From positions 106,939,731 through 107,003,730 of the forward strand of contig NC_092378.1 in the NCBI RefSeq assembly GCF_030028105.1: a stretch of DNA of 64,000 nt. Reading direction: 5' to 3'. The notes below the pieces were generated by a model that ran no database searches, was not told the DNA's origin, and was given only the letters and a program-made list of their open reading frames with translations. A program made the position numbers and the translations under genes. The stretch is from Mobula birostris. Its lineage: Eukaryota. Below, piece after piece: positions 1 through 64,000 of this stretch (its first letter is position 1; every line of letters starts with the position of its first letter).

Positions 1-599
1 GAATCAACCCTACCAAGCGAAGCATCCTCAGAATTGTCCTGAAGATGCTCTTGACGCTGTTGTTGTGTGATACACGTCAAGCTTGACCTCGATTTTCTTA
101 GCAAATTGCAATGGTGGTTTGCTATTGCCTACCGTTGGGCAAACTAAAGAAATCACCATTTCTCTTCCCAAATGTTCATCTGCCTGTACCATAGCCGTTG
201 ACATTTGAGGTCCTAGCTCATCCGCCTTCTCCGTCATAAGTTCAGTTACTGAACCTGCCGGATCTGCCGTTGGCCTTCGCTCGTATCCTGAGCAGGAACC
301 CTTACAGGTGCTACCGTTCCGGGTCAGAGCGGCCCTGGGAGCAATGAATGACTAAGGGGTAACTCCACTTTCCCCAAAGCTCTGAAAGTCCCCAGTCAGA
401 GCCTCATCACCGGTTGCAGTTTAGAGTCATATCCAGGACAGAGTACTGCAATACAGTATTGTTAAACAGCTATGAAATCATTTTACCTTCAAGTAGTTGT
501 TTCCTGACCATTTTAAGTTATTTTGTAACTTAATAAAGTAGACCTTTTGCAAGAAGTGACATCAAATGTAGCCTATTTTGTTCTCACCATAACTACATT

Positions 600-1070
600 A
601 TGAACTCTACTGCCAAAATCTTCTCCCACGGATATTTCTTGGTTCTATTTGCTGAGTTTCACACATCTTATTTTGATGTACATATTAATCTTTGTGAGCT
701 CCCTAAAATCTGCCTACAGGACCCAATTTCTTCCTTCCACTTAACTCAACAGATCATGAGCTCTAGCTCTACCTCACTCCCTGTCCAAATGCAACCCTCT
801 ATCCTTACAAATTCTCAACTTCACAAAATGTTTTGCAGCCACTGTAAGATCCCTAACCCTATTACAAGAGGAAGAAATCATCCTAGAATCGCATTTGCAG
901 CCACTCCCTTAATTATAGAATCACTTTTGCTTTCCTGTTCTTCCTCATTTACTGTACACCTGAACTATCTATACTGGCATGGATTTTGCATTCATTCTGA
1001 GCAAAGTGTAGGTATGGGACTCCTTGATTGCTTGTTGGTTACCTACTCTCTGACTGTCTGCAAGTGAGAG
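600..1070 (-). mobile_element. Degraded CR1-type LINE ORF1 (esterase-like) relic
   Basis: Minus-strand remnants resembling DSIIKG...DSRM...RVRDL...LQNIL, heavily interrupted. Confidence 0.4.
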
Positions 1071-1173
1071 GTGTCCACTTCTTGAAAAATCCTCTCTTCT
1101 AATGCCTAACCTAGTGAATAGATTACATTGATATCAACTGCTATTGAAAGTTCAAAGCCAAAACCTTGGACAC

Positions 1174-2035
1174 ACAATGGATTCCAGTTAAGTGGGACAC
1201 ATCAGGACCAGTACATTTTGGCCCAATTAAGCTGCTGCCCCAATTATTCAAGATTCATAGAAATAGCTTTAAAAAAAGACAAACTACCGCTTAACTGAGT
1301 TACAGGTACTGTATTTAAATGAAATTCAGAACAAATTAGAATACTTCCAATATTACTACAGTATTATAAAACAGTTCCTAATAATTATTGCGGAATCCAT
1401 GAAGTGTACACTGCCGTGTTCTTTTGATTGCCTATAAATGAACAAACTCCAGTGCACACACCTAGTGCAGATAATGGATTGCCTTCATTGCCTTCCTGCA
1501 TATAGTGTCAAAACTCACTGCTTTTTAATTTGGCATCGGTTGGCCTAAATAAATAACAAATATACGCAACTGGTGCTATTTAAATCTGATCGCTCCAAGC
1601 TTGATGTAGTGTCTAACGACCACATAAGTGCACATGACTGAGGCTAGTTAGAAACTGTTGGATCCTCCAAATCTTCATTTTCATTGTAACAAACAAGATT
1701 ATTGTAGATACATTCAAATTCTTCATAGTTCCTAATTTGCTGAAGTACCGAAGTTGTTTCATTTTCACTCCCAGCAGTTTATGACATCTCCAAGCCTGAA
1801 TGCTTGAAATCACAGTGAGCAAAACAGTTCTGAATTGTCTTACTGCTTATTTCAAGCCAGCTATCAGTGACAAAAATAACTGATTTTTGAACACAGACAG
1901 ATGCAACTGACAATATTTAAAAACTGTTTGCTCTAAGCATGATGTGGTGTCTAACGGCCACAGTACGTACACACAACTGATGCTAGTTAGAGGTTGTTCA
2001 GCAACAGTCTCCTGTCCCAATTCAGCAGCATAGTG
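1174..2035. mobile_element. Tigger/pogo-like non-autonomous DNA transposon, partial
   Basis: Begins caatggattccagttaagtggg. Similar in reverse orientation to the element at 12847-14132. Confidence 0.55.
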
Positions 2036-2412
2036 AATGGTGAGAGGTCCTGGTAGAGTCAATGTGGAGATGATGTTTCTTACGGTGGGAGAGTCTAAGA
2101 CCAGAGGACACAGCTTCAGAACAGATCCTTTTAAAAGATCTTATCCTTTTAGAACGGAGATGAGGAGAATATTTTTAGCCAGAGAGTGGTGAATCTGTGG
2201 AATTTGTTGCTACAGATAGCTGTGGAGGCCCAGTCTTTAAGAGTGCTAAGACAGAGGTTGATGGATTCCTGATTGGACAAGGCACGAGCAAATATAGGGA
2301 GAAGCCAGGAGACTGGGGCTGAGAGGAAAAATGAATCAGCCATGATGAAATGGCAGAACAGACTCAATGGGCCAAAGGACCTAATTCTGCTCCTATATCT
2401 TATGGTCTTCAT
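2036..2412 (+). mobile_element. CR1 LINE 3' fragment
   Basis: gagtctaagaccagaggacacagc...agagagtggtgaatctgtggaat...ctaattctgctcctatatcttatggtctt 3' end. Confidence 0.7.
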
Positions 2413-2609
2413 TTACATTAGTTCACTCTGACATTTTAGAGTGCCTACTTATGCAGCAAAACCAGAGCATTTGAGGACAAATTGAATTTGTTAATTCAGG
2501 GCAAGTAAATATGCAAAAATACTCTTTTTGAAGCTCAATTAAAACAGATAACAGTGATTTCCTCTTCAGCTCCCGCATCATACATGCAAACTAAGAAATT
2601 TTATAACAC

Positions 2610-3190
2610 AAGAGGCCCTCGAGTTGGGGTCGACCATGGACGTTGCGTCGCAGCTGTCTACGTGATTCACAAACCAGGGCAGTACCATATGGAGAGCAAG
2701 CTGTTGCCCATGTAGCAAGCTTCATCTCTTTGTGCACCTGATGAACCCAATGAGCAACAGAGACCAATACAGTTTGGCACCAGCAGCATCACAGGAGATG
2801 CCAGTGTTGAATTCAACATAGGACTGCCTTAAGGACTCCAACTCTGGACTTTTCCTCAGGGTTTACTCCCAAAGCCTTGGCCATGAGCAGGTAGAGCCCC
2901 AAGGCAGTGGAGGTTTGAGATCAGAATTTTCCTTCTCCCAGATGAAATGTCAACCAGGCTGACAAGCCCCATCTGACCAAAGCAACTGGCTTTATAGTGC
3001 CAGTAACTCGTCTTTGCCCCTTCTCCTATCAGTAGAAATAGTTTCGCTGGGGTTAGTAGCTAAGCCACACATGAAGCAAGGAGCTGGACTTGGTCGTCAG
3101 AGGCTATTTGAGATGCACGCCATAGAGAGCATTTACTAGGTAGTGGGAGCTTATTCCCACTGCCAACCTCGGCTGTAACAACCATAAGGA
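2610..3190 (-). mobile_element. RTE-related non-coding repeat (5' UTR-derived)
   Basis: Second copy at 26670-27177 shares atatggagagcaagctgttgcccatgtagca and ttttccttctcc blocks. Confidence 0.55.
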
Positions 3191-3844
3191 ATCAGACACA
3201 GATGTTTATAAGAAGATGCAATGGGTATATGAGAAATGCAACTAAATTTCTTGGGAAAGGTGCTCAAGTAAAACAATTAGACACCTGTCACACAATACAC
3301 AATGTATCATTTTCTCTTCTGGGTCTTTGTATGACAATTTGCTGTTCTACAGACCTAAACATGTAGAATGAGGTCCAACATATGATTGGTACCGTGATAA
3401 GGCCAAATTCAGTTCCAGTTAAAGAAGGTTACCAGTCATGGACACCAGCTGCACGTACGAAGGAATTTGCCCATCAAGCAATTTTCACAGACACAATATG
3501 CTTTCCATTAAAATCTCTAAATCCTCTGTGATCATAACCTCAATCGAGAGTAGCTAATCTAATCAACCAGTCTGCACTGGAATAAAAGCCTCACCACCAA
3601 CTCATGGCAGGCTTCTCTTATGTGTCCCAATCAACACATTCCTGTGATTTATCTTCAAAACAGGAATGGTGTTTATTATGTTAATGGTACACGATGCATG
3701 GGCCTTATGCATAAGAGAGTTTTACAGCAAAGAGTTTCAAATAAAAATTCTATTGCCCCACTCCATAAACACATTATTAATTTAACATACTTTCCTGAGG
3801 CCAGTCAATTTCTAAGCTCAAGTCTCAACAGAACATTTTCTTAC

Positions 3845-3950
3845 CAACATAATTTTGGAAGCAGTTCCTAGTTTGGTTTTGATTAGGAAACCTTGCATCA
3901 AAAGGAGCAGTCTTATAGTTCTTCAGCTTGTCATCAATGGTGTCTGCCAT
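3845..3950 (-). CDS. COX6B: Cytochrome c oxidase subunit 6B, first coding exon (remaining exons not found, probably beyond the window start)
   Basis: Minus strand reads ttcag|gcaccATG...GTT G|gtaa. The 106 nt encode [35 protein letters not shown], matching the COX6B motif YKTAPFD.RFPN.NQTRNC. Acceptor at 3956-3957, good Kozak context. COX6B1 vs COX6B2 not resolved. Confidence 0.93.
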
Positions 3951-4443
3951 GGTGCCTGAAAAAAGATTTGAAAAAAAAATTTTACAGAACATATTTCTAA
4001 ATTTTTTTTATCTGAAGAAGAATAAAGACAAAATGCCATCTGGATAACAGGATATCAAAAAGGCTCTGCACTTTCACTGAAGGAAGCTGCTACAGGTGTC
4101 TTTCTGCATGTCAAATTCAGTGGCCTGCTGCTAAGCCTCTCATTCCTCTTCACCTCTCATTTCTCTTTGAGTGTATCTAAACAGGAAGCCTAGATCACAG
4201 CCAGAGTAACTGCCACCAACATATGTGTAACACAAGGCAGGCAGTCACAGGTCCAGCTGATATTGGAGATCATTGTTCCTTTTGAATATTTTTTGAGTAA
4301 AGCCATCATGACAATTTACTAAGAAATAACATTAACGAAATGACAAAAACAAGATTCCCTCCAACCAGCAGATCATAACCATTTGAACGTTTAATGTATC
4401 TTAAGTATATGAAAGCAAAATAAGTCAAACTCCAGCTTAATAA

Positions 4444-6262
4444 CGCGAACACGACGAAATCTGCAGATGCTAGAATTTCAAGCAACACACATAAAAATTG
4501 CTGGTGAATGCAGCTGACCAGACAGCATCTATAGGAAGCCGTACAGTTGACATTTCGGGCCGAGACCCTTCATCAGGACTAACTGAAAGGAGAGATAGTA
4601 AGAGATTTGAAAGTGGGAGGGGGAGGGGGAGGGGGAGATCCGAAATGATAGGAGAAGACAGGAGGCCTTATTCCGCTAGACGGAGCAGAGTGGTGGTAGA
4701 GGGGAACTGGTTAGGTCTGGAATCCAAAAGGAAGCGGAGAGCTTTAAGACCTTCCTGGTGGGGGATGGAAGTATATAGGGACTGGACATTACCACCACTC
4801 TGCTCCGTCTAGTGGAATTAGTCCTTACTCTTAATAATTTCTCCTTTGGTTCCTCCCACTTCCTCCAAACTAAAGGTGTAGCCATGGGCACCCATATGGG
4901 TCCCAGCTATGCCTGCCTTTGTGTTGGCTTTGTGGAACAATCCATGTTTCAAGCCTATACTGGTATCTGTCCCCCACTTTTCCTTCGCTACATCCACGAC
5001 TGCATTGGCGCTGCTTCCTGCACGCACGCTGAGCTCGTTGACTTCATTAACTTTGCCTCCAACTTTCACCCTGCCCTCAAGTTTACCTGGTCCATTTCCA
5101 ACACCTCCCTCCCCTTTCTTGATCTTTCTGTCTCTATCTCTGGAGACAGTTTATCTACTGATGTCTACTATAAGCCTACGGACTCTCACGGCTCTCAAAC
5201 GCATCTCTCCCATTTCACGCACATCTGCTCTCACCCCATCCTCCCGCCACCCCACTAGGAATAGGGTTCCCCTTGTCCTCACCTACCACCCCACCAGCCT
5301 CCGGGTCCAACATATTATTCTCCGTAACTTCCGCCACCCCCAACGGGATCCCACCACTGAGCACATCTTTCCCTCCCCCACTCTGCTTTCCGCAGGGATC
5401 ACTCCCTACGCAACTCCCTTGTCCATTCGTTCCCCCCCCCCATCCCTTCCCATCGATCTCCCTCCTGGCACTTATCCTTGTAAGTGGAACAAATGCTACA
5501 CATGCCCTTACACTTCCTCCCTCACCACCATTCAGGGCCCCAGACAGTCCTTCCAGGTGAGGTGACACTTCACCTATGAGTCGCCTGGGGTGATATACTG
5601 CATCCGGTGCTCTTGATGCGGCCTTCTATATATCGGCGAGACCCGACGCAGGCTGGGAGACGGTTTCGCTGAACACCTACGCTCTGTCCGCCACAGAAAG
5701 CAGGATCTCCCAGTGGCCACCCATTTTAATTCCACGTCCCATTCCATTCTGATATGTCTATCCACAGCCTCCTCTACTGTAAAGATGAAGCCACACTCAG
5801 GTTGGAGGAAGAACACCTTATATTCCGTCTGGGTAGCCTCCAATCTAATGGCATGAACAGTGACTTCTTTAACTTCTGTTAATGCCCCACCTCCCCTTTG
5901 TACCCATTATTTTTTTTTCTCTCTCTCTCTCTCCTTTTTCTCCCTCTGTCCCTCTCATTATACCCCTTGCCCATCCCCTGGGCTTCCCCCCTCCCCCTTT
6001 CTTTCTCCCTAGGCCTCCTGTCCCATGATCCTCTCATATCCCTTTTGCTAATCACCTGTCCAGCTCTTGGCTCCATCCCTCCCCCTCCTGTCTTCTCCTA
6101 TCATTTCAGATCTCTCCCTCCCCCTCCCCCTCCCACTTTCAAATCTCTTACTAGCTCTTCTTTCAGTTAGTCCTGACGAAGGGTCTCGGCCCAAAACGTT
6201 GACTGTACCTCTTCCTATAGATGCTGCCTGGCCTGCTGCGTTCACCAGCAATTTTTATGTGC
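4444..6262 (+). mobile_element. Penelope-like retroelement with inverted terminal (pLTR) arrangement, internally deleted
   Basis: RT motifs KGVAMG and LRYIHDC and a GIY-YIG relic. 4444-4665 is an inverted copy of the 3' end and 4666-4790 an inverted RT piece. 12 bp TSD ccagcttaataa at 4432-4443 and 6263-6274. Confidence 0.9.
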
Positions 6263-6524
6263 CCAGCTTAATAAGTAATTATTTCAAAATACCATTACCC
6301 AGGATGTAAATACCTTCATTTGAATTCAAAACATGTTGAAAAATAAAAAATATGGGTAGTATAAATTTAACCAACACTTGACAATTCAAACATGAATCAA
6401 TACATACAGTATTATCAAAGAAAGATCACTTTCTATTTTAGGGATTTGGAAGAAATAGATTCCAAGCTCTACTTTTATGTTATTTTTCTAGTACTTACGC
6501 AAAACCCCATCTGACTATAGAGCT

Positions 6525-6623
6525 CAAACACGAGAAAATCTGCAGATGCTGGAAATTCAAGCAACACACACAAAATACTGGTGGAACGTGTGCAGGCAGC
6601 GTTCCACCAGCATTTTGTGTGTG
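6525..6623. mobile_element. Hairpin mini-Penelope insertion
   Basis: Inverted arms; 13 bp TSD tgactatagagct at 6512-6524 and 6624-6636. Confidence 0.8.
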
Positions 6624-7399
6624 TGACTATAGAGCTAACTGCACCTCAAACTACATCGAATGCTCTGGTGTGTACACAGGTAACTGCAGTGATTATCAGC
6701 ACTTTTACGAGGGTTCACTCTGTGAGTTTTGCACCAGCGATTTAGTAATGTTCCTCCCCATTTTAAATAAATGTAAACTGGCAGTCCTTTGAGGGTGAAT
6801 TTTATTACATGATGGCTCAAAGCAGTTACGATTAATTGGATTCTGAGGCCGCGAAAGATTGGGCATAAATGTCTAGCCTTGCTCCTTTTTTTAAACCATT
6901 CATCAATTTCGTATGCACCATTCTTTGTGCATACGGTAGTTCCTGTTTACAGTTCGCTATTCGCGTATCAGTTTTAACACCCAGTGACTGGAATCTCTGG
7001 CGCCACCACCTGATTCATATGTCCACATAAGGTCATTTCCCCACAAGGAACAGGAATCATGATCTATTTCTTAATAATTTACCGTATAAACCATGAAATC
7101 AAATGCTCGATCAAAATCCCTCCTATTAGTTCGGAGCATGGCAGTTGTGAAAAGAACGGCATTCCGTTCCGCACTCTTTCAAAAAGCCAAAACACCAAGT
7201 GAATTTTAAGTTTTGTCAACACTTGCAGTAAGGTTGATTCGCAAAAAAAGATTTCATGTTTAAAAATTCCATCTAGTTTGAACCCGTCTTCCTTAACTCT
7301 TATCAGTAAAACTGCCGATTCATCCTAGCACTGTTGTAGTACGTTTCTAGGACACGCAAGGGCAAACTAAAATACGCAAATTAAAATTCCAGGATGGGA

Positions 7400-8350
7400 T
7401 GGGTAATTCTGGACTATGGTCCTTGGGGCTATCCGGTTAACAGCCGAAGTGTGGGGCATCCCATTCCTCACGCTATTAGGTCGAGGGCCCCAATTTCTCA
7501 AGGTCATTGTTCAAGTACAACGGCAATCGATTGTCAAACACACGGCGCCACCCCCTATCCTCGAAAGGTGACCCGAGTGTCTCCCCGGGACTCAGTCCAC
7601 CTACCCCACCAGGAGAAACATCAGAGCCACCCACTCCCACCCCGCCCTTCCACAGGGGAAACATCGCGAATCGTTGGACTCACGGCCGTCTCAGCTACAA
7701 CGACTCGCCTTCACTTCCCTCCTCACCGCTGCTGCCCGACAACCAGCTATAGCTCCGTGCGCAATCGACAATACTGCATGACGGAGCAGGCGGGGTACGG
7801 AAAGGGCGGGGGTTGGGGTGAGGATGGAGGGCGCAGGGCACAGGGAAGGGGAGCAGCAGATGGTGGCGAGGGGAAAGGATGAAGGTCGACGGGGATGAGG
7901 GGAAGACAGGTGGCGAAGAGAGGGGGATGGCGAGTGGAAGGTTAGAGTGGGCGTACAGACCAGGTAGTCACTAACTCACGCACCTGCCGGTCTCAACTCC
8001 TGAGAGCGGTATCTTCCCCTGGCTTCAACTCGCTCTGCGTCAGTTCTCCGCCCCCGGCTGCCTACACTACGATCAAGTCCAAGCGCAAACCGGAAAAGGC
8101 GCGACGGCCGCAAGCCGCCTGGGACGCGAGATGGCGGCGGGCGCCACGTGCCGGACCGGTGCGCCGTCACCTTCCCACCAAAGCGGGGCTTGGCGGCGGC
8201 GGGAACAAAAAAACACCTTCAAGCCGTTGGTTGGTTTCAAGGAGCCCCGCACCGCACGTGGCCAACGGTGGGGTGGGGGGGGCCTCGAACTCTCCGACCC
8301 CACACCCAGACCGCCCGTCACCGGGGGCGCCCGCCAGGTGCCCACAGTTC
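7400..8350. promoter_or_regulatory. CpG island / COX6B promoter
   Basis: High GC and CpG content against an AT-rich background. ETS/GABP-like CCGGAA 8090-8095, YY1-like AGATGGCGGC 8129-8138, E-boxes CACGTG 8145-8150 and 8255-8260. Confidence 0.75.
7980..8100 (-). other. COX6B: Putative non-coding first exon of COX6B
   Basis: Lies in a CpG-rich island. Donor CAG|GTGCGT (exon end 7984) or TGC|GTGAGT (exon end 7980). Pyrimidine-rich start-like sequence ccttttccgg near 8098. TSS inferred. Confidence 0.65.
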
Positions 8351-8398
8351 CCTCTCACACAGTGGTATTTTGTGCCTAGTGTTAGCTGAAAATGAACC

Positions 8399-8632
8399 CG
8401 GAAAGGTCCGCAGATGATGGAAATCCAAGGCAACACACACACACACACAAAATGCTGGAGGAACTCAGCAGGTCGGGCAGCGTCTATGGCAATGAACAGA
8501 TAGTCGACGTTTCGAGCCCAGACCCTTCTTCAGGACTGAAAAGGAAGGGAGGGGGGATAGACCAGAATAAGTTCATTTCCATAGCTGCTGTCTGACCTGC
8601 TGAGTTCCACCAGCATTTTGTGTGTGTTGTTT
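8399..8632. mobile_element. Hairpin mini-Penelope insertion with minus-strand hammerhead motif
   Basis: Inverted arms; 12 bp TSD tgaaaatgaacc at 8387-8398 and 8633-8644. Confidence 0.8.
8502..8537 (-). ncRNA. Minimal hammerhead ribozyme motif
   Basis: Reverse complement AGTC-CTGAAGA-AGGGTCTGGGCTC-GAAA-C-GTC^GACT. Confidence 0.65.
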
Positions 8633-9219
8633 TGAAAATGAACCTCCCTCCCACCCAAAACCAAAACCATGAGCACCATTGCAAGTTAAGGATTCAAGCT
8701 TGTCAGCATCTTTGCTACCCATTCGCAGTCATGCTCCCATGTCCACAGGGCCAATTAAAACAAATCTATTTAGAGATACAGCACAGAACAGGCTCTTTTG
8801 ACCCAGGGAGTGGAATTGCCCAGCAATTAACCCATTTAACCTAGTCTAATCTCAGGACAATTTACAATTACCTTGTCTCTTTTGGTCTCTGCATCACTGT
8901 AAATAAAACAGTGGGCGATATACCATTAAAGTTCACAGGCTTCCCAGCTATCTCAACCTCCTACCTCATCTGGAAGGATTCCCATCAATTTCTCTCATTT
9001 ACTGTTCTGGCCGTGAGACTTTACACAGTAGTTTTTCTGGTTAAGTCTTTTTCCTTACCTGTACCCTTCCTTACACTGCAGTTGACAGGACTTCATCCGA
9101 GCCCTGATGCAAGGTTTCAACTGAAACAGATAATCCCACCTATGCTGATTGACCCAATAAATACCCCCAATAGATTGTTGCTCCAGATTCTGCAGTCTCA
9201 TGTCTTGTTTCAACAGCTT

Positions 9220-10352
9220 GTTTCCAGGATGAAGGAGATGTCCTTTTTTAAAGAAGGGAGCTTCCCTTCCTCCACCATCAATTCTCTTCTCAAACACATC
9301 TCCCCCATTTCACACACATCTGCTCTTGCTCCATCCTCCTGCCACCCCACCAGGAATAGCGTTCCCCTTGTCCTCACCTACCACTCCACCAGCCTCTGGG
9401 TCCAACATATAATTCTCTGTAACTTCCGCCACCACTAAGCACATCTTTCCCTCCCCCCCCGCTTTCCGCAGGGATCGCTCCCTACGCAACTCCCTTGTCC
9501 ATTCGTCCCCCCATCCCTCCCCACTGATCTCCCTCCTGGCGCTTATCCTTGTAAGCGGAACAAGTGCCATACATGCCCTTACACTTCCTCCCTCACTACC
9601 ATTCAGGGCCCCATACAGTCCCTCCAGGTAAGGTGACACTTCACCTGTAAGTCGGCTGGGGTGATATACTGTGTCTGGTGCTCCCGATGCGGCCTTCTAT
9701 ATATTGGCGAGACCCGACGCAGACTGGGAAAACGCTTTGCTGAACACCTACACTCAGTCCGCCAGAGAAAGCAGGATCTCCCAGTGGCCACACATTTCAA
9801 TTCCACCTCCCATTCCCATTCTGATGTCTATCCACGGCCTCCTCTACTGTCAAGATGAAGCCACACTCAGGTTGGAGGAACAACACCTTATATTCCGTCT
9901 GGGTAGCCTCCAACCTGATGGCATGAACATTGACTTCTCAGACTTCTGCTAATGCCCCACCTCCCCTTCGTACCCCATCCGTTATTTATTTATTTATATA
10001 CACACATTCTTTTTCTCTCTCTCCTTTTTCTCCCTCTGTCCCTCTCACTATAGCCCTTGCCCATCCTCTGGGCTTCCCTCTCTCCCCCTTTTCTTTCTCC
10101 CTAGGCCTCCTGTCCCATAATCCTCTCATATTCCTTTTGCCAATCAAATGTCCAGCTCTTGGCTCCATCCCTCCCCCCTCCTGTCTTCTCCTATCATTTC
10201 GGATCTCCCCCTCCCCCTCCCACTTTCAAATCTCTTACCAACTTTTCTTTCAGTTAGTCCTGACGAAGGGTCTCGGCCCGAAACGTTGACTATACCTCTT
10301 CCTAGAGATGCTGCCTGGCCTGCTGCGTTCACCAGCAACTTTTATGTGTGCT
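9220..10352 (+). mobile_element. Penelope-like element, 3' portion (GIY-YIG endonuclease)
   Basis: IYCVWCSRCGLLYIGETRRRLGKRFAEH; same family as 19677-21607; hammerhead motif at ~10256-10291. Confidence 0.88.
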
Positions 10353-12846
10353 TGTATTCCCTTTCCCACACTTTACTCTCTCTCCATCTCCTACTCAAAG
10401 CAAAGATAGGGTAGCCCTATCTACCCCTCCAACCTCCAGATTCAATGGACCAATTTCTGGCACATTCAATGAGATGCTACTAGCAATATTCCAAATGGAC
10501 TGTTGCCTTCTTGACCTACACAGGCAGAACTGGACCAAATGGCCCCTTAAGCTTGCCCTATCATTTAATCATTGCTGCCCTTCCTCAGGCCTCAACCTCC
10601 TCTCATGAGCTGGTAAGCAAAACTACCACCTGTGTTGGAGACTTGCTCACTGCCTGTAACGTAATATGTGTTTTGAAACTGATTTCATTGCATTACTATG
10701 ATTCATGAACACAAGGTCACAACACATTGAAAAAATAACCAAGTTATAAGAGAACAAGTTATTCAGCAGGATAAAACAGGAATTTATTATGAATCACATT
10801 TCTCTCACAGTATTTCTCATCTTTGATACAATACAAGAACACCATTGTAAAACATGAAAATAAGTTCAATCTGCCATTATATCTAAATATTATAACGTAC
10901 CCAAACCATAAGCAGTTAATTTCAAAACACATTAAACTACATATGGTAAAATGAACGTTGATTAAAATCAGTGTAGCGTTTTGGAGTACATACAAAGAAA
11001 ACCACACAGCACAAAGTAATAATATTGTCACATTCTCAAGGTAACTGGTACTCTGCACATACAAGGTCACCAATGAAGAAATACAGTTTTGAAATTTTAG
11101 TACTTTAGTAATGTGAACTTCTGTTTCATCTAAAATTAAGTTTTCTATCTTTGTATTAATTCATCTGCCTACAAAGGTAGGTTGGATTAAATTGGCAATC
11201 TGTTTTTGGCATGTTTAATTTAATGATTTTTAATCAGTGAATGCGCAAAATGTTGACATCTGTGTAATCAATTTGTGTCATTGCCTAACACAAAAGAAGT
11301 TAAGATTGCAAGTATGTAATACAAAATAAGCAGTGAGAATACACATCAATAAATTAGTCATACAGATACAATATATCAACCATTTTGTAAATATATATAA
11401 TCATCAACTAGTACTCTTTGGAGGCATTTAAAACTTAATTAGAATATTGAGTTTATCAATTTAAAACCTGAAGCATAAAGTTCATGCCGATAGCAACAAT
11501 TCATTTTGCTGTGATCATTAAACTGAATTTTTATTTACACCAACATCCGGTTGCTCATGAAAGAAGAAACAAAAAGTGGCCTTTTTCATGACTTCAGGAA
11601 ATTGTACAGTGCTTATAGCCCATGAATTATTTCCGAAATCCGGTCACTACTGTAATATTGCAAATAAGGCAGCAAATTTATATAGCAAACTTCCAGAAAC
11701 AAGGACAAAGTAACTTAAAAATACCCAAATTATCTATTTTATTCCTTGAAGAATAAATATTGGCAAGTACATCAGGGTGAACGGCTCTGCTTCCTAGAAA
11801 TGTCACGGTATATTTTAATTCAAGAAATCCAATTCAACATTGCATCCAAAAAACGCATTAGTCACTGGAGTCAATCTACTGTACTAGACTGAATGATATG
11901 GTTCTGGCTCTGAAATGAGTCTTAAACTATAACCTTATGACTCAGACAAAAGTCTGACAGCCAACCAAGGCAGAAAAATTACTGTGCATTGTTTTTGCAA
12001 CTTCAGCCATTAGTTTTTTCTTGTAATTTGTATATTGAAGTATTATAGATCTTTTCCCACATATTAAAATAACCTGCTCAATACTGGCAATCAATAACTT
12101 AAGGCCATTTGGCATATCTTCAGCCACAGCTGCAGAAATATTTTATTGGTGAAGATGGCACATTGACACAATATAATCACAAATCAGAGCTTCTTGATTT
12201 CCCAGTGTTTTTTTTTAATAAATTAATTGACCTGTTTTAAAATGGAAACTTATTTTCTCCACAACTCTTTTCAAAAGTGCACTGAAGCTTCTTTGCTCAG
12301 CCAGGTTTCTTCATTAATAAAGATCTAGGAGGAGCAATAAGTTTGTAATTAAATGCAATTAAAATGCTTCTTTATATTGTAGTTAGCATAATTTTAAACA
12401 AAGCACCATATAACCATATACAAATTATAATACAGAGCAAGGTTCACAGTATTCATCATCGATTGCCTGATAGAAACCCTGTTCTTAAAGTCAGATTTTG
12501 TGAATGTCATTTTTGGGTACCCTTAAGTCTTAAAAATGATGCAATTTGTAAAAAGATACTTTTCAGAATGTCAAAACAATTTAAAGTAAAAATAAATCCT
12601 AGCAAATCCATCAACGTGCATTTTCTGTCATTTTTTTTCCAAATCTGGGATGATCATATGTAGTGGTTTGAAATCACCTACCTATCTATATTTGACTTGA
12701 GCACATAAAAGGTTACATTTTATATAATTACAACTCCCTAAATTATTTTGGTCTAAAATTGGAGTGCAACAATACATGGAAGCAGTAAGCAAAATACATT
12801 GTTCCAAGTCATCTTTATCTTACATTCCTCTGGCATCATACAAATA

Positions 12847-14132
12847 CAGTGCATTCCAGTTAATTGATCCATCAGTTAATCGGCGCAGCCGCTTATTTGG
12901 AACAACTCTTAAAGGACAAACACTAACCAAGAAATAACCAGCATTCCCTTCGTTTATTTGGGACGCTTAGTTGGGACAGGACGCTGTTGCTGAGCAGTTT
13001 CTAACTAGCATCAGTCACATGAACTCTATGGCTATTAGACACTACACTGTGCTTAGAGTCACTGATAGTTGGAGAGAAATAAGCAGCAAGACAATTATGA
13101 CTTATTTTGCTCACTGCAGTTTCAAGCGTTCAGGCTTGGAGATGTGAGAAATGGCTGGGAGTGAAAATGAAATGATTTTGCTACTTCAACAAGTTAGGAA
13201 CTACAAAGAATTTGAAGATATTGACAATAATCCTGAATTTTACAATGAAAATGAAGGTTTAGAGGATGCAATCATCAAAAGCATTATATGAAGGCAGTCC
13301 ATTATCTGTACTAGGCGTCCGTGCTAATTTTGCTCATTTACAGTCACTCAAAAGAACATGGCAGTGTGTTAAATGTCATATCTGATGATCACCATGAAAT
13401 CTGTGCGAAGAGTTTTTAATGCGGAAAAGCTGTTGTACTGGGACAGTTCCACTCTCTTGACCTTGGAAGTCCAGGTCCAGTGGTACAAGTAGTCATCACA
13501 AAATGGGGTCTTCTTTGGTTGCAGTGAATAACCATGACTTTGTCAGTGCCTTATCACGTCCTTCACTCTCCATGAAGCATTGCAAAAATGCCTGCTTGGA
13601 CATTGGATCTCATCTGCTCTGTCTGCTGGAGCTGACTTCACGCACTAGGACAGGAATGTCGCTCTTTCACTGGGGTGTGAAGCCCACTGGCTACCCTCAC
13701 CTGGTTTAGCCTGCCTGTTGAAGCAGTCTACTGGGGTGTGGCCACTGTCGCATGCAAACAGAAATTTGGAGCTACAGGTGAGAGTTAAGTGTCCGATGGG
13801 GACCAAAGGTGATTGAGTTGTCCCAGAGCGGACATGACAATTCCCTTCACCACAGGTAATGTTCCCCCGCCCCCAGACATTCCATACATGGCAGCAAACA
13901 CTGGATGAATTCCTCCATCGATAACAATGAGGAGCTAATGCATAATTTTATAGTTGTGTTCTAATTTGTTCTTCATTTCATTTAAATATATAATTTGTTA
14001 CTCAGTTAAACAGTAGTGTGTCTTTTTTATACCTTTTTAATATTTCCGTGAAATCCTGGCTAATTGGGACAGTCATTTAATTGGGTCAATACGTACTGGT
14101 CCTGAGGTGTGTCAATTAACTAGAATTCACCG
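12847..14132. mobile_element. Tigger/pogo-like non-autonomous DNA transposon with a nested retroelement-derived insert (~13375-13890)
   Basis: Imperfect TIRs: ta|cagtgcattccagttaattga ... tcaattaactagaattcaccg. Confidence 0.6.
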
Positions 14133-15443
14133 TCTACCGGAAAATGCAATTCTTCAACACACTTCTAACTTCAAACATTACCTGTCCCTTACATCCTAAC
14201 CCTTATTTTCTATTCTTCAACCTTTACACTTCACTTTCTACAGACCTTTTCTATCCCCACTTTCTATTCATTCCTTGCCTCCCCAAGGATGAGTAGAAAG
14301 TGATCCTTATGTGAACTACTTTAGTAAATGTGCATGGTTTTAAATGAAAACCAGAGGTCAGTAGTGGAACCCATATTATTGCCACAATATTTACAAATTG
14401 AACCAGTGTCCAAACTAAAAGTTCAAAAAGTGCATTAAGTCCTCTCATTTAAAAAATTGTTTGAAATCCCTTTGGAAGAATTTTGGCTTTAAGTGTTGGC
14501 TATTGGGATTTTGTGGACATAACTCCATAATGACCCCATTTGATTTGAATGATTACATATGATTTTAGTTTCTTTAATACAATGGGTATTAATTTTGAAA
14601 AGGGGCATTGAGTTTCTTCTCTAATGTACTCTTGCAAATATATTGAGTTATATTTGAAAATCCTTATTGAAAGTGCAGACTTACCATTGCCAGATTCCAA
14701 TGTATACAAAGAAGACCCTAAAACCAATTCCACTCAGGTGTAAGATTTACTTAACTTTGTATATCTTTTTTTAAAAAGAAATAATTGTATATCTACAAGC
14801 AATTGGCAATCAGGTGGAAATTAGCAGCAGTATTATTTTCAACCCCTAATTTCCCATGATCATATATACGAATTCTATTAGAATTCACACTGAAGAAACA
14901 ATTATTTAGAATATAACTTAAGTACTAATTAAAATATTGAAAAGATTCTAAAGCTGCCAGATAATTAGGATTGTGTACACTGCTCTAACAAAGCAATATC
15001 TTATTTTATTTGCATTCACAGTTAAATAAAATACACACAACTTCAGGAGAGACTTTTTAAATTAAAGGCCTTCTGATTTGGGACTATTATTATTTCTGCA
15101 TGTGAACAGCATTTTATTTTACAAATCAAAACAAGTTTTTAATTTGTAAGTTAAAATCCTTGTATTGGATTAATAGATGTTAGCAAGTTTGCTCCATGCA
15201 ATACATTGATGAACTGTATATTACAGCCCACTGCAATAAATGTTATGTTTTTCATGAGGGTGGGTGAAGATCCTCATTTATTGCTATCATTATAACTCTG
15301 CATTACTTTACCACATCATTATTTTACAATATGAAGAATATTGAAATGCACATTAAATATCAGGTCAAACTTCAGAGCTTTTGGTTAGCAAGAGATGAAA
15401 AAATTTGCAGTAAATAAACCTTCAATGATTTTACAATTTACCA

Positions 15444-15652
15444 TTAGCTGCTGTATCTCATTCTGTAAAAATATTCTTTAAGTTCATCATCACCAAAGTC
15501 ATCATGTCCTTTCTTTAGACGTCTAACCCTGCTCACACTGATGATGTCTTTCAGTTTTTGTTTGATTATCTTCAAAGGTCCTGGTTTGTTTCCCAAAGGC
15601 TGCCCCAACAACAGTACACTCCCTGCATGTCTGTTTGGTTCAAATAAGGCAG
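15444..15652 (-). CDS. FAM234A: FAM234A last coding exon
   Basis: TALFEPNRHAGSVLLLG...FYRMRYSS*; TAA at 15444-15446; followed by a long AT-rich 3' region. Confidence 0.92.
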
Positions 15653-15749
15653 CTGGAATAAAAAAATAGGGATATTAGTAATTTTTTTTTAAGAACATTA
15701 ATTTTTTTTCACTATCTGATAAAGAGTAAAAACAATAAATTACCACTAG

Positions 15750-16442
15750 CTATGTATTTTATGTTATCAATAGATTCTGGCATAGTTCCAGAGGACTGGA
15801 AAATCGGAAATGTAGGAAAAAGAAAGGAAACTATAGGCCAGTTAGTCTGACCTCAGTGGTTGAGAAGATGTTGGAGTTAATTGTTAAGGATGAGGTTTTG
15901 GAGTACTTGGAGGCACGTGATAAAGTAGGTCCAAGTCAGCATGGTTTCCTCAAGAGAAAATCGTGCCTGACAAATCTGTTGGAATTCTTTGAGGAAATAA
16001 CAAGCAAGATAGACATAGATGTTGTGCACTTGGATTTCAGAAGGCCTTTGGCAGGTGCTGCACATGAGGCTGCTTAGCAAGAAAATTGCCCATGGTATTA
16101 CAGGAAATATATTAGCATGAATAGAGTATTGGCTGATTGGCAGAAGGCAATGAGTGGGCATATAGGACAATTGCCAGTGACTAGTGGTGTTCTGCAGGAG
16201 TTGGTGTTGGGACTGCTTTTTATATTGTATACTAATGGTTTGGATGATGGAATTGATGGCTTTGTGGACAATATGATGCCAGGTGGAGGGACAGACAGTG
16301 TTCAGGAAGGACAGAGGCTGTTGAAGGACAGAGGCTGCAGAAGGACCAAAGACAGATTAGGAGAATAGGCAAAGAAGCGACAGATGGGTGTCAAGAAGTG
16401 TATGGTCAAATGGGTCAAAATTCTGCTCCTATGTCTTACGTA
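15750..16442 (+). mobile_element. CR1 LINE ORF2 relic
   Basis: NYRPVSLTSVV, QHGFLKRKSCLTNLLEFFEE, VHLDF, VTSGVLQ motifs with deletions. Confidence 0.8.
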
Positions 16443-16849
16443 ATCACTAAGTATTCTCCACGACTTCTCCCCTCATTTTCGTCTGTGGATGTTCATCAGG
16501 CTTTCAGGCTTAATTTTTCAATCTAAAGCAGTTGTTTCAATGTGACAACTATCAATAACATTTAAAAAAATCAATTAAAGGGGACCAGGGCCTTTCTAAC
16601 CCAACAAATTTGGCAGGAACAGGTTGACAAAAAAAATTACATATTAAAAAAAAATGGGGGGGGGGGCAGGGAACATTTATGTGCAGATTTCCCAAAGAAT
16701 GCTGTAGAATGTAATTGGAAATAGCAAATGGGTTTTCTTCTCTCTTGTCCAAGATGCTGCATATATTAGAAGTTTTAACCTTTTTGATTAATTGAGCCTG
16801 ATGCTATTTTGACTAAATTTATTAAGTGAATTACGTAAAAAAAAAAAAA

Positions 16850-18380
16850 GCAGCATCCATCAAAGATCCTCACCACCCATGCCATGCTCTTTTCTTGCTG
16901 CTGCCATCAGGCAGAAGGTGCAAGAGCCTCAGGACTCACACCACCAGGTTCAAGAACAGTTACTACTCCTCATCCATCAGGTTCTTGAACAAAGGAGGAT
17001 AGCCTCTCGCATTTAAGGACTCTGTTATATTGTATTTCATGCTTCTTATTTATTGCTATTTATTTATATCTGCATATGCACTGTTTGATTACAGTTAACA
17101 ATTCCTGATGGTTACAGCTTACAGTTATTGTTCTATAGCAACCTCTTTGTCCTGGAGAAGCCCTTCAAGTAATTTTCAGGTCTCAGGGAACCCCTGCGTA
17201 AAACTTATTATACCCACAGCTCACGGTACGTTAGCCTGATCAGTAAGTTGTAGATATAATAATCCAAAAATAATTGTCAATGCTCTTTTTGAGTAGTGAG
17301 TGAATTTTGAGCCAACCTTGCTTGAAAAAAAACCAGGTAGTTAAGCTTAGTTTACCTTTCTTGAAATTAATCTCTTTCTTTCCCTTTCATAAATTTTAAA
17401 AACTCATAAGGCAAACATAATAAATTTCTTTTAAATAACTGGTTTAAGCCAAAATGGGAGTTAGTTTTTCTAAAGATGGGCTCGGTAGATTTAATCTAAA
17501 TAAAGGTTGTAAATTGATTTTAATTAATGCTACTTACGACATGAAAATTTATTGACAATGTTGAATAGCAAAAGCTACTAAAAACCATAAACCAAAGGCA
17601 TATAAATAACTAAATGAGAAAACTGCAAAAAATATGAACAGTTCACAATACAATTCACTTCTAACCTACACAAACCACCTTTTGCAATGTTTACAACAAC
17701 AGCAAAGTGGCAAACCAGCAGCTGAGTTGCAGTGTATAAAAGTTCCTTCTTTATAATGAAAATTTCCCTCCAATTCTAAACTACAACCGGTAGAGTTTGT
17801 TTGCTCCCTAAGTCATTTGGCGGTGCGCAAGGGCAAGTTGGGAAAGGTTATTCGGGAGGGAGAGGCTGACGTCATAGCTTGAGTTGGGCAAGTCCATTCA
17901 ATGCTTGGAAAACACAACTTCACGCACCTCATCAGCCTACTGTCCTTCCTTCATGCATTACAACACTCACCAATTACCAGTCTATTGTCCCCCCTCCATG
18001 CAATACAGCACTCAACAATTACCAGTGGCCTCCCCTATCTCGCATTCAAAACTGAGAATGGACTTAACCAAACAAGCATGGTCCTACTGCGCACTGTCAT
18101 ACTGGGCTGAGAGACCGCTAACGAGATTGCTGCTCGGTCACTGCCCACCACCGCGAGCACTAGCACCACGTAACATGCAAAGTTCAAAAAACGCCGTTGT
18201 TTTTTTTTTAAACCATGATCTCTCGCAGAACCCCTAGCGACCTCTCATATCACCTCCGGTTGAGAAACACTCTTCTATAGATTTGCTAGGTATGCCTACA
18301 GAGAAAGAATCTCAGGGTTGTACGTAGTGACATGTATGTACTCTGATAATATATTCTACTTTGAACTTTTTTTTGAACTT
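16850..18380 (+). mobile_element. Rex1/Babar-type LINE 3' fragment split by a hAT insertion
   Basis: caccaccaggttcaagaacagttac 3' motif; resumes after 18280 and ends in a (ctttgaa)-type tail. Confidence 0.55.
17139..18272. mobile_element. hAT (Charlie-like) non-autonomous DNA transposon
   Basis: 8 bp TSD ttctatag at 17131-17138 and 18273-18280; right TIR ggttgagaaacact; left TIR eroded. Confidence 0.7.
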
Positions 18381-19676
18381 CGATTAGTAAGTTAATTGGT
18401 CATTGTAAATTGTCCCATGATTAGGTTAGGGTTAACTTGAGGGTTGCTGGGCAGTGCTGCTCAAAGGGACTATTCCACACTGTATCTCTAAATAAATAAA
18501 AGTATATATGGCCAAGAGATCGAACCTGCAGAAGTACATCAAGCATGGTCTTGCCAAGCTCTTGTATAACTGCGATAAGAAATCCTTTACTCTTGTATTT
18601 AAATCATCTTTTAAAGAAGGCCCACATGCCACTTGCCTTACTAATTCCAGCTGAACTTGCATGTTAGTTTTCGGTAGCTTGTGTAAAGCATATCCAGTTC
18701 CCTTTGAATATTAAAATTATCCCATCTCTCCATAGTGAAAATATTCAGCTTTGTGTTTATTCTACAGAAGTAGATAACATCACAGCCTTCCACTGCCTTC
18801 TCACCCGAACAAAAACCATGCAAGAGCCCATTCCTGAGCTTCTATATGTGGATGACTGATGACTGTGCTCCTCTCATGCACACAGAGGCTGCAGTCACTC
18901 AGTTTGCCAAGGCTGCAAGGGTTTTCAGGTTAACAGTCAGTCTGAAGGAAGCAATGATCCTCCATCAGAAGCCCCCCCCCCCCCATGGTGTTTACAACCC
19001 ACCTCGTATCACCACTGACGACCACCCTCTCACCACAGTTGAGCAGTTCACCTACCTGGGCGGTGTCATTTCCAACGATACTATGGCAGTAAGGGATATT
19101 GACAATCGACTCACCAGAGCCAGCAGTGCCTTCGGGCACCTCCAAAAATATGTGGGAAGAACCACCAGCTGCGGCTGTCCACAAAAATTCAGGTGTATGG
19201 GGCTGCCGTCGTCACAACACTGCTATACGGCTCCGAAGTCTGGGTTTTGTACCGTAAGCAAATCTATCTGCTCGAGCACTTCCAGCAACGCTGCCTCCAC
19301 TCCATCATGGGTATCAGCTGACAGGATTGTGTCTCCAATGACGAAGTCCTGGGGAAGGCTCAACATCCAAGCATTAAAGCCACTTTGCCACTCTAGCAGC
19401 TCTGCTGGCCAGGCGAAGTGCCTCACAAGGACAACTTCAGGTTACCAAAAGCAGTACTCTACGGAGAACTCTCAGGACAAGAGAGATCAAGGTGCCCCAT
19501 GCAAGAGGTACAAAGACCAACAGCAGCTCTCTCAGGCAAATATAGAGGTTAGCAAGTGGCAACAGCTGGCTTGTGACAGAGACCGCTGGAGTACGCTGAT
19601 CCATGGAGCAGTCAAGAATTCTGAAGAACCCAGAAGAGCGACTGCTGAAGAGAAGAGGAGATGCAGGAAGGATCCT

Positions 19677-21607
19677 ACTACGCTCATTTCTGCATACCTC
19701 GACACTGTTTTATCACCCCTTGTTCAATCCCTTCCGACCTATGTTCGTGACACTTCTCACGCTCTTAAACTTTTCGATGATTTTAAGTTCCCTGGCCCTC
19801 ACCGCTTTATTTTCACCATGGATGTCCAGTCCTTATATACTTCCATCCCCCATCAGGAAGGTCTCAAAGCTCTACGCTTCTTTTTGGATTCCAGACCTAA
19901 TCAGTTCCCCTCTACCACCACTCTGCTCCGTCTAGCGGAATTAGTCCTTACTCTTAATAATTTCTCCTTTGGCTCCTCCCACTTCCTCCAAACTAAAGGT
20001 GTAGCTATGGGCACCCGTATGGGTCCTAGCTATCCCTGCCTTTTTGTTGGGTTTGTGGAACAATCTATGTTCCGTGCCTATTCTGGTATCTGTCCCCCAC
20101 TCTTCCTTCGCTACATCGACGACTGCATTGGCGCTGCTTCCTGCACGCATGCAGAACTCGTTGACTTTATTAACTTTGCCTCCAACTTTCACCCTGCCCT
20201 CAAGTTTACCTGGTCCATTTCCGACACCTCCCTCCCCTTTCTAGATCTTTCTGTCTCTATCTCTGGAGACAGCTTATCCACTGATGTCTACTATAAGCCT
20301 ACTGACTCTCACAGCTATCTGGACTATTCCTCTTCTCACACTGTCTCTTGCAAAAACGCCACCCCCTTCTCGCAATTCCTCCGTCTCCGCTGCATCTGCT
20401 CTCAGGATGAGGCTTTTCATTCTAGGATGAGGGAGATGTCTTCCTTTTTTAAAGAAAGGGGCTTCCCTTCCTCCACTATCAACTCTGCTCTTAAACGCAT
20501 CTCCCCCATTTCACGTACATCTGCTCTCACTCCATCCTCCCGCCACCCCACTAGGAATAGGGTTCCCCTGGTCCTCACCTACCACCCCACCAGCCTCCGG
20601 GTCCAACATATTATTCTCCGTAACTTCCGCCACCTCCAACGGGATCCCACCACTAAGCACATCTTTCCCTCCCCCCCCCCCGCATTCCGCAGGGATCGCT
20701 CCCTACACAACTCCCTTGTCCATTCGTCCCCCCCATCCCTCCCCACTGATCTCCCTCCTGGCACTTATCCGTGTAAGCGGAACAAGTGCTACACATGCCC
20801 TTACGCTTCCTCCCTTACCACCATTCAGGGCCCCAAACAGTCCTTCCAGGTGAGGCAACACTTCACCTGTGAGTCGACTGGGGTGATATACTGCGTCTGG
20901 TGCTCCCAATGTGGCCTTTTATATATTGGCGAGACCCGACGCAGACTGGGGGACCGCTTTGCTGAACATCTACGCTCTGTCCGCCAGAGAAAGCAGGATC
21001 TCCCAGTGGCCACACATTTTAATTCCACATTCCATTCCCATTCTGACATGTCTATCCACGGCCTCCTCTACTGTAAAGATGAAGCCACACTCAGGTTGGA
21101 GGAACAACATCTTATATTCCGCTGGGTAGCCTCCAACCTGATGGCATGAACATCGACTTCTCTAACTTCCGCTAGGCCCCACCTCCCCCTCGTACCCCAT
21201 CTGTTTCTTATTTTTATGCACACATTCTTTCTCTCACTCTCCTTTTTCTCCCTCTGTCCCTCTGAATATACCTCTTTCCCATCCTCTGGGTCCCCCCCCT
21301 ACCTTGTCTTTCTTCCCGGACCTCCTGTCCCATGATCCTCTCGTATCCCCTTTTGCCAATCACCTGTCCAGCTCTTGGCTCCATCCCTCCCCCTCCTGTC
21401 TTCTCCTATCATTTTGGATCTCCCCCTCCCCCTCCCACTTTCAAATCCCTTACTCACTCTTCCTTCAGTTAGTCCTGACGAAGGGTCTCGGCCTGAAACG
21501 TCGACTGCACCTCTTCCTACAGATGCTGCCTGGCCTGCTGCGTTCACCAGCGACTTTGATGTGTGTTGCTTGAATTTCCAGCATCTGCAGAATTCCTGTT
21601 GTTTACG
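19677..21607 (+). mobile_element. Penelope-like retroelement (RT + GIY-YIG), 5'-truncated, young copy
   Basis: Open frame with FTMDVQSLYTSIP, KGVAMG, RYIDD and VIYCVWCSQCGLLYIGET; one frameshift near the C-terminus; complete 3' tail. Confidence 0.93.
21471..21506 (+). ncRNA. Minimal hammerhead ribozyme motif in Penelope 3' end
   Basis: AGTC-CTGACGA-A-GGGT(CTCG)GCCT-GAAA-C-GTC^GACT: stem I AGUC/GACU, stem II tetraloop hairpin, palindromic ACGU in place of stem III. Confidence 0.75.
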
Positions 21608-21769
21608 CAAATGCCTGCATCCGTGTCCCTACTGCTCCAGAGTCTGCGGATCCGGAATTCGCCTCTACAGTTACAACGATCATGCCGCCACTCCTGAGGA
21701 TTCTTCCTCCCTCCTGATCTTCGCAAGCGAAGAACTAGCCATCACCATCAGATAACATCAGTCTTCCAC

Positions 21770-22545
21770 TTTGTACGCTGTCTGTCATATTTTTGCCCAC
21801 TCACTCAGATTGTTTTAATCCCTTTGAAGCCTTTTTGCATTCTTGGCACTGCTCAAGATCCCACTTGGTTGCATCTCATCAACAAACTTTGCAATAATAT
21901 ATTTGGCCCAGTGATGTAGATTGCAAACATCTGGCTCCACACACTGATCTTGGTGGTACCCATAGCAAGGATCCATTTATTCTTACTTTGTCTATATAAC
22001 CGTAGTTCTGACATGTTCCAATCTTGTTTTACAGTCTCAAGAGCAGCATTGTCAAAAGCCTTCTGAAACTCTAAATAAATCACAAAGGGTACAGTTCAAG
22101 GTAAGAGGGAAAAGATTTAAAAGGGACCTCAGGGGCAACCTCTTTGTAGAGAGGGTGGTGCATAGATAGAACAAGCTGCTGGACAAAGTAATTGAAGCAG
22201 ATACTATAACGTTTAAAAGACATTTGGATAAGTATATAGATAGGAAAGGTTAAGAGGTATGTGGACCACATGTGTGCAAATGACTGAAATGCCATTAATC
22301 TACTCTAATAGATGCATCCTCAATAGACTAATAGATTTTCATTTCACAAATCCACATCAAGTCTGCTCAGATATTTTCTAAATGTCTTGAAATCAAATCC
22401 TTAGCAATAGACTCCACCACTTTTTCTACTACCAATGTCATGCTAATAGATCGGTAGTTCTCTGCTTTCTCCTTCCTTCCATTTTTAAAAGTGAGGTCAC
22501 ATTTACCACTCTTCAATCTGCAGGAGCCATTCCAGATTTATTCAT
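21770..22545. mobile_element. CR1 LINE fragments (both orientations)
   Basis: Minus strand IYLEFQKAFD; plus strand 3' ORF2 piece at 22080-22290. Confidence 0.65.
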
Positions 22546-22731
22546 GCTCTTAACAAATTTAACCTGTCAAATCAAAGTACATTTGCAGATAGACAAAGGT
22601 TAAATTACACAAATTACAGAAAAGCTGTATAGGATTACAAGCAATTCATCATTATTTTCTACAAGTTATCATATAAGATAAAATATAGTAACTTAAATTA
22701 ATTATTTATAACCGGCAATAGGAGGACTTAC

Positions 22732-22843
22732 TGGTGAATGCAATCACATTCTCAGTGCTATTTCTTAACTCCAGAATGACATTTGGGTGTGATGGATGAA
22801 CCATATAAAGGTTATAACTTTTCTCAGAGAAACCTTCCTGTAA
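22732..22843 (-). CDS. FAM234A: FAM234A coding exon 10
   Basis: LQEGFSEKSYNLYMVHPSHPNVILELRNSTENVIAFT; 112 nt. An in-frame alternative acceptor lies 6 nt downstream (exon start 22837). Confidence 0.88.
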
Positions 22844-23955
22844 CTGAGAAAATAAAAATTCACAAATTATTTTAGAAGAGGACCTATAGAAAGGTGTATG
22901 GGGATGAAGTTAGATGAGACGCTTTATTAGAGAAAAAAAATCCAAAGAATCAAATTTCTCTTGACCCTATAAGTATATAAAAAAATTAATGTTTTAAAGA
23001 GACTGGAAATAAAAAATGAATAAAATGTCAAATATATAAGAGGCAACATTCTTCAAAATAGAATGGATTCATAGTAGGAAAGAGATTGCTAGATACAAAG
23101 TATTCATTCATTAGCTTTAGACTTGGAAGTAGACTGATAGGGTTCTCACTTACACTGGGGAACCATCAATCCTGCATGTACCCCATCACATTGGTGCCAA
23201 AAGCATGATTAAATTGATGTCCACTGTTCTGACCCACACTAAATTATTTTGTATCTAAGCCAGCAGTCTATCACTTATTCAGCATGCAATTAAGATAGAT
23301 TAAGGCATCACAATTAATTCTATTCTCATCCTTACTTGATGCGCCCAGAAATCTAATTCTAAGAGACAGCACTGAATGAAGGATATCCAATCAGCCTTTT
23401 GACCAGAGGCACTGCAGTACAACTTTGTTGCCCATTTGCTAGAATCAAAAGATGCAATTTCACATACATCGTAAGTTTAGGGCTAATCACAGTAGTGTCT
23501 CTATAGTGTAAAATGATCATGGGTCACTGGTCAAGATATCTTATTATTGAGGATCAACACAGGAATAAACACAGCCCAAAATTACATATTTTTAAGAGTA
23601 ACCCCCAAGATTGATTTTGCTTTCACTTCTTTACTGGACCATTAGAAGGTATGGCACTTTCTATACATTCTTCAAGTAGTGTTTGTAATAAAGTAAAATA
23701 TTAGTAATGAATACATATGGCATAAGATCTATTTCTGACGGTATGAAAATGCATTACTGCACTATCAGAATATCAGAGCTGAACATCCTAGTTGCAACCT
23801 TTTATTTGTACAATTCTATTTAAAAAGGTTGAGTAAACAACAATCTGAGCAGTTAAATATGTAATTGTTTATGCTATTAACAATAGCTAAAACAATCTGC
23901 TTTAATTATTACAGTAATTGAACAGAGTAGTAAAGTATTTTCTTTTAATACTTAC

Positions 23956-24105
23956 AGAAACATTGTTTTGTGTTGGAAGTTCACCCCAGAAAAGAAAAAT
24001 TGACCGGGACATGGTGTTAATGGAAGATGGTTTTGGACAGTTCTCCCTGCATATTAATTCTTCCTCCCATAGTATTTTGCCACTTTTACCATCCACAATA
24101 GTAAC
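23956..24105 (-). CDS. FAM234A: FAM234A coding exon 9
   Basis: VTIVDGKSGKILWEEELIC...SRSIFLFWGELPTQNNVS; 150 nt. Confidence 0.9.
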
Positions 24106-26669
24106 CTAGAGAACAAATCAATATCATGTATTGATATTCCTAGCAAAAAATATATATCAAGTCTTAAAAACTACTTTCTAAATTAATGTTGATCTTATTA
24201 TTTAACTTCATATGGTTAGTAGCTGCTTTATGTTCTTCTACCAGACACAAATTCCTCCTTTTCTAATTCTGTCTACTCTTCTGTCCCTACAAACTGTTCT
24301 CCATTTTATGACACTTTCCATGCAACCAGAGATACAATTCCTCTTCTTTCACCACTTCCCTTTACATATTCAGGGACTCTACAATAGTCTTTCCAGGAGA
24401 AGCAGCAATTGGCACTTCCAGTAGAGTGTACTACATTCAGAACTCTTCTACAGCAGAGAAACCAAATGCAGGTAGGGTGATCACTTTGACAAGTACCTAC
24501 ATTTAGTCCATAGGCGTGATCCTGAGTGTCCAATTGTCTGTCACTTTAAATTTCCATCCCACTCTCCTTCTGACTTAACCACCAATGGCTTCCTGCACCG
24601 ACCCTCAGGAGCCACCACAAGCTGGAAGAATAACACCTTTGTGGTCTGTAATGATGGTTTTGGGGGTCAGAGAAAGTTTAGGAAGAGGGATGTGGGGAAC
24701 TAGAGGACATGCTGGAGTCTAAGTCTCCGCTCTGCATTCAAACACCAGCGGCGAGAGCACGGTCAGATTTTGGGCCCACAGACCAGTGAGTATATTCGAG
24801 GTCCCGTCAGTAGCAAGACAGGAGTTCGAGGCCTGGAGTTCAGGCTCTCATCCCGGGTCCTCATTCAACATTATCTGCAAGTCCTGGATTGACACTGCAG
24901 ATCCAAGCCGAAAGGTTGATCAGCTGTCCGGATCGAAGTCCAAAGGTCTATTGGAGGTTCAGATCAAAACCCAAAGGTTGATTGGAAATCCAGAAGTCAA
25001 GGCCCAATAGCTGGAGCATGCGTCTTTGAATCTCTGTGAGTACGCCGGGGAAGACAGGGCCCAGTAACTGCGAATCCACAAGTCCACCAGAGGCTGAAGA
25101 AGACAGCCTGTCCTGGAGTTAGAGGACTACGAGTTGCATTGGGGGATGGGTGGGAAGGAGGGAAAACACAGCTTGTTCCACTGGTATTGCTTTGTTGCTT
25201 GCTATCTTCTAGTTTGTTGTCTCTGGTTGTTCTGCTAAACATTGTGAACATGCTATATTGGTGCTGGAATATGTAGTGATACTCCCTTGCACATTCACAA
25301 ATATTTCACATTTAGAACGGCACATTTTACCATATGTTTTGACATTCACGTGAAAAGTAAATTAAAATCTAATCCAATATCATCTTCCAAATAGACACAA
25401 CACAGTCTTCTGGTCTCAATTTTACATAACTCCTTTCATTCTGAATCGGAACTGGCAACTTCTGCCACGCATCCGTTTTTTTCTGTTTGGCTCAGTTTTT
25501 CTCTTTCTCTATTTTTACAGCCTATAAGAAACTTAATCTGCTTTTAACTTCTACATTAGCCATTTGGTCTCACCCAATGTCATATTAGATTTTTTAAAAC
25601 AATGAATGAATGTCTGTCAGGTCAAGCGACAACTCAACTCTTTCTAAACTCTAGAGCATGTAGTGTCTGTAGGTCTGTACAGTAAATAAGTAACCATTAA
25701 AATGTGAATGTCTGTGAGTGGATAAACACTAAGAATGTCTATCTGCATTTGGGCTTATTGTTTATGCATGTAAACATTAATATGCTTTTGAAAGTCCAAG
25801 GAACATTGTGTTGGGACATGAGTTAATGAGGCAATGTCTAGTTGATTTATGACGACTGTGTTAATGGACAGGCTGTGTTGAGACAAAAGATCAAAGAGTT
25901 TCTCTGGTTCTTGTGAGGCTTGTGACTATATTGGGCTGCGTTTTCACAATTTTCTTTGAACTTCAAGTGGAGCCGGATTGCGATCAGTGCCTGTGACCAA
26001 GGGGTGATTTCATGAGCAAGTCAGAAATGAGAGTTCCCCTGCCAACAGCAACAACCAAGTGGTGAGTAAGAAATGTGAGCCCAGAAATCTTTGTGACTTG
26101 CTATGTAGTACTTTATGCTTTCTATTCTATGATAATAAATTAGACTTAAGTTAATTTGTTGTGCCTGTATGCTTATTATCACATTTAATGGACACTTGAA
26201 TGGTTGGGTCTGATTAAACAAGCCCATTACACCCTATCACAAATACTTTCTTTCTTCGACTCACCCCACATCCCATCTTCTCTGCAACTGAAAACTAAAC
26301 TTGCTTTCTTTCCCAGTTCTGGCGAAGAGTCTGGGACTTGAAACCTTCTTTTCCTCTTACCACTGAAGCTATCTGATCCATTTCCTGTGTTCTCTGTTTT
26401 ATTCAGATTTCCAGCAGCTGCAGTTTCTTCTTGATTTTCACTTAAAACTCTAGGCTCTTCTCAGCAGGGAACTCAATTTAAAATGCTATAGGAATGGATT
26501 CACATCCAATCTACTAGAGTGCCCAGCTACAGACAATTCTGTTTCAATCAGAATTTAGTGCAGTTAATACAAACACTCTACTTATTTAAAATGGCATTTA
26601 GACATAATGTTTAATGAACATGATTAGTTGTTGCTCTTATGGACAGCATGCAGATCCAGAATTTAGGAG

Positions 26670-27177
26670 ACGCTCTCCTTTGGTCGGGGTTGGAGTCAAC
26701 CAAGGATGTTTCGTCCCATCTGTCTATGTGATATGCAAGCCAGCTCAGTATGATATGGAGAGCAAGCTGTTGCCCATGTAGCAGGCACCCCCTCTCCGTG
26801 AACTCAATGTGGGACTGCATTAGGGACTTCAGTTCTGGATTTTCCCCCCGGGTTTACTCCCAAAGCCTTCCCCATGAGTGGATAGAGCCACAGGGCAGCG
26901 GAAGTTTGAGATCAGAGTTTTCCTTCTCCTTATAAGCTCTCAACCACGGCTGATGAACTCCCTCTGCCCAAAGCTACTGGTTTTAAGGCACATAACCTGC
27001 CTTTATCCCTTCTCCTATCAGGAGAAACACTTCTGCTCGGCTTAGTAGCTAAACTACACATGAAGGCCAGGAGCTGGACTTGGTTGTCAGAGGTTATTTG
27101 AAAAGCACGCCATTGGGAACATTTGATAGGCAGTGGGAGATTATCCCCACTATCAAACCCGGCTACAACAACCTTAC
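26670..27177 (-). mobile_element. RTE-related non-coding repeat, second copy
   Basis: Colinear with 2610-3190. Confidence 0.55.
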
Positions 27178-27852
27178 AGGATCGTCCAGAATTTAAAATG
27201 TTCAAATAATAGCTACAGTTTATTCCTAACAATCTCCCCCTCCCATCCACACATCCAAACCCCAGAAATGAAAACCAAATTAATTAAAAATTAACATTGT
27301 TTTGCTTGAATTTTATAAAACCCAAAAGTTTCCCATGTATCTTTGACGAATACAGATGTTTCTTTATGATATGGTTCTTATACAACTTCAGCCCAATACA
27401 AACATTGTTGACTCTGAATTTATTGCTACTCAGTCACATTAACCAACCGTATATAAATTTGCACTGAATGCTGATTTTGGCAGGGATATCTGTATTTTGA
27501 GAATAAGGATCACAAATTGGACTGATTAAATTATCCCTATGAATGGCAGTGATTAAACCATTATAAAGATTGATAAAATATCATTATTGCCTAACTGAAT
27601 GGGGAGGGGGAGAGGTTGATGCTTTGCTGCTGCTTCTACGTGGGAGGGGAGAGGAGGGGGCTTTGGGTTCTAACATTTTTACTGTCATTCATTCTTTTGG
27701 GTACTCTTCTGTTTTCATGGATGTCTGTGAAGAGCAAGAACTTCAGGTTGTATATTATATACATTCTCTGATATTAAATGGAACTATTTGTTTTGTTAAT
27801 TCATAGAAATATTCCAAGTGATATTACATAAAGGTATTTATTATAATCAAAC

Positions 27853-27934
27853 CTTCTTCTTGTCCTTTTCAATGAAATCTTCAATTAAAAAATCAAACAC
27901 ATCATCCATGTTAAAATAACCAGGTAATGGCACC
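27853..27934 (-). CDS. FAM234A: FAM234A coding exon 8
   Basis: GVPLPGYFNMDDVFDFLIEDFIEKDKKK; ttacag / gtttga; 82 nt, phase-consistent. Confidence 0.85.
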
Positions 27935-30150
27935 CTGTAAATAAAAATCTTGCATCATTCCAAAAAGTATTTTTATATACTATTTTTAAATAAATGCTGT
28001 ATAAAGTTATCTTGTCAAAAGTAATCTACTCTTATTTCCTTCAACTTAAAAACAATATATCGTAACGAATCAACACATTTTGAAATGCCGTTCATCACTT
28101 TTTCTAAAAACTTTCAGTAAATGCTTGGCAAAGGATCCCAAAATATTGGCATAAAATAAGGCAATTTTTCCCACAAAGTCTATGCTGGCTCTAAGTAAAA
28201 ACAGTGCAGCCCATCCCCCTCTCTGCCTGCTCCCCATAATGCGGAAATATTTTTTCTATTTATCCAGTTAATATGGCAATTGAATTTATTGCCATTAATT
28301 TTCCATCAGTGCATTCCAGATTGTGATAACTTACTTCATTAAGAACCAGCCCTGAAGCATATTGGAGGGTGTTGAGTTATATTCTCTCTCAATCTTCAAT
28401 GGTTTAATGGATACAAGCTCAATCTTTCCTTGTACAACAATCCTATCATTCTGGGGATCAGTCTGGTAAGCATTAACTGCATTCCCTCAATGGCATGAAA
28501 TACTTTCTTTCTTAGATAACGAGACCACGGCTACACACAATACTCTAAGTGTGGTCTTACCAAAACCCTGTTCAAACGAGCCTTGCAAGACTAGTTGTTC
28601 AGTTGTTATTAAACTATTACTTTCATCTTTTTCCTGCTTTCTTTGACTCTTCCTTTCTCTTTGTACAAGTTCTGGGTTTGACTGTGTTTCCTGCATGCAC
28701 CCACAATGCAACCAAACCACCTCCTTCCTAAGGTCCTCCCTTTGTTCAAGTAGTTTTGCATGCTGATCTTTAGTGCCAATTTAAACAGAAAGTGCTGGAT
28801 ACTAACATGTTGGTTAATGTTTCAGTTTGTGACCTTTCATCAGAACAGGTAAAGTTCAGAGATAAGAGTAGTTAGAAGTTGCAGCAGAAGAAGCAGTGAG
28901 GAAAATGAAGATAAGATGAATGGTAGAATAAAGACCAGTAAAGATTGCAATATTAATGTGGAGGAGGAGCCAGATGAAGGAGGTTGATGGTAAAGTTAAC
29001 AACAGAGGACAAGCAGATGCTAGAGGAGATGCAAGCAGGTGTTGTTACCAGAAGAGGAAGAAACTAAGCCTGAGATACAAAGCTGGAATGGCTGAACTGA
29101 ATATTAAGCCCAGAGGATTATAATGCATTTAACCAAAATATCTTTCTGGACTCGACAATGAGCAACTGAATCAGCCGAGAACTGATGAAATATCAATGGC
29201 CTGAAATTATGTTTTTCTTTCAGATATTACCTTTCCTGACACCTCTGCTATCCATTTTGTCTTCTATACCAGATTTTCAGCATCTGCAGGCTTTTATTTG
29301 CCCTTTGATTCCAATTTGCCAAATCAGATTCTTAAAATTGGCTTTCGGTTCACCTACTTTTCTCATAAAGTAGTCCATATCAATTTCATAACTATTGTGA
29401 GCTCATGATATAATGCTTGTTGCTTTCCAACTCTTCCACCACAGAATCCTGTTCCACATTTTTGTACAGAAGCAAGTCCTCCTTCCTGCTGGGCCAGATA
29501 TCCTCCTGAATACACCATTATTTTCTTACCCGCTTTGCCTCTTTTATTATCTTTGTCCATATGAACAGATGAATCCCCTCACAAGGCTAACAATCTCAGA
29601 ATTTGGATGTTTCTGTGACTTTCCAACAAATTTGCTCCTCCTTTTCCTTTTCATTGTTGAGCAATCCATAGAATACATCCATTGATGAAATGGTACCTTT
29701 ATAGATTCTCCACTCTTACCAATTAGATTGTGCTTCCCTGTCTAGGCAAGCTCCCTCTCCAAAGATGTGATATTCTCTAAATGAACACTGCCCCTGAATG
29801 CCACCCATCCTTCCCCATGTACCATAACACCCCAATCCTGCCTTCTCCACCCCAGCCATGACTCTGTTATTATTATAACAGATGAATCCTACTTGACTAT
29901 TTATTATGAGAGCCATTGTTTTCTATTAATATATGGTCTCTGGAGCAGGATAAGAATAGCACAGCCACGTACTGACTCACAGCTGACACCACTGCTTACA
30001 TCTCTGCTTTATATAACCACACAAGTACAACCAGCCAATACAAATCAACTGAGGATCTACAGGATATTAATAAAGTAAGGTCCTAAACTTTTAATATTGT
30101 CATTACTACCCACATCTACTGTTTTAGTTGGAAATTAAATAAAAATTTAC

Positions 30151-30297
30151 CCTTGAATCTGCGATAGATTATGATACCAACAGGTCTGCAAGCTCTGTCC
30201 ATCCAAAAGCTCAACTGTATCATTTGTGCTAATTAGCAGTTTGCCAGCATTCTTTCCCGGGACATGCACCTGCTGAAGATATTTAGTAGTCTGGGAG
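30151..30297 (-). CDS. FAM234A: FAM234A coding exon 7
   Basis: SSQTTKYLQQVHVPGKNAGKLLIS...LLDGQSLQTCW; 147 nt. Confidence 0.9.
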
Positions 30298-30591
30298 CTG
30301 GAAGGGAGAAAGATGAAGGGACGAAATAATAAATGTTTTAAAAGTTAACAATTCAGACATTACTCCAAATTGCTATTAGTTATATTTAATTTCACTGATG
30401 ACCAACAATTGTTAAATGTTCTCATATAAAAAGGCATTAGGTCTTCAAAAAAGAACTCACCAAATAGAAGGTATTTTCCTTTAAAATATTGTAAGTTTTG
30501 TTTTCAAAATAACTAACTTGATTTAATTTATGGTTTCATTGTTTGTTAGCAGTAAGAACCTAATATTAGATATGCACAAACAGAAACTCAC

Positions 30592-30742
30592 CTGTACACT
30601 TCTACCATTCCAGACATGGTATCAGTCTTTTTCTCCCATTCGGGATCTGATTTCTTTAATATTGGATTCAGTTTTGACGTTGAAAGTGGCAATCCAGTTG
30701 CTTGAGCATAAATATCTTTTAGTGCCACTCCTTGCCCATTTC
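30592..30742 (-). CDS. FAM234A: FAM234A coding exon 6
   Basis: GNGQGVALKDIYAQATG...KKSDPEWEKK...; tccag / gtgag; 151 nt. Confidence 0.9.
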
Positions 30743-32971
30743 CTGGAAATTTAGAAAATTAATTTGTTATTTTAACTCCATGCACTAGATGGTCTATGAT
30801 CTGCATATAAAGATAAGTAGGTGGCAAGAGGCCAGGCACATTTAAATATGTCAAAAGTTCAAAGTGAATATACGTACTTTGATAATAAATTTTCTTTGAA
30901 CTTTTGACATACTTAACCAATTACCTTGCTATGGAAAAGGTGTGTTACCCCTAGAAATTTCTTCATATTTATACTTCAGTGAACATCACTAATACATGAT
31001 TGATTGACTGGTGACTATTATGTTCCTGTTTGTGGGAGTTGCTGTACACAGGCAGGTTTAGGCTACTTACAAAAACTAAAGAGTTTACTTGGTTATTATC
31101 ATTTAGCCAATCCTATCACAATGTCCTGAACATATGGATCAATATTGTGCTTTCTTAAAGAAATGTAGTACGTATCCTCACTCTGTAGTAACAGTCATGA
31201 TCCAGTTTACAACGATAGTTTTCTTTATTCATCCCATTAAATGCTGGAAGGGAGAAAGATGGAGGGAAGAAATAACAGATGATCTCCTTTCAACCCAATC
31301 TGCTTTAGTGATAACCCTCGCGGTCTCTCACTACGTACAACTTCTTACCCAGTTTATGATCAATGCAGACCTACAGGACATTACTGTTGTTAGCAAGTAT
31401 AAAATGATTTTTGCTTTACAGATATATAGGCTCATATAATTTAAGCTGTCTACCTCTTCTTTGCAACTCAGACACATTTTTTTTAGTTGTTCATTCCACA
31501 ATTTAAGTAGGTCCTTAATGATCATCTATAGTTGTTTACCAGATAATATACTAACCACTAGATAGCTTTTGAAAAGAACTCCAGTCAACTTTAATATTAA
31601 ATGCCCCCCCCCCCAGTACTAGATATGATTGTACCTTACTTTAATGTCAATCCCATCCAACTTTCCTCAGAAAACGACAGTAACATCCTTTTCTGAAATA
31701 ATGTTTTGGCACTAGAGTTTCAGGAAAAAAAAGCAAGTTCTACATGAACTGGGAAGAGATTGACTAGGTGGGCCTTGACAAAGTTTGAAGGTAGAGCAAG
31801 CCTGGACAATTTTCCATGTTACCAAATCAAGGATGTTGTCATAATCTCTCTTGAAGCAGGTGAAGAACATCTGCAGGTGCAAATCTTCAGCAATACAAAT
31901 GTGATCTTATCAGAATCCAAACCTTCATTTTATCTCTATACTTTTTGGTGTCACATTGACTGAACCAACCTGGCTGGATGTTTGAATGTGCAATTGTAGA
32001 GATCATGGGTGGCACCATCCACTTGGGATATGTGGACAAAGGTGGTCAAGGATATATCCAGCTAGTTCTCAGTATGCACTTGGTAATCAGTACCTTAGCT
32101 GATGAAGGGATATTTTATTCTGATTTGTAGGATCATTTTCCTCTGACTACAAAGACGCTGCTTTTGGTATTTAGCATGCATCTCTGTGTTGCAGCATCAC
32201 AGGATAGCTGTAATTCACTGTTGGGTTGAACTGATTGGTTGTTAAATCAAGAAAAAATAAAGTATGCGCTCATTTCACAACTAACCTCAATCCCCAATGT
32301 TCACAGCACATTACTCAAAACCATTAGGAAGGTGCTATTTCTGGAAAACCTTTTAATCACCTAATCAAGCATTGTACAGCCGATGAATAAATTGAAATTC
32401 AATGACAAATGTTTTGTGAATGAAAGCAGCTTCATACTAAGAAATAAGCAGCTTGATGATTTATTTTCATTGTGTCTGTTGAAAATGAATGTTGGTCACG
32501 CTCTTAAGAGAATTTCTCAATCATTTTTCACAAAGATAGGCAGAGAGAGCTGAAGTTTAACATATCAACAAAATACATACTTCTCTAATTGTTTACCATT
32601 GTAAAGTACAAGTGAAATGGGCCATTGGTCGCCAACAAAGGCTCAGAATGATCCCAGTCAAAACTACCAACTACACATAGACCCCAAACAACAGAGAATC
32701 TGCAGATGCTGGAAATCAAAGTAATACACACAAGATGCTTCAGATGCTGCCTGGCCTTCTGAGTTCCTCCATTGTTTTGTATGTATGACTACACATGGAG
32801 GCAAGTTTTGCTATTGATGCTTCATTGTCAAAAATCCAACACCTGGTGTTTTGGCCGACCTGAAGAAAATGGAATGAGCTTTTCCAGAACCTTATTAATT
32901 GTGTAATTGTATTTCAAGAAATTAAAAGTGGCAATAAGCACAAATAGAAACACAAATATCTTAGCAGTTAC

Positions 32972-33131
32972 CTTGAATAAAGAGAATATAGTAGGCCCCA
33001 GTATTGGTAATATGAATCAGGGGACTGGAAGGCATGAAACCTTTGGTAATATTGCGGTACACTTTTTCACCAATGGGATCTCCATTCTTTCCAGATATTA
33101 GCAGGAAAATCAATGTATTAACTGAGATACC
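32972..33131 (-). CDS. FAM234A: FAM234A coding exon 5
   Basis: GISVNTLIFLLISGKNGDPIG...LIHITNTGAYYILFIQ; cctag / gtaac; 160 nt. Confidence 0.9.
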
Positions 33132-33168
33132 CTAGGAGCAAAAACACAGAACTCATTCTAAATGCATA

Positions 33169-36100
33169 TGTAAGGCTATAGACAAACCCTGCTCCTCAGT
33201 GTCTAGGGAAACCCCGCAACCAGCCAACCACGTAAGCCAGTTTATGTGGAGGCTGCATAAATGCCCAATTCACAGGTCAGACAGAACATCATAAGCGGTT
33301 CAATACGTATACTTTATAAATCTTGCCGTGAATATCGGTTAACAAAGAATACACTCTAAAAGAATAAAATGAAAGGCGCCAAAGTTCAAATGGAGTTTTA
33401 AAAGTCAGTGCACCTAAGGCTTTGTTGGAGCTCAATATCCCGCAGAACCTCAACCCTCCGTCCTTGGCCTCCGACGACCCGCACGGGACCACACCTCGGG
33501 TGGTCAACCAGAGCGCCTCTGATTGCGACCTTCCTCCGTCTTCTCCACCCGATAAACCCGCCAAACCACATGGTCCCCAGCCATATGAGACAGAATATCA
33601 CCCACAAAAAGAATAACATAGACACCCATTGGTTCGTTCTCCCCCTTATCAATAATATAACCCAAACAAGCAGGGGAGAGAGAGAACTCCTTACATCGCA
33701 GTTATTATTACAGAAAAGCCATTTTATATAACATACAAAGAAGCCATTTTAGACATCTCAGCAGCCATTGTAACCAAGACCCAGTTACACTCTGCCCCCA
33801 CCAAATAAAGTCATGTCCTCATGACATTAAAGGAGTTCACCAATCCTCCTTGCAAAACACATAACCCAACCCAGGTGCATAAAGCAGTGACATAACTTCC
33901 CAGGGCGGTAGAGATCACACCTTGTTCTCCCCGTGCTACATAGGTCAACCTCTCCGGGGGGGGTTCCTACTTCTCTGAGACCTCTGTACCTCCTCTGGTG
34001 ACCCTTCCGGCTCAGACACCACTGGAGATATCTCCGGTCTGCTTGCCAAATCCTCTCTGAGTCTCTTACTCATGCCCCCACTGCAACCTGGAGCCTCCTG
34101 TCCTGTGTCTAGACACCCCTGTCTCTCCTTCAGGCTCCTGCAGTAACCCAGGCTGCCCACAGCTAGCCCCCCCCAGCCCCACCTCACCTGCCTCAGTGGG
34201 CCAGGAGTCTCTTCATCAGCAAGGGGAAGTTAGTGAAAAGCAGCATGCAACACACCTTCATCTCATCATCCTTTGAATCCACATTCTTCTCCCTTTCCTT
34301 GATTTGTAGCTGCTGTTTGGTTTTCTCCAAACTGGAGCACTTGGCCTGAGCTGCCCCTGCAGCCTCTTCAGCCTCCTGCAAATCGAGGCGTCAGCTTCTT
34401 CACTAACTCCTCTGCTTCCAGCCGCAGTAGTTCAGACTCACGCTGTGTGTTCATCTCTATCTGGGACGCAGTTACACCACCAGCTTCTTCCAAGCTGTTC
34501 TGGATCAATTTCTCCAGTTTCTGCTGATCCTTTCGAAGGTTGGTCATTGTTTCATCTCTCTGGATTACTTCACCAGTAAATGACTGCAGTTTCAGCTCGG
34601 AATTCAGTTTCCCCGTCTTCACTTTGACAAGCGTAGACTCCAATTCTTCAATCTTTGTCCCAAAATTGCAGCACTCAGTCTCCAGCCTGCATCCCTGAGC
34701 GTTCAGTTCAGCGGTGCAAATTTCCTCTCTCAGCAGAACAGTCACGAGCTGCGTCCTTCTCCAGACTTGGCACTCATCCAAATAAAGTTTTACTTCGTTA
34801 ACCCCTAGTCGCCTGGGATCCCTCACTCGCCTTGCTTCATAGTCGTCCAAGGCGAATCCCACAGAGACACACCAGCACTTATTTAAACAGGGCAAACATG
34901 CAGCATCCTACAAAAATCCATATTCCGGACGAGCCCCCAGAATGTAAAGCTATAGACAAACCCTGCTCATCAGTGTCTAGGGAAACCTTGCAACCAGCTA
35001 ACTACGTAAGCCAGTTTATGTGGAGGCTGCGTAAACGCCCAGTTCACAGATCAGACAGAACACCATAAGCGGTTAAATACGTACACTTTATAAATGTTAC
35101 TGCGAATATCGGTTAACAAAGAATACACTCTAAAAGAATAAAACAAATGTAACTGGATCTTGGATACACTGGCTGCTGAGGTGTCTAAAATGGCTTCTTT
35201 GTATGTTATATAAAATGGCTTTTCTGTAATAATATCTGTGATGTAAGGAGTCCTCTCTCTCCCTGCTTGTTTGGGTTATATTATTGATAAGGGAAGGAAC
35301 GATCCAATGAGTGTCCATGTTATTCTTTTTGTGGGTGATATTCTGTCTCATATGGCTGGGGACTGTGTAGTTTGGAGGGTTTTTCGGGCAGAGAAGACGG
35401 AAGAAGGTCGCATTCAGTGGCGCTCTGGTCGACCACCTGAGGAGTGGTCCCGGGCAGGTCGTCGGAGGCCGAGGACGGAAGGTCGAAGTTCTGCGGGATA
35501 TTGAGCTCCAACGAAACCTTAAGTGCACTGACTTTTAAAACTCTATTCGAACTTTGGCGCCTTTCTTTGTGTAAGGAGTTTCTTCTTTCATGTTACTTGC
35601 TGACGCTAATAAAATGGTTTCTCTGTAGTGTTGTAATAAAATGGCTTCTCTGTAATTTTAACTGATGTGGTAATGTTCTCTGTAGCAGCATGTTTGGGTT
35701 ATAATTAGTGATAATGGGACGTATTCGTTTGCTAACCAACTGGGATAGATGTTATTCTTTCTTGTGTATGTGAAAGCTGTTGTTCACGCGGGATTTGAGG
35801 GAAAAGGCGCGAGGAGGATGAAGAGAGAAGAGGTGGCTTGAGGAGACGGTTGCCGGACCCGCTAGGCCTGGGCTTGGGGCAGGACCCCAGGGGCCAACTA
35901 GCGGAGGAGGATCAGCGAAAGGGCATCAGTGGGCTCCAACGTTTGTGCACTGGACATGTTTATGAGATTATTGGCGCCTTTTATTTGTTTTCCTTTTCTT
36001 TTGTTTCTCTACTAACCCCATACTTAGATATAAAATCTTAATCGTTTAACCACACATTGTGGACTGAATGTTATTTTGGGGTACTGAGGTTAAACAGGGG

Positions 36101-36198
36101 ACACAACTCGCAGCATCCACCCAAACAAGAGTGCTAAAGTATGGCCAGGGAGGGGCCCCACCCCCGCGATCATGCCACTAGATGCAATGAGTCTTACA
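33169..36198 (-). mobile_element. Gypsy-type LTR composite: non-autonomous element A (minus) joined to solo LTR B (plus)
   Basis: LTR 33169-33789 (TG..CA), PPT 33790-33803, tRNA-Pro PBS 34922-34939 (TGGGGGCTCGTCCGGAAT). Second LTR split into 34943-35143 (direct) and 35148-35565 (inverted). LTR B 35570-36198 (TGTAAG..CTTACA). CATA flanks both outer ends. Confidence 0.88.
34255..34740 (-). pseudogene. Captured myosin heavy chain tail fragments inside LTR element
   Basis: IEELESTLVKV, LEEAGGVTASQIEMNTQRESELLRL and LQEAEEAAGAAQAKCSSLEKTKQQLQ match sarcomeric myosin II rod motifs; frameshift near 34380. Confidence 0.8.
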
Positions 36199-36374
36199 CA
36201 TACATATCTGCCAGTCATATTCAACGCAACCACCTTGTACAAAGTCAAAAGTGCACGTGCTTGAAGTTAATGTAGTAATTATCAATTACTTTACAGTTTG
36301 CTAATTCTTTATATAAATGACCACACGGTATTGACTTCTTAAAAAATTTTATTTAGTGATAACAGTTTGGAGTA

Positions 36375-37923
36375 CAGGTTTCCCCTGCCATCCGAAGGTA
36401 AAGCGTTCCTATGAAACAGTTCGTAAGCCGAAATGTCATAAAGCGAAGAAACAATTACCATTTACTTATATGGGAAAATTTTGTGAGCATTCGCAGACCC
36501 AAAAATAACCTACCAAATCATGCCAAATAACACATAAAACTTAAAAATAACGGTAACATATAGTAACAGCTGGAACGATATGATAAATACACAGCCTATA
36601 TAAAATAGGAATACTTCTCTACAATCATTGCTGCACTGGTCTCCGTAGCGAAAATCTCACGCAAGCACTCTTGGCAGAAACACTCTCTCCAGTAACCTTT
36701 AAGCTATGAAGCTGCCAATTCATACCAAATAACACATAAAAATACACAGCCTATATAAAGTAGAAATATGTATGTACAGTGTATTATCACTTACCGAAAT
36801 TGGGAAGACAGCGCCAAGCACACTGATAATGGTGTTAGGCTGAGTCGTTGGAGGTTGGGGTGGTGAAGTGGCCCCCAACCTCCGGACCGCCGACCGATAC
36901 CGATCCGCGAAGAATGCAGCGGTCGTCGGAACGCACCCAGCACATCTTTAAGAAAAAAGCCGAAATAAACAAGCAAATTAATTAGGTGCCACCCGGCACG
37001 TAAATGTCGGCCCAGATCAGAGGAGACACAATTGGCAATCGCCTCTGATCTAGGTCGACATTTACGTGTCGGGTGGCACCTAATTAATTAGCTTGTTTAA
37101 TTTTGGGTTTTTTTCTTAGATGTGCTGGGTGCCTACCGGCTACCGCTGCATTCTCCACAGCCCAGGGGTTGGGTTGCTTTGTTTCCATCAGGGCTGGCAG
37201 GTCATCTTCTTCTATGTCTGCCTGCCTCAATGTTGAAGGTCGAGGTTCGTCGTCTGCTGTGGCCGATGTGGAAGGCTTGCTTGACTGCTTAGCCTTACAC
37301 ATTTTTCTATCATACAGTTCTTTGTAAGCACTCAAACCATCTTGCAAATATGCCCTAAACCGACATACCCTTTCAAAATTAAAGTCGTACTTTATCATTG
37401 CAGCGAAAATCTCACGCAGTTGCTTCACGTTCAGTTCCTGGGCGTCTTCACTTTTGGTCCGTTTGCTACTGCATTCGATTTCGATTGTTATCCTTTCCTC
37501 TTCCAATTGCATCAGCTCTTCATCTACCAGTTCTTGGTCAAGGGATGCCAAAACCTCTTCAACATCATCTTCCTCACCTTCCACATGCCAAACTCACTTT
37601 GTCCTTACTTTGTTCACCACGATCGAAATGCTTAATTATGTCTAGTTTTACACTAACACCCAACGAGCTCTTTTAGGCTTTTCCAATACCTTAGAAGTCA
37701 CCTTGCTAACGGCTGCTCACGGGCACGTGTTTAAGCAATGCCGGCTAGAATGCAGTTCCGGGGGAGGAGCTCGGCTGCTCGGGGCGCACGCTGCCTTTTA
37801 GCGCGCGCTGCTTTTTTCGTAACAGTGAAAACACCTTCTGTTAGCGAATTCTGTTAACTAATGTAGGTCTTTCATAACAGTGAGGTTTCGTAAATCAAAC
37901 GTTCGAAAAGCGGGGGACACCTG
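36375..37923 (-). mobile_element. Tigger/pogo DNA transposon, internally deleted
   Basis: TA-flanked imperfect TIRs caggtttcccctg / cgggggacacctg; acidic transposase C-terminal relic (ORF 37084-37584). Confidence 0.82.
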
Positions 37924-37959
37924 TACCGTTTCCTACTTCCGGTCTTTTGCACCACTCTG

Positions 37960-38201
37960 CCACAGCAACCCCCAACAGACTGGATTAACCCAAACCTAAC
38001 CATAGGATAATATACAATGACCAATTAACCCACCCGCTATGTCATTGGACTGTGGGAGACACCGCAGCACCCGGAGAAAACCCACACATTCCACAGGGAG
38101 GACATACAGACTCTTTACGGAGAGCGCTACAATTTAACTCCAAAATACAGAATGCCCCCGAGCTGTAAAATAGTCATGCTAACAGCTACGCTACCGTGGC
38201 A
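37960..38201 (-). mobile_element. tRNA-derived V-SINE-like element
   Basis: cacccggagaaaacccacaca core and head gctaacagctacgctaccgtg; related copy at 56280-56583. Confidence 0.65.
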
Positions 38202-38249
38202 CGCTAATAAATGGCATTGATAAATTTTGAAATTTACATGGCAGTCCAA

Positions 38250-39062
38250 TGGTACCAAGCTTAGATATCAATCAAGTTGCAAGATAGAGATAGGCCAGAA
38301 GAATGTGCAGAAAAGTGGCAGATGGAATTTAACACAAAAATAGATGCAATTCACCAGCAAAAGAAATGGGAAGTGGCAACGTATACCACATGTCACAAAT
38401 CTAAAGATTTGTGCAGGAACAGAGGGTCTGGGGATTGAGTGCATTGAACTTTGAATACGGCAGAACATTAGGAAAGAGTAGTCAATGAATCATGTGGCAT
38501 CTTGGGTTTCATAAATAGATACACAAAATAAAAATATAGTTATGTTACAGAAGAGCTTAGGAAAGCCCTGTTTAAATTATCAGAAAAATCTCATTTGGTT
38601 CTGGTAACTACACCTTAGGAAAGGTCCTCAAGTATTTGAGATGATGTAAGGCAAGAGATCTAGCAATAAGGTTAGGCTAGAGAATCTGTTCTCCCTAGGG
38701 AAAAGGAAGCTGAGGGGAGATTTAATTGATGTGTGTGAAATTATAACAGATGTAGACAAGGGAGACAAAACAAAAGCTGTTGTTATGAGCCAGTAATTGA
38801 AGAGCCAATGGACACAAACTTCACACTTCGGGCAAAAATATAGAGAAATGTGAGGAAGAACCCACAGTTTGTTTTTATATAGCAAGTGGTATTAAACTGG
38901 CATTCTTAGCCTATACGAGTCACTGAAGCAGAGACTATTAATGATTCAAGAAGAAAATTAGATACGTAGGAGATCAATAACTTTGCAAGGCTAGGTGGCC
39001 AGAGCAGGAGAATGAAACCCATAGGATTGTTCTACACAATTCTAACATGGCTCGAGTGGGCA
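38250..39062 (+). mobile_element. Old CR1 LINE relic
   Basis: aagtggcagatggaatttaa and aggaagctgaggggagatttaattga CR1 ORF2 hallmarks. Confidence 0.6.
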
Positions 39063-39219
39063 AATGACCATGTGGCTCAAGATGGCTTTGGTAACTTCTA
39101 AGTTAAAGAAAGGCAAACTACTTATTATTATTGTTTCTCCGCACAAAAAAGTTGCATATTTGGTATGCAACAACCACAGACATTCACCTTGTTGCAGTCA
39201 AAGTAATTATTTCCCATAC

Positions 39220-39350
39220 CTGATCAGCAGGTACAAGAAACAGCAAAAAATCTCCAACTTCATCACCATCTAGATCTGGAAGCACCAGTGCAGGACTAAT
39301 CACTGAAAGGTCAGCAGCAAGACTGGTATTGAGTCTCCACAATGTTTCAC
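39220..39350 (-). CDS. FAM234A: FAM234A coding exon 4
   Basis: GETLWRLNTSLAADLSVISPALVLPDLDGDEVGDFLLFLVPADQ (DxDGD motif); 131 nt. Confidence 0.92.
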
Positions 39351-40221
39351 CTTAAATATAATGCACAAGGCAAAATTTTTAAGTATTCATGAAAAATCAA
39401 ATGCCAAATAAAGGTTTAGATTGGTTTTAGAAATTACCAGCAATCAACATGCTGGATTATCCACTTCTCTTATAATTAAACCATTAAAATCTTAACTTTT
39501 ACATTTTCTGCTATTGTATTAAGGTGGACACAATGCAAAATTAAAGTACATGAAATGCATGTTGAGTAACTTGACAGAATCTAAAAAAAACTGCTTATGT
39601 GAAAATTAATGGGCCAGATCACAAGGAACCACACATCATTCAATCTTGGGCTTCGTAGCACACCTACATTTGTAAAACACCTACAGGTTCACAATAAAAG
39701 CAAGTGTTGCACTTCACCATCTCTGATTACTAGGTGATATCCTCTCCTCAGTAAGCAGAGAAGAGGTACTCGACTCCCCATTCTTTGCCATCAAAGTGAA
39801 CAGGAGCAGGAGGGAGCATCGTGGTTGCTCATTCTTTGGCCATCATTAACACAAGAATATCTCCAAGTCTGAGGAAGGACATATCGCAGACCAGTCCTTA
39901 ACGAGTTGAAATGTTGCCACCTCTGCTATTTCTTCCTGCATTCTTACCACCCCTCCAATTTCCCTGTTTCTTCGCACTTCTACCAGCATCCCATCTCATC
40001 TCTCTCTTATCCCTCTCCTTAAACTCTTAAACTCTCTCATCATCTCTATGTATGCATTGGCCTTTCAATTCCGTAAGTAAAAAAAACTCCCTGTTCTCCA
40101 GTTTTAGTTAATAGGTTATGAACCTTTTCATATTTACAGAAATCTAAGTTTATCTAATCTATTTAAATAACTGCTCCATGATTTTGTCTCCGTAAATATT
40201 CAAAATATTTATGATAAAGTC

Positions 40222-40364
40222 CTTCAGAGAACACTATCATGAAGTTAAATATATTCTAAATATATGTCAGAGGAACTGATTGTAGAAAGGTAATGATTGA
40301 TTCCGATAACTAGGCATCCTGAAGACCATCAAGATTTTGTAGACGACATTCAATGTGTTGAATA
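40222..40364 (-). pseudogene. Diverged partial duplicate of FAM234A coding exon 3 and adjacent intron
   Basis: Aligns to 40547-40696; 7 nt deletion; donor GT changed to AC at 40266-40267. Confidence 0.8.
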
Positions 40365-40592
40365 GAAATATCACTGAACTTAACAGGCAAAATCAGAATC
40401 TGGAAAAGGTTTCACTTCACCATCCTCAATTACCAGAAGATATCCTCTTCTGAGCAGAGAATTACTAGCCTCCCACTCTTTGCCTTTAAACGAATATGAG
40501 CTAGAGAGAGCAGGGTGGTTGGCCATCATTAACAGAAGAATATCTTCTTCAGAGAACACTACCATAAAGTTAAATATACTCGAAATATATAC

Positions 40593-40781
40593 CAGAAGAA
40601 CTGATTGTAGAAAGGTATTGGTTGATTCCAATAACCAGGCACCCTGAAGACCTTGTACCACCAAGATTTTGTAGCCCACATTCAATGTGTTGAATATCCT
40701 CTGCTAGAGCTGTCTTCCAAAGGAGGCTCCCATTTGTTCCGGAGAGAAGTGTTAGATGTGCACAAGGATGGGAAAGGCCCT
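40593..40781 (-). CDS. FAM234A: FAM234A coding exon 3
   Basis: EGLSHPCAHLTLLSGTNGSLLWKTALAEDIQHIECG...YLSTISSS; tttttcag / gtatat; 189 nt. Confidence 0.9.
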
Positions 40782-40999
40782 CTGAAAAAGCAAGCCAGAA
40801 TAAAATTTAACTGGGAATTAGTTATTATACCATTGAGCAGTTACATAGACAAGGCAATTAAAAAGCATTGTTTAAAAAAAAACCTCTCCTTTGCAGCTCA
40901 ATTTGAGCAGGAGATTATGAAAATATAAGATGTAAAATTTCAAAGTAAAAAAACACTTGATATTGTAAACCCACCAGTTCACAATTACACCAATTTGTC

Positions 41000-42812
41000 A
41001 TAGAATCATACAGTGTGGAACCAGGCCCCAGAGCCCAACATGTCCATGTCAATTGTGTTGTCCAGTGAGCTAGTCCCATCTGCCTGCATCTTTCCCATAG
41101 CCCTTTTCAACTCTCTGATCCAGTACTTATCTAGGTGGCTTTTAAATTTTGCTAATGCACCCATCCCAACCACTAGTTCTGACAGCTCATTCCAAATATG
41201 GAGCACCCTTTTCAAAGGGAAGCTGCCCCTGATGTCCCTTTCAAATCTCTCACCTCTGATCTTGAACTTATGCCCTCATTTTTCACACACCTCCCTGGAT
41301 AAAAGACTATGTACTTTCACCCTGTCTGTGTCACTCATGATCTTATATTCCTCTATCAGGTTATAGAATCATACAGCATGGAAACTGACCCCTTGTCCCA
41401 ACTGGTCCATTCCAACCAAAGCATCCCACTTTCTAGTCTCAGTTGCCCGTGTTTAGCCCATAATACTCCAAACCCTTCCCCGCCATATTCCTATCCAAAT
41501 ACTTCTTAAATGTTGCAGCTGTACCTGGCTCAACTACTTCCTTTGCCAGCTCATTCCAGGTACTCACTATACTGTGTGGAAAGAAGTTACCTCTTGGGTC
41601 CCTTTTAAATCTCTGCCCTCTTATTGTGTATGTGCCCTCTGCTTTGGACTCCCCAACCCTGAGGAAAAGACTATGACCATCCACTTTATCCATGCTTCTC
41701 ATGATTTTATAAACTCCTGAGGCCACCTCTCATTCTCCCATCTTCCAAGGAATAAAGATCCAGTGTTGCCGACCTCTTCTTCCAACTCAGACCCTCTAGT
41801 CCATGTAAGATCGTTGTAAATTTCTTCTACACCCTCTCCAGTTTGACAATGTCTTTCCTATAACAGGGCGACCAAAACTGTACACGATTCTCCAAGTGCA
41901 GTGTCACCGATGACATACAGCTGCAACTTACTACACCTTCTCCTAAACTCTAGGTCTTGTCTGACCAAGGCGAGAACGTGAAATACATTCTTCACCACCG
42001 TCTACTTGTGTGGCTGCTTTCAGCAAACTATGCACCCCTAGGCCCCGCTGTTCTACAACACCAGCCATGGCCCTAACATTCACAGTACAAGTCCTTTCCT
42101 GGTTTAATGTCCCAAAAAGCGCTATCTCACATTTTTTTCTGAATTGAAAGCCATTTGACAATTTTCAGTTCACATATCTAGCTAATCAAATTCCCTGCCT
42201 GTAATTTTTCATAGCCTTCTACATTACATACAGCACTACCTATTTTAATATCATTTGCAAACTTACTAACCATGCCTTGTACATTAATGTCCAAGTAACT
42301 TATATAAAGTACAAAATACAAAGGTCTCAACGTCAACACCTGTGGCACACCACTGGACACAGGCTTGCAGTCTGAGGAACAACTCTTGACCATCATCCTC
42401 TGCTTTCTACCATGGGGCTAATTATAAATCTAATCTGCTTCCAGACTAGCCTGCCATGAGTGATCACATCAAGATCTTGCAACACACTTCAAAGTTGCTG
42501 GTGAACGCAGCAGGCCAGGCAGCATCAATAGGAAGAGGTACAGTCGACGTTTCAGGTCGAGATCCTTCGTCAGGACTGACGAAGGCAGCTCTGACGAAGG
42601 GTCTCGGCCTGAAGCGTCAACTGTACTTCCTCCTATTGATGCTGCCTGGCCTGCTGCATTCACCAGCAACTTTGATGTGTGTTGCTTGAAATTCCTGCAT
42701 CTGCAGAATTCCTCATCTTTGCGACATCAAGATCTTGCTAAGGTCCATATGGACACCAGCCAATGTCCCACTCTCATCTACCACTTGGTTACCTCCTCGA
42801 AGAACTCCAGAA
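41000..42812 (-). mobile_element. CR1 LINE fragments (two 3' ends)
   Basis: VSSGVPQ, KFANDIKIG and YKIMRSMDKVD motifs on the minus strand. Confidence 0.75.
42481..42723. mobile_element. Hairpin mini-Penelope insertion with hammerhead motifs on both strands
   Basis: ~100 bp inverted arms; 15 bp TSD acatcaagatcttgc at 42466-42480 and 42724-42738. Confidence 0.85.
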
Positions 42813-43260
42813 AAGGACTGTAAGAAAAATGTAAGCTGTTTCACTGAGATTGTGATATACAGAAATTAACACCAAATTTTTGGAATACGCCAAGATATTT
42901 TTCAGAAAAGAGTGATATTTTATAATTTTCTTCATTCCTTCATACAAATTAGTATGAGAAAACTCTGAATTTCAATATACTGCCCTCAGATTATATTCTA
43001 ATTAAATGGAAAAGTGGTAAAGCCAATCAGTGAGAATACCAAGGGAAGAGAATATTGTTAGATTCACTATCAATAACTTCAAAAGGTTCAGGACCTTCAA
43101 TACATAAACAGCCAGCTTGATTTAATTATGAAAATCAGCAATCTGTATAATTAAAGTGAAGGCATCAAGTTAACAGCAAACTGAAGTAATACAGAAATTG
43201 GAGTACCAATATAATAAAAGCAAAACAAAAATATCATGCACAACTACGATAGTCCCTTAC

Positions 43261-43371
43261 CGTCATATGAACACGATCCATTGTTAGTGTCGTTGGCATC
43301 CTTGAATGCAAACATCACATCTGCAACTTTGTCTTTGTTCGCATCCCACAGTGTGAGAAAAGGGTAAGTTA
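43261..43371 (-). CDS. FAM234A: FAM234A coding exon 2
   Basis: VTYPFLTLWDANKDKVADVMFAFKDANDTNNGSCSYD; ttcag / gtaag; 111 nt. Confidence 0.92.
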
Positions 43372-43667
43372 CTGAAATACGATAAATGAAAAAATATTTT
43401 CAGGTCTCAATATCTTATTTCTGTTTAATGAATTGAGTATGTTTGTATCTTCTCAAATAGCAAGAACTCAAGAAAATATAACCAAACTGCTTTTAGAAAT
43501 CTTGAAATTATTGACCTGTCGATAAAACTAACAAGTAAAATTTAACATAAAAAAGTAATATTTCTTTAAAATGATAAACATTTAAATCCATATTGCTCTT
43601 ATTATTTTGCATCATTTAATGTAATTATCCAAGACCCAAGAATGATAAGAAACACATTTAACTTTAC

Positions 43668-43938
43668 CTGCATTTTCAAATGTTCTGGTCCATGTCCTTT
43701 GTGATGAAGGCCTCACTGGGCAAGGAATTACAAAGGAAAATGCAAACACCACAACAAGGCATAAAAATAAGACCAAGAAAAAGGCAGCGGTTCTCCACCA
43801 GGAAAGCTGACGAAATTTTGTAACCTTTTTGGACTTGGTTTCTTTGGGCTTGTCAGAAGCTTCATTCAAGTCTTGAGTTCTGACTTCTTCATTTTTCAGA
43901 GGATGTATCTCTGCCTCTAAATCTTTGTTTTCAGTCAT
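43668..43938 (-). CDS. FAM234A: FAM234A coding exon 1 (start codon, TM segment)
   Basis: MTENKDLEAEIHPLKNEE...AAFFLVLFLCLVVVFAFSFVIPCPVRPSSQRTW; donor CAG|gtaaag; 271 nt. Confidence 0.95.
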
Positions 43939-45579
43939 ATTCCTAGTCTACATCACAATACAAATAGCTGAGTTTCTTATTCAGAACGTTCTTCTCCTCT
44001 TGCAGCAACTCTCCTCACCTTGCCAGTACACTTCCTGTAAGGGTTAAAAACAGAATTTACACAATACAGAAACCTTTCTGTCACTGTGAACATCAGGTGA
44101 AAGAATATCCATTCAGCAGAAAGTAATCTCTTCTATTTGCTCATCATTATTTTGCAAAAATCTTCCAGAAAATATAATTTCAAGTCCCAAACAACCACGG
44201 TTTATTAGACTCACCAACAGAAGACAGAAAGGGAAGTTACACAACACCACAAGAAATGTAATCAGCACACTTACGTCACTGGTGCAACAGAAAAGTCTAT
44301 TAAGTGACATGAGAAAACCTGTTTATTACAGAAACAAGTTCTAGATATTCAAGTATTACTTTTGGGAACATGAAAAACATGAATTAGGCCATTTGGCCCG
44401 TCAAGTCTGCTCTGCCATTCAATCATGGCTGATCCTCCCCCCCACCTTAACCCCAGTTCCTGGCCTTCTCCCTGTAATCTTTGATGCCATGTCCAATCAA
44501 GAACCTATCAATCTCTACCTTAGTAAGACCATAAGACATAGGAACAGACTTAGGCTATCTATAGTCCAATTAGCAGCAAAATCCAAACTGCTGGAGGAAG
44601 TCAGCAAGTCAGAAAGCATCTGTCAAGACAAAGGGATAGTCGATATTACAGGTTGAGACCCTACATCAGGACGAGATTTTGTATCAGAACTCTGGCCCAT
44701 TGACTTCCACCAGTAATTTGTTTTTGGTCAGATTATAGCACCTGCTGCCTTTTGTACCTGAATCACCCATTTTGCAGCAACAAACAATCTGCTGGAAGAA
44801 TCCAGCGGGTTAAGCAGTATCTGTGGGACGAAAGGAATTATCAATGATTCAAGTCAAAACACTACATCAGGACTAAAGTCTTCCAGAGGATTTTTTTTTG
44901 CTCCAGATTCCAGCACCTGCTGTCTCTTGTGTAACCCAATTTGTGTTTGGTTTCTCCAGAGCAGAGGTCATATTTTTGTCAACCATCCCTCTCTTCCTTT
45001 TTGATTTATCTGTATATTCTAGCCTGCTGGCATGTCATGAATTTCACAACAATAGTAATATTTTACATAAAGAAGTTACTGCCTTTAACAGCCACACTAT
45101 TTCACTCTATAGTAGAAATTTTCTTTGTTGCCCTCCTCTGTTACCTAAGGTAACCAATTTTCTTTCTTTCTCTGTTCTGAGGCTTACAGACCCACTGAAC
45201 TGTTGCTACATTTTCTACTTTTATCTAGATTAGTTCCATTTAAGCTTTTTCATAAACACCAACGATTCAAAAAGACATTGACCCAACAAAAGCAACGACA
45301 GAAAAAAATTTATTTAGTAACATTTCAGATACATTTATCTAGTAATATTTGCAACATGAATAATATGTTATATTATTCAAGTCTATGCTGCATTTTTCCA
45401 TGTTTAAAATTGAAAGTGACGTTATAAATTTAAATAAGAAATCAAACAAGTTCATCTTTATGAAAGACATCTTTCACTCCATATAGAAATCTCACCATAT
45501 TTCGAGAATCATGCATATATATCAGGGCGCGCATGGTTTTTGAAATACAGTGGATATATAGACACAAACGCACACGTAA

Positions 45580-47225
45580 TGTGTAAAAATTCTGTAAAGT
45601 GAAGATGCTTTCATAGTTATAGAACAGTACAGCTCATAAACAGGCCCCTCGGCCCATTTACTCCATGCAGAATCACTTAAACTGGCTACTCCCATTGACT
45701 AGCATCGGGACCATGGGACCATAGTCCTCCATATACCTACTATCCACGTAAATTTCCAAACTTCCCTTAAACACTGAAACTGAGCACACAAGAACCTCTT
45801 ACACTGGCAATTCACTCAACACTCTCACGACCCTTCTGATGAAGAACTTTCCCTTCATGTTCTCCTTAAACATTTTTACCTTTCACCCTTAACCCATGAT
45901 CTCTAGTTGTAGTCCCACCCGCCCACAATGAAATGAAACGTTTCTAAATATCAAAAAAAATACTAGAAGGAGCAGTAAATGGTAAAAAAAAAACTAAATC
46001 AAATCAATATTTGGTGTGACCAGCCTTTGCCTTTACAATTGCTTCAATTCTCTTAGGTACACTATTGTGCTGTTTTATAAGAAAATCTGCTGGTAGGTTG
46101 TTCGAAGCATCTTGGAGAACATGCCATAGTTCTTCTGCACAGGTGGTGTGTTTGGAGTCATTGTCATGCTGCAGAATGAAGTTAGGACTGATCAGACACC
46201 TCCCTGATGGTATTGTACAATGGATGAGAATCTGCTTGTACTTCTCAGATTGAGGATTCCTTTGATTCTGACCAGATCACAAACTCCATTTGCCCCAAAC
46301 CTGCAGGGAACCTCCACCATACTGCACTGTTGGCTTCAGACACTTATCCATGTAGTGCTCTTCAGCTCTTCAACAGACAAACTGCTCCTGTTTGCATAAA
46401 AATGTAAAATCTTGACTCATCAGTCCAAGCACTTGCTCCCTTTGTTCAGCACCCTTGTCTGTGTTTTTGTGTGTAGGTGAGTGTTTTGGCTTTGTTATCA
46501 CCTCAGAGGAATGACTTTTTGGCAGCAACTCTTCCATGAAGGCCACTTCTCCGGACTGTAAAGGGGTGTACTTGGGTTCCAGTGGTTTCTCTTAGTTCAG
46601 AGCTGATAGCAGTGCTGGACCTCTTCTGATTTAGAAGATGTATCTCTCATCTGCTGCACTCAGTTTCCATGGATGACCACCACTGTGTTTCTGGTCCTCA
46701 TCCTTGCCCGCTTCTTTGTGCTTCTTCAAAAGAGCTTGGACAGCACATCTTGAAACTCCCATCTGCTGCAAAATTTCTGCTTGGGAGAGACATTGCTGAT
46801 ACACAATGGCCACCTTGTGTCTTGTTACTAGGCTCACTCTTACCAAGGTGTAAGATTTGATGATTTGAAGACTAAATTGTCAAATCTGCCACATCGTCAC
46901 CTTTTAAGTTTGGTTGGCTTTTGCCCAGTTTGATTCCTCCTACACCTGTTTCTGTTTCAATTTATCATTTAGTTCATTCAACTCATTATGTCATTGATCA
47001 TTAGCGTCCTGTTTGCTATTTTTATTTAACCACACCTATAAAGTAACCAAGTTTTTATTTGAAAAGTGGACATTACTTAATATGCTAGTTAATGAAACAG
47101 AACAAAGTTCTCTGTAATATTAACTTTTATGGAAATGATTGTTTATAAATCTAACGTGCTCTTTTCTAGTGGCACATGAATGCAGAAGACAAAACATAAA
47201 AATCTAAAACAAAATTATAAAAATT
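45580..47225 (-). mobile_element. Tc1-like DNA transposon relic with CR1 fragment inserted (~45613-45920)
   Basis: HTH relic LSQAEILQQMGVSRCAVQALLKKHKEAG...KLSAADERYI and QHDNDSKH-like DDE segment; boundaries approximate. Confidence 0.7.
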
Positions 47226-47515
47226 TATATATACACACACACGTGCGTGTTACTCTAGATTTCCAGTGTCAACTGAATTTCTTGCCTTTATTCCCTTTAA
47301 ATTGTGAATCATCTTCAACTGATCTCAATATACATTTTTAATTGGTAAACTTCTTATCAGGAGATTTACAGGATTCATTCCATAACAGGCTCATAGGTAT
47401 AAAATGACACCAAAATAAAATCGTCATTCTTCCAACCCAAAGAGACCAAAATGATAGCACAAACAACAACCACCCCTCTGCATAATATTTAAACATTTGT
47501 CCAACAATTCCTTAC

Positions 47516-47590
47516 TGCAACCACCAGCAGTCACCGACTCCAATTCTCCAGCCAATGCTTTCAAGCACTGTCACGTCCGTTTCCTCGTCC
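47516..47590 (-). other. FAM234A: Putative non-coding first exon of FAM234A
   Basis: Donor GCA|gtaagg at 47515, directly downstream of the bidirectional promoter. Candidate acceptor of the next exon at 44035-44036. Confidence 0.55.
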
Positions 47591-47800
47591 AGAGGCCGAG
47601 CACTGCGCATGCACGCTTGGTTCACGATACTCTCTGGGTATTGTAGTCCATTTCCGGACAGGCTACAACACAAGATCTTTATATGTACTACAACTCCCGA
47701 CAACCCTCACGATTTGTTCGTTGTGAGAGTGCCCGGAAGGTTGGTACGTTACCGAGGGAGAGCGCCGACTAGGCCTCGGATTCACGGCGCAGTGTTTCCG
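47560..47800. promoter_or_regulatory. Bidirectional promoter FAM234A / LUC7L
   Basis: CpG-enriched. NRF1-like TGCGCATGCA 47604-47613. Two oppositely oriented ZNF143/THAP11-type ACTACAnnnCCC motifs (47631-47647 minus, 47687-47706 plus). ETS CCGGAA on both strands (~47651-47656, ~47733-47738). Confidence 0.8.
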
Positions 47801-47857
47801 ACATTTATGCAGTAACATTTTGTTTTACAATTAACAAAATAATCTTGAAACAATAAA

Positions 47858-47918
47858 ATGTCTGCTCAAGCTCAAATGAGAGCGATGCTGGACCAGTTAA
47901 TGGGCACATCCAGGGACG
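47858..47918 (+). CDS. LUC7L: LUC7L exon 1
   Basis: MSAQAQMRAMLDQLMGTSRD; donor ACG|gtaagt. Confidence 0.95.
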
Positions 47919-49329
47919 GTAAGTATGAACATCTACCTGTGACTTTTCTATCAGGTCGTGCCTTGTTTCTTTCGTATTCAATTTTCTCTCAAAAAAAATC
48001 AAATAATTAGTTTAAAAAAATAAAGTCCGTCAAGTTCGTCATAACGAAGAGGAAAATAGACAACAGTACCCAAGGTGTTCTTCACTCGAATCGAAGGCCG
48101 TCGGGTCTGGGCTAACTTGTAGCTGACCTGTACAAATGTGCGGACGGAGGCCACATGTGCGCCTCGTAGGCCATAGCTGGTACACCCTCACTTTAGTGTT
48201 GAAACTGTAGTTGTGTGCAATTTTAGGTAACGAATTCGGGCTGAGCAAAATGGTTGAAATTAATTACGGAATATACATGGAATGTAGAGTTACTAGTTCC
48301 AAAGCAAGATTTTTAAATGAGGTAGAGTCAGCTCGCAAGAATATACCTTTGTAAATAGCTGTAAATATCCTGTGGATCAGGCAGTATCTGAGAATAGAGA
48401 AACCATGAGTAATATTTCAGATGGATAATCTTTCACTAGAGCTCAGAAAAAGCTAGAAAACACTTTTCTAACTTCCTGGTTCTGGTCATTTCTGTTTTTC
48501 TCACCACAGATGATGATTGAAATAGTACCAGTATGTTCTATACTTTATCCAAAATCTGCAGCTTATTTTTTGCAATTTTGGTGTCATTTGAAAGATTGAT
48601 TGCAAAAAGACATAGAGATTGGAATTGTTATAGTAAACAGTCAGCTGAGATCAGTGAAGATTCAAAACACGTTCATTATGAAAGAATATGTAAATTATAC
48701 ACTTTGAGATTTGTTTGCTTACAGGTAGCCACAAAGCAAGAAACTCAAGTAACCCAATTTTAAAAAGAAAGAAAGACCATTACTACTGCGCTGAGAAAGA
48801 GGGGAAACACACACAAACCATGCAAGTGATAGGAGCAAGCTGCAGCATTCCGAACCAGATTGAGTCCTTAGATCCACTCCCATGTCTGGATCTCAGTTCA
48901 TCGTATTAGTGAGGCAAAAATACTGCAAAACTCACAGAGACAGATAAAACAAGATGCAAGTGGGATACTCAACCAAAACGAAGTGTGAATTTTGAAATAA
49001 AAGTACCCAGAATATTAAAGTGCTGAGCAGGTCAAGTTGTGTCTGGAGAGAGAAGCAGTCATTTTATATTCACTCTGAAAGACTATGATTTTTTTTCTCT
49101 TCCTTTCCACTTATTACTGCTTAACCTGCCTGGTAATTCTTCGGCAGTTTTTGGTTCTTATTTCAGGTTTCTGACAATTTTTTTTCTTTATTATCTGAAT
49201 TTGTTGCTTGCTAACCTTTTAATGTTCAAGAGAATTCAAGTCCATTTTCCATGGCAAGCATTTAGGACTATTCTGTATGATATACGATAATAATTGATAA
49301 ATACTATTTTTGCCCAAATATTGATGCTT

Positions 49330-50060
49330 CAGAGAACATGCAATTCTTAGTATCAGAATTGGAGCCAGTGGATGAGATATTATTTGGAGATTCAGAAAGC
49401 TTTCAATTGGGTGTCAGTCAAAGAGATGTTAAGCAGGTAACTGAGATTGAGAATGATATTCTGGTACAAATTATAAATTGGTCATTAAAATAAAAGCAGG
49501 TCATCAGTGGGTTGTCAGGCTATGACTAATGGTTTGTTTCAGCATTGGTATTGTTCACAGTCTATTTTGTAAATTTGGATGAGGAGATCAAGTCTTGTTG
49601 ATGAGATGAAACTGGGTAGCGGTGATGGCTGTGGGGAGGACGTGGATGCCCAACTTAATGGGCAAGGCATGGCATATGGAATAAGATCTGCAGAAAAAAT
49701 GCAAGATTTTGATCTGGAAAAATAGAAACTTTTATGCAGCTTGGGTCTGTACTCCTTTGAGTTTAAAAAGATGCAGGAAAATATAGAAACAAATTAAATG
49801 CATGTGGGATTTGACAGTAGATGCAGAGATTGTGTTTCCCCTGGCTGTGATGTCCAGAGTTGAGAGCCAGTTTCAACACAAAAGAATCATTCAATACTGA
49901 GATCAGAAATATCTAGAGAATAGTGAATCTTTGGCATGTTCCACACTGGTGGCTATTCAAGACAGATTAACAGCTGTTTGAATATGTGGAGAATGGAGGG
50001 GTATGGTGTTTGTTCAAGAATGTTGCACTGAAGTAAAAGATGAGCCATTATCTGTATGGT
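49330..50060 (+). mobile_element. Old CR1 LINE relic in LUC7L intron 1
   Basis: tatttggagattcagaaagctttc and agaatagtgaatctttgg remnants. Confidence 0.5.
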
Positions 50061-51506
50061 TCATACTTGTTCTAAGTAGAAGAGGCCCAAAGGCCTGTAT
50101 CTTATTTGGATTTTCCATATTTTTTATAACATCAGATAGAGACATTTTATGCTTTAAACACAAATAATTCAATTAATAAAAAAGATGGAAGTGTCCTGTC
50201 ATTATTTTAAATATTCATGAATTTAAATTCTTTTGATTAGGTCCGCTGAATGTACCTTTATTTTAATACTTAATCCATAAAATGTGTAAAATATAAGAAA
50301 GTGTTGTGCAGTAATGTGAATCTCTAGACAGCACTGAGAAATTTTAATGTAAAATATTTTACTGAAAATTTCATAATAATTGATATTGGTTCAATGTCAC
50401 AGTGTATTAGGTATACTTACTATTATATTGAAAGCAAAATTTGTTAAAATCTTTGAAAGATCTTTCTTTGAGTTGTAGCAAAAATCCCAAATATTTTCCA
50501 AAATAAAATTGCTATTGAGTGAAATGTGATAAGTGTTTCCTCCTTTTGCTGCACTTGTGACTGTTACTCCAGTAAAATAAACATAACAAGACTAATGAAA
50601 CTTGGAGAAAAACCATCTTTGGTTTTGGCCTATTTATAGAGGATGAAGTTGTCCTTTAATAATATGCCCAGGACTAAATTCCAGTAAATAACAGCAGCCC
50701 TTTGAAATTGCATCTTGTTGAAACACGGGAGCAGAATATAACTGCAGTTTAATAAGTCATGCACATAAAGATTAGGCAGATCATGTTTTTAATGTCAAAA
50801 GTAAGCACTGAAGATATGTATGAGGAAACTGCTTTTGAAAGTTTCTAAGGTGATCTTTCTGTTCTCTTTGATAGCAAAATTCTTTTTGCCGTGATGGGAC
50901 ACATGGGTACTGTTGATTTATTTTCACTACTCTCGTACATTGCATTGTGTATGCTTTGGTACAAAATTTTTATTATTGTAGATAATATCTGATTTTATTT
51001 GAACATTTTGTTTAGAACTTTTAAAAGGAATTTTCGTTCCATGATTTATAGTGAAGAAAATCCTTAAGGTTGTGTATCTTTTAACTGTAATATCTTTCAA
51101 AATAGTTTGGTGAAATGGAACTTTTTAAAATGGTCTTGCAGTTTTTTTTTCTTTTTGAGAAGGCAAGAGAAACATGTAATTTTAAGGAGATTAAACCAAG
51201 CAATGATGCTTCCCATTTTTAACTTGTTAAATGACTGCAATTATTAGTAGTTTGTTCTTTCACTGATTGTCAAATGTTTGATTTTTGTCATCTGTTTCCC
51301 GTACTGAACTGAAAGGCACTAGGTATTATCTGGATGTTCCTTTTGTAGGAATTTGGCTTTTAACAGTGTAGTGCAAATTAATGGCTTGCACTTCAATTTC
51401 TTACAGGAAGCTCAGTTATGTTTTATTTAGTTACATTTGAAATTTGCTTCCCATATCTCTATTCATACAAACTGAACAATTGTGGCCCCTTGTTTTATTT
51501 ATAAAG

Positions 51507-51577
51507 GTTCAATGTATCTTTGCCTGCCTACATCAATCTGCAAGGGAGTTGCAGAAAAGCCTCATGTTCATCGAGCC
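51507..51577 (+). other. LUC7L: Candidate 71 nt poison cassette exon in LUC7L intron 1
   Basis: ttttatttataaag| ... GCC|gtgagt. Inclusion shifts the frame to TGA at 52373-52375. Confidence 0.75.
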
Positions 51578-51874
51578 GTGAGTCATGAATAATTTTTAAA
51601 GCTGTTATGAATATCAAAAAAAGTGTTTGCTTTTCAAAAGTAATTAATATAAACAACATAGTTTAGACTAAATAAACTGCATACAGTGGGAGCACTACAT
51701 GGTATTTGGATGCTTGCAGATCTAGAGAAATTATATTTAAATATTACACATTTATCATATACACAAAATATCATTAAAATTATCACCAGTTACATTTTAC
51801 CTTTCCTTTGAACACCTTGCTACATGGTGTGGCTCAGAAAACTTTTTTTTTACAGCAAGTATAATTCTTTGCAG

Positions 51875-52041
51875 ATGAGGCGCAAAGGTTGCGAATGCTG
51901 TGTGGTATCTTTTGGACGCTCATTGTATATTCAAACCCTAACCTGAGTTTTTTGTCTCTGAAAGTGTTGGACGCTGTCATGTGCTGTCAGTAAAAGTGGA
52001 CTCTGCCCATCATTCACTTAAAGTACTTAAACCTACTTTGG
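51875..52041 (+). other. LUC7L: Candidate second poison cassette exon (167 nt) in LUC7L intron 1
   Basis: ttctttgcag|ATGAGGCGCAAAGG...TTGG|gtaatc. In-frame TAA at 51991-51993. Confidence 0.6.
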
Positions 52042-52351
52042 GTAATCATTTTGACATTTTGCAATGTTTTTAAAAGGCATGCCTTTGTTGGAATTTCTGT
52101 ATAATATGATTAGAGTACCACATTCCAGAGGTCCAAGATTAAGAAGAATATTTTTCCAAGGTGTTGCAATGAATTGTGTGTGTACTATCCAAAGAACGTT
52201 TGCATTCTGCAGTAAAATGAGGAACTAGTCCCATTATTACATGCAAGAAGCCATAGTACATTAATTTGCTTCAAAAACGGCCTCATGATGTCCAATTATT
52301 CAGTCATTTTGATAATTTTGATCTCATTAGCTTTAAACTGCCTTGTTTCAG

Positions 52352-52446
52352 GAGATGCAACACGACAACGTGTGAAATTCTCAGATGATAGAGTTTGCAA
52401 GAGTCATCTTCTTGGTTGCTGTCCTCATGATATCCTTTCAGGAACG
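52352..52446 (+). CDS. LUC7L: LUC7L exon 2
   Basis: GDATRQRVKFSDDRVCKSHLLGCCPHDILSGT. Confidence 0.95.
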
Positions 52447-52511
52447 GTATGTAGTTTTAATTTTTTTTTACTGATCTGGGAGATGAGAAAAAGTAACACT
52501 ATTTTCACATG

Positions 52512-52737
52512 ACACACAAAATGCTGGAGGAACTCAGCAGGCCAGGCAGCATCTATGGAAAGAGAGTACAGTCGAAGTTTCAGGCCATGACCCTTCATCA
52601 GGCCCTTCCTGCTGAAGGGTCTCGGCTAGAAACGTCGACTGTACTCTCTTCCCATAGATGCTGCCTGGCCTGCTGAGTTCAACCAGCATTTTATGTGTGT
52701 TGCTTCTATTTCCACCATATGCAGATTTTCTCCTGTT
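52512..52737. mobile_element. Hairpin mini-Penelope insertion in LUC7L intron 2
   Basis: ~95 bp inverted arms centred near 52605, degenerate hammerhead motif on each strand. Confidence 0.8.
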
Positions 52738-53907
52738 ACTATTTCTGGTTTCTTTCTGTTCTCAGCTTTTAGAATGGATGGTCTGTGCTTCAAATTTCTC
52801 TGATTGCAGTATATTCTTCTCTGATCACCCAACTCTTGTGTAAACAGGACAGTTAAAAAAAATTCAATTCCAATATTAAACCTTCTGTATAAATGCAAAA
52901 GTATCAATGTAAAATCAATAGTGTATTTTGAGATTTCATTTTGATGCCCTGATTATACATCAAACTGAAACAATTTGAGGCCATACTGTTGTCATGTTCT
53001 TGAACAGGTTAGGGGTGCAGTAAATTTCCATTTCTGTGTGGGAGGGTCATGCTTTACAAATGTCCCTATAATTTATTGGACAAAATAGTGTAAATGTTAG
53101 GGATTTAATTTGTTTTACAGATAAAAATTAATATAACCATAATTTCTTTCAAGTAAAAATAAATTTATGGTCTGTAATAGACCACTGTAAGTTGCTTGGG
53201 AAGCATTGCTGTCAGTAAATTGCAACTTTTTTGTCTGAATGAAATTTCCAACTCCCTATCAGTACAAAGGTATTTAAAGCAGGTGGCATTTCAGTAATAT
53301 CAGCATCCTTGGCATCCACAGCCATCTATGGCAATGAATTCCATAGATTTACAACCCTCTAACTTAATAAATTCTTCATCTCTGTTCCAAAGGGATATCC
53401 TCCTATTCTGAGGCTGTGCCCTCTGGTCCTAGGCTCCCACTATTAGAAACATACTCTCCATGTCCACTCTATGGCATAATATAGCATTCTTTGGGCAGGA
53501 TAACTTTTAATTGAATACACCAGGCTAAAATTTTGCAGGATGTTCATTGATGCTTTTTATAAACAGTTGAACTAATCAGTCCTAAATTTTTGAATTCAAT
53601 AGAACAGATAACAAAATTCACTGTGGGGTTCAAGATATTTTGATGTAAATGGCTAAGCTACAAGACTATACTAATGTGTTGACGTTTTTTAAGAATTTAT
53701 TATTAACATGTAGTTAGTATTTTGGATCTTAGAAACCTGGTAAATTTTTGAATTTTTAATTTTACTTTTTAAAAAGTAGTAAGCCTTAAATTAATTAAGG
53801 AATGTAATGGTTAGCGCATTGTTTTAACAAAATATCGCAGCTTGCATTTAAAGGACATTGTCTGTTTTTGAATATTGTGTTTCCACTCAAAATGTTCTGT
53901 TTACTAG

Positions 53908-54006
53908 CGTATGGACCTGGGAGAATGCACAAAGATTCATGACCTCGCTTTGAGAGCTGATTATGAAATTGCTGCAAAAGAACGAGATTTATTCTTTGAA
54001 CTTGAT
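53908..54006 (+). CDS. LUC7L: LUC7L exon 3
   Basis: RMDLGECTKIHDLALRADYEIAAKERDLFFELD. Confidence 0.95.
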
Positions 54007-55426
54007 GTAAGTTACCTGATTGTTTGAGTGTGAATTATTTGATTATACTTTTCTAATGGTTAATGAGGAAAAGGCTCTTCAATCTTTGCCTCTTACTGTA
54101 CTTTTATTTTCACTGCTAATATGAGATGTATCAAACTTCATAATGTTAATTTGCATAATTTCCAAATCAGCACAGAACTTGCTGCTAACAGCATAACAAG
54201 CTGAGGTTTATATGTTTAAATCAGACTTTGTAAGACTAATATCATTAATGGTGCATTTTTGTATGAAATTTCAATTGACTCATTTATGTTCCCAAAGAGT
54301 TAAATCTGCTTTCTTTACACAATATAGCCTATCATATGAATTCAGTCTTTCAACTGCTTTAAATGACTTGGGTAGTAATTGAGCTTCATCAAATCACTAT
54401 TAATGTGATAATTAGATTATAACTGACTGATCGCTCATGCTGATTTTGATAATACAATTGAAAACAAAAAGCTGCATATCTGAACTAAGACAAGGAAATC
54501 TGGCACTGCTTCAGCCAGTGTTTAAGGACTTATTCTACTGAAGATTATAGTTGTATTCTTCCAGTAAGCAAGATCTGTTGTATAGTTTTGTATTGCAGAT
54601 CTTTTCAGCAATCAGATTGTTTTATTGGAGTCAACTTTAGACTCTGACCTTAATTTCTAATGAGGATAATTGTTCCAAAGTGGTGATTTGCTTGTCCTGT
54701 TGTTTCTGCTTCATATTTCTTTTGCATCTTCAGACAAATTGAAGCTAAGTACTGCACAACTGGGAACTCATAAAAGTATGGTTGATTTCTTACAGCTGCA
54801 GTTACTGAGGGGATCACTAGGGGGAGAGCTTTAAAACTTCTGCAATTGTGCTTTGTCTGTTCTCACCCAACATGATAAATATAAGACCTCCTCTGTCTTA
54901 ACTGTAACATTGTACTATTTTGAAGATTGGTTACTCTTTATATGTTAAAAGATTCTTACAAAATTAATGCTATTAAGATTTTTGAAATGGAAGGGGGAAG
55001 AATGCAAACTGTGGGGGAATAGCTTAGTGCTGGAGCAAATAGAGCGTATTTTGTGAATGAAATGGAGGACAATTGTATTGGGAACCACAGCTAGAGAGAA
55101 TTTAGAATGAACATTCTTTACATTTATAGATGACAATCTTAAAGTCTTTGCTAAGAACGGCAAAATGACTGGAGTTTGAAGAGAATAGGAATATAGAATT
55201 TGAATCTAAAAGAGGTATAATGCTGCATGGCTGTTTTGAATAAGTTTGTAAAATTTACCTAGTGCACTCATGGCAGACTTGTGCCAGCAGGCACAGCAAG
55301 GATTGAAAAAAGAGAAGTATACCAAACAAGAAAATATATGTGGGGAATTCAAAAGTATGATGGGGCTATCCAAAATTTAAATATTTCACTATGGTTTTGT
55401 GAAAAAATGTCATTATCATTTTGTAG

Positions 55427-55537
55427 GCTATGGAACATCTTGAAAGTTTCATCGTTGACTGTGATAGAAGAACAGATATTGCCAAGAAGCGCTTGGCAGA
55501 AACACAAGAAGAAATAAGTGCTGAAGTAGCTGCTAAG
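55427..55537 (+). CDS. LUC7L: LUC7L exon 4
   Basis: AMEHLESFIVDCDRRTDIAKKRLAETQEEISAEVAAK. Confidence 0.95.
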
Positions 55538-56279
55538 GTATATTTGCCATTTACTTAGCTTGAATGTAGATTCCTGTATTCTCTTCATCTGAATTATAAA
55601 TTTGGTGATTATGTCAATAAGAGAGGGGAGTTGAACCCAGTCAATGAATGATTTTAAAAATTCACTTTTTGTTGCGGAAGGAATTCAAGCAGAGTTAATG
55701 CAATATTCTTTGGACGTAACTGAATCTATGAATGGATAGTTGATGGTTGCCATGGACTTCATCTGAGGGATCTTTTTCTGTGTTGTACTTCTGAGTTTTC
55801 AGCTAGAAAATTGCAACATAGACAGTCATGGCTTTTCCAGATTAATTCCAGATTTTATATTTAACCAGATAAACTTATTCTGGGAATGTTTATTGCCCGG
55901 GGAAAAAGTTTTCTTCTATTGATAGACTTCTCAATATTGCAAGGTGAAGTGGTCAGTATGCTTTTTTTTTATAAACAAAGGAGTTGCTGCCTATTATTCA
56001 CATTCAGACATCCTGATTTGGATACATGATAAATATATTTGTTTGGAACCAATAAGGGCATACATAAATGTGACTGCAATAGTGACTTGCAAATTCCAAA
56101 GTCTGCTCTGCCCAAAAGCAGACTTGGTTTGAGTGTTTTGCTGGCAAGCATTATTTTTCCTTACGTTGGTAACAAAGATGAAAGTTCTTGCAAGTTTTCA
56201 GGAAAATGAAGTATTTCAAGTCTTTGAGAAAGCATTAGTGCAGCCTATTTTCTAGTTTTCCAAAATAAGATAAAATTGA

Positions 56280-56583
56280 GATAGATTAGCTTTATTTGTC
56301 GCATGCACAGCAAAACATACAATGAAATGCATCAGTTGCATCAACGATCAACACAGTCTTAGGATTATGCTGGGGGCAGCCCGCGAGTGTTGCCAACACA
56401 ACTTACCAACTCTAACCCACGTGTCTTTGGAATGTAGGAAGAAACTGAAGCACCCGGAGGAAACTCTACAGTCATAGGGCAGACATACAGACTTCTTACA
56501 GACAGTGGCGGGAATTGAACCTAGATCTTCAGATCTTTGGTGCTGTAAAGCCTAAAGCTAACTGCTACACTACGGTGTCGCCC
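56280..56583 (-). mobile_element. V-SINE-like element
   Basis: cacccggaggaaact core and gctaactgctacactacggtg head. Confidence 0.6.
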
Positions 56584-58191
56584 TTTAACAGTAACTTTAA
56601 TGTGAAATGTAACCTTTTATTTCCTCTGCAAACTTTTGGTTAAAGATCATAGATCATCTAGGGAATTTTTATGGTGTTAAGAATGCATTCATGTGCTTTT
56701 AGTTTAACAATGCAGTCCTTTCTACTTTGCATTCTTTAGCAATTTTCTATTTGACAGAATCATTCCTACTTCTTTAAAAATAATGACTTTTAGTTATGAT
56801 TACGTAAAGTAACATAGCTAATATTTACTTACTCTGTTCCTAAGAGTAAAATCCTTGGTGTTTAGAAGAAGGTGCAGTGACTGCGTTGAAACGTGTATAT
56901 ATAAAAAAAATTGGGAGGAATTTATAGCATAGATTGTCTTTAGATGTCAGTCTTAAAATTCTACATAATTGGCATATGGGGTAATTGAGAATACTGAAGC
57001 AAATCTGAACCAGAAGGTTGAGGCAAGCTTTGGCATTATCTAAAGGGTTTTACCCAGGTCACTGTTGGCGAGTCCATCTTACTCTGTCAAGATAGAGATT
57101 CTTAACATTTCATCTTTATTGATCACCCCCTCACTGTCAGTGATTTTTCTTAGCCAAATCTTCCCTCTATCCAGGATTGTAATGTTTTTGAGTATATTTA
57201 GTAAGGTTCTAGTTACATAGCAGATGCTGCAATATCAAGTCTTAACCAGAGTACTGATTTTGTAGAACCTTCCAATTCCCTATACTTTCTTCTCAACTGC
57301 TTTTTGCCACTTGGCTCATTTCATCCACTTGAGGTATCTGACTGCTGTCAGGCACTCCCAGATTTTGTCACTTAACTACCCAATCTTCAACCATAGTGTG
57401 GTTTGGATTACTTAATGGTCTGTGAATTAGGCCAATCATCTCCCTCAAATTGCAGCAATAAACTGCAATTTACCAAAAGAAACCGTACAGCAGAAACATT
57501 ATTAAAAAGCATGATTTAATTGTTTCAATAAAATATCAAGTATTTCATGTAACAATAAGCCGTTCTTTCTGAAGACTGCTTGAATATGCCAGTTGATAAT
57601 TACTGATTACAATTAATAAAAGTAAATTAGCTTTTTCCATATTTTTGCCTGTATCTCAATTACAATTGTTTCCTAAATTGTGATACCTGCCAAATGAAAG
57701 GTCATAGAGCCTAATTTTGAAACTTTTGGTGTGAGTATTATTATATTGAAGAATGTTTCATTAAACACAGATTTGTACAATGCCTTTTGTAACTGGATAA
57801 AATATAAACGCACAAGATGCTTAATGTTTTTGGCTGTGTATTGAACAAAATTAAGTTCTTGAATTAGCTTGCCTAAAATCAGTGTTGTTCAACACACGTT
57901 GATTTTGGAAAAATTACGGAAGTGTTGTCAGAAAAGATCAGTTGCAACTTTTACAGTTTTTGAGAAAATGAGACCAAAGCCACCATCTTTTTAATAAGCA
58001 TTAACATCTAACATGTTTTCTTAAGTCTGCTCCAAATGTTACTTTAATTGCAAACATGGGATTATGTTTTTTTCTGATTCCAGCTACTTTATGAAAATTT
58101 GATGTACAAATATGTAGCATTAGCTTGGCTTCATATGTGTCCTTTCTTTATCTTCAGTTTGATAACAAATACAGATGTATTCTATTTACAG

Positions 58192-58335
58192 GCAGAAAAA
58201 GTACATGAACTGAATGAAGAAATAGGAAAGCTTTTGGCTAAAGCTGAACAACTTGGAGCTGAAGGAAATGTAGAAGAATCTCAGAAAGTCATGCAAGAAG
58301 TAGAAAGAGTGCGAACAAAAAAGAGGGAAGCAGAG
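58192..58335 (+). CDS. LUC7L: LUC7L exon 5
   Basis: AEKVHELNEEIGKLLAKAEQLGAEGNVEESQKVMQEVERVRTKKREAE. Confidence 0.95.
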
Positions 58336-59089
58336 GTATCTGCTTTATTTTTTTAACAAGTGTGTGTTAATGCACTGATTCCACATGAAATTGCTGTGGC
58401 CAATTTGGAACATTTGAGATTTCACATTTAAATTTCTAGTGGCCAGTAGTTTTTGCTTTTGGTAGCTTGTAATCCAACTGTCATATGCGTGCACATTGAG
58501 ATTTTCTACCATTTTTGCTGGTACTTAAAGTAAATGATTGTTTTGTATATGCTGTCAGTTAATGGGACGTGGGCAACCAGACTCTCACAAGTGTTGAGAT
58601 GTAGGATAAAAAAAGTTTTTAAAACAAAGCATTGATGCAATATATTTAATAATCGATACCAGGGAAATGTAGTGCTTCTTGGAAAACTTGGAAATTTAAT
58701 GTCCATTTTAAAATTACTAACTTGCCAGTGCCCTTTGATTAAATTGTTTTTGCATTAATTCCTGTTCGGAAATCATTACTGAAAATTTCTCATTGATGTC
58801 CCACTATGCATAGGTCACAAATAGATTAGATTATAGAAACAATTAGGGAAAATTGACACTGGGGCTGAGAAATCTGAGGAAATATTTGAAGCTTAATATA
58901 AGACAAAGGCTTTTTTTTGGAGAAGGGAATATGGAAAAGTCATGCAGAAAGATAATACTCGAGAGAAATAGTTGATAATGACTAGATGGGGTATTTATGT
59001 CAAATGAGCTAATCACTGGTATATAATTTTAATTGTTAAATTTGGTGTTTTGATATTAAAGATGTTTGTTCATTGTTTGTTATGCTTAG

Positions 59090-59266
59090 GATGAATATAG
59101 GAATTCAATGCCTGCTTCTAGCTTCCAGCAACAGAAACTGCGTGTCTGTGAAATTTGTTCTGCGTACCTTGGCCTTCATGATAATGATCGCCGACTTGCT
59201 GATCATTTTGGAGGCAAGCTGCACTTGGGATTCATTCAAATACGAGAGAAGCTAGATCACCTAAAG
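59090..59266 (+). CDS. LUC7L: LUC7L exon 6 (zinc finger 2)
   Basis: DEYRNSMPASSFQQQKLRVCEICSAYLGLHDNDRRLADHFGGKLHLGFIQIREKLDHLK. Confidence 0.95.
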
Positions 59267-59484
59267 GTATTTTTTAAATTGTATTAGAAAATACATCAAG
59301 GAACTGTAGAATGTTGTGGGTGCAAGGTTTCTATAAAGCAAATATTTTCATCCATTTATGTTTGGCTACAATATTGGAAATTATTTTAATATGTTGCTTT
59401 TTATAGATAAAACTGGTCATTTTTAACTAGTAGTCAAGATGAATGTTTCTGCAGTTTCATTTATTCCTTCATTTGGAATTATAG

Positions 59485-59573
59485 AAAATTGTTGCAGAGA
59501 AACAAGAAAGAAGGAATCAAGAACGATTAAAGCGAAGAGAAGAAAGAGAAAAAGAAGAGAGGATGAAAAGAAA
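59485..59573 (+). CDS. LUC7L: LUC7L exon 7
   Basis: KIVAEKQERRNQERLKRREEREKEERMKR. Confidence 0.93.
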
Positions 59574-59746
59574 GTAAGATAAATTGCGCATATATCACTG
59601 AATGCCATTAAGATTTAATTCTCTTTAGAGCAATGGTTTTAGTTTAATGCATTCTGATTAATAATTGGTCTTAGCAACTAAAATACAAAATCTTGTTCTA
59701 TAGGTATCTATTGTGTTTCTATAATCTATTAAATATTGTTTTGCAG

Positions 59747-59776
59747 GTCCAGATCACGTAGCAGGGATCATAAGCG
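59747..59776 (+). CDS. LUC7L: LUC7L exon 8 (30 nt microexon)
   Basis: ttgcag|G TCC AGA TCA CGT AGC AGG GAT CAT AAG CG|gtaggt = SRSRSRDHK. Confidence 0.9.
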
Positions 59777-60985
59777 GTAGGTTTATTGTGCTGCAAAATA
59801 GTTTGTTATTTTTAAGCATGTGAAGAAAGAACTTTAGCTTTAAAATTTCTCATAACCTTTTGTTTTACATGTATTTTACTTGCATTGAAAGTTTGATGTA
59901 TCAGTTTTTTTACTGAGAAAGGTACTGATTGGAAAAAGTCCCTATGTTTTATTGACTTCTCATCATGCACTTCCAGAAATTTCAGTTTGCCTTTTTAACA
60001 AAGGTTTATCACATTTGGTTATATTTTTAACGGAAATTATAAATGACATATTCAGTAAATTGTATTTGAATAAATCTATTTAACATTTGATTTAATACTT
60101 CACATGATTTAATAGTGCCACTGAATAGATACTTTTTTAGATTGGAGACTGACATTTTACAGTATTTCCCTACACACATCAACAGGAAAAGAAATCTCAC
60201 GTCATGAAAATTTGAGATGTTTTTCTTTTTCTAAAATGTTATTAGGAGAAAATTGAAGATTGAAGTCCACACAGTGGTAAAACCAGTAATATGTTTGCAG
60301 TACACTAATATAAACCATTTGGTTTGTATTCAACAAAATGTATAAGTTTGAAACTATCTTAAGGTTCCATATAAAACTTGAAAGCACATGTTATTAATTT
60401 TGAATGGTGAGGAAAAGTGAGATCTTTCCCCAATGACTTCTGTTGCATGTTTTTACCTTTGAAGAGCATAACGTGATGGTAGGAATATCACAAAGCACCT
60501 ATGGTCAGGTGGAATGGTTGGGGGAGGGCTTGTGGGGTGAAGGCTTTGCCTTCAGGAACACTGTGTGAGAACTTGATGGTTCCAGATAGTTGGCAGCATT
60601 TTCAGCATTGGTCTATCTTGACTCTTGTCCCATTTTCATAATGATACCGGTATTTATGAACCAACTTTTAAAAAGGCATGGAACTCTGTACTGCCAACTT
60701 CTATCTATTCCCAAATCTGCGATTTGGGATCCAGGTCATGACACTGTGTTCATTTTCCTTCATAGATGCTGGTTGACCTGCTGAATTTCTCTAGCATATT
60801 ATGTGGGTTGATCCTGAGACCTTTATCTGTTTTGTTTCTGCATCCCAGATTCTTGCAAGCTATTCCTCAAACTTTTCTCTGCCGTGTTTGCCACCAGCTG
60901 TTATAAGTGTCCATTGTGCTGCTGTATGTATGTACTAATACTCCTGCATGCTCTGGCTCACTGAGAAAAGCAGGGTAAATCTGCT

Positions 60986-62027
60986 AACACAAGATTCTGG
61001 AAATCTTGACCAAAACGCACAAAATGCTGGAGGAACTCAGCAAATCAGGCAGCATCAATGGAGGGGAATAAACAGTTGACTTTTCGTGCCAAGACCCTTC
61101 ATCGGGCCGGAAAAGGTAGGGACTGAGGCCAGAATAAGAAGGTTGGGGGAGAAGACATGGTGCAAGCTACCATGTGATGTTGAAACCAAGTTGTTGAGTG
61201 GTGGAAGGGGATGAAGTAATAAATGGAAGGGATAGAGGGCTGATGAAGTAGCAATCTTTTCGGGGAGGGCAGTGGACCGTAGAAGAAAGTGAAGGAGGAA
61301 GGACACCAGAGGGCAGGTGAGGAGAAAAGAAGGGGTGACAGGGGAACCAGAATATGGAATGGAAAAAAAGAGAAGGGGAAGGGGGAGACATTACCAGAAG
61401 TTAGAGGAGATTGGTGTTCATGCCATCAATTGAAGGTTACTCAGACAGAATATGAAGTGCTGCTGGGCTAGGAGAACCAGATATTGTAGTTGACCTTGAC
61501 AGGCTGTCACCTCACCCGGAAGGACTTTTGGTGTCCCGGAATGATGGTAAGAGGTGGTCTAGGGGCAGGTGTAGCATGTATCCCACTTAGAAGGATAAGT
61601 GCAAGCAGGAGGATCAGTGGGAAGGAATGAGTGAACAAGGGAGTAATGTAGAACATAATCTATGGAAGGCGGAGTGGGGTAGGGAGAAATGTGCTAATTA
61701 CTGGTAGGATCCTGTTTTAGGTGATGGAAGTTATGGAGAATGATGTGCTAGATATGGAGGCTTGTGGGATTATAGATAAAACTAAGGGGAACCATAGTCG
61801 TGTTAGGGCGGGAGGATGGTATGAGGACTGATGTGTGGTAACATTGGAGAAGAATGAGGGCGGCATACATAATGTGGAAGAAGGAGGATATTTCAGATTT
61901 CCAGAATGGAGAGCTCCATCCTGAGAACAGGTGTGGTGGAGATGGAGGAGCTGAGAGAAGTGATAGTTTTTTTTCCCTCAAGTGGCAGGGTGGAAAGAGG
62001 TATAATCAAGATTACTATGACAGTAGA
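60986..62027 (-). mobile_element. Older Penelope-like element fragment
   Basis: Reverse complement resembles the 3' half of 19677-21607, degraded. Confidence 0.7.
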
Positions 62028-63218
62028 TAAATCTACTGATCGCTGTCTAATTTAAGATGAACATTGATTTACTTGAAAGCCGAGAGAAACTGAAGTTATT
62101 TTCATAGGACAGGAAAGGCTGAAGAAATTTGGCAAGGATTCATAATTGTGTAGAGTTTTGTTAATAAAGGAAAGGAAGTATACATTCCCAAAGTAAAATA
62201 AAAGAAAAATACTTGGAAGTTTCTATTTTCTGGAATATACCTACTGACCGATTGGGGGAAGCACAATTGATAACTTTTGTAAGGAAAATTGGCAAAGGTA
62301 TGGAAGGCGAGGTATGGGTTAGATAGTGGAACTACAGTTGACTCTTTCAAAGAGTCAGCATAGAGGTAATGGAACAAGTTACAGCCTCCTGTTTATTATT
62401 AAATGATAGTAAACTACTGTTGTAGGTGTGAATGCAGTCAAAGGTGAGAGAATCTGTAAAAAGCATTGCAGTTTGCTGCACAATCTTCTCCATTCTTCAG
62501 TATTCACTCTTCTGTACAGGCTTCCACCATTAGAATCCTAATAATAAATTTTCATTCCAAGCCTTTGTGTTTATACCAGAAGATTCAAGGAGGAAAATCC
62601 TGGCATTTATTTTAAAATAAGCATCAATTAACCAGTGTCAGACACATAGTTGAAATAGTCTGGCAGCTATTTGCATGTGTTACTCAATTTTGGTATTCAT
62701 TGCACAAAATATTTGCTTGTGTTTACAATTTTAACATTTGTGGGTCTTGTGCAAAGCCAAAATCTTTGAACAAGTGGAAATGTGAGCAAGCAAATTTCTT
62801 TTCAAGTATTTACTAAGGTTTTGATTGGTTGGCCTTTCTATCAGGAAACTGCCATACTAAATTTCTTCCAACAACATGCAACCTGCTGGAGGAACTCAGT
62901 GGGTGAGGCAGCATTTATGGAGGGAAATGAACAGTCATTGTTCCACATTGAGACCCTTCATTGGGCCAGAGGAAATCTCAATGAATGCTGCCTGGCCCAC
63001 TCAGTTCCTCCAGCATGTTTTGTGTCCATCATTGCAGTCGTTTATTTCTACTAAATTTCTTTGTTTAGCTGGCAAATAATCAAACACTGAGGTAAAAGAA
63101 ACTGCAACGCACAAAGGGTTCAACCTGACTGCAATTATTCTGTTGTTTCATGTTCTTAGAAATGTGTACTGTGGTTCTCCATCTTACTACTGTTAACCAT
63201 TGCTTGAAACATTTACAG

Positions 63219-63407
63219 ATCAAGGTCACGGGATCACCGGCGGAGACGCTCTAGTTCTCCTGCTCACGAGCGACGTAGGTCTAGGTCAAGGTCCAGGTCC
63301 AGAGAACGAGAAAGACGCCGCAGGCACAGATCTCGTTCACATAGCCGCAGCAGAGGACATTGTCGCAGCTCAAGAGACAAAAGCAGGGACCGGAGTTCAA
63401 AGCATAA
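63219..63407 (+). CDS. LUC7L: LUC7L exon 9 (RS domain)
   Basis: SRSRDHRRRRSSSPAHERRRSRSRSRS...DRSSKH; donor TAA|gtaaga; read-through gives AAG TAA. Confidence 0.93.
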
Positions 63408-64000
63408 GTAAGACTCATGAAGTTATTGAAGTTTTAAGTTTCTGGAATATCATTCCTACTCATTATGATATTAATTCTGTGTTAAGACTGCAACAGGTTA
63501 TAACCCCTTTTATGACTGAATATAACCTGTGCAGTTAGCTACATATTTTATTTGTATTAATTTTTATTGTTGGTATGGATTTTAAGAGGAATCTGTATAC
63601 GATGACCCTGAACACAGGTTATGTTTGTAAAATGTTGGCAGAATTATTTACCTGATCGTCGTAATTGAAGATCTAACCAGTTATTCATGTATGATTTGTT
63701 GTATTTAATAGTTGGAGATTCGTAGCTTTTTCCAAGGTTCAGCTGTTCCATCAAAGATCCATGCTCTTAGAATTGTAAAACACTCTTTCCAATTAGCTTA
63801 CCTTCCCCTTAGGGGGATTAGATTATAGTGATGGGTTTGATGTGCTGTCATTATGTGTGAGTGTCTTTTTAGCCTTATTCAAGAAATGTAATTGAGAAAT
63901 ATGGATAAAGTGAAACTAGTTACCACCACCAGCACAAATTAATTTTGCTGTGATTGAGAAACCTATTTGTGATTAGTTAAACATTTCTTATGAGTATTTT

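What the first reader, a model, noticed from the sequence alone, without database searches (positions are those of the whole stretch)
33165..36202. LTR composite whose junctions fit concerted integration by ends of two different retrotransposons
Seen: the 5' LTR of element A is broken at 35143. The order is [U5 part] caaa [TGTAAC... inverted U3 part, 35148-35565] tttg [TGTAAG... a related but distinct LTR B, 35570-36198]. caaa and tttg are reverse complements, and each abuts a clean TG LTR terminus. One 4 bp TSD, CATA (33165-33168 and 36199-36202), flanks the whole 3030 bp. Established: Gypsy integrases make 4 bp staggered cuts, and autointegration produces inversions with the duplicated target in inverted orientation. 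Inference: A's U3 end (in cis) and B's U3 end (in trans) attacked the same site within A's own LTR. The chimeric molecule then integrated through the two remaining U5 ends, and B later collapsed to a solo LTR. This would be a fossil of a mixed-family integration complex. Caveat: the intact left LTR has a single t where caaa is expected, so a small indel must be assumed.
Basis: partly seen in the sequence, partly recalled or inferred. Interest (0 to 1): 0.75.

Follow-up and report, generated by a model that had tools for sequence, protein, structure and literature searches.

The report
Retrotransposon pair with swapped integration ends
Two dead, related jumping genes sit in one intron of a ray gene with their four ends joined crosswise, which most likely records one integrase complex gripping ends of two different elements, though an ordinary nested insertion followed by an exact flip would leave the same letters.

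Summary
The anatomy is exactly as reported: CATA, element A (minus strand), its 5' LTR cut at caaa, the U3 piece inverted, tttg, a solo LTR B, CATA. A read-derived contig also puts B's end on the right flank, so a flipped assembly is unlikely.

A normal nested insertion of B followed by one 1051-bp inversion between the 5-bp TGTAA termini gives identical letters. A random inversion would hit these termini about once in 3,000 candidate pairs, so I favour swapped ends, 0.55 against 0.30. The tests that separate the two, the age of B and outgroup rays, could not be run.

A is a non-autonomous Gypsy derivative carrying myosin cDNA pieces, so it needed a borrowed integrase. It is a single inert fossil and a new variant of aberrant integration.

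The parts
32972..33131 (-). Host exon, FAM234-like; the composite lies in the intron upstream of it, 31 nt from the acceptor AG
   Evidence: AG/GT borders and open frame; PF23727 Beta-prop_FAM234A_B E 3.8e-5, 22.8 bits, below the 26.4 cut-off
33165..33168 (.). Host target duplication CATA, left copy, joined to A's U5 end
   Evidence: junction bridged in X1, X5 and X6
33169..33789 (-). Intact 3' LTR of element A (621 bp); single t at 33370 where other copies carry the 4-mer
   Evidence: family copies at a different flank end at 33169 (records 10 and 18)
33790..33805 (-). Purine-rich tract abutting the 3' LTR (polypurine tract position)
   Evidence: sequence
33806..34921 (-). Internal region of A: no intact gag or pol; holds pieces of sarcomeric myosin heavy-chain coding sequence (about 34300-34730) and a by-eye likeness to a Gypsy Pol C-terminal motif near 33928-33954
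   Evidence: PDB hits to myosins only: E 2e-4, MYH7 920-1019, plus a weaker stretch ending near 1175; E 8e-5, MYH7 1397-1432. Relative P0001 is 38-42% identical and also hits Ty3 RT. No significant tblastn to P0003
34922..34939 (-). Primer-binding site 3 nt inside the 5' LTR; the tRNA-Pro assignment is recalled, not from a call
   Evidence: sequence
34943..35143 (-). U5-side piece of A's broken 5' LTR, in place next to the PBS
   Evidence: 184 of 201 identical to the 3' LTR
35144..35147 (.). caaa: one copy of the internal 4-bp target, joined to A's own U3 end
   Evidence: native in other copies (joint 35147 to 35565)
35148..35565 (+). U3-side piece of A's 5' LTR, inverted, beginning at the exact LTR terminus
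   Evidence: 381 of 418 identical to the 3' LTR
35566..35569 (.). tttg: inverted second copy of the internal target, joined to B's U3 end
35570..36198 (+). Solo LTR B (629 bp), a related high-copy subfamily, opposite in sense to A's body
   Evidence: 77% to A over 35610-35717; a family copy stops matching at 35569 and runs on into other sequence (record 6); depth in the thousands
36199..36202 (.). Host target duplication CATA, right copy, joined to B's U5 end
   Evidence: X1 contig 36170-36395 with 0 differences

Best explanation
Swapped-end (two-molecule) integration in one germ-line cell. Shown: four precise LTR termini sit on two 4-bp duplicated targets in crosswise order. Inferred: the cDNAs of A, a non-autonomous element that must borrow an integrase, and of a related element B were present together. 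Integrase paired U3 with U3 and U5 with U5 across the two molecules. The U3/U3 complex cut A's own 5' LTR at caaa, about 420 bp from A's end. A's end attacked the opposite strand, flipping the U3 piece, and B's end took the other half-site. The U5/U5 complex integrated at CATA in the intron. The order of the two steps cannot be read: if U5/U5 went first, the U3/U3 attack is what resealed the chromosome harmlessly inside the element. B later lost its body by LTR-LTR recombination, or arrived as a single LTR. The product is inert.
For: The order equals the like-end mixed pairing. Both duplications are 4 bp and abut unclipped TGTAA termini, with no filler or loss. caaa is native in other A copies. 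A and B share TGTAA termini, so cross-recognition is plausible. A holds myosin cDNA pieces and no detectable integrase, so it was mobilised in trans. Contigs that are A-like up to 35291-35308 and B-like from 35734-35750 exist in 4 of 4 runs, consistent with mosaic LTRs and co-activity, though this is weak. A's own LTR is a tethered target, whereas the rival needs a random hit by B plus an exact inversion; only 1 of 3,163 inverted pairs of 5 bp or more in the locus gives this product. B has no more CpG left than A's LTRs (o/e 0.58 against 0.68-0.88), and the listed family contigs differ from A and B about equally (11-13%), so there is no sign that B is much younger; both are weak. Precedent: autointegration inversions (PMC2644782, PMC7197481, passages), concerted integration of separate LTR oligonucleotides in vitro (PMC11054761, passages), bimolecular piggyBac/Sleeping Beauty events in cells (PMC3952818, passages).
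Against: The sequence alone cannot exclude nested insertion plus inversion. I found no in vivo rate or example of LTR-element intasomes built from two cDNAs in 10 literature searches. Only one locus is known, and no second chimera appeared among the 15 of 66 joints shown. B's collapse to a solo LTR is assumed. A and B differ strongly in U5 beyond the first 5-6 bases (6-7 mismatches in 15). The ages of A and B were not measured against each other. The inner junctions are not read-confirmed in the listed pieces.
Confidence: 0.55

Rival explanations
1. Two ordinary integrations and one inversion. A integrated (CATA), B later inserted in the same orientation into A's 5' LTR (caaa) and became a solo LTR. 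The 1051-bp block from B's U5 end to A's U3 end was then inverted between the shared TGTAA/TTACA 5-mers, either by a double template switch at B's fresh integration gap or by later microhomology-mediated repair.
For: It gives the identical order and is the only cognate product one block-inversion away. Every step is individually common: nested LTR insertions and solo LTRs (PMC11899658, passages), and host polymerases priming on short homologies at viral ends (PMC5041404, Discussion read). If the first breakpoint is fixed at B's fresh U5 junction, there are only about 10 TGTAA/TTACA partners within 3 kb, so the second landing on A's terminus is about 1 in 10.
Against: No long inverted homology exists to guide such a flip; the breakpoints share 5 bp with 0 bp outward extension. 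A generic microhomology inversion would choose this pair about once in 3,163 (456 within the 3' half). Both junctions must be perfectly reciprocal. No un-inverted joints (35147 to 36198, 35148 to 36199) appear among the 15 of 66 joints shown, although single-copy joints of depth 6-20 do appear; both organisms laid postdate the insertion, so this says little.
Confidence: 0.3
2. B was there first as a solo LTR with its own CATA duplication. A later inserted at B's edge by one-ended integration, its U3 end self-attacked, and host repair joined the broken LTR to B.
For: Double insertion at one target site is documented (bioRxiv 10.1101/158386, passages), and one-ended integration with host repair can append viral DNA in either orientation (PMC5041404).
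Against: Double insertion keeps the target site in the junction, but the A/B junction has tttg and no CATA. One-ended events usually clip the end and do not give a clean 4-bp duplication (PMC5041404); here all ends are intact.
Confidence: 0.06
3. Assembly artefact: an ordinary nested A/B locus whose 1051-bp block was flipped by the assembler at repeat boundaries.
For: The un-flipped state would be entirely ordinary. No listed contig bridges the two inner junctions.
Against: An independently built X1 contig at single-copy depth joins B's end to the right flank with 0 differences over 36170-36395, of which 24 letters are B-specific; this is short of the tool's 31-letter rule. The window has no N. 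No un-flipped joint is among those shown.
Confidence: 0.04

Closest known systems
Autointegration inversion circles of retroviruses and LTR retrotransposons (HIV-1, PMC2644782; Arabidopsis SISYPHUS VLP DNA, PMC7197481; passages read)
   Same: An LTR end attacks the opposite strand of its own cDNA, inverting the segment and duplicating the target in inverted orientation.
   Different: There both ends of one cDNA are consumed and the product is a dead circle. Here only A's U3 end is used in cis, the partner end is B's, and the product is chromosomal with one host duplication.
Bimolecular transposition of piggyBac and Sleeping Beauty in cells (PMC3952818, passages) and in vitro concerted integration of separate LTR oligonucleotides (PMC11054761, passages)
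   Same: A DDE enzyme pairs ends from two separate DNA molecules.
   Different: Those are DNA transposons or test-tube reactions. This would be a natural germ-line LTR-element case, between two subfamilies.
Synchronous L1 insertions with target-site heteroduplications in tumours (bioRxiv 10.1101/2024.08.27.596794, passages)
   Same: Two concurrent retroelement insertions exchange half-sites, so each target duplication is split between junctions and a reciprocal inversion results.
   Different: L1 uses target-primed reverse transcription and second-strand priming in trans, somatically and over megabases. Here the ends are integrase-type and one target lies inside the element itself.
Complex or tandem LTR insertions under one TSD (PMC1950507, abstract only; PMC11899658, passages)
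   Same: Two LTR elements under a single host target duplication.
   Different: Those share an LTR, as in head-to-tail arrays from template switching or recombination. Here the outer ends are U5 and U5, which reverse transcription of one RNA cannot produce (inference), and there is an internal inverted duplication.
LTR-mediated retrocopies (PMC5131818, passages)
   Same: Element A's internal region holds host mRNA pieces (myosin rod) in place of retrotransposon ORFs.
   Different: This explains A's non-autonomy, not the junctions.

Membership tests
Ty3/Gypsy LTR retrotransposon derivative (element A) | Two LTRs with TG...CA termini, PBS and PPT | tested here: met
   the tRNA-Pro identity of the PBS is recalled
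Ty3/Gypsy LTR retrotransposon derivative (element A) | Ty3/Gypsy-type RT with PR-RT-RH-IN order | tested here: inconclusive
   No RT or IN detected in A itself. Relative P0001 hits Ty3 RT (4ol8, E 2.3e-7), and its RT region is 57% identical to P0003, which has PNMA-RT-RH-IN order. The assignment is indirect.
Ty3/Gypsy LTR retrotransposon derivative (element A) | 4-bp target duplication as the family norm | tested here: inconclusive
   Both duplications here are 4 bp. Flanks of other copies were not available, and one search gave no paper on this clade in its listing.
Classical autointegration inversion product | An LTR end joined to an internal site of its own element, with inversion and inverted target duplication | tested here: met
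Classical autointegration inversion product | Both ends of the same cDNA used at the internal site; circular, unintegrated product | tested here: not met
   A's U5 end is on the host CATA and the second end at caaa is B's
Ordinary nested insertion | Inner element flanked by a direct repeat, outer element colinear on both sides | tested here: not met
   B is flanked by tttg and CATA, and the U3 piece is inverted; met only if a later inversion is added
Inversion by ectopic recombination between inverted elements | Long inverted homology with chimeric copies at both breakpoints | tested here: not met
   Breakpoints share 5 bp only; no second B copy at the caaa junction
Double insertion at one target site | Host target site retained in the junction between the elements | tested here: not met
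   The junction is tttg|TG with no CATA
Two-molecule (swapped-end) concerted integration | Each target duplication shared by ends of two different elements | tested here: met
   also met by the nested-plus-inversion history
Two-molecule (swapped-end) concerted integration | Both elements integrated at the same time (same age; no species with one alone or un-inverted) | not testable with these tools
   No genome held. The two organisms laid differ by 6 of 453 bases, far less than the LTR split of 9.4%. No copies found in viral, metagenome or prokaryote collections or through a B reading frame.

The most novel reading that the evidence does not exclude
This is a natural, germ-line-fixed record of a vertebrate LTR-retrotransposon integration complex built from ends of two different cDNAs (U3 with U3, U5 with U5), belonging to different subfamilies that shared one integrase. 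The same reaction aimed at host DNA instead of the element's own LTR would create inversions, deletions or translocations with clean LTR ends. That would make LTR elements direct, integrase-driven rearrangers, as DNA transposons are in alternative transposition (recalled), and such crosswise TSD pairs could be counted genome-wide.
Probability: 0.5. Interest if true: 0.68.

Novelty: new variant of a known kind. Interest (0 to 1): 0.5.

Why it matters
Textbook integration uses the two ends of one cDNA, and autointegration is regarded as a dead end. If the favoured reading holds, ends of two different LTR elements can be paired in a living germ line, and a suicidal self-attack can be rescued into a heritable insertion. 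It gives a searchable signature: a split LTR, an inverted 4-bp duplication, and U5/U5 outer ends under one TSD. If the rival holds, it shows LTR termini acting as exact inversion breakpoints on 5 bp of homology, which is less striking. Either way it is one inert intronic fossil with no sign of function.

Tried and rejected
No genome was held for this window, so no genome-wide survey of A or B copies was possible. Motif scans for family LTRs found 0 matches in viral contigs, metagenome contigs and prokaryote genomes. A protein search with a chance reading frame of B, meant to date B, found nothing. Folding the inverted piece as single-stranded DNA gave no unusual structure (z -0.16), so a hairpin-guided inversion has no support.

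Considered and rejected: (1) An inversion circle of A recombined into a solo LTR. This needs the outer LTR in A's sense and family, but B is antisense and a different subfamily. (2) Recombination between B's U3 and A's U3. By inference this leaves B in the opposite orientation. (3) The t versus caaa difference as CpG decay without an indel. Family contigs show the 4-mer register. (4) Homogenisation between the 420-bp inverted arms. U3 and U5 diverged equally (37 of 418 against 17 of 201, Fisher p = 1.0). (5) A's ORF as gag. It is myosin-derived. (6) The other inversion in the window (4663-4789) as a second case. It is the 5' end of a Penelope-like non-LTR copy, judged from sequence and recalled motifs.

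Earlier-findings look-ups by place, by sequence and by junction words returned nothing.

Full report
Observation. The structure is as described. On the + strand: CATA (33165-33168), a complete 621-bp LTR in reverse orientation (33169-33789), a purine tract and 1153 bp of internal sequence ending in a primer-binding site (its tRNA-Pro identity is recalled), the U5-side 201 bp of the second LTR (34943-35143), caaa, the U3-side 418 bp inverted (35148-35565), tttg, a 629-bp LTR B (35570-36198), CATA. The two pieces match the intact LTR at 184 of 201 and 381 of 418 positions, K2P 9.4% overall and equal in both parts. All six termini read TGTAA inwards. Each 4-mer has about a 0.6% chance by composition. 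The locus lies in an intron of a FAM234-like gene, 31 nt upstream of an acceptor AG (the Pfam hit is below its cut-off). The only relatives found for A's reading frame, in a search limited to longer proteins, are 2 Mobula gene models among 1,958 candidates, so the host is very probably a ray.

Read evidence. I laid 4 of the 16 listed runs, all of them contigs. In 3 of 4, a contig joins 35147 to 35565 on the opposite strand with 5 shared letters and nothing between, at 1.5 to 7 times single-copy depth. Other family-A LTRs therefore read through the break with one copy of the 4-mer. B also has TTTG at about the homologous place. The left junction is bridged in organism A with 0 differences and in organism B with 6 differences in 453. 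An X1 contig at single-copy depth covers 36170-36395 with 0 differences, putting B's U5 end on the right flank; only 29 letters lie on the B side, under the tool's 31-letter rule, and X1 may be the source sample. Against completeness: no listed piece bridges the inner junctions, and the tables are cut (15 of 66 joints, 32 pieces shown). X1 may not be independent, and organism B is too close (1.3%) to predate an insertion whose LTRs differ by 9.4%.

What A and B are. A has no detectable RT or integrase. Its long frame and a second frame hit only myosin chains in the PDB: MYH7 residues 920-1019, a weaker stretch ending near 1175 and 1397-1432. Its relative P0001 carries both myosin pieces and a Ty3-like RT fragment, and that fragment is 57% identical to a full PNMA-RT-RH-IN polyprotein. 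So A is a non-autonomous Gypsy derivative with captured host cDNA, the kind described in PMC5131818 (passages read). Two earlier AI findings of this scan say the same of a ray family; they are leads, not support. B is a related, high-copy LTR: 77% alike over about 110 bp of U3, barely alignable in U5, depth in the thousands. Contigs that are A-like in the first ~150 bp of U3 and B-like after it occur in 4 of 4 runs. This may reflect recombination between co-packaged subfamilies or merely intermediate subfamilies.

Mechanism. A symbolic enumeration of four LTR ends on four half-sites gives 24 assignments, 12 of which keep all pieces. The observed order is the mixed like-end one: A-U3 with B-U3 at caaa, A-U5 with B-U5 at CATA. 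The same enumeration shows exactly one ordinary product, B nested in A's 5' LTR in A's orientation, that is one 1051-bp inversion away. The letters are the same in both histories because every terminus starts TGTAA.

Weighing the two is a matter of coincidence. The inversion would have only 5 bp of homology and no outward extension. The locus holds 3,163 inverted pairs of 5 bp or more at 200-3000 bp spacing, after removing 336 due to LTR-LTR homology, so a generic event would choose these termini about once in 3,000. If the inversion started at B's fresh integration gap, only about 10 partner 5-mers lie within 3 kb, and the rival becomes respectable; host polymerases do prime from viral ends on short homologies (PMC5041404, Discussion read). 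The swapped-end model needs no coincidence of position, because A's own LTR is a tethered target and A needs a borrowed integrase anyway, but its in vivo rate is unknown. Weak age hints show no younger B: CpG o/e 0.58 against 0.68-0.88, and similar distances to the listed family contigs, which are the longest ones, not the closest. My estimate is 0.55 swapped ends, 0.30 nested plus inversion, 0.06 B first, 0.04 artefact, 0.05 other. These odds are judgement, not computed.

Comparison with known systems. It works like autointegration at the internal site (PMC2644782, PMC7197481; passages) but fails membership, since the second end is foreign and the product is integrated. It works like bimolecular transposition (PMC3952818, passages), like in vitro concerted integration of separate ends (PMC11054761, passages), and like synchronous L1 insertions with split target duplications (bioRxiv 10.1101/2024.08.27.596794, passages). 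It fails the tests for nested insertion, double insertion (bioRxiv 10.1101/158386, passages), ectopic inversion (PMC12368964, passages) and shared-LTR complexes (PMC1950507, abstract; PMC11899658, passages).

Literature coverage. Ten searches (listings seen, with up to 20 papers listed per search) showed no description of this geometry for LTR elements. The library lacks most subscription journals, including the older J Virol autointegration work, and I opened no supplements, so absence from print is not established.

Verdict. The feature is real and precisely formed. It is a new variant of aberrant integration, at a single locus and without function. Interest 0.5.

Noticed in passing
window 34300-34730 (-): Element A's internal region is made of non-contiguous pieces of sarcomeric myosin heavy-chain rod sequence (MYH7-equivalent about 920-1019, near 1155-1175, 1397-1432) in a high-copy family.
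   Followed up: partly
window 33132-33168: The 3-kb composite sits only 31 nt upstream of the acceptor AG of a FAM234-like exon, in the zone where a branch point would be expected; any effect on splicing was not tested.
   Followed up: no
window 33368-33789 and 35148-35568: The rearrangement created a 422-bp inverted repeat at 91% identity around 1358 bp; it shows no sign of homogenisation relative to the direct-repeat U5 parts.
   Followed up: partly
window 35242-35262: An internal stretch of A's U3 resembles B's U3 terminus (first 10 bases identical), suggesting that the two subfamilies differ by a shifted or duplicated LTR start.
   Followed up: no
window 4663-6261, 9222-10361, about 19700-21603: Three copies of a Penelope-like RT element (class recalled from motifs, not searched). 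The copy at 4663 has a 127-bp inverted 5' piece like a twin-priming product; the copy near 19.7 kb is part of a 791-aa stop-free frame whose first half is a different RT.
   Followed up: no
window 36300-37600: Very high-copy repeat right of the composite (depth above 150,000) with a 169-aa transposase-like frame at 37084-37593 (-) and a 116-bp inverted repeat at 36911-37154; the class is not tested.
   Followed up: no
window 43612-43947 (-) and about 63197-63538: A transmembrane-encoding frame that probably belongs to the same FAM234-like gene (by eye; no Pfam hit to that family), and a frame whose opposite strand looks Arg/Ser-rich.
   Followed up: partly

What the first reader, a model, noticed from the sequence alone, without database searches (positions are those of the whole stretch)
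34193..34895. Non-autonomous Gypsy element carrying a mosaic of myosin heavy chain coding sequence
Seen: the 1.15 kb internal region between PBS and PPT has no recognisable RT or integrase core. It encodes coiled-coil peptides TKIEELESTLVKVKTGK..FTGEVIQRDETMTNLRKDQQKLEKL, LEEAGGVTASQIEMNTQRESELLRL and LQEAEEAAGAAQAKCSSLEKTKQQLQ, mostly in one 175-codon frame that starts just after the PBS. Established: these match non-adjacent parts of the sarcomeric myosin II rod (LEEAGGATSAQIEMN; RLQEAEE..AKCSSLEKTK). Inference: host mRNA was transduced with several internal deletions or template switches. From memory some residues look MYH16-like. If multi-copy, this is a mobile family spreading a mini-myosin coiled coil, and it lies in the sense orientation of the FAM234A intron.
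Basis: partly seen in the sequence, partly recalled or inferred. Interest (0 to 1): 0.72.

Follow-up and report, generated by a model that had tools for sequence, protein, structure and literature searches.

The report
Ray retrotransposon carrying headless-myosin fragments
This is one dead, rearranged copy of a large family of crippled jumping genes in rays whose integrase was replaced by an intron-free piece of an unusual muscle-myosin gene that likely lacks a motor, and the spreading lineages likely had to keep that piece readable, although its protein sequence drifts.

Summary
The myosin patches are real. They match, at 83-90% DNA identity and without introns, an intact second MYH16-clade gene of the same genome (G000:C28, 17.90-18.23 Mb), not canonical MYH16. 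Spliced contigs show its first exon has an in-frame stop before the ATG, so it likely encodes a rod without a motor. The family (at least 150 verified copies; 1,073-1,345 unverified candidates; relatives in Mobula and Hypanus) is a Ty3/Gypsy element whose integrase was replaced by the rod at an 11/12-nt microhomology, then shortened by nested deletions. Nine of nine shared cargo deletions are in frame (homology-aware p 0.002-0.013). Shared changes avoid stops (0/136 vs 27/439 in singletons, only in this frame; weaker under stricter filters), but no clear amino-acid constraint was found. So the frame likely mattered, not a mini-myosin. The window copy is a unique dead recombinant: LTRs from an integrase-bearing sister family, and an inverted 5' LTR joined to a family LTR by integrase-type 4-bp duplications. 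The scan noted this family before on other DNA (22 notes). Known mechanism, unusual variant.

The parts
33165..33168 (+). outer target-site duplication (CATA), left copy
   Evidence: same 4 bases at 36199-36202
33169..33789 (-). 3' LTR, type A (621 bp, TG...CA); LTR of the integrase-bearing sister family
   Evidence: 86-92% to 27 of 28 other A-type LTR loci over nearly full length
33790..33805 (-). polypurine-tract-like stretch before the 3' LTR
   Evidence: sequence
33790..34043 (-). 3' untranslated region taken from the A-type family (crossover about 34040-34100)
   Evidence: 85-99% to L196/L199/L218 against 63-80% to myosin-family copies
34044..34288 (-). Gypsy pol tail (linker that follows integrase in the parent)
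   Evidence: 76-85% to integrase-bearing relatives L172-L181
34289..34412 (-). myosin patch 3, donor CDS 1630-1752 (RLQEAEE...KTKQ exon); one-base insertion at about 34382
34419..34496 (-). myosin patch 2, donor CDS 916-993 (LEEAGG...), spans a spliced exon junction at 34461
34497..34736 (-). myosin patch 1, donor CDS 247-486, spans a spliced exon junction at 34605; includes the exon that one present-day donor contig skips
34737..34861 (-). reverse-transcriptase remnant (region after the catalytic DD motif), fused in frame to myosin
34855..34942 (-). PBS (34939-34922; tRNA-Pro type, assignment recalled) and leader of the myosin family; gag-like ATG at 34899 is followed by a stop at codon 7; a ~1.7-kb gag-pro-RT deletion joins at a 7-nt overlap
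34943..35143 (-). 5' LTR type A, 3' part (in element orientation)
   Evidence: 91.5% to the 3' LTR
35144..35147 (+). inner 4-bp duplication, inverted copy (CAAA)
   Evidence: the other A-type LTRs carry this 4-mer (or a one-base variant) once at this place
35148..35565 (+). 5' LTR type A, 5' part, inverted; starts exactly at the LTR's first base
   Evidence: 90.8% to the 3' LTR
35566..35569 (+). inner 4-bp duplication, direct copy (TTTG)
35570..36198 (+). complete solo LTR of type B, the usual LTR of the myosin-bearing family
   Evidence: up to 89% over the full length to myosin-family LTRs, 68-78% partial to integrase-bearing relatives L172-L180
36199..36202 (+). outer target-site duplication (CATA), right copy

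Best explanation
The window holds one dead, recombined copy of an old, high-copy, integrase-less Ty3/Gypsy family of rays that carries intron-free pieces of a second MYH16-clade host gene, likely a rod without a motor, in place of its integrase; the pieces were likely captured by template switching and likely kept as open-frame filler rather than for their protein. Shown: donor gene, spliced junctions, 11/12-nt microhomology at the 5' capture point, replacement of integrase between RNase H and the pol tail, nested in-frame deletions, stop avoidance in shared changes, and the recombinant make-up of this copy. Inferred: reverse transcriptase switched from element RNA to co-packaged donor mRNA and back; integrase-bearing relatives then mobilised the chimera in trans; lineages that kept the pol frame open to near the 3' end were copied more, probably because translation in cis protects or packages the RNA, as reported for the IAP 1-delta-1 fusion. 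Inferred for this copy: an A-type helper RNA and a myosin-family RNA shared a particle and recombined, and integrase joined two left LTR ends into the A LTR itself and two right ends into the chromosome (about 60% against a nested insertion followed by an exact inversion).
For: Donor: 85-95% typical exon-wise identity against 75-84% for canonical MYH16; 22 exons join with 0 stops in 1,090 codons. Splicing: the longest copies run through donor CDS 151-1015, seven exon junctions; two clean junctions in the window copy. Headless: no C28 hit upstream among 74 of 74 scored motor-exon candidates; no motor exon in the 115 kb upstream; contigs of three guessed-RNA runs (two studies, two organism labels) join a first exon to the first rod exon, and two cover an in-frame stop ahead of the ATG. 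Capture: 5 of 30 RNase-H loci continue into myosin, 25 do not (most continue into the integrase linker); junction 11/12 identical. Gypsy: PNMA gag, protease, RT, RNase H, integrase order; RT closest to Ty3 (E 2e-30 against 5e-10 or weaker for retroviral RTs). Frame: 9 of 9 shared cargo deletions in frame against 2 of 29 small indels; RT and myosin in one frame in 55 of 65 copies; stops 0/136 shared against 27/439 singleton changes, p 0.0008, and no such effect in the other five frames; gag, protease, RT and tail pooled 1/191 against 28/526, p 0.002; GGGAAAC slippery heptamer in 18 of 25 copies where the site was matched. Recombinant copy.
Against: In-frame deletions are favoured by codon-periodic microhomology: the null rises to 0.5-1.0 per event and p to 0.002-0.013. 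Stop avoidance weakens with stricter definitions (p 0.006-0.06), and without the 14 copies picked partly for long frames p is 0.03-0.39. Shared variants are only partly lineage-coherent (0.77 in one subfamily against 0.57 by chance). No single gag, protease, RT or tail segment is significant alone, and some shared one- and two-base indels remain unresolved, including a two-base difference near the tail end in 33-39 copies. Pooled non-synonymous deficit in the cargo is significant (omega 0.65-0.68, p 0.004-0.009), which leaves some room for weak protein-level selection. Only 68-73 of more than 150 copies were analysed, chosen by similarity. LTR B is slightly closer to another subfamily (89%) than to the copies nearest in the cargo (87%). 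The donor tree is a quick one with a long donor branch.
Confidence: 0.66

Rival explanations
1. Pure passenger: same capture, but nothing selected the frame. In-frame deletions come from codon-periodic microhomology, and few source elements had too little time to gain stops.
For: Homology-aware null p only 0.002-0.013; stop test not significant in the reduced set; omega near 0.8-1.5 in most segments; all sampled copies are decayed, 40 of 68 with a stop in the cargo.
Against: Shared changes carry stops in the other five frames at the singleton rate but none in this frame; the same trend holds in gag, protease, RT and tail; four subfamily RT-myosin junctions are also in frame.
Confidence: 0.22
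2. The coiled coil worked as protein: the Gag-Pol-myosin fusion dimerised or co-assembled into helper particles and pulled in its own RNA.
For: Pooled omega 0.65-0.68 in shared changes, p 0.004-0.009; the first and last patches persist in nearly all copies; a myosin-free RNase H-to-tail deletion copy exists (L159) but was seen once.
Against: Omega 0.77-0.78 and not significant when transitions and transversions are split; subfamilies kept different pieces, down to about 370 nt of a ~990-nt capture; the window copy has no start codon before patch 1.
Confidence: 0.1
3. Generic coiled-coil likeness of a normal Gypsy protein, or an assembly artefact.
For: The window peptide has no Pfam myosin hit.
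Against: 83-90% DNA identity to one host gene across spliced junctions; many dispersed copies; named relatives in other ray species.
Confidence: 0.01

Closest known systems
LTR-mediated retrocopies of animals (Tan et al. 2016, PMC5131818; abstract and passages seen)
   Same: Part of the element's ORFs replaced by partial spliced mRNA, microsimilarity at the switch point, sense and in-frame cargo, further rounds as a non-autonomous element.
   Different: The passages seen describe young, few-locus cases (15 in fly, 3-10 per other species); here at least 150 and probably about a thousand copies, several subfamilies with nested in-frame deletions, and a signal for keeping the frame open.
Maize Bs1 and human HERV-K/FAM8A1 capture (named in the Tan et al. 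passage; originals not read)
   Same: LTR element carrying transduced host coding sequence.
   Different: Different hosts and cargo; FAM8A1 capture is described there as a single untranscribed pseudogene.
Mouse IAP 1-delta-1 (review PMC6466679, passage seen; the primary paper by Saito et al. 2008 was not held)
   Same: Non-autonomous LTR element with an in-frame deletion whose fusion ORF is reported to act in cis to help transposition.
   Different: An endogenous retrovirus with a gag-pol fusion and no host cargo; shown by experiment there, only inferred from sequence here.
Autointegration inversion circles of LTR elements (PMC7197481, passages seen)
   Same: Integrase joins LTR ends to the element's own DNA and inverts part of it.
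   Different: Those are dead-end circles from one cDNA; the window structure uses ends of two different LTR types and sits in the chromosome with its own target duplication. An inversion after nested insertion fits equally by sequence.
MYH16 masticatory myosin (review PMC6402096, passages seen)
   Same: Donor groups with the MYH16 clade (SH-aLRT 99) and its rod exons break at like places to the canonical gene where compared.
   Different: Donor lies outside jawed-vertebrate MYH16 (60-63% identity), likely has no motor, and coexists with a full-length MYH16 on C11.

Membership tests
Ty3/Gypsy LTR retrotransposon | LTRs with TG...CA ends, PBS, PPT, 4-bp target duplication | tested here: met
Ty3/Gypsy LTR retrotransposon | Domain order gag-protease-RT-RNase H-integrase in the parent | tested here: met
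   integrase-bearing relatives L172, L174
Ty3/Gypsy LTR retrotransposon | RT closer to Ty3 than to retroviral RT | tested here: met
   (similarity search, no RT tree)
Endogenous retrovirus | Retroviral-type RT and an env gene | tested here: not met
   RT E 2e-30 to Ty3 against 5e-10 or weaker to retroviruses; in L172 the integrase frame ends about 350 bases before the 3' LTR, leaving no room for env
LTR-mediated retrocopy | Host exons joined without introns inside an LTR element | tested here: met
LTR-mediated retrocopy | Microsimilarity at the switch points | tested here: met
   5' junction 11/12 nt; the 3' junction shows only loose purine-rich likeness
Non-autonomous element mobilised in trans | Lacks integrase yet has many dispersed copies with own LTRs | tested here: met
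IAP 1-delta-1-like cis-acting ORF | Open fused frame maintained in replicating lineages | tested here: inconclusive
   supported; weakened
IAP 1-delta-1-like cis-acting ORF | Translation needed in cis for transposition | not testable with these tools
   needs an experiment
Domesticated retrogene (functional mini-myosin) | Intact ORF with start codon and purifying selection at one locus | tested here: not met
   window copy lacks an ATG before codon 121 and has a frameshift; singleton omega 1.15
MYH16 orthologue (donor gene) | Groups inside jawed-vertebrate MYH16 and has a motor domain | tested here: not met
   outside that clade in a quick tree; no motor exon found

The most novel reading that the evidence does not exclude
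A vertebrate Gypsy family reached about a thousand copies on a host coiled-coil used as translatable filler, with selection on read-through alone; the cargo is a fossil of an older splice form of an undescribed, conserved motor-less MYH16 paralogue of sharks and rays; and this locus preserves a helper-passenger pair integrated together through cross-paired LTR ends.
Probability: 0.33. Interest if true: 0.72.

Novelty: new variant of a known kind. Interest (0 to 1): 0.52.

Why it matters
It shows LTR-mediated gene capture scaling up from single retrocopies to a whole family in a vertebrate, and gives a natural data set for asking whether non-autonomous LTR elements need translation in cis. It points to a conserved, probably motor-less sarcomeric myosin in elasmobranchs (93% identical fragment in whale shark) that my literature searches did not find described. 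It also explains false 'myosin heavy chain-like' gene models in ray annotations. The window copy itself is dead and ordinary in function.

Tried and rejected
Canonical MYH16 (C11), the C3 myosin and three C28 cluster myosins as donors: 70-85% in short patches, rejected. Longer captures: the donor stretch after patch 2 (183 bases) is single-copy, 1 of 1 candidate. Protein searches did not return a full-length donor protein (best 120 of 1,983 listed, at most 67% identical; weak evidence); one search gave one 119-aa orthologous fragment. Runs X9, X10 and X11 laid nothing on the donor; no proof of absence. No tRNA gene in the window. Literature: 'LTR retrotransposon + myosin heavy chain + captured + shark' 0 papers; 'stingray + genome + myosin + retrotransposon + expansion' 0; MYH16 paralogue searches gave 5 and 7 listings with no headless paralogue in what I saw (passages of two papers); IAP five-term search 0. 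Passages of PMC9661723 and PMC10924933 gave background only and do not show that rare frameshifting protects such RNA; that link is my inference. Subscription papers, Repbase and Dfam were not searchable; no supplements were read, and those of Tan et al. may list higher-copy cases. Earlier-finding look-ups by other words or by place gave nothing new. The careful donor tree did not finish. No structure or complex was predicted: a coiled-coil model would not decide anything here.

Full report
Observation. The 9 PDB sequences matched at E<=0.01 are all sarcomeric myosins. The 1,153-bp internal region lies between a PBS-like site and a purine tract, inside a 621-bp LTR pair about 91% identical. 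Pfam PF23727 exon hits on the minus strand flank it, so it is in sense in an intron of a FAM234-family gene. Two points are wrong: window 34861-34737 is an RT remnant, and the long frame has no ATG before codon 121.

Family. A DNA search gave 1,073 first-look candidates, of which 40 of 40 scored match (39 besides this copy, 85-90%); a protein search gave 1,345, 150 of 150 scored at E<=3.4e-21. Candidates are not copy numbers; 150 is the verified floor. Fuller copies are about 3-4 kb elements with a shortened PNMA-type gag, protease, truncated RT, myosin and a pol tail. Named relatives exist in Hypanus sabinus, Mobula birostris and M. hypostoma. LTR pairs of 22 copies are 83-93% identical, median 89%; none sampled is young. 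Of 30 loci found with the RNase H stretch, 5 continue into myosin and 25 do not; most of these continue into the integrase linker. Relatives show gag, protease, RT, RNase H and integrase in Gypsy order, and their RT is closest to Ty3.

Donor. Canonical MYH16 is complete on C11 but matches only in short patches at 75-84%. A tail search revealed a second MYH16-like gene on C28 that matches the cargo exon by exon, typically 85-95%. Its 22 exons join without a stop (one boundary was set 3 bases short there, the GT site is visible; one acceptor reads AT). A quick tree puts it in the MYH16 clade but outside jawed-vertebrate MYH16, on a long branch. An earlier scan note suggested it lacks a motor. 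Tested here: none of 74 scored motor-exon candidates lies upstream on C28, none in the 115 kb before the first rod exon. Contigs of guessed-RNA runs cover that exon exactly, with no intron cover (2 of 4 runs), and join it to an exon 74 kb upstream (3 of 4 runs, two studies) in which an in-frame stop precedes a 28-codon start. One contig skips the exon with the AT acceptor, which the element carries spliced.

Capture and deletions. The oldest copies join the RNase H linker to the first base of that exon at an 11/12-nt microhomology and hold donor CDS 151-1015 across seven exon junctions plus 1624/1630-1752. The stretch between is single-copy where tested. This is the template-switch structure of Tan et al. 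2016 (PMC5131818; abstract and passages). In 73 distinct loci aligned pairwise to the donor, nine deletions shared by two or more copies (9, 27, 60, 72, 105, 126, 429, 624, 837 nt) are all in frame, while 27 of 29 small indels in 68 copies are not. Coding sequence favours in-frame microhomology; with that null p is 0.002-0.013, not 5e-5. RT and myosin share a frame in 55 of 65 copies; 7 of the 10 misses fall in the older groups with longer spacers.

Selection. Five near-identical duplicates were dropped, leaving 68 copies. Without CpG-like changes, singletons make stops at the neutral rate (27 of 439; 5.8% expected) and changes shared by four or more copies make none (0 of 136; p 0.0008); with CpG changes kept, 30 of 514 against 4 of 206 (p 0.03). 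The other five frames show no difference. Gag, protease, RT and tail pooled give 28 of 526 against 1 of 191 (p 0.002), none significant alone. Against this: stricter definitions give p 0.006-0.06, and dropping 14 copies picked partly for long frames gives 0.03-0.39. Amino-acid constraint is weak: omega 0.65-0.68 pooled (p 0.004-0.009), 0.77-0.78 and not significant when split by mutation type, 0.7-1.5 elsewhere. Some shared small indels are unresolved. The wording 'frame kept, protein drifting' was also in earlier scan notes; these are not independent support, the tests above are mine.

Mechanism. Shown: capture structure, spread, in-frame bias. Inferred: helpers supplied the enzymes, and lineages whose pol frame stayed open to near the 3' end were copied more. 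A slippery heptamer at the gag end is kept in 18 of 25 matched copies, so the frame could be reached by a -1 shift (established for many Gypsy elements; recalled). A cis role of a fused ORF is reported for mouse IAP 1-delta-1 (review PMC6466679, passage; primary paper not held). Whether RNA stability or co-assembly is the cause is untested.

This copy. No other of 40 scored matches spans its leader-RT junction. Leader, RT remnant and myosin come from the myosin family (mostly 84-97% per bin to L031/L032), the last ~250 bases and both LTRs from an A-type family whose members run from integrase C-terminus to tail (85-99%). The 5' LTR is broken at a 4-mer present once in other A LTRs and here twice, once inverted; the 5' part is inverted from the LTR's first base and joined to a complete myosin-family LTR; CATA flanks the whole 33169-36198 composite. 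Integrase acting on cross-paired ends of two cDNAs gives exactly this, akin to autointegration inversions (PMC7197481, passages); so does nested insertion followed by inversion at the 5-bp inverted LTR ends. I favour the first at about 60%. The copy cannot make the myosin frame from its gag-like start, which meets a stop at codon 7 and is in another frame.

Comparison and novelty. It is a Ty3/Gypsy-derived LTR-mediated retrocopy family by every feature tested, not an endogenous retrovirus and not a domesticated gene. The mechanism is known; scale, nested in-frame deletion, stop avoidance and the headless donor make it a new variant. Searches found no paper on it or on the donor, within an open-access library only. 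The scan has 22 earlier notes on this family in other windows. Interest 0.52.

Noticed in passing
G000:C28 17,900,195-18,226,283 (L071-L110): Second MYH16-clade gene, open over 22 rod exons, with a 28-codon first exon preceded by an in-frame stop; predicted rod-only protein of about 1,040-1,120 aa; 93% identical fragment in whale shark (P0216).
   Followed up: partly
G000:C28 18,017,098-18,017,325 (L106): Donor exon whose expected splice acceptor reads AT; one contig (X15) splices past it, while the retroelement carries it spliced to the next exon, as if it preserved an older splice form.
   Followed up: partly
window 35144-36202: 5' part of the 5' LTR inverted exactly from the LTR's first base, flanked by an inverted and a direct copy of one 4-mer and joined to a complete LTR of the other type; the whole composite has one outer target duplication.
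   Followed up: yes
L159 (G000:C1 ~2.278 Mb): Relative deleted from the RNase H linker straight to the pol tail, in frame, with no myosin.
   Followed up: no
L184 (G000:C1 ~219.766 Mb): Myosin-bearing copy in which gag runs in frame into protease and RT joins myosin at another point.
   Followed up: no
L181, L185 and other copies, gag end: Translations of myosin-bearing copies seem to lack the zinc-knuckle region seen in an integrase-bearing relative, and their gag frame runs on past the parent's stop (read by eye).
   Followed up: no
P0363: A Mobula protein model named glutathione S-transferase theta-2 clusters with the element-derived protein, likely an annotation that includes element sequence.
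   Followed up: no
G000:C17 (L013, L014, L018, L019) and C6 186.6-188.3 Mb: Near-identical copies in clusters, likely segmental duplications rather than new insertions.
   Followed up: no
window 36911-37154: Inverted repeat, 116-nt arms, 84% complementary, 12 nt apart; MITE-like or hairpin, not examined.
   Followed up: no
G000:C16 85,153,947-85,154,483 (L090): Weak, stop-containing, unspliced-looking match to the myosin tail (29%); not recovered at the threshold.
   Followed up: partly
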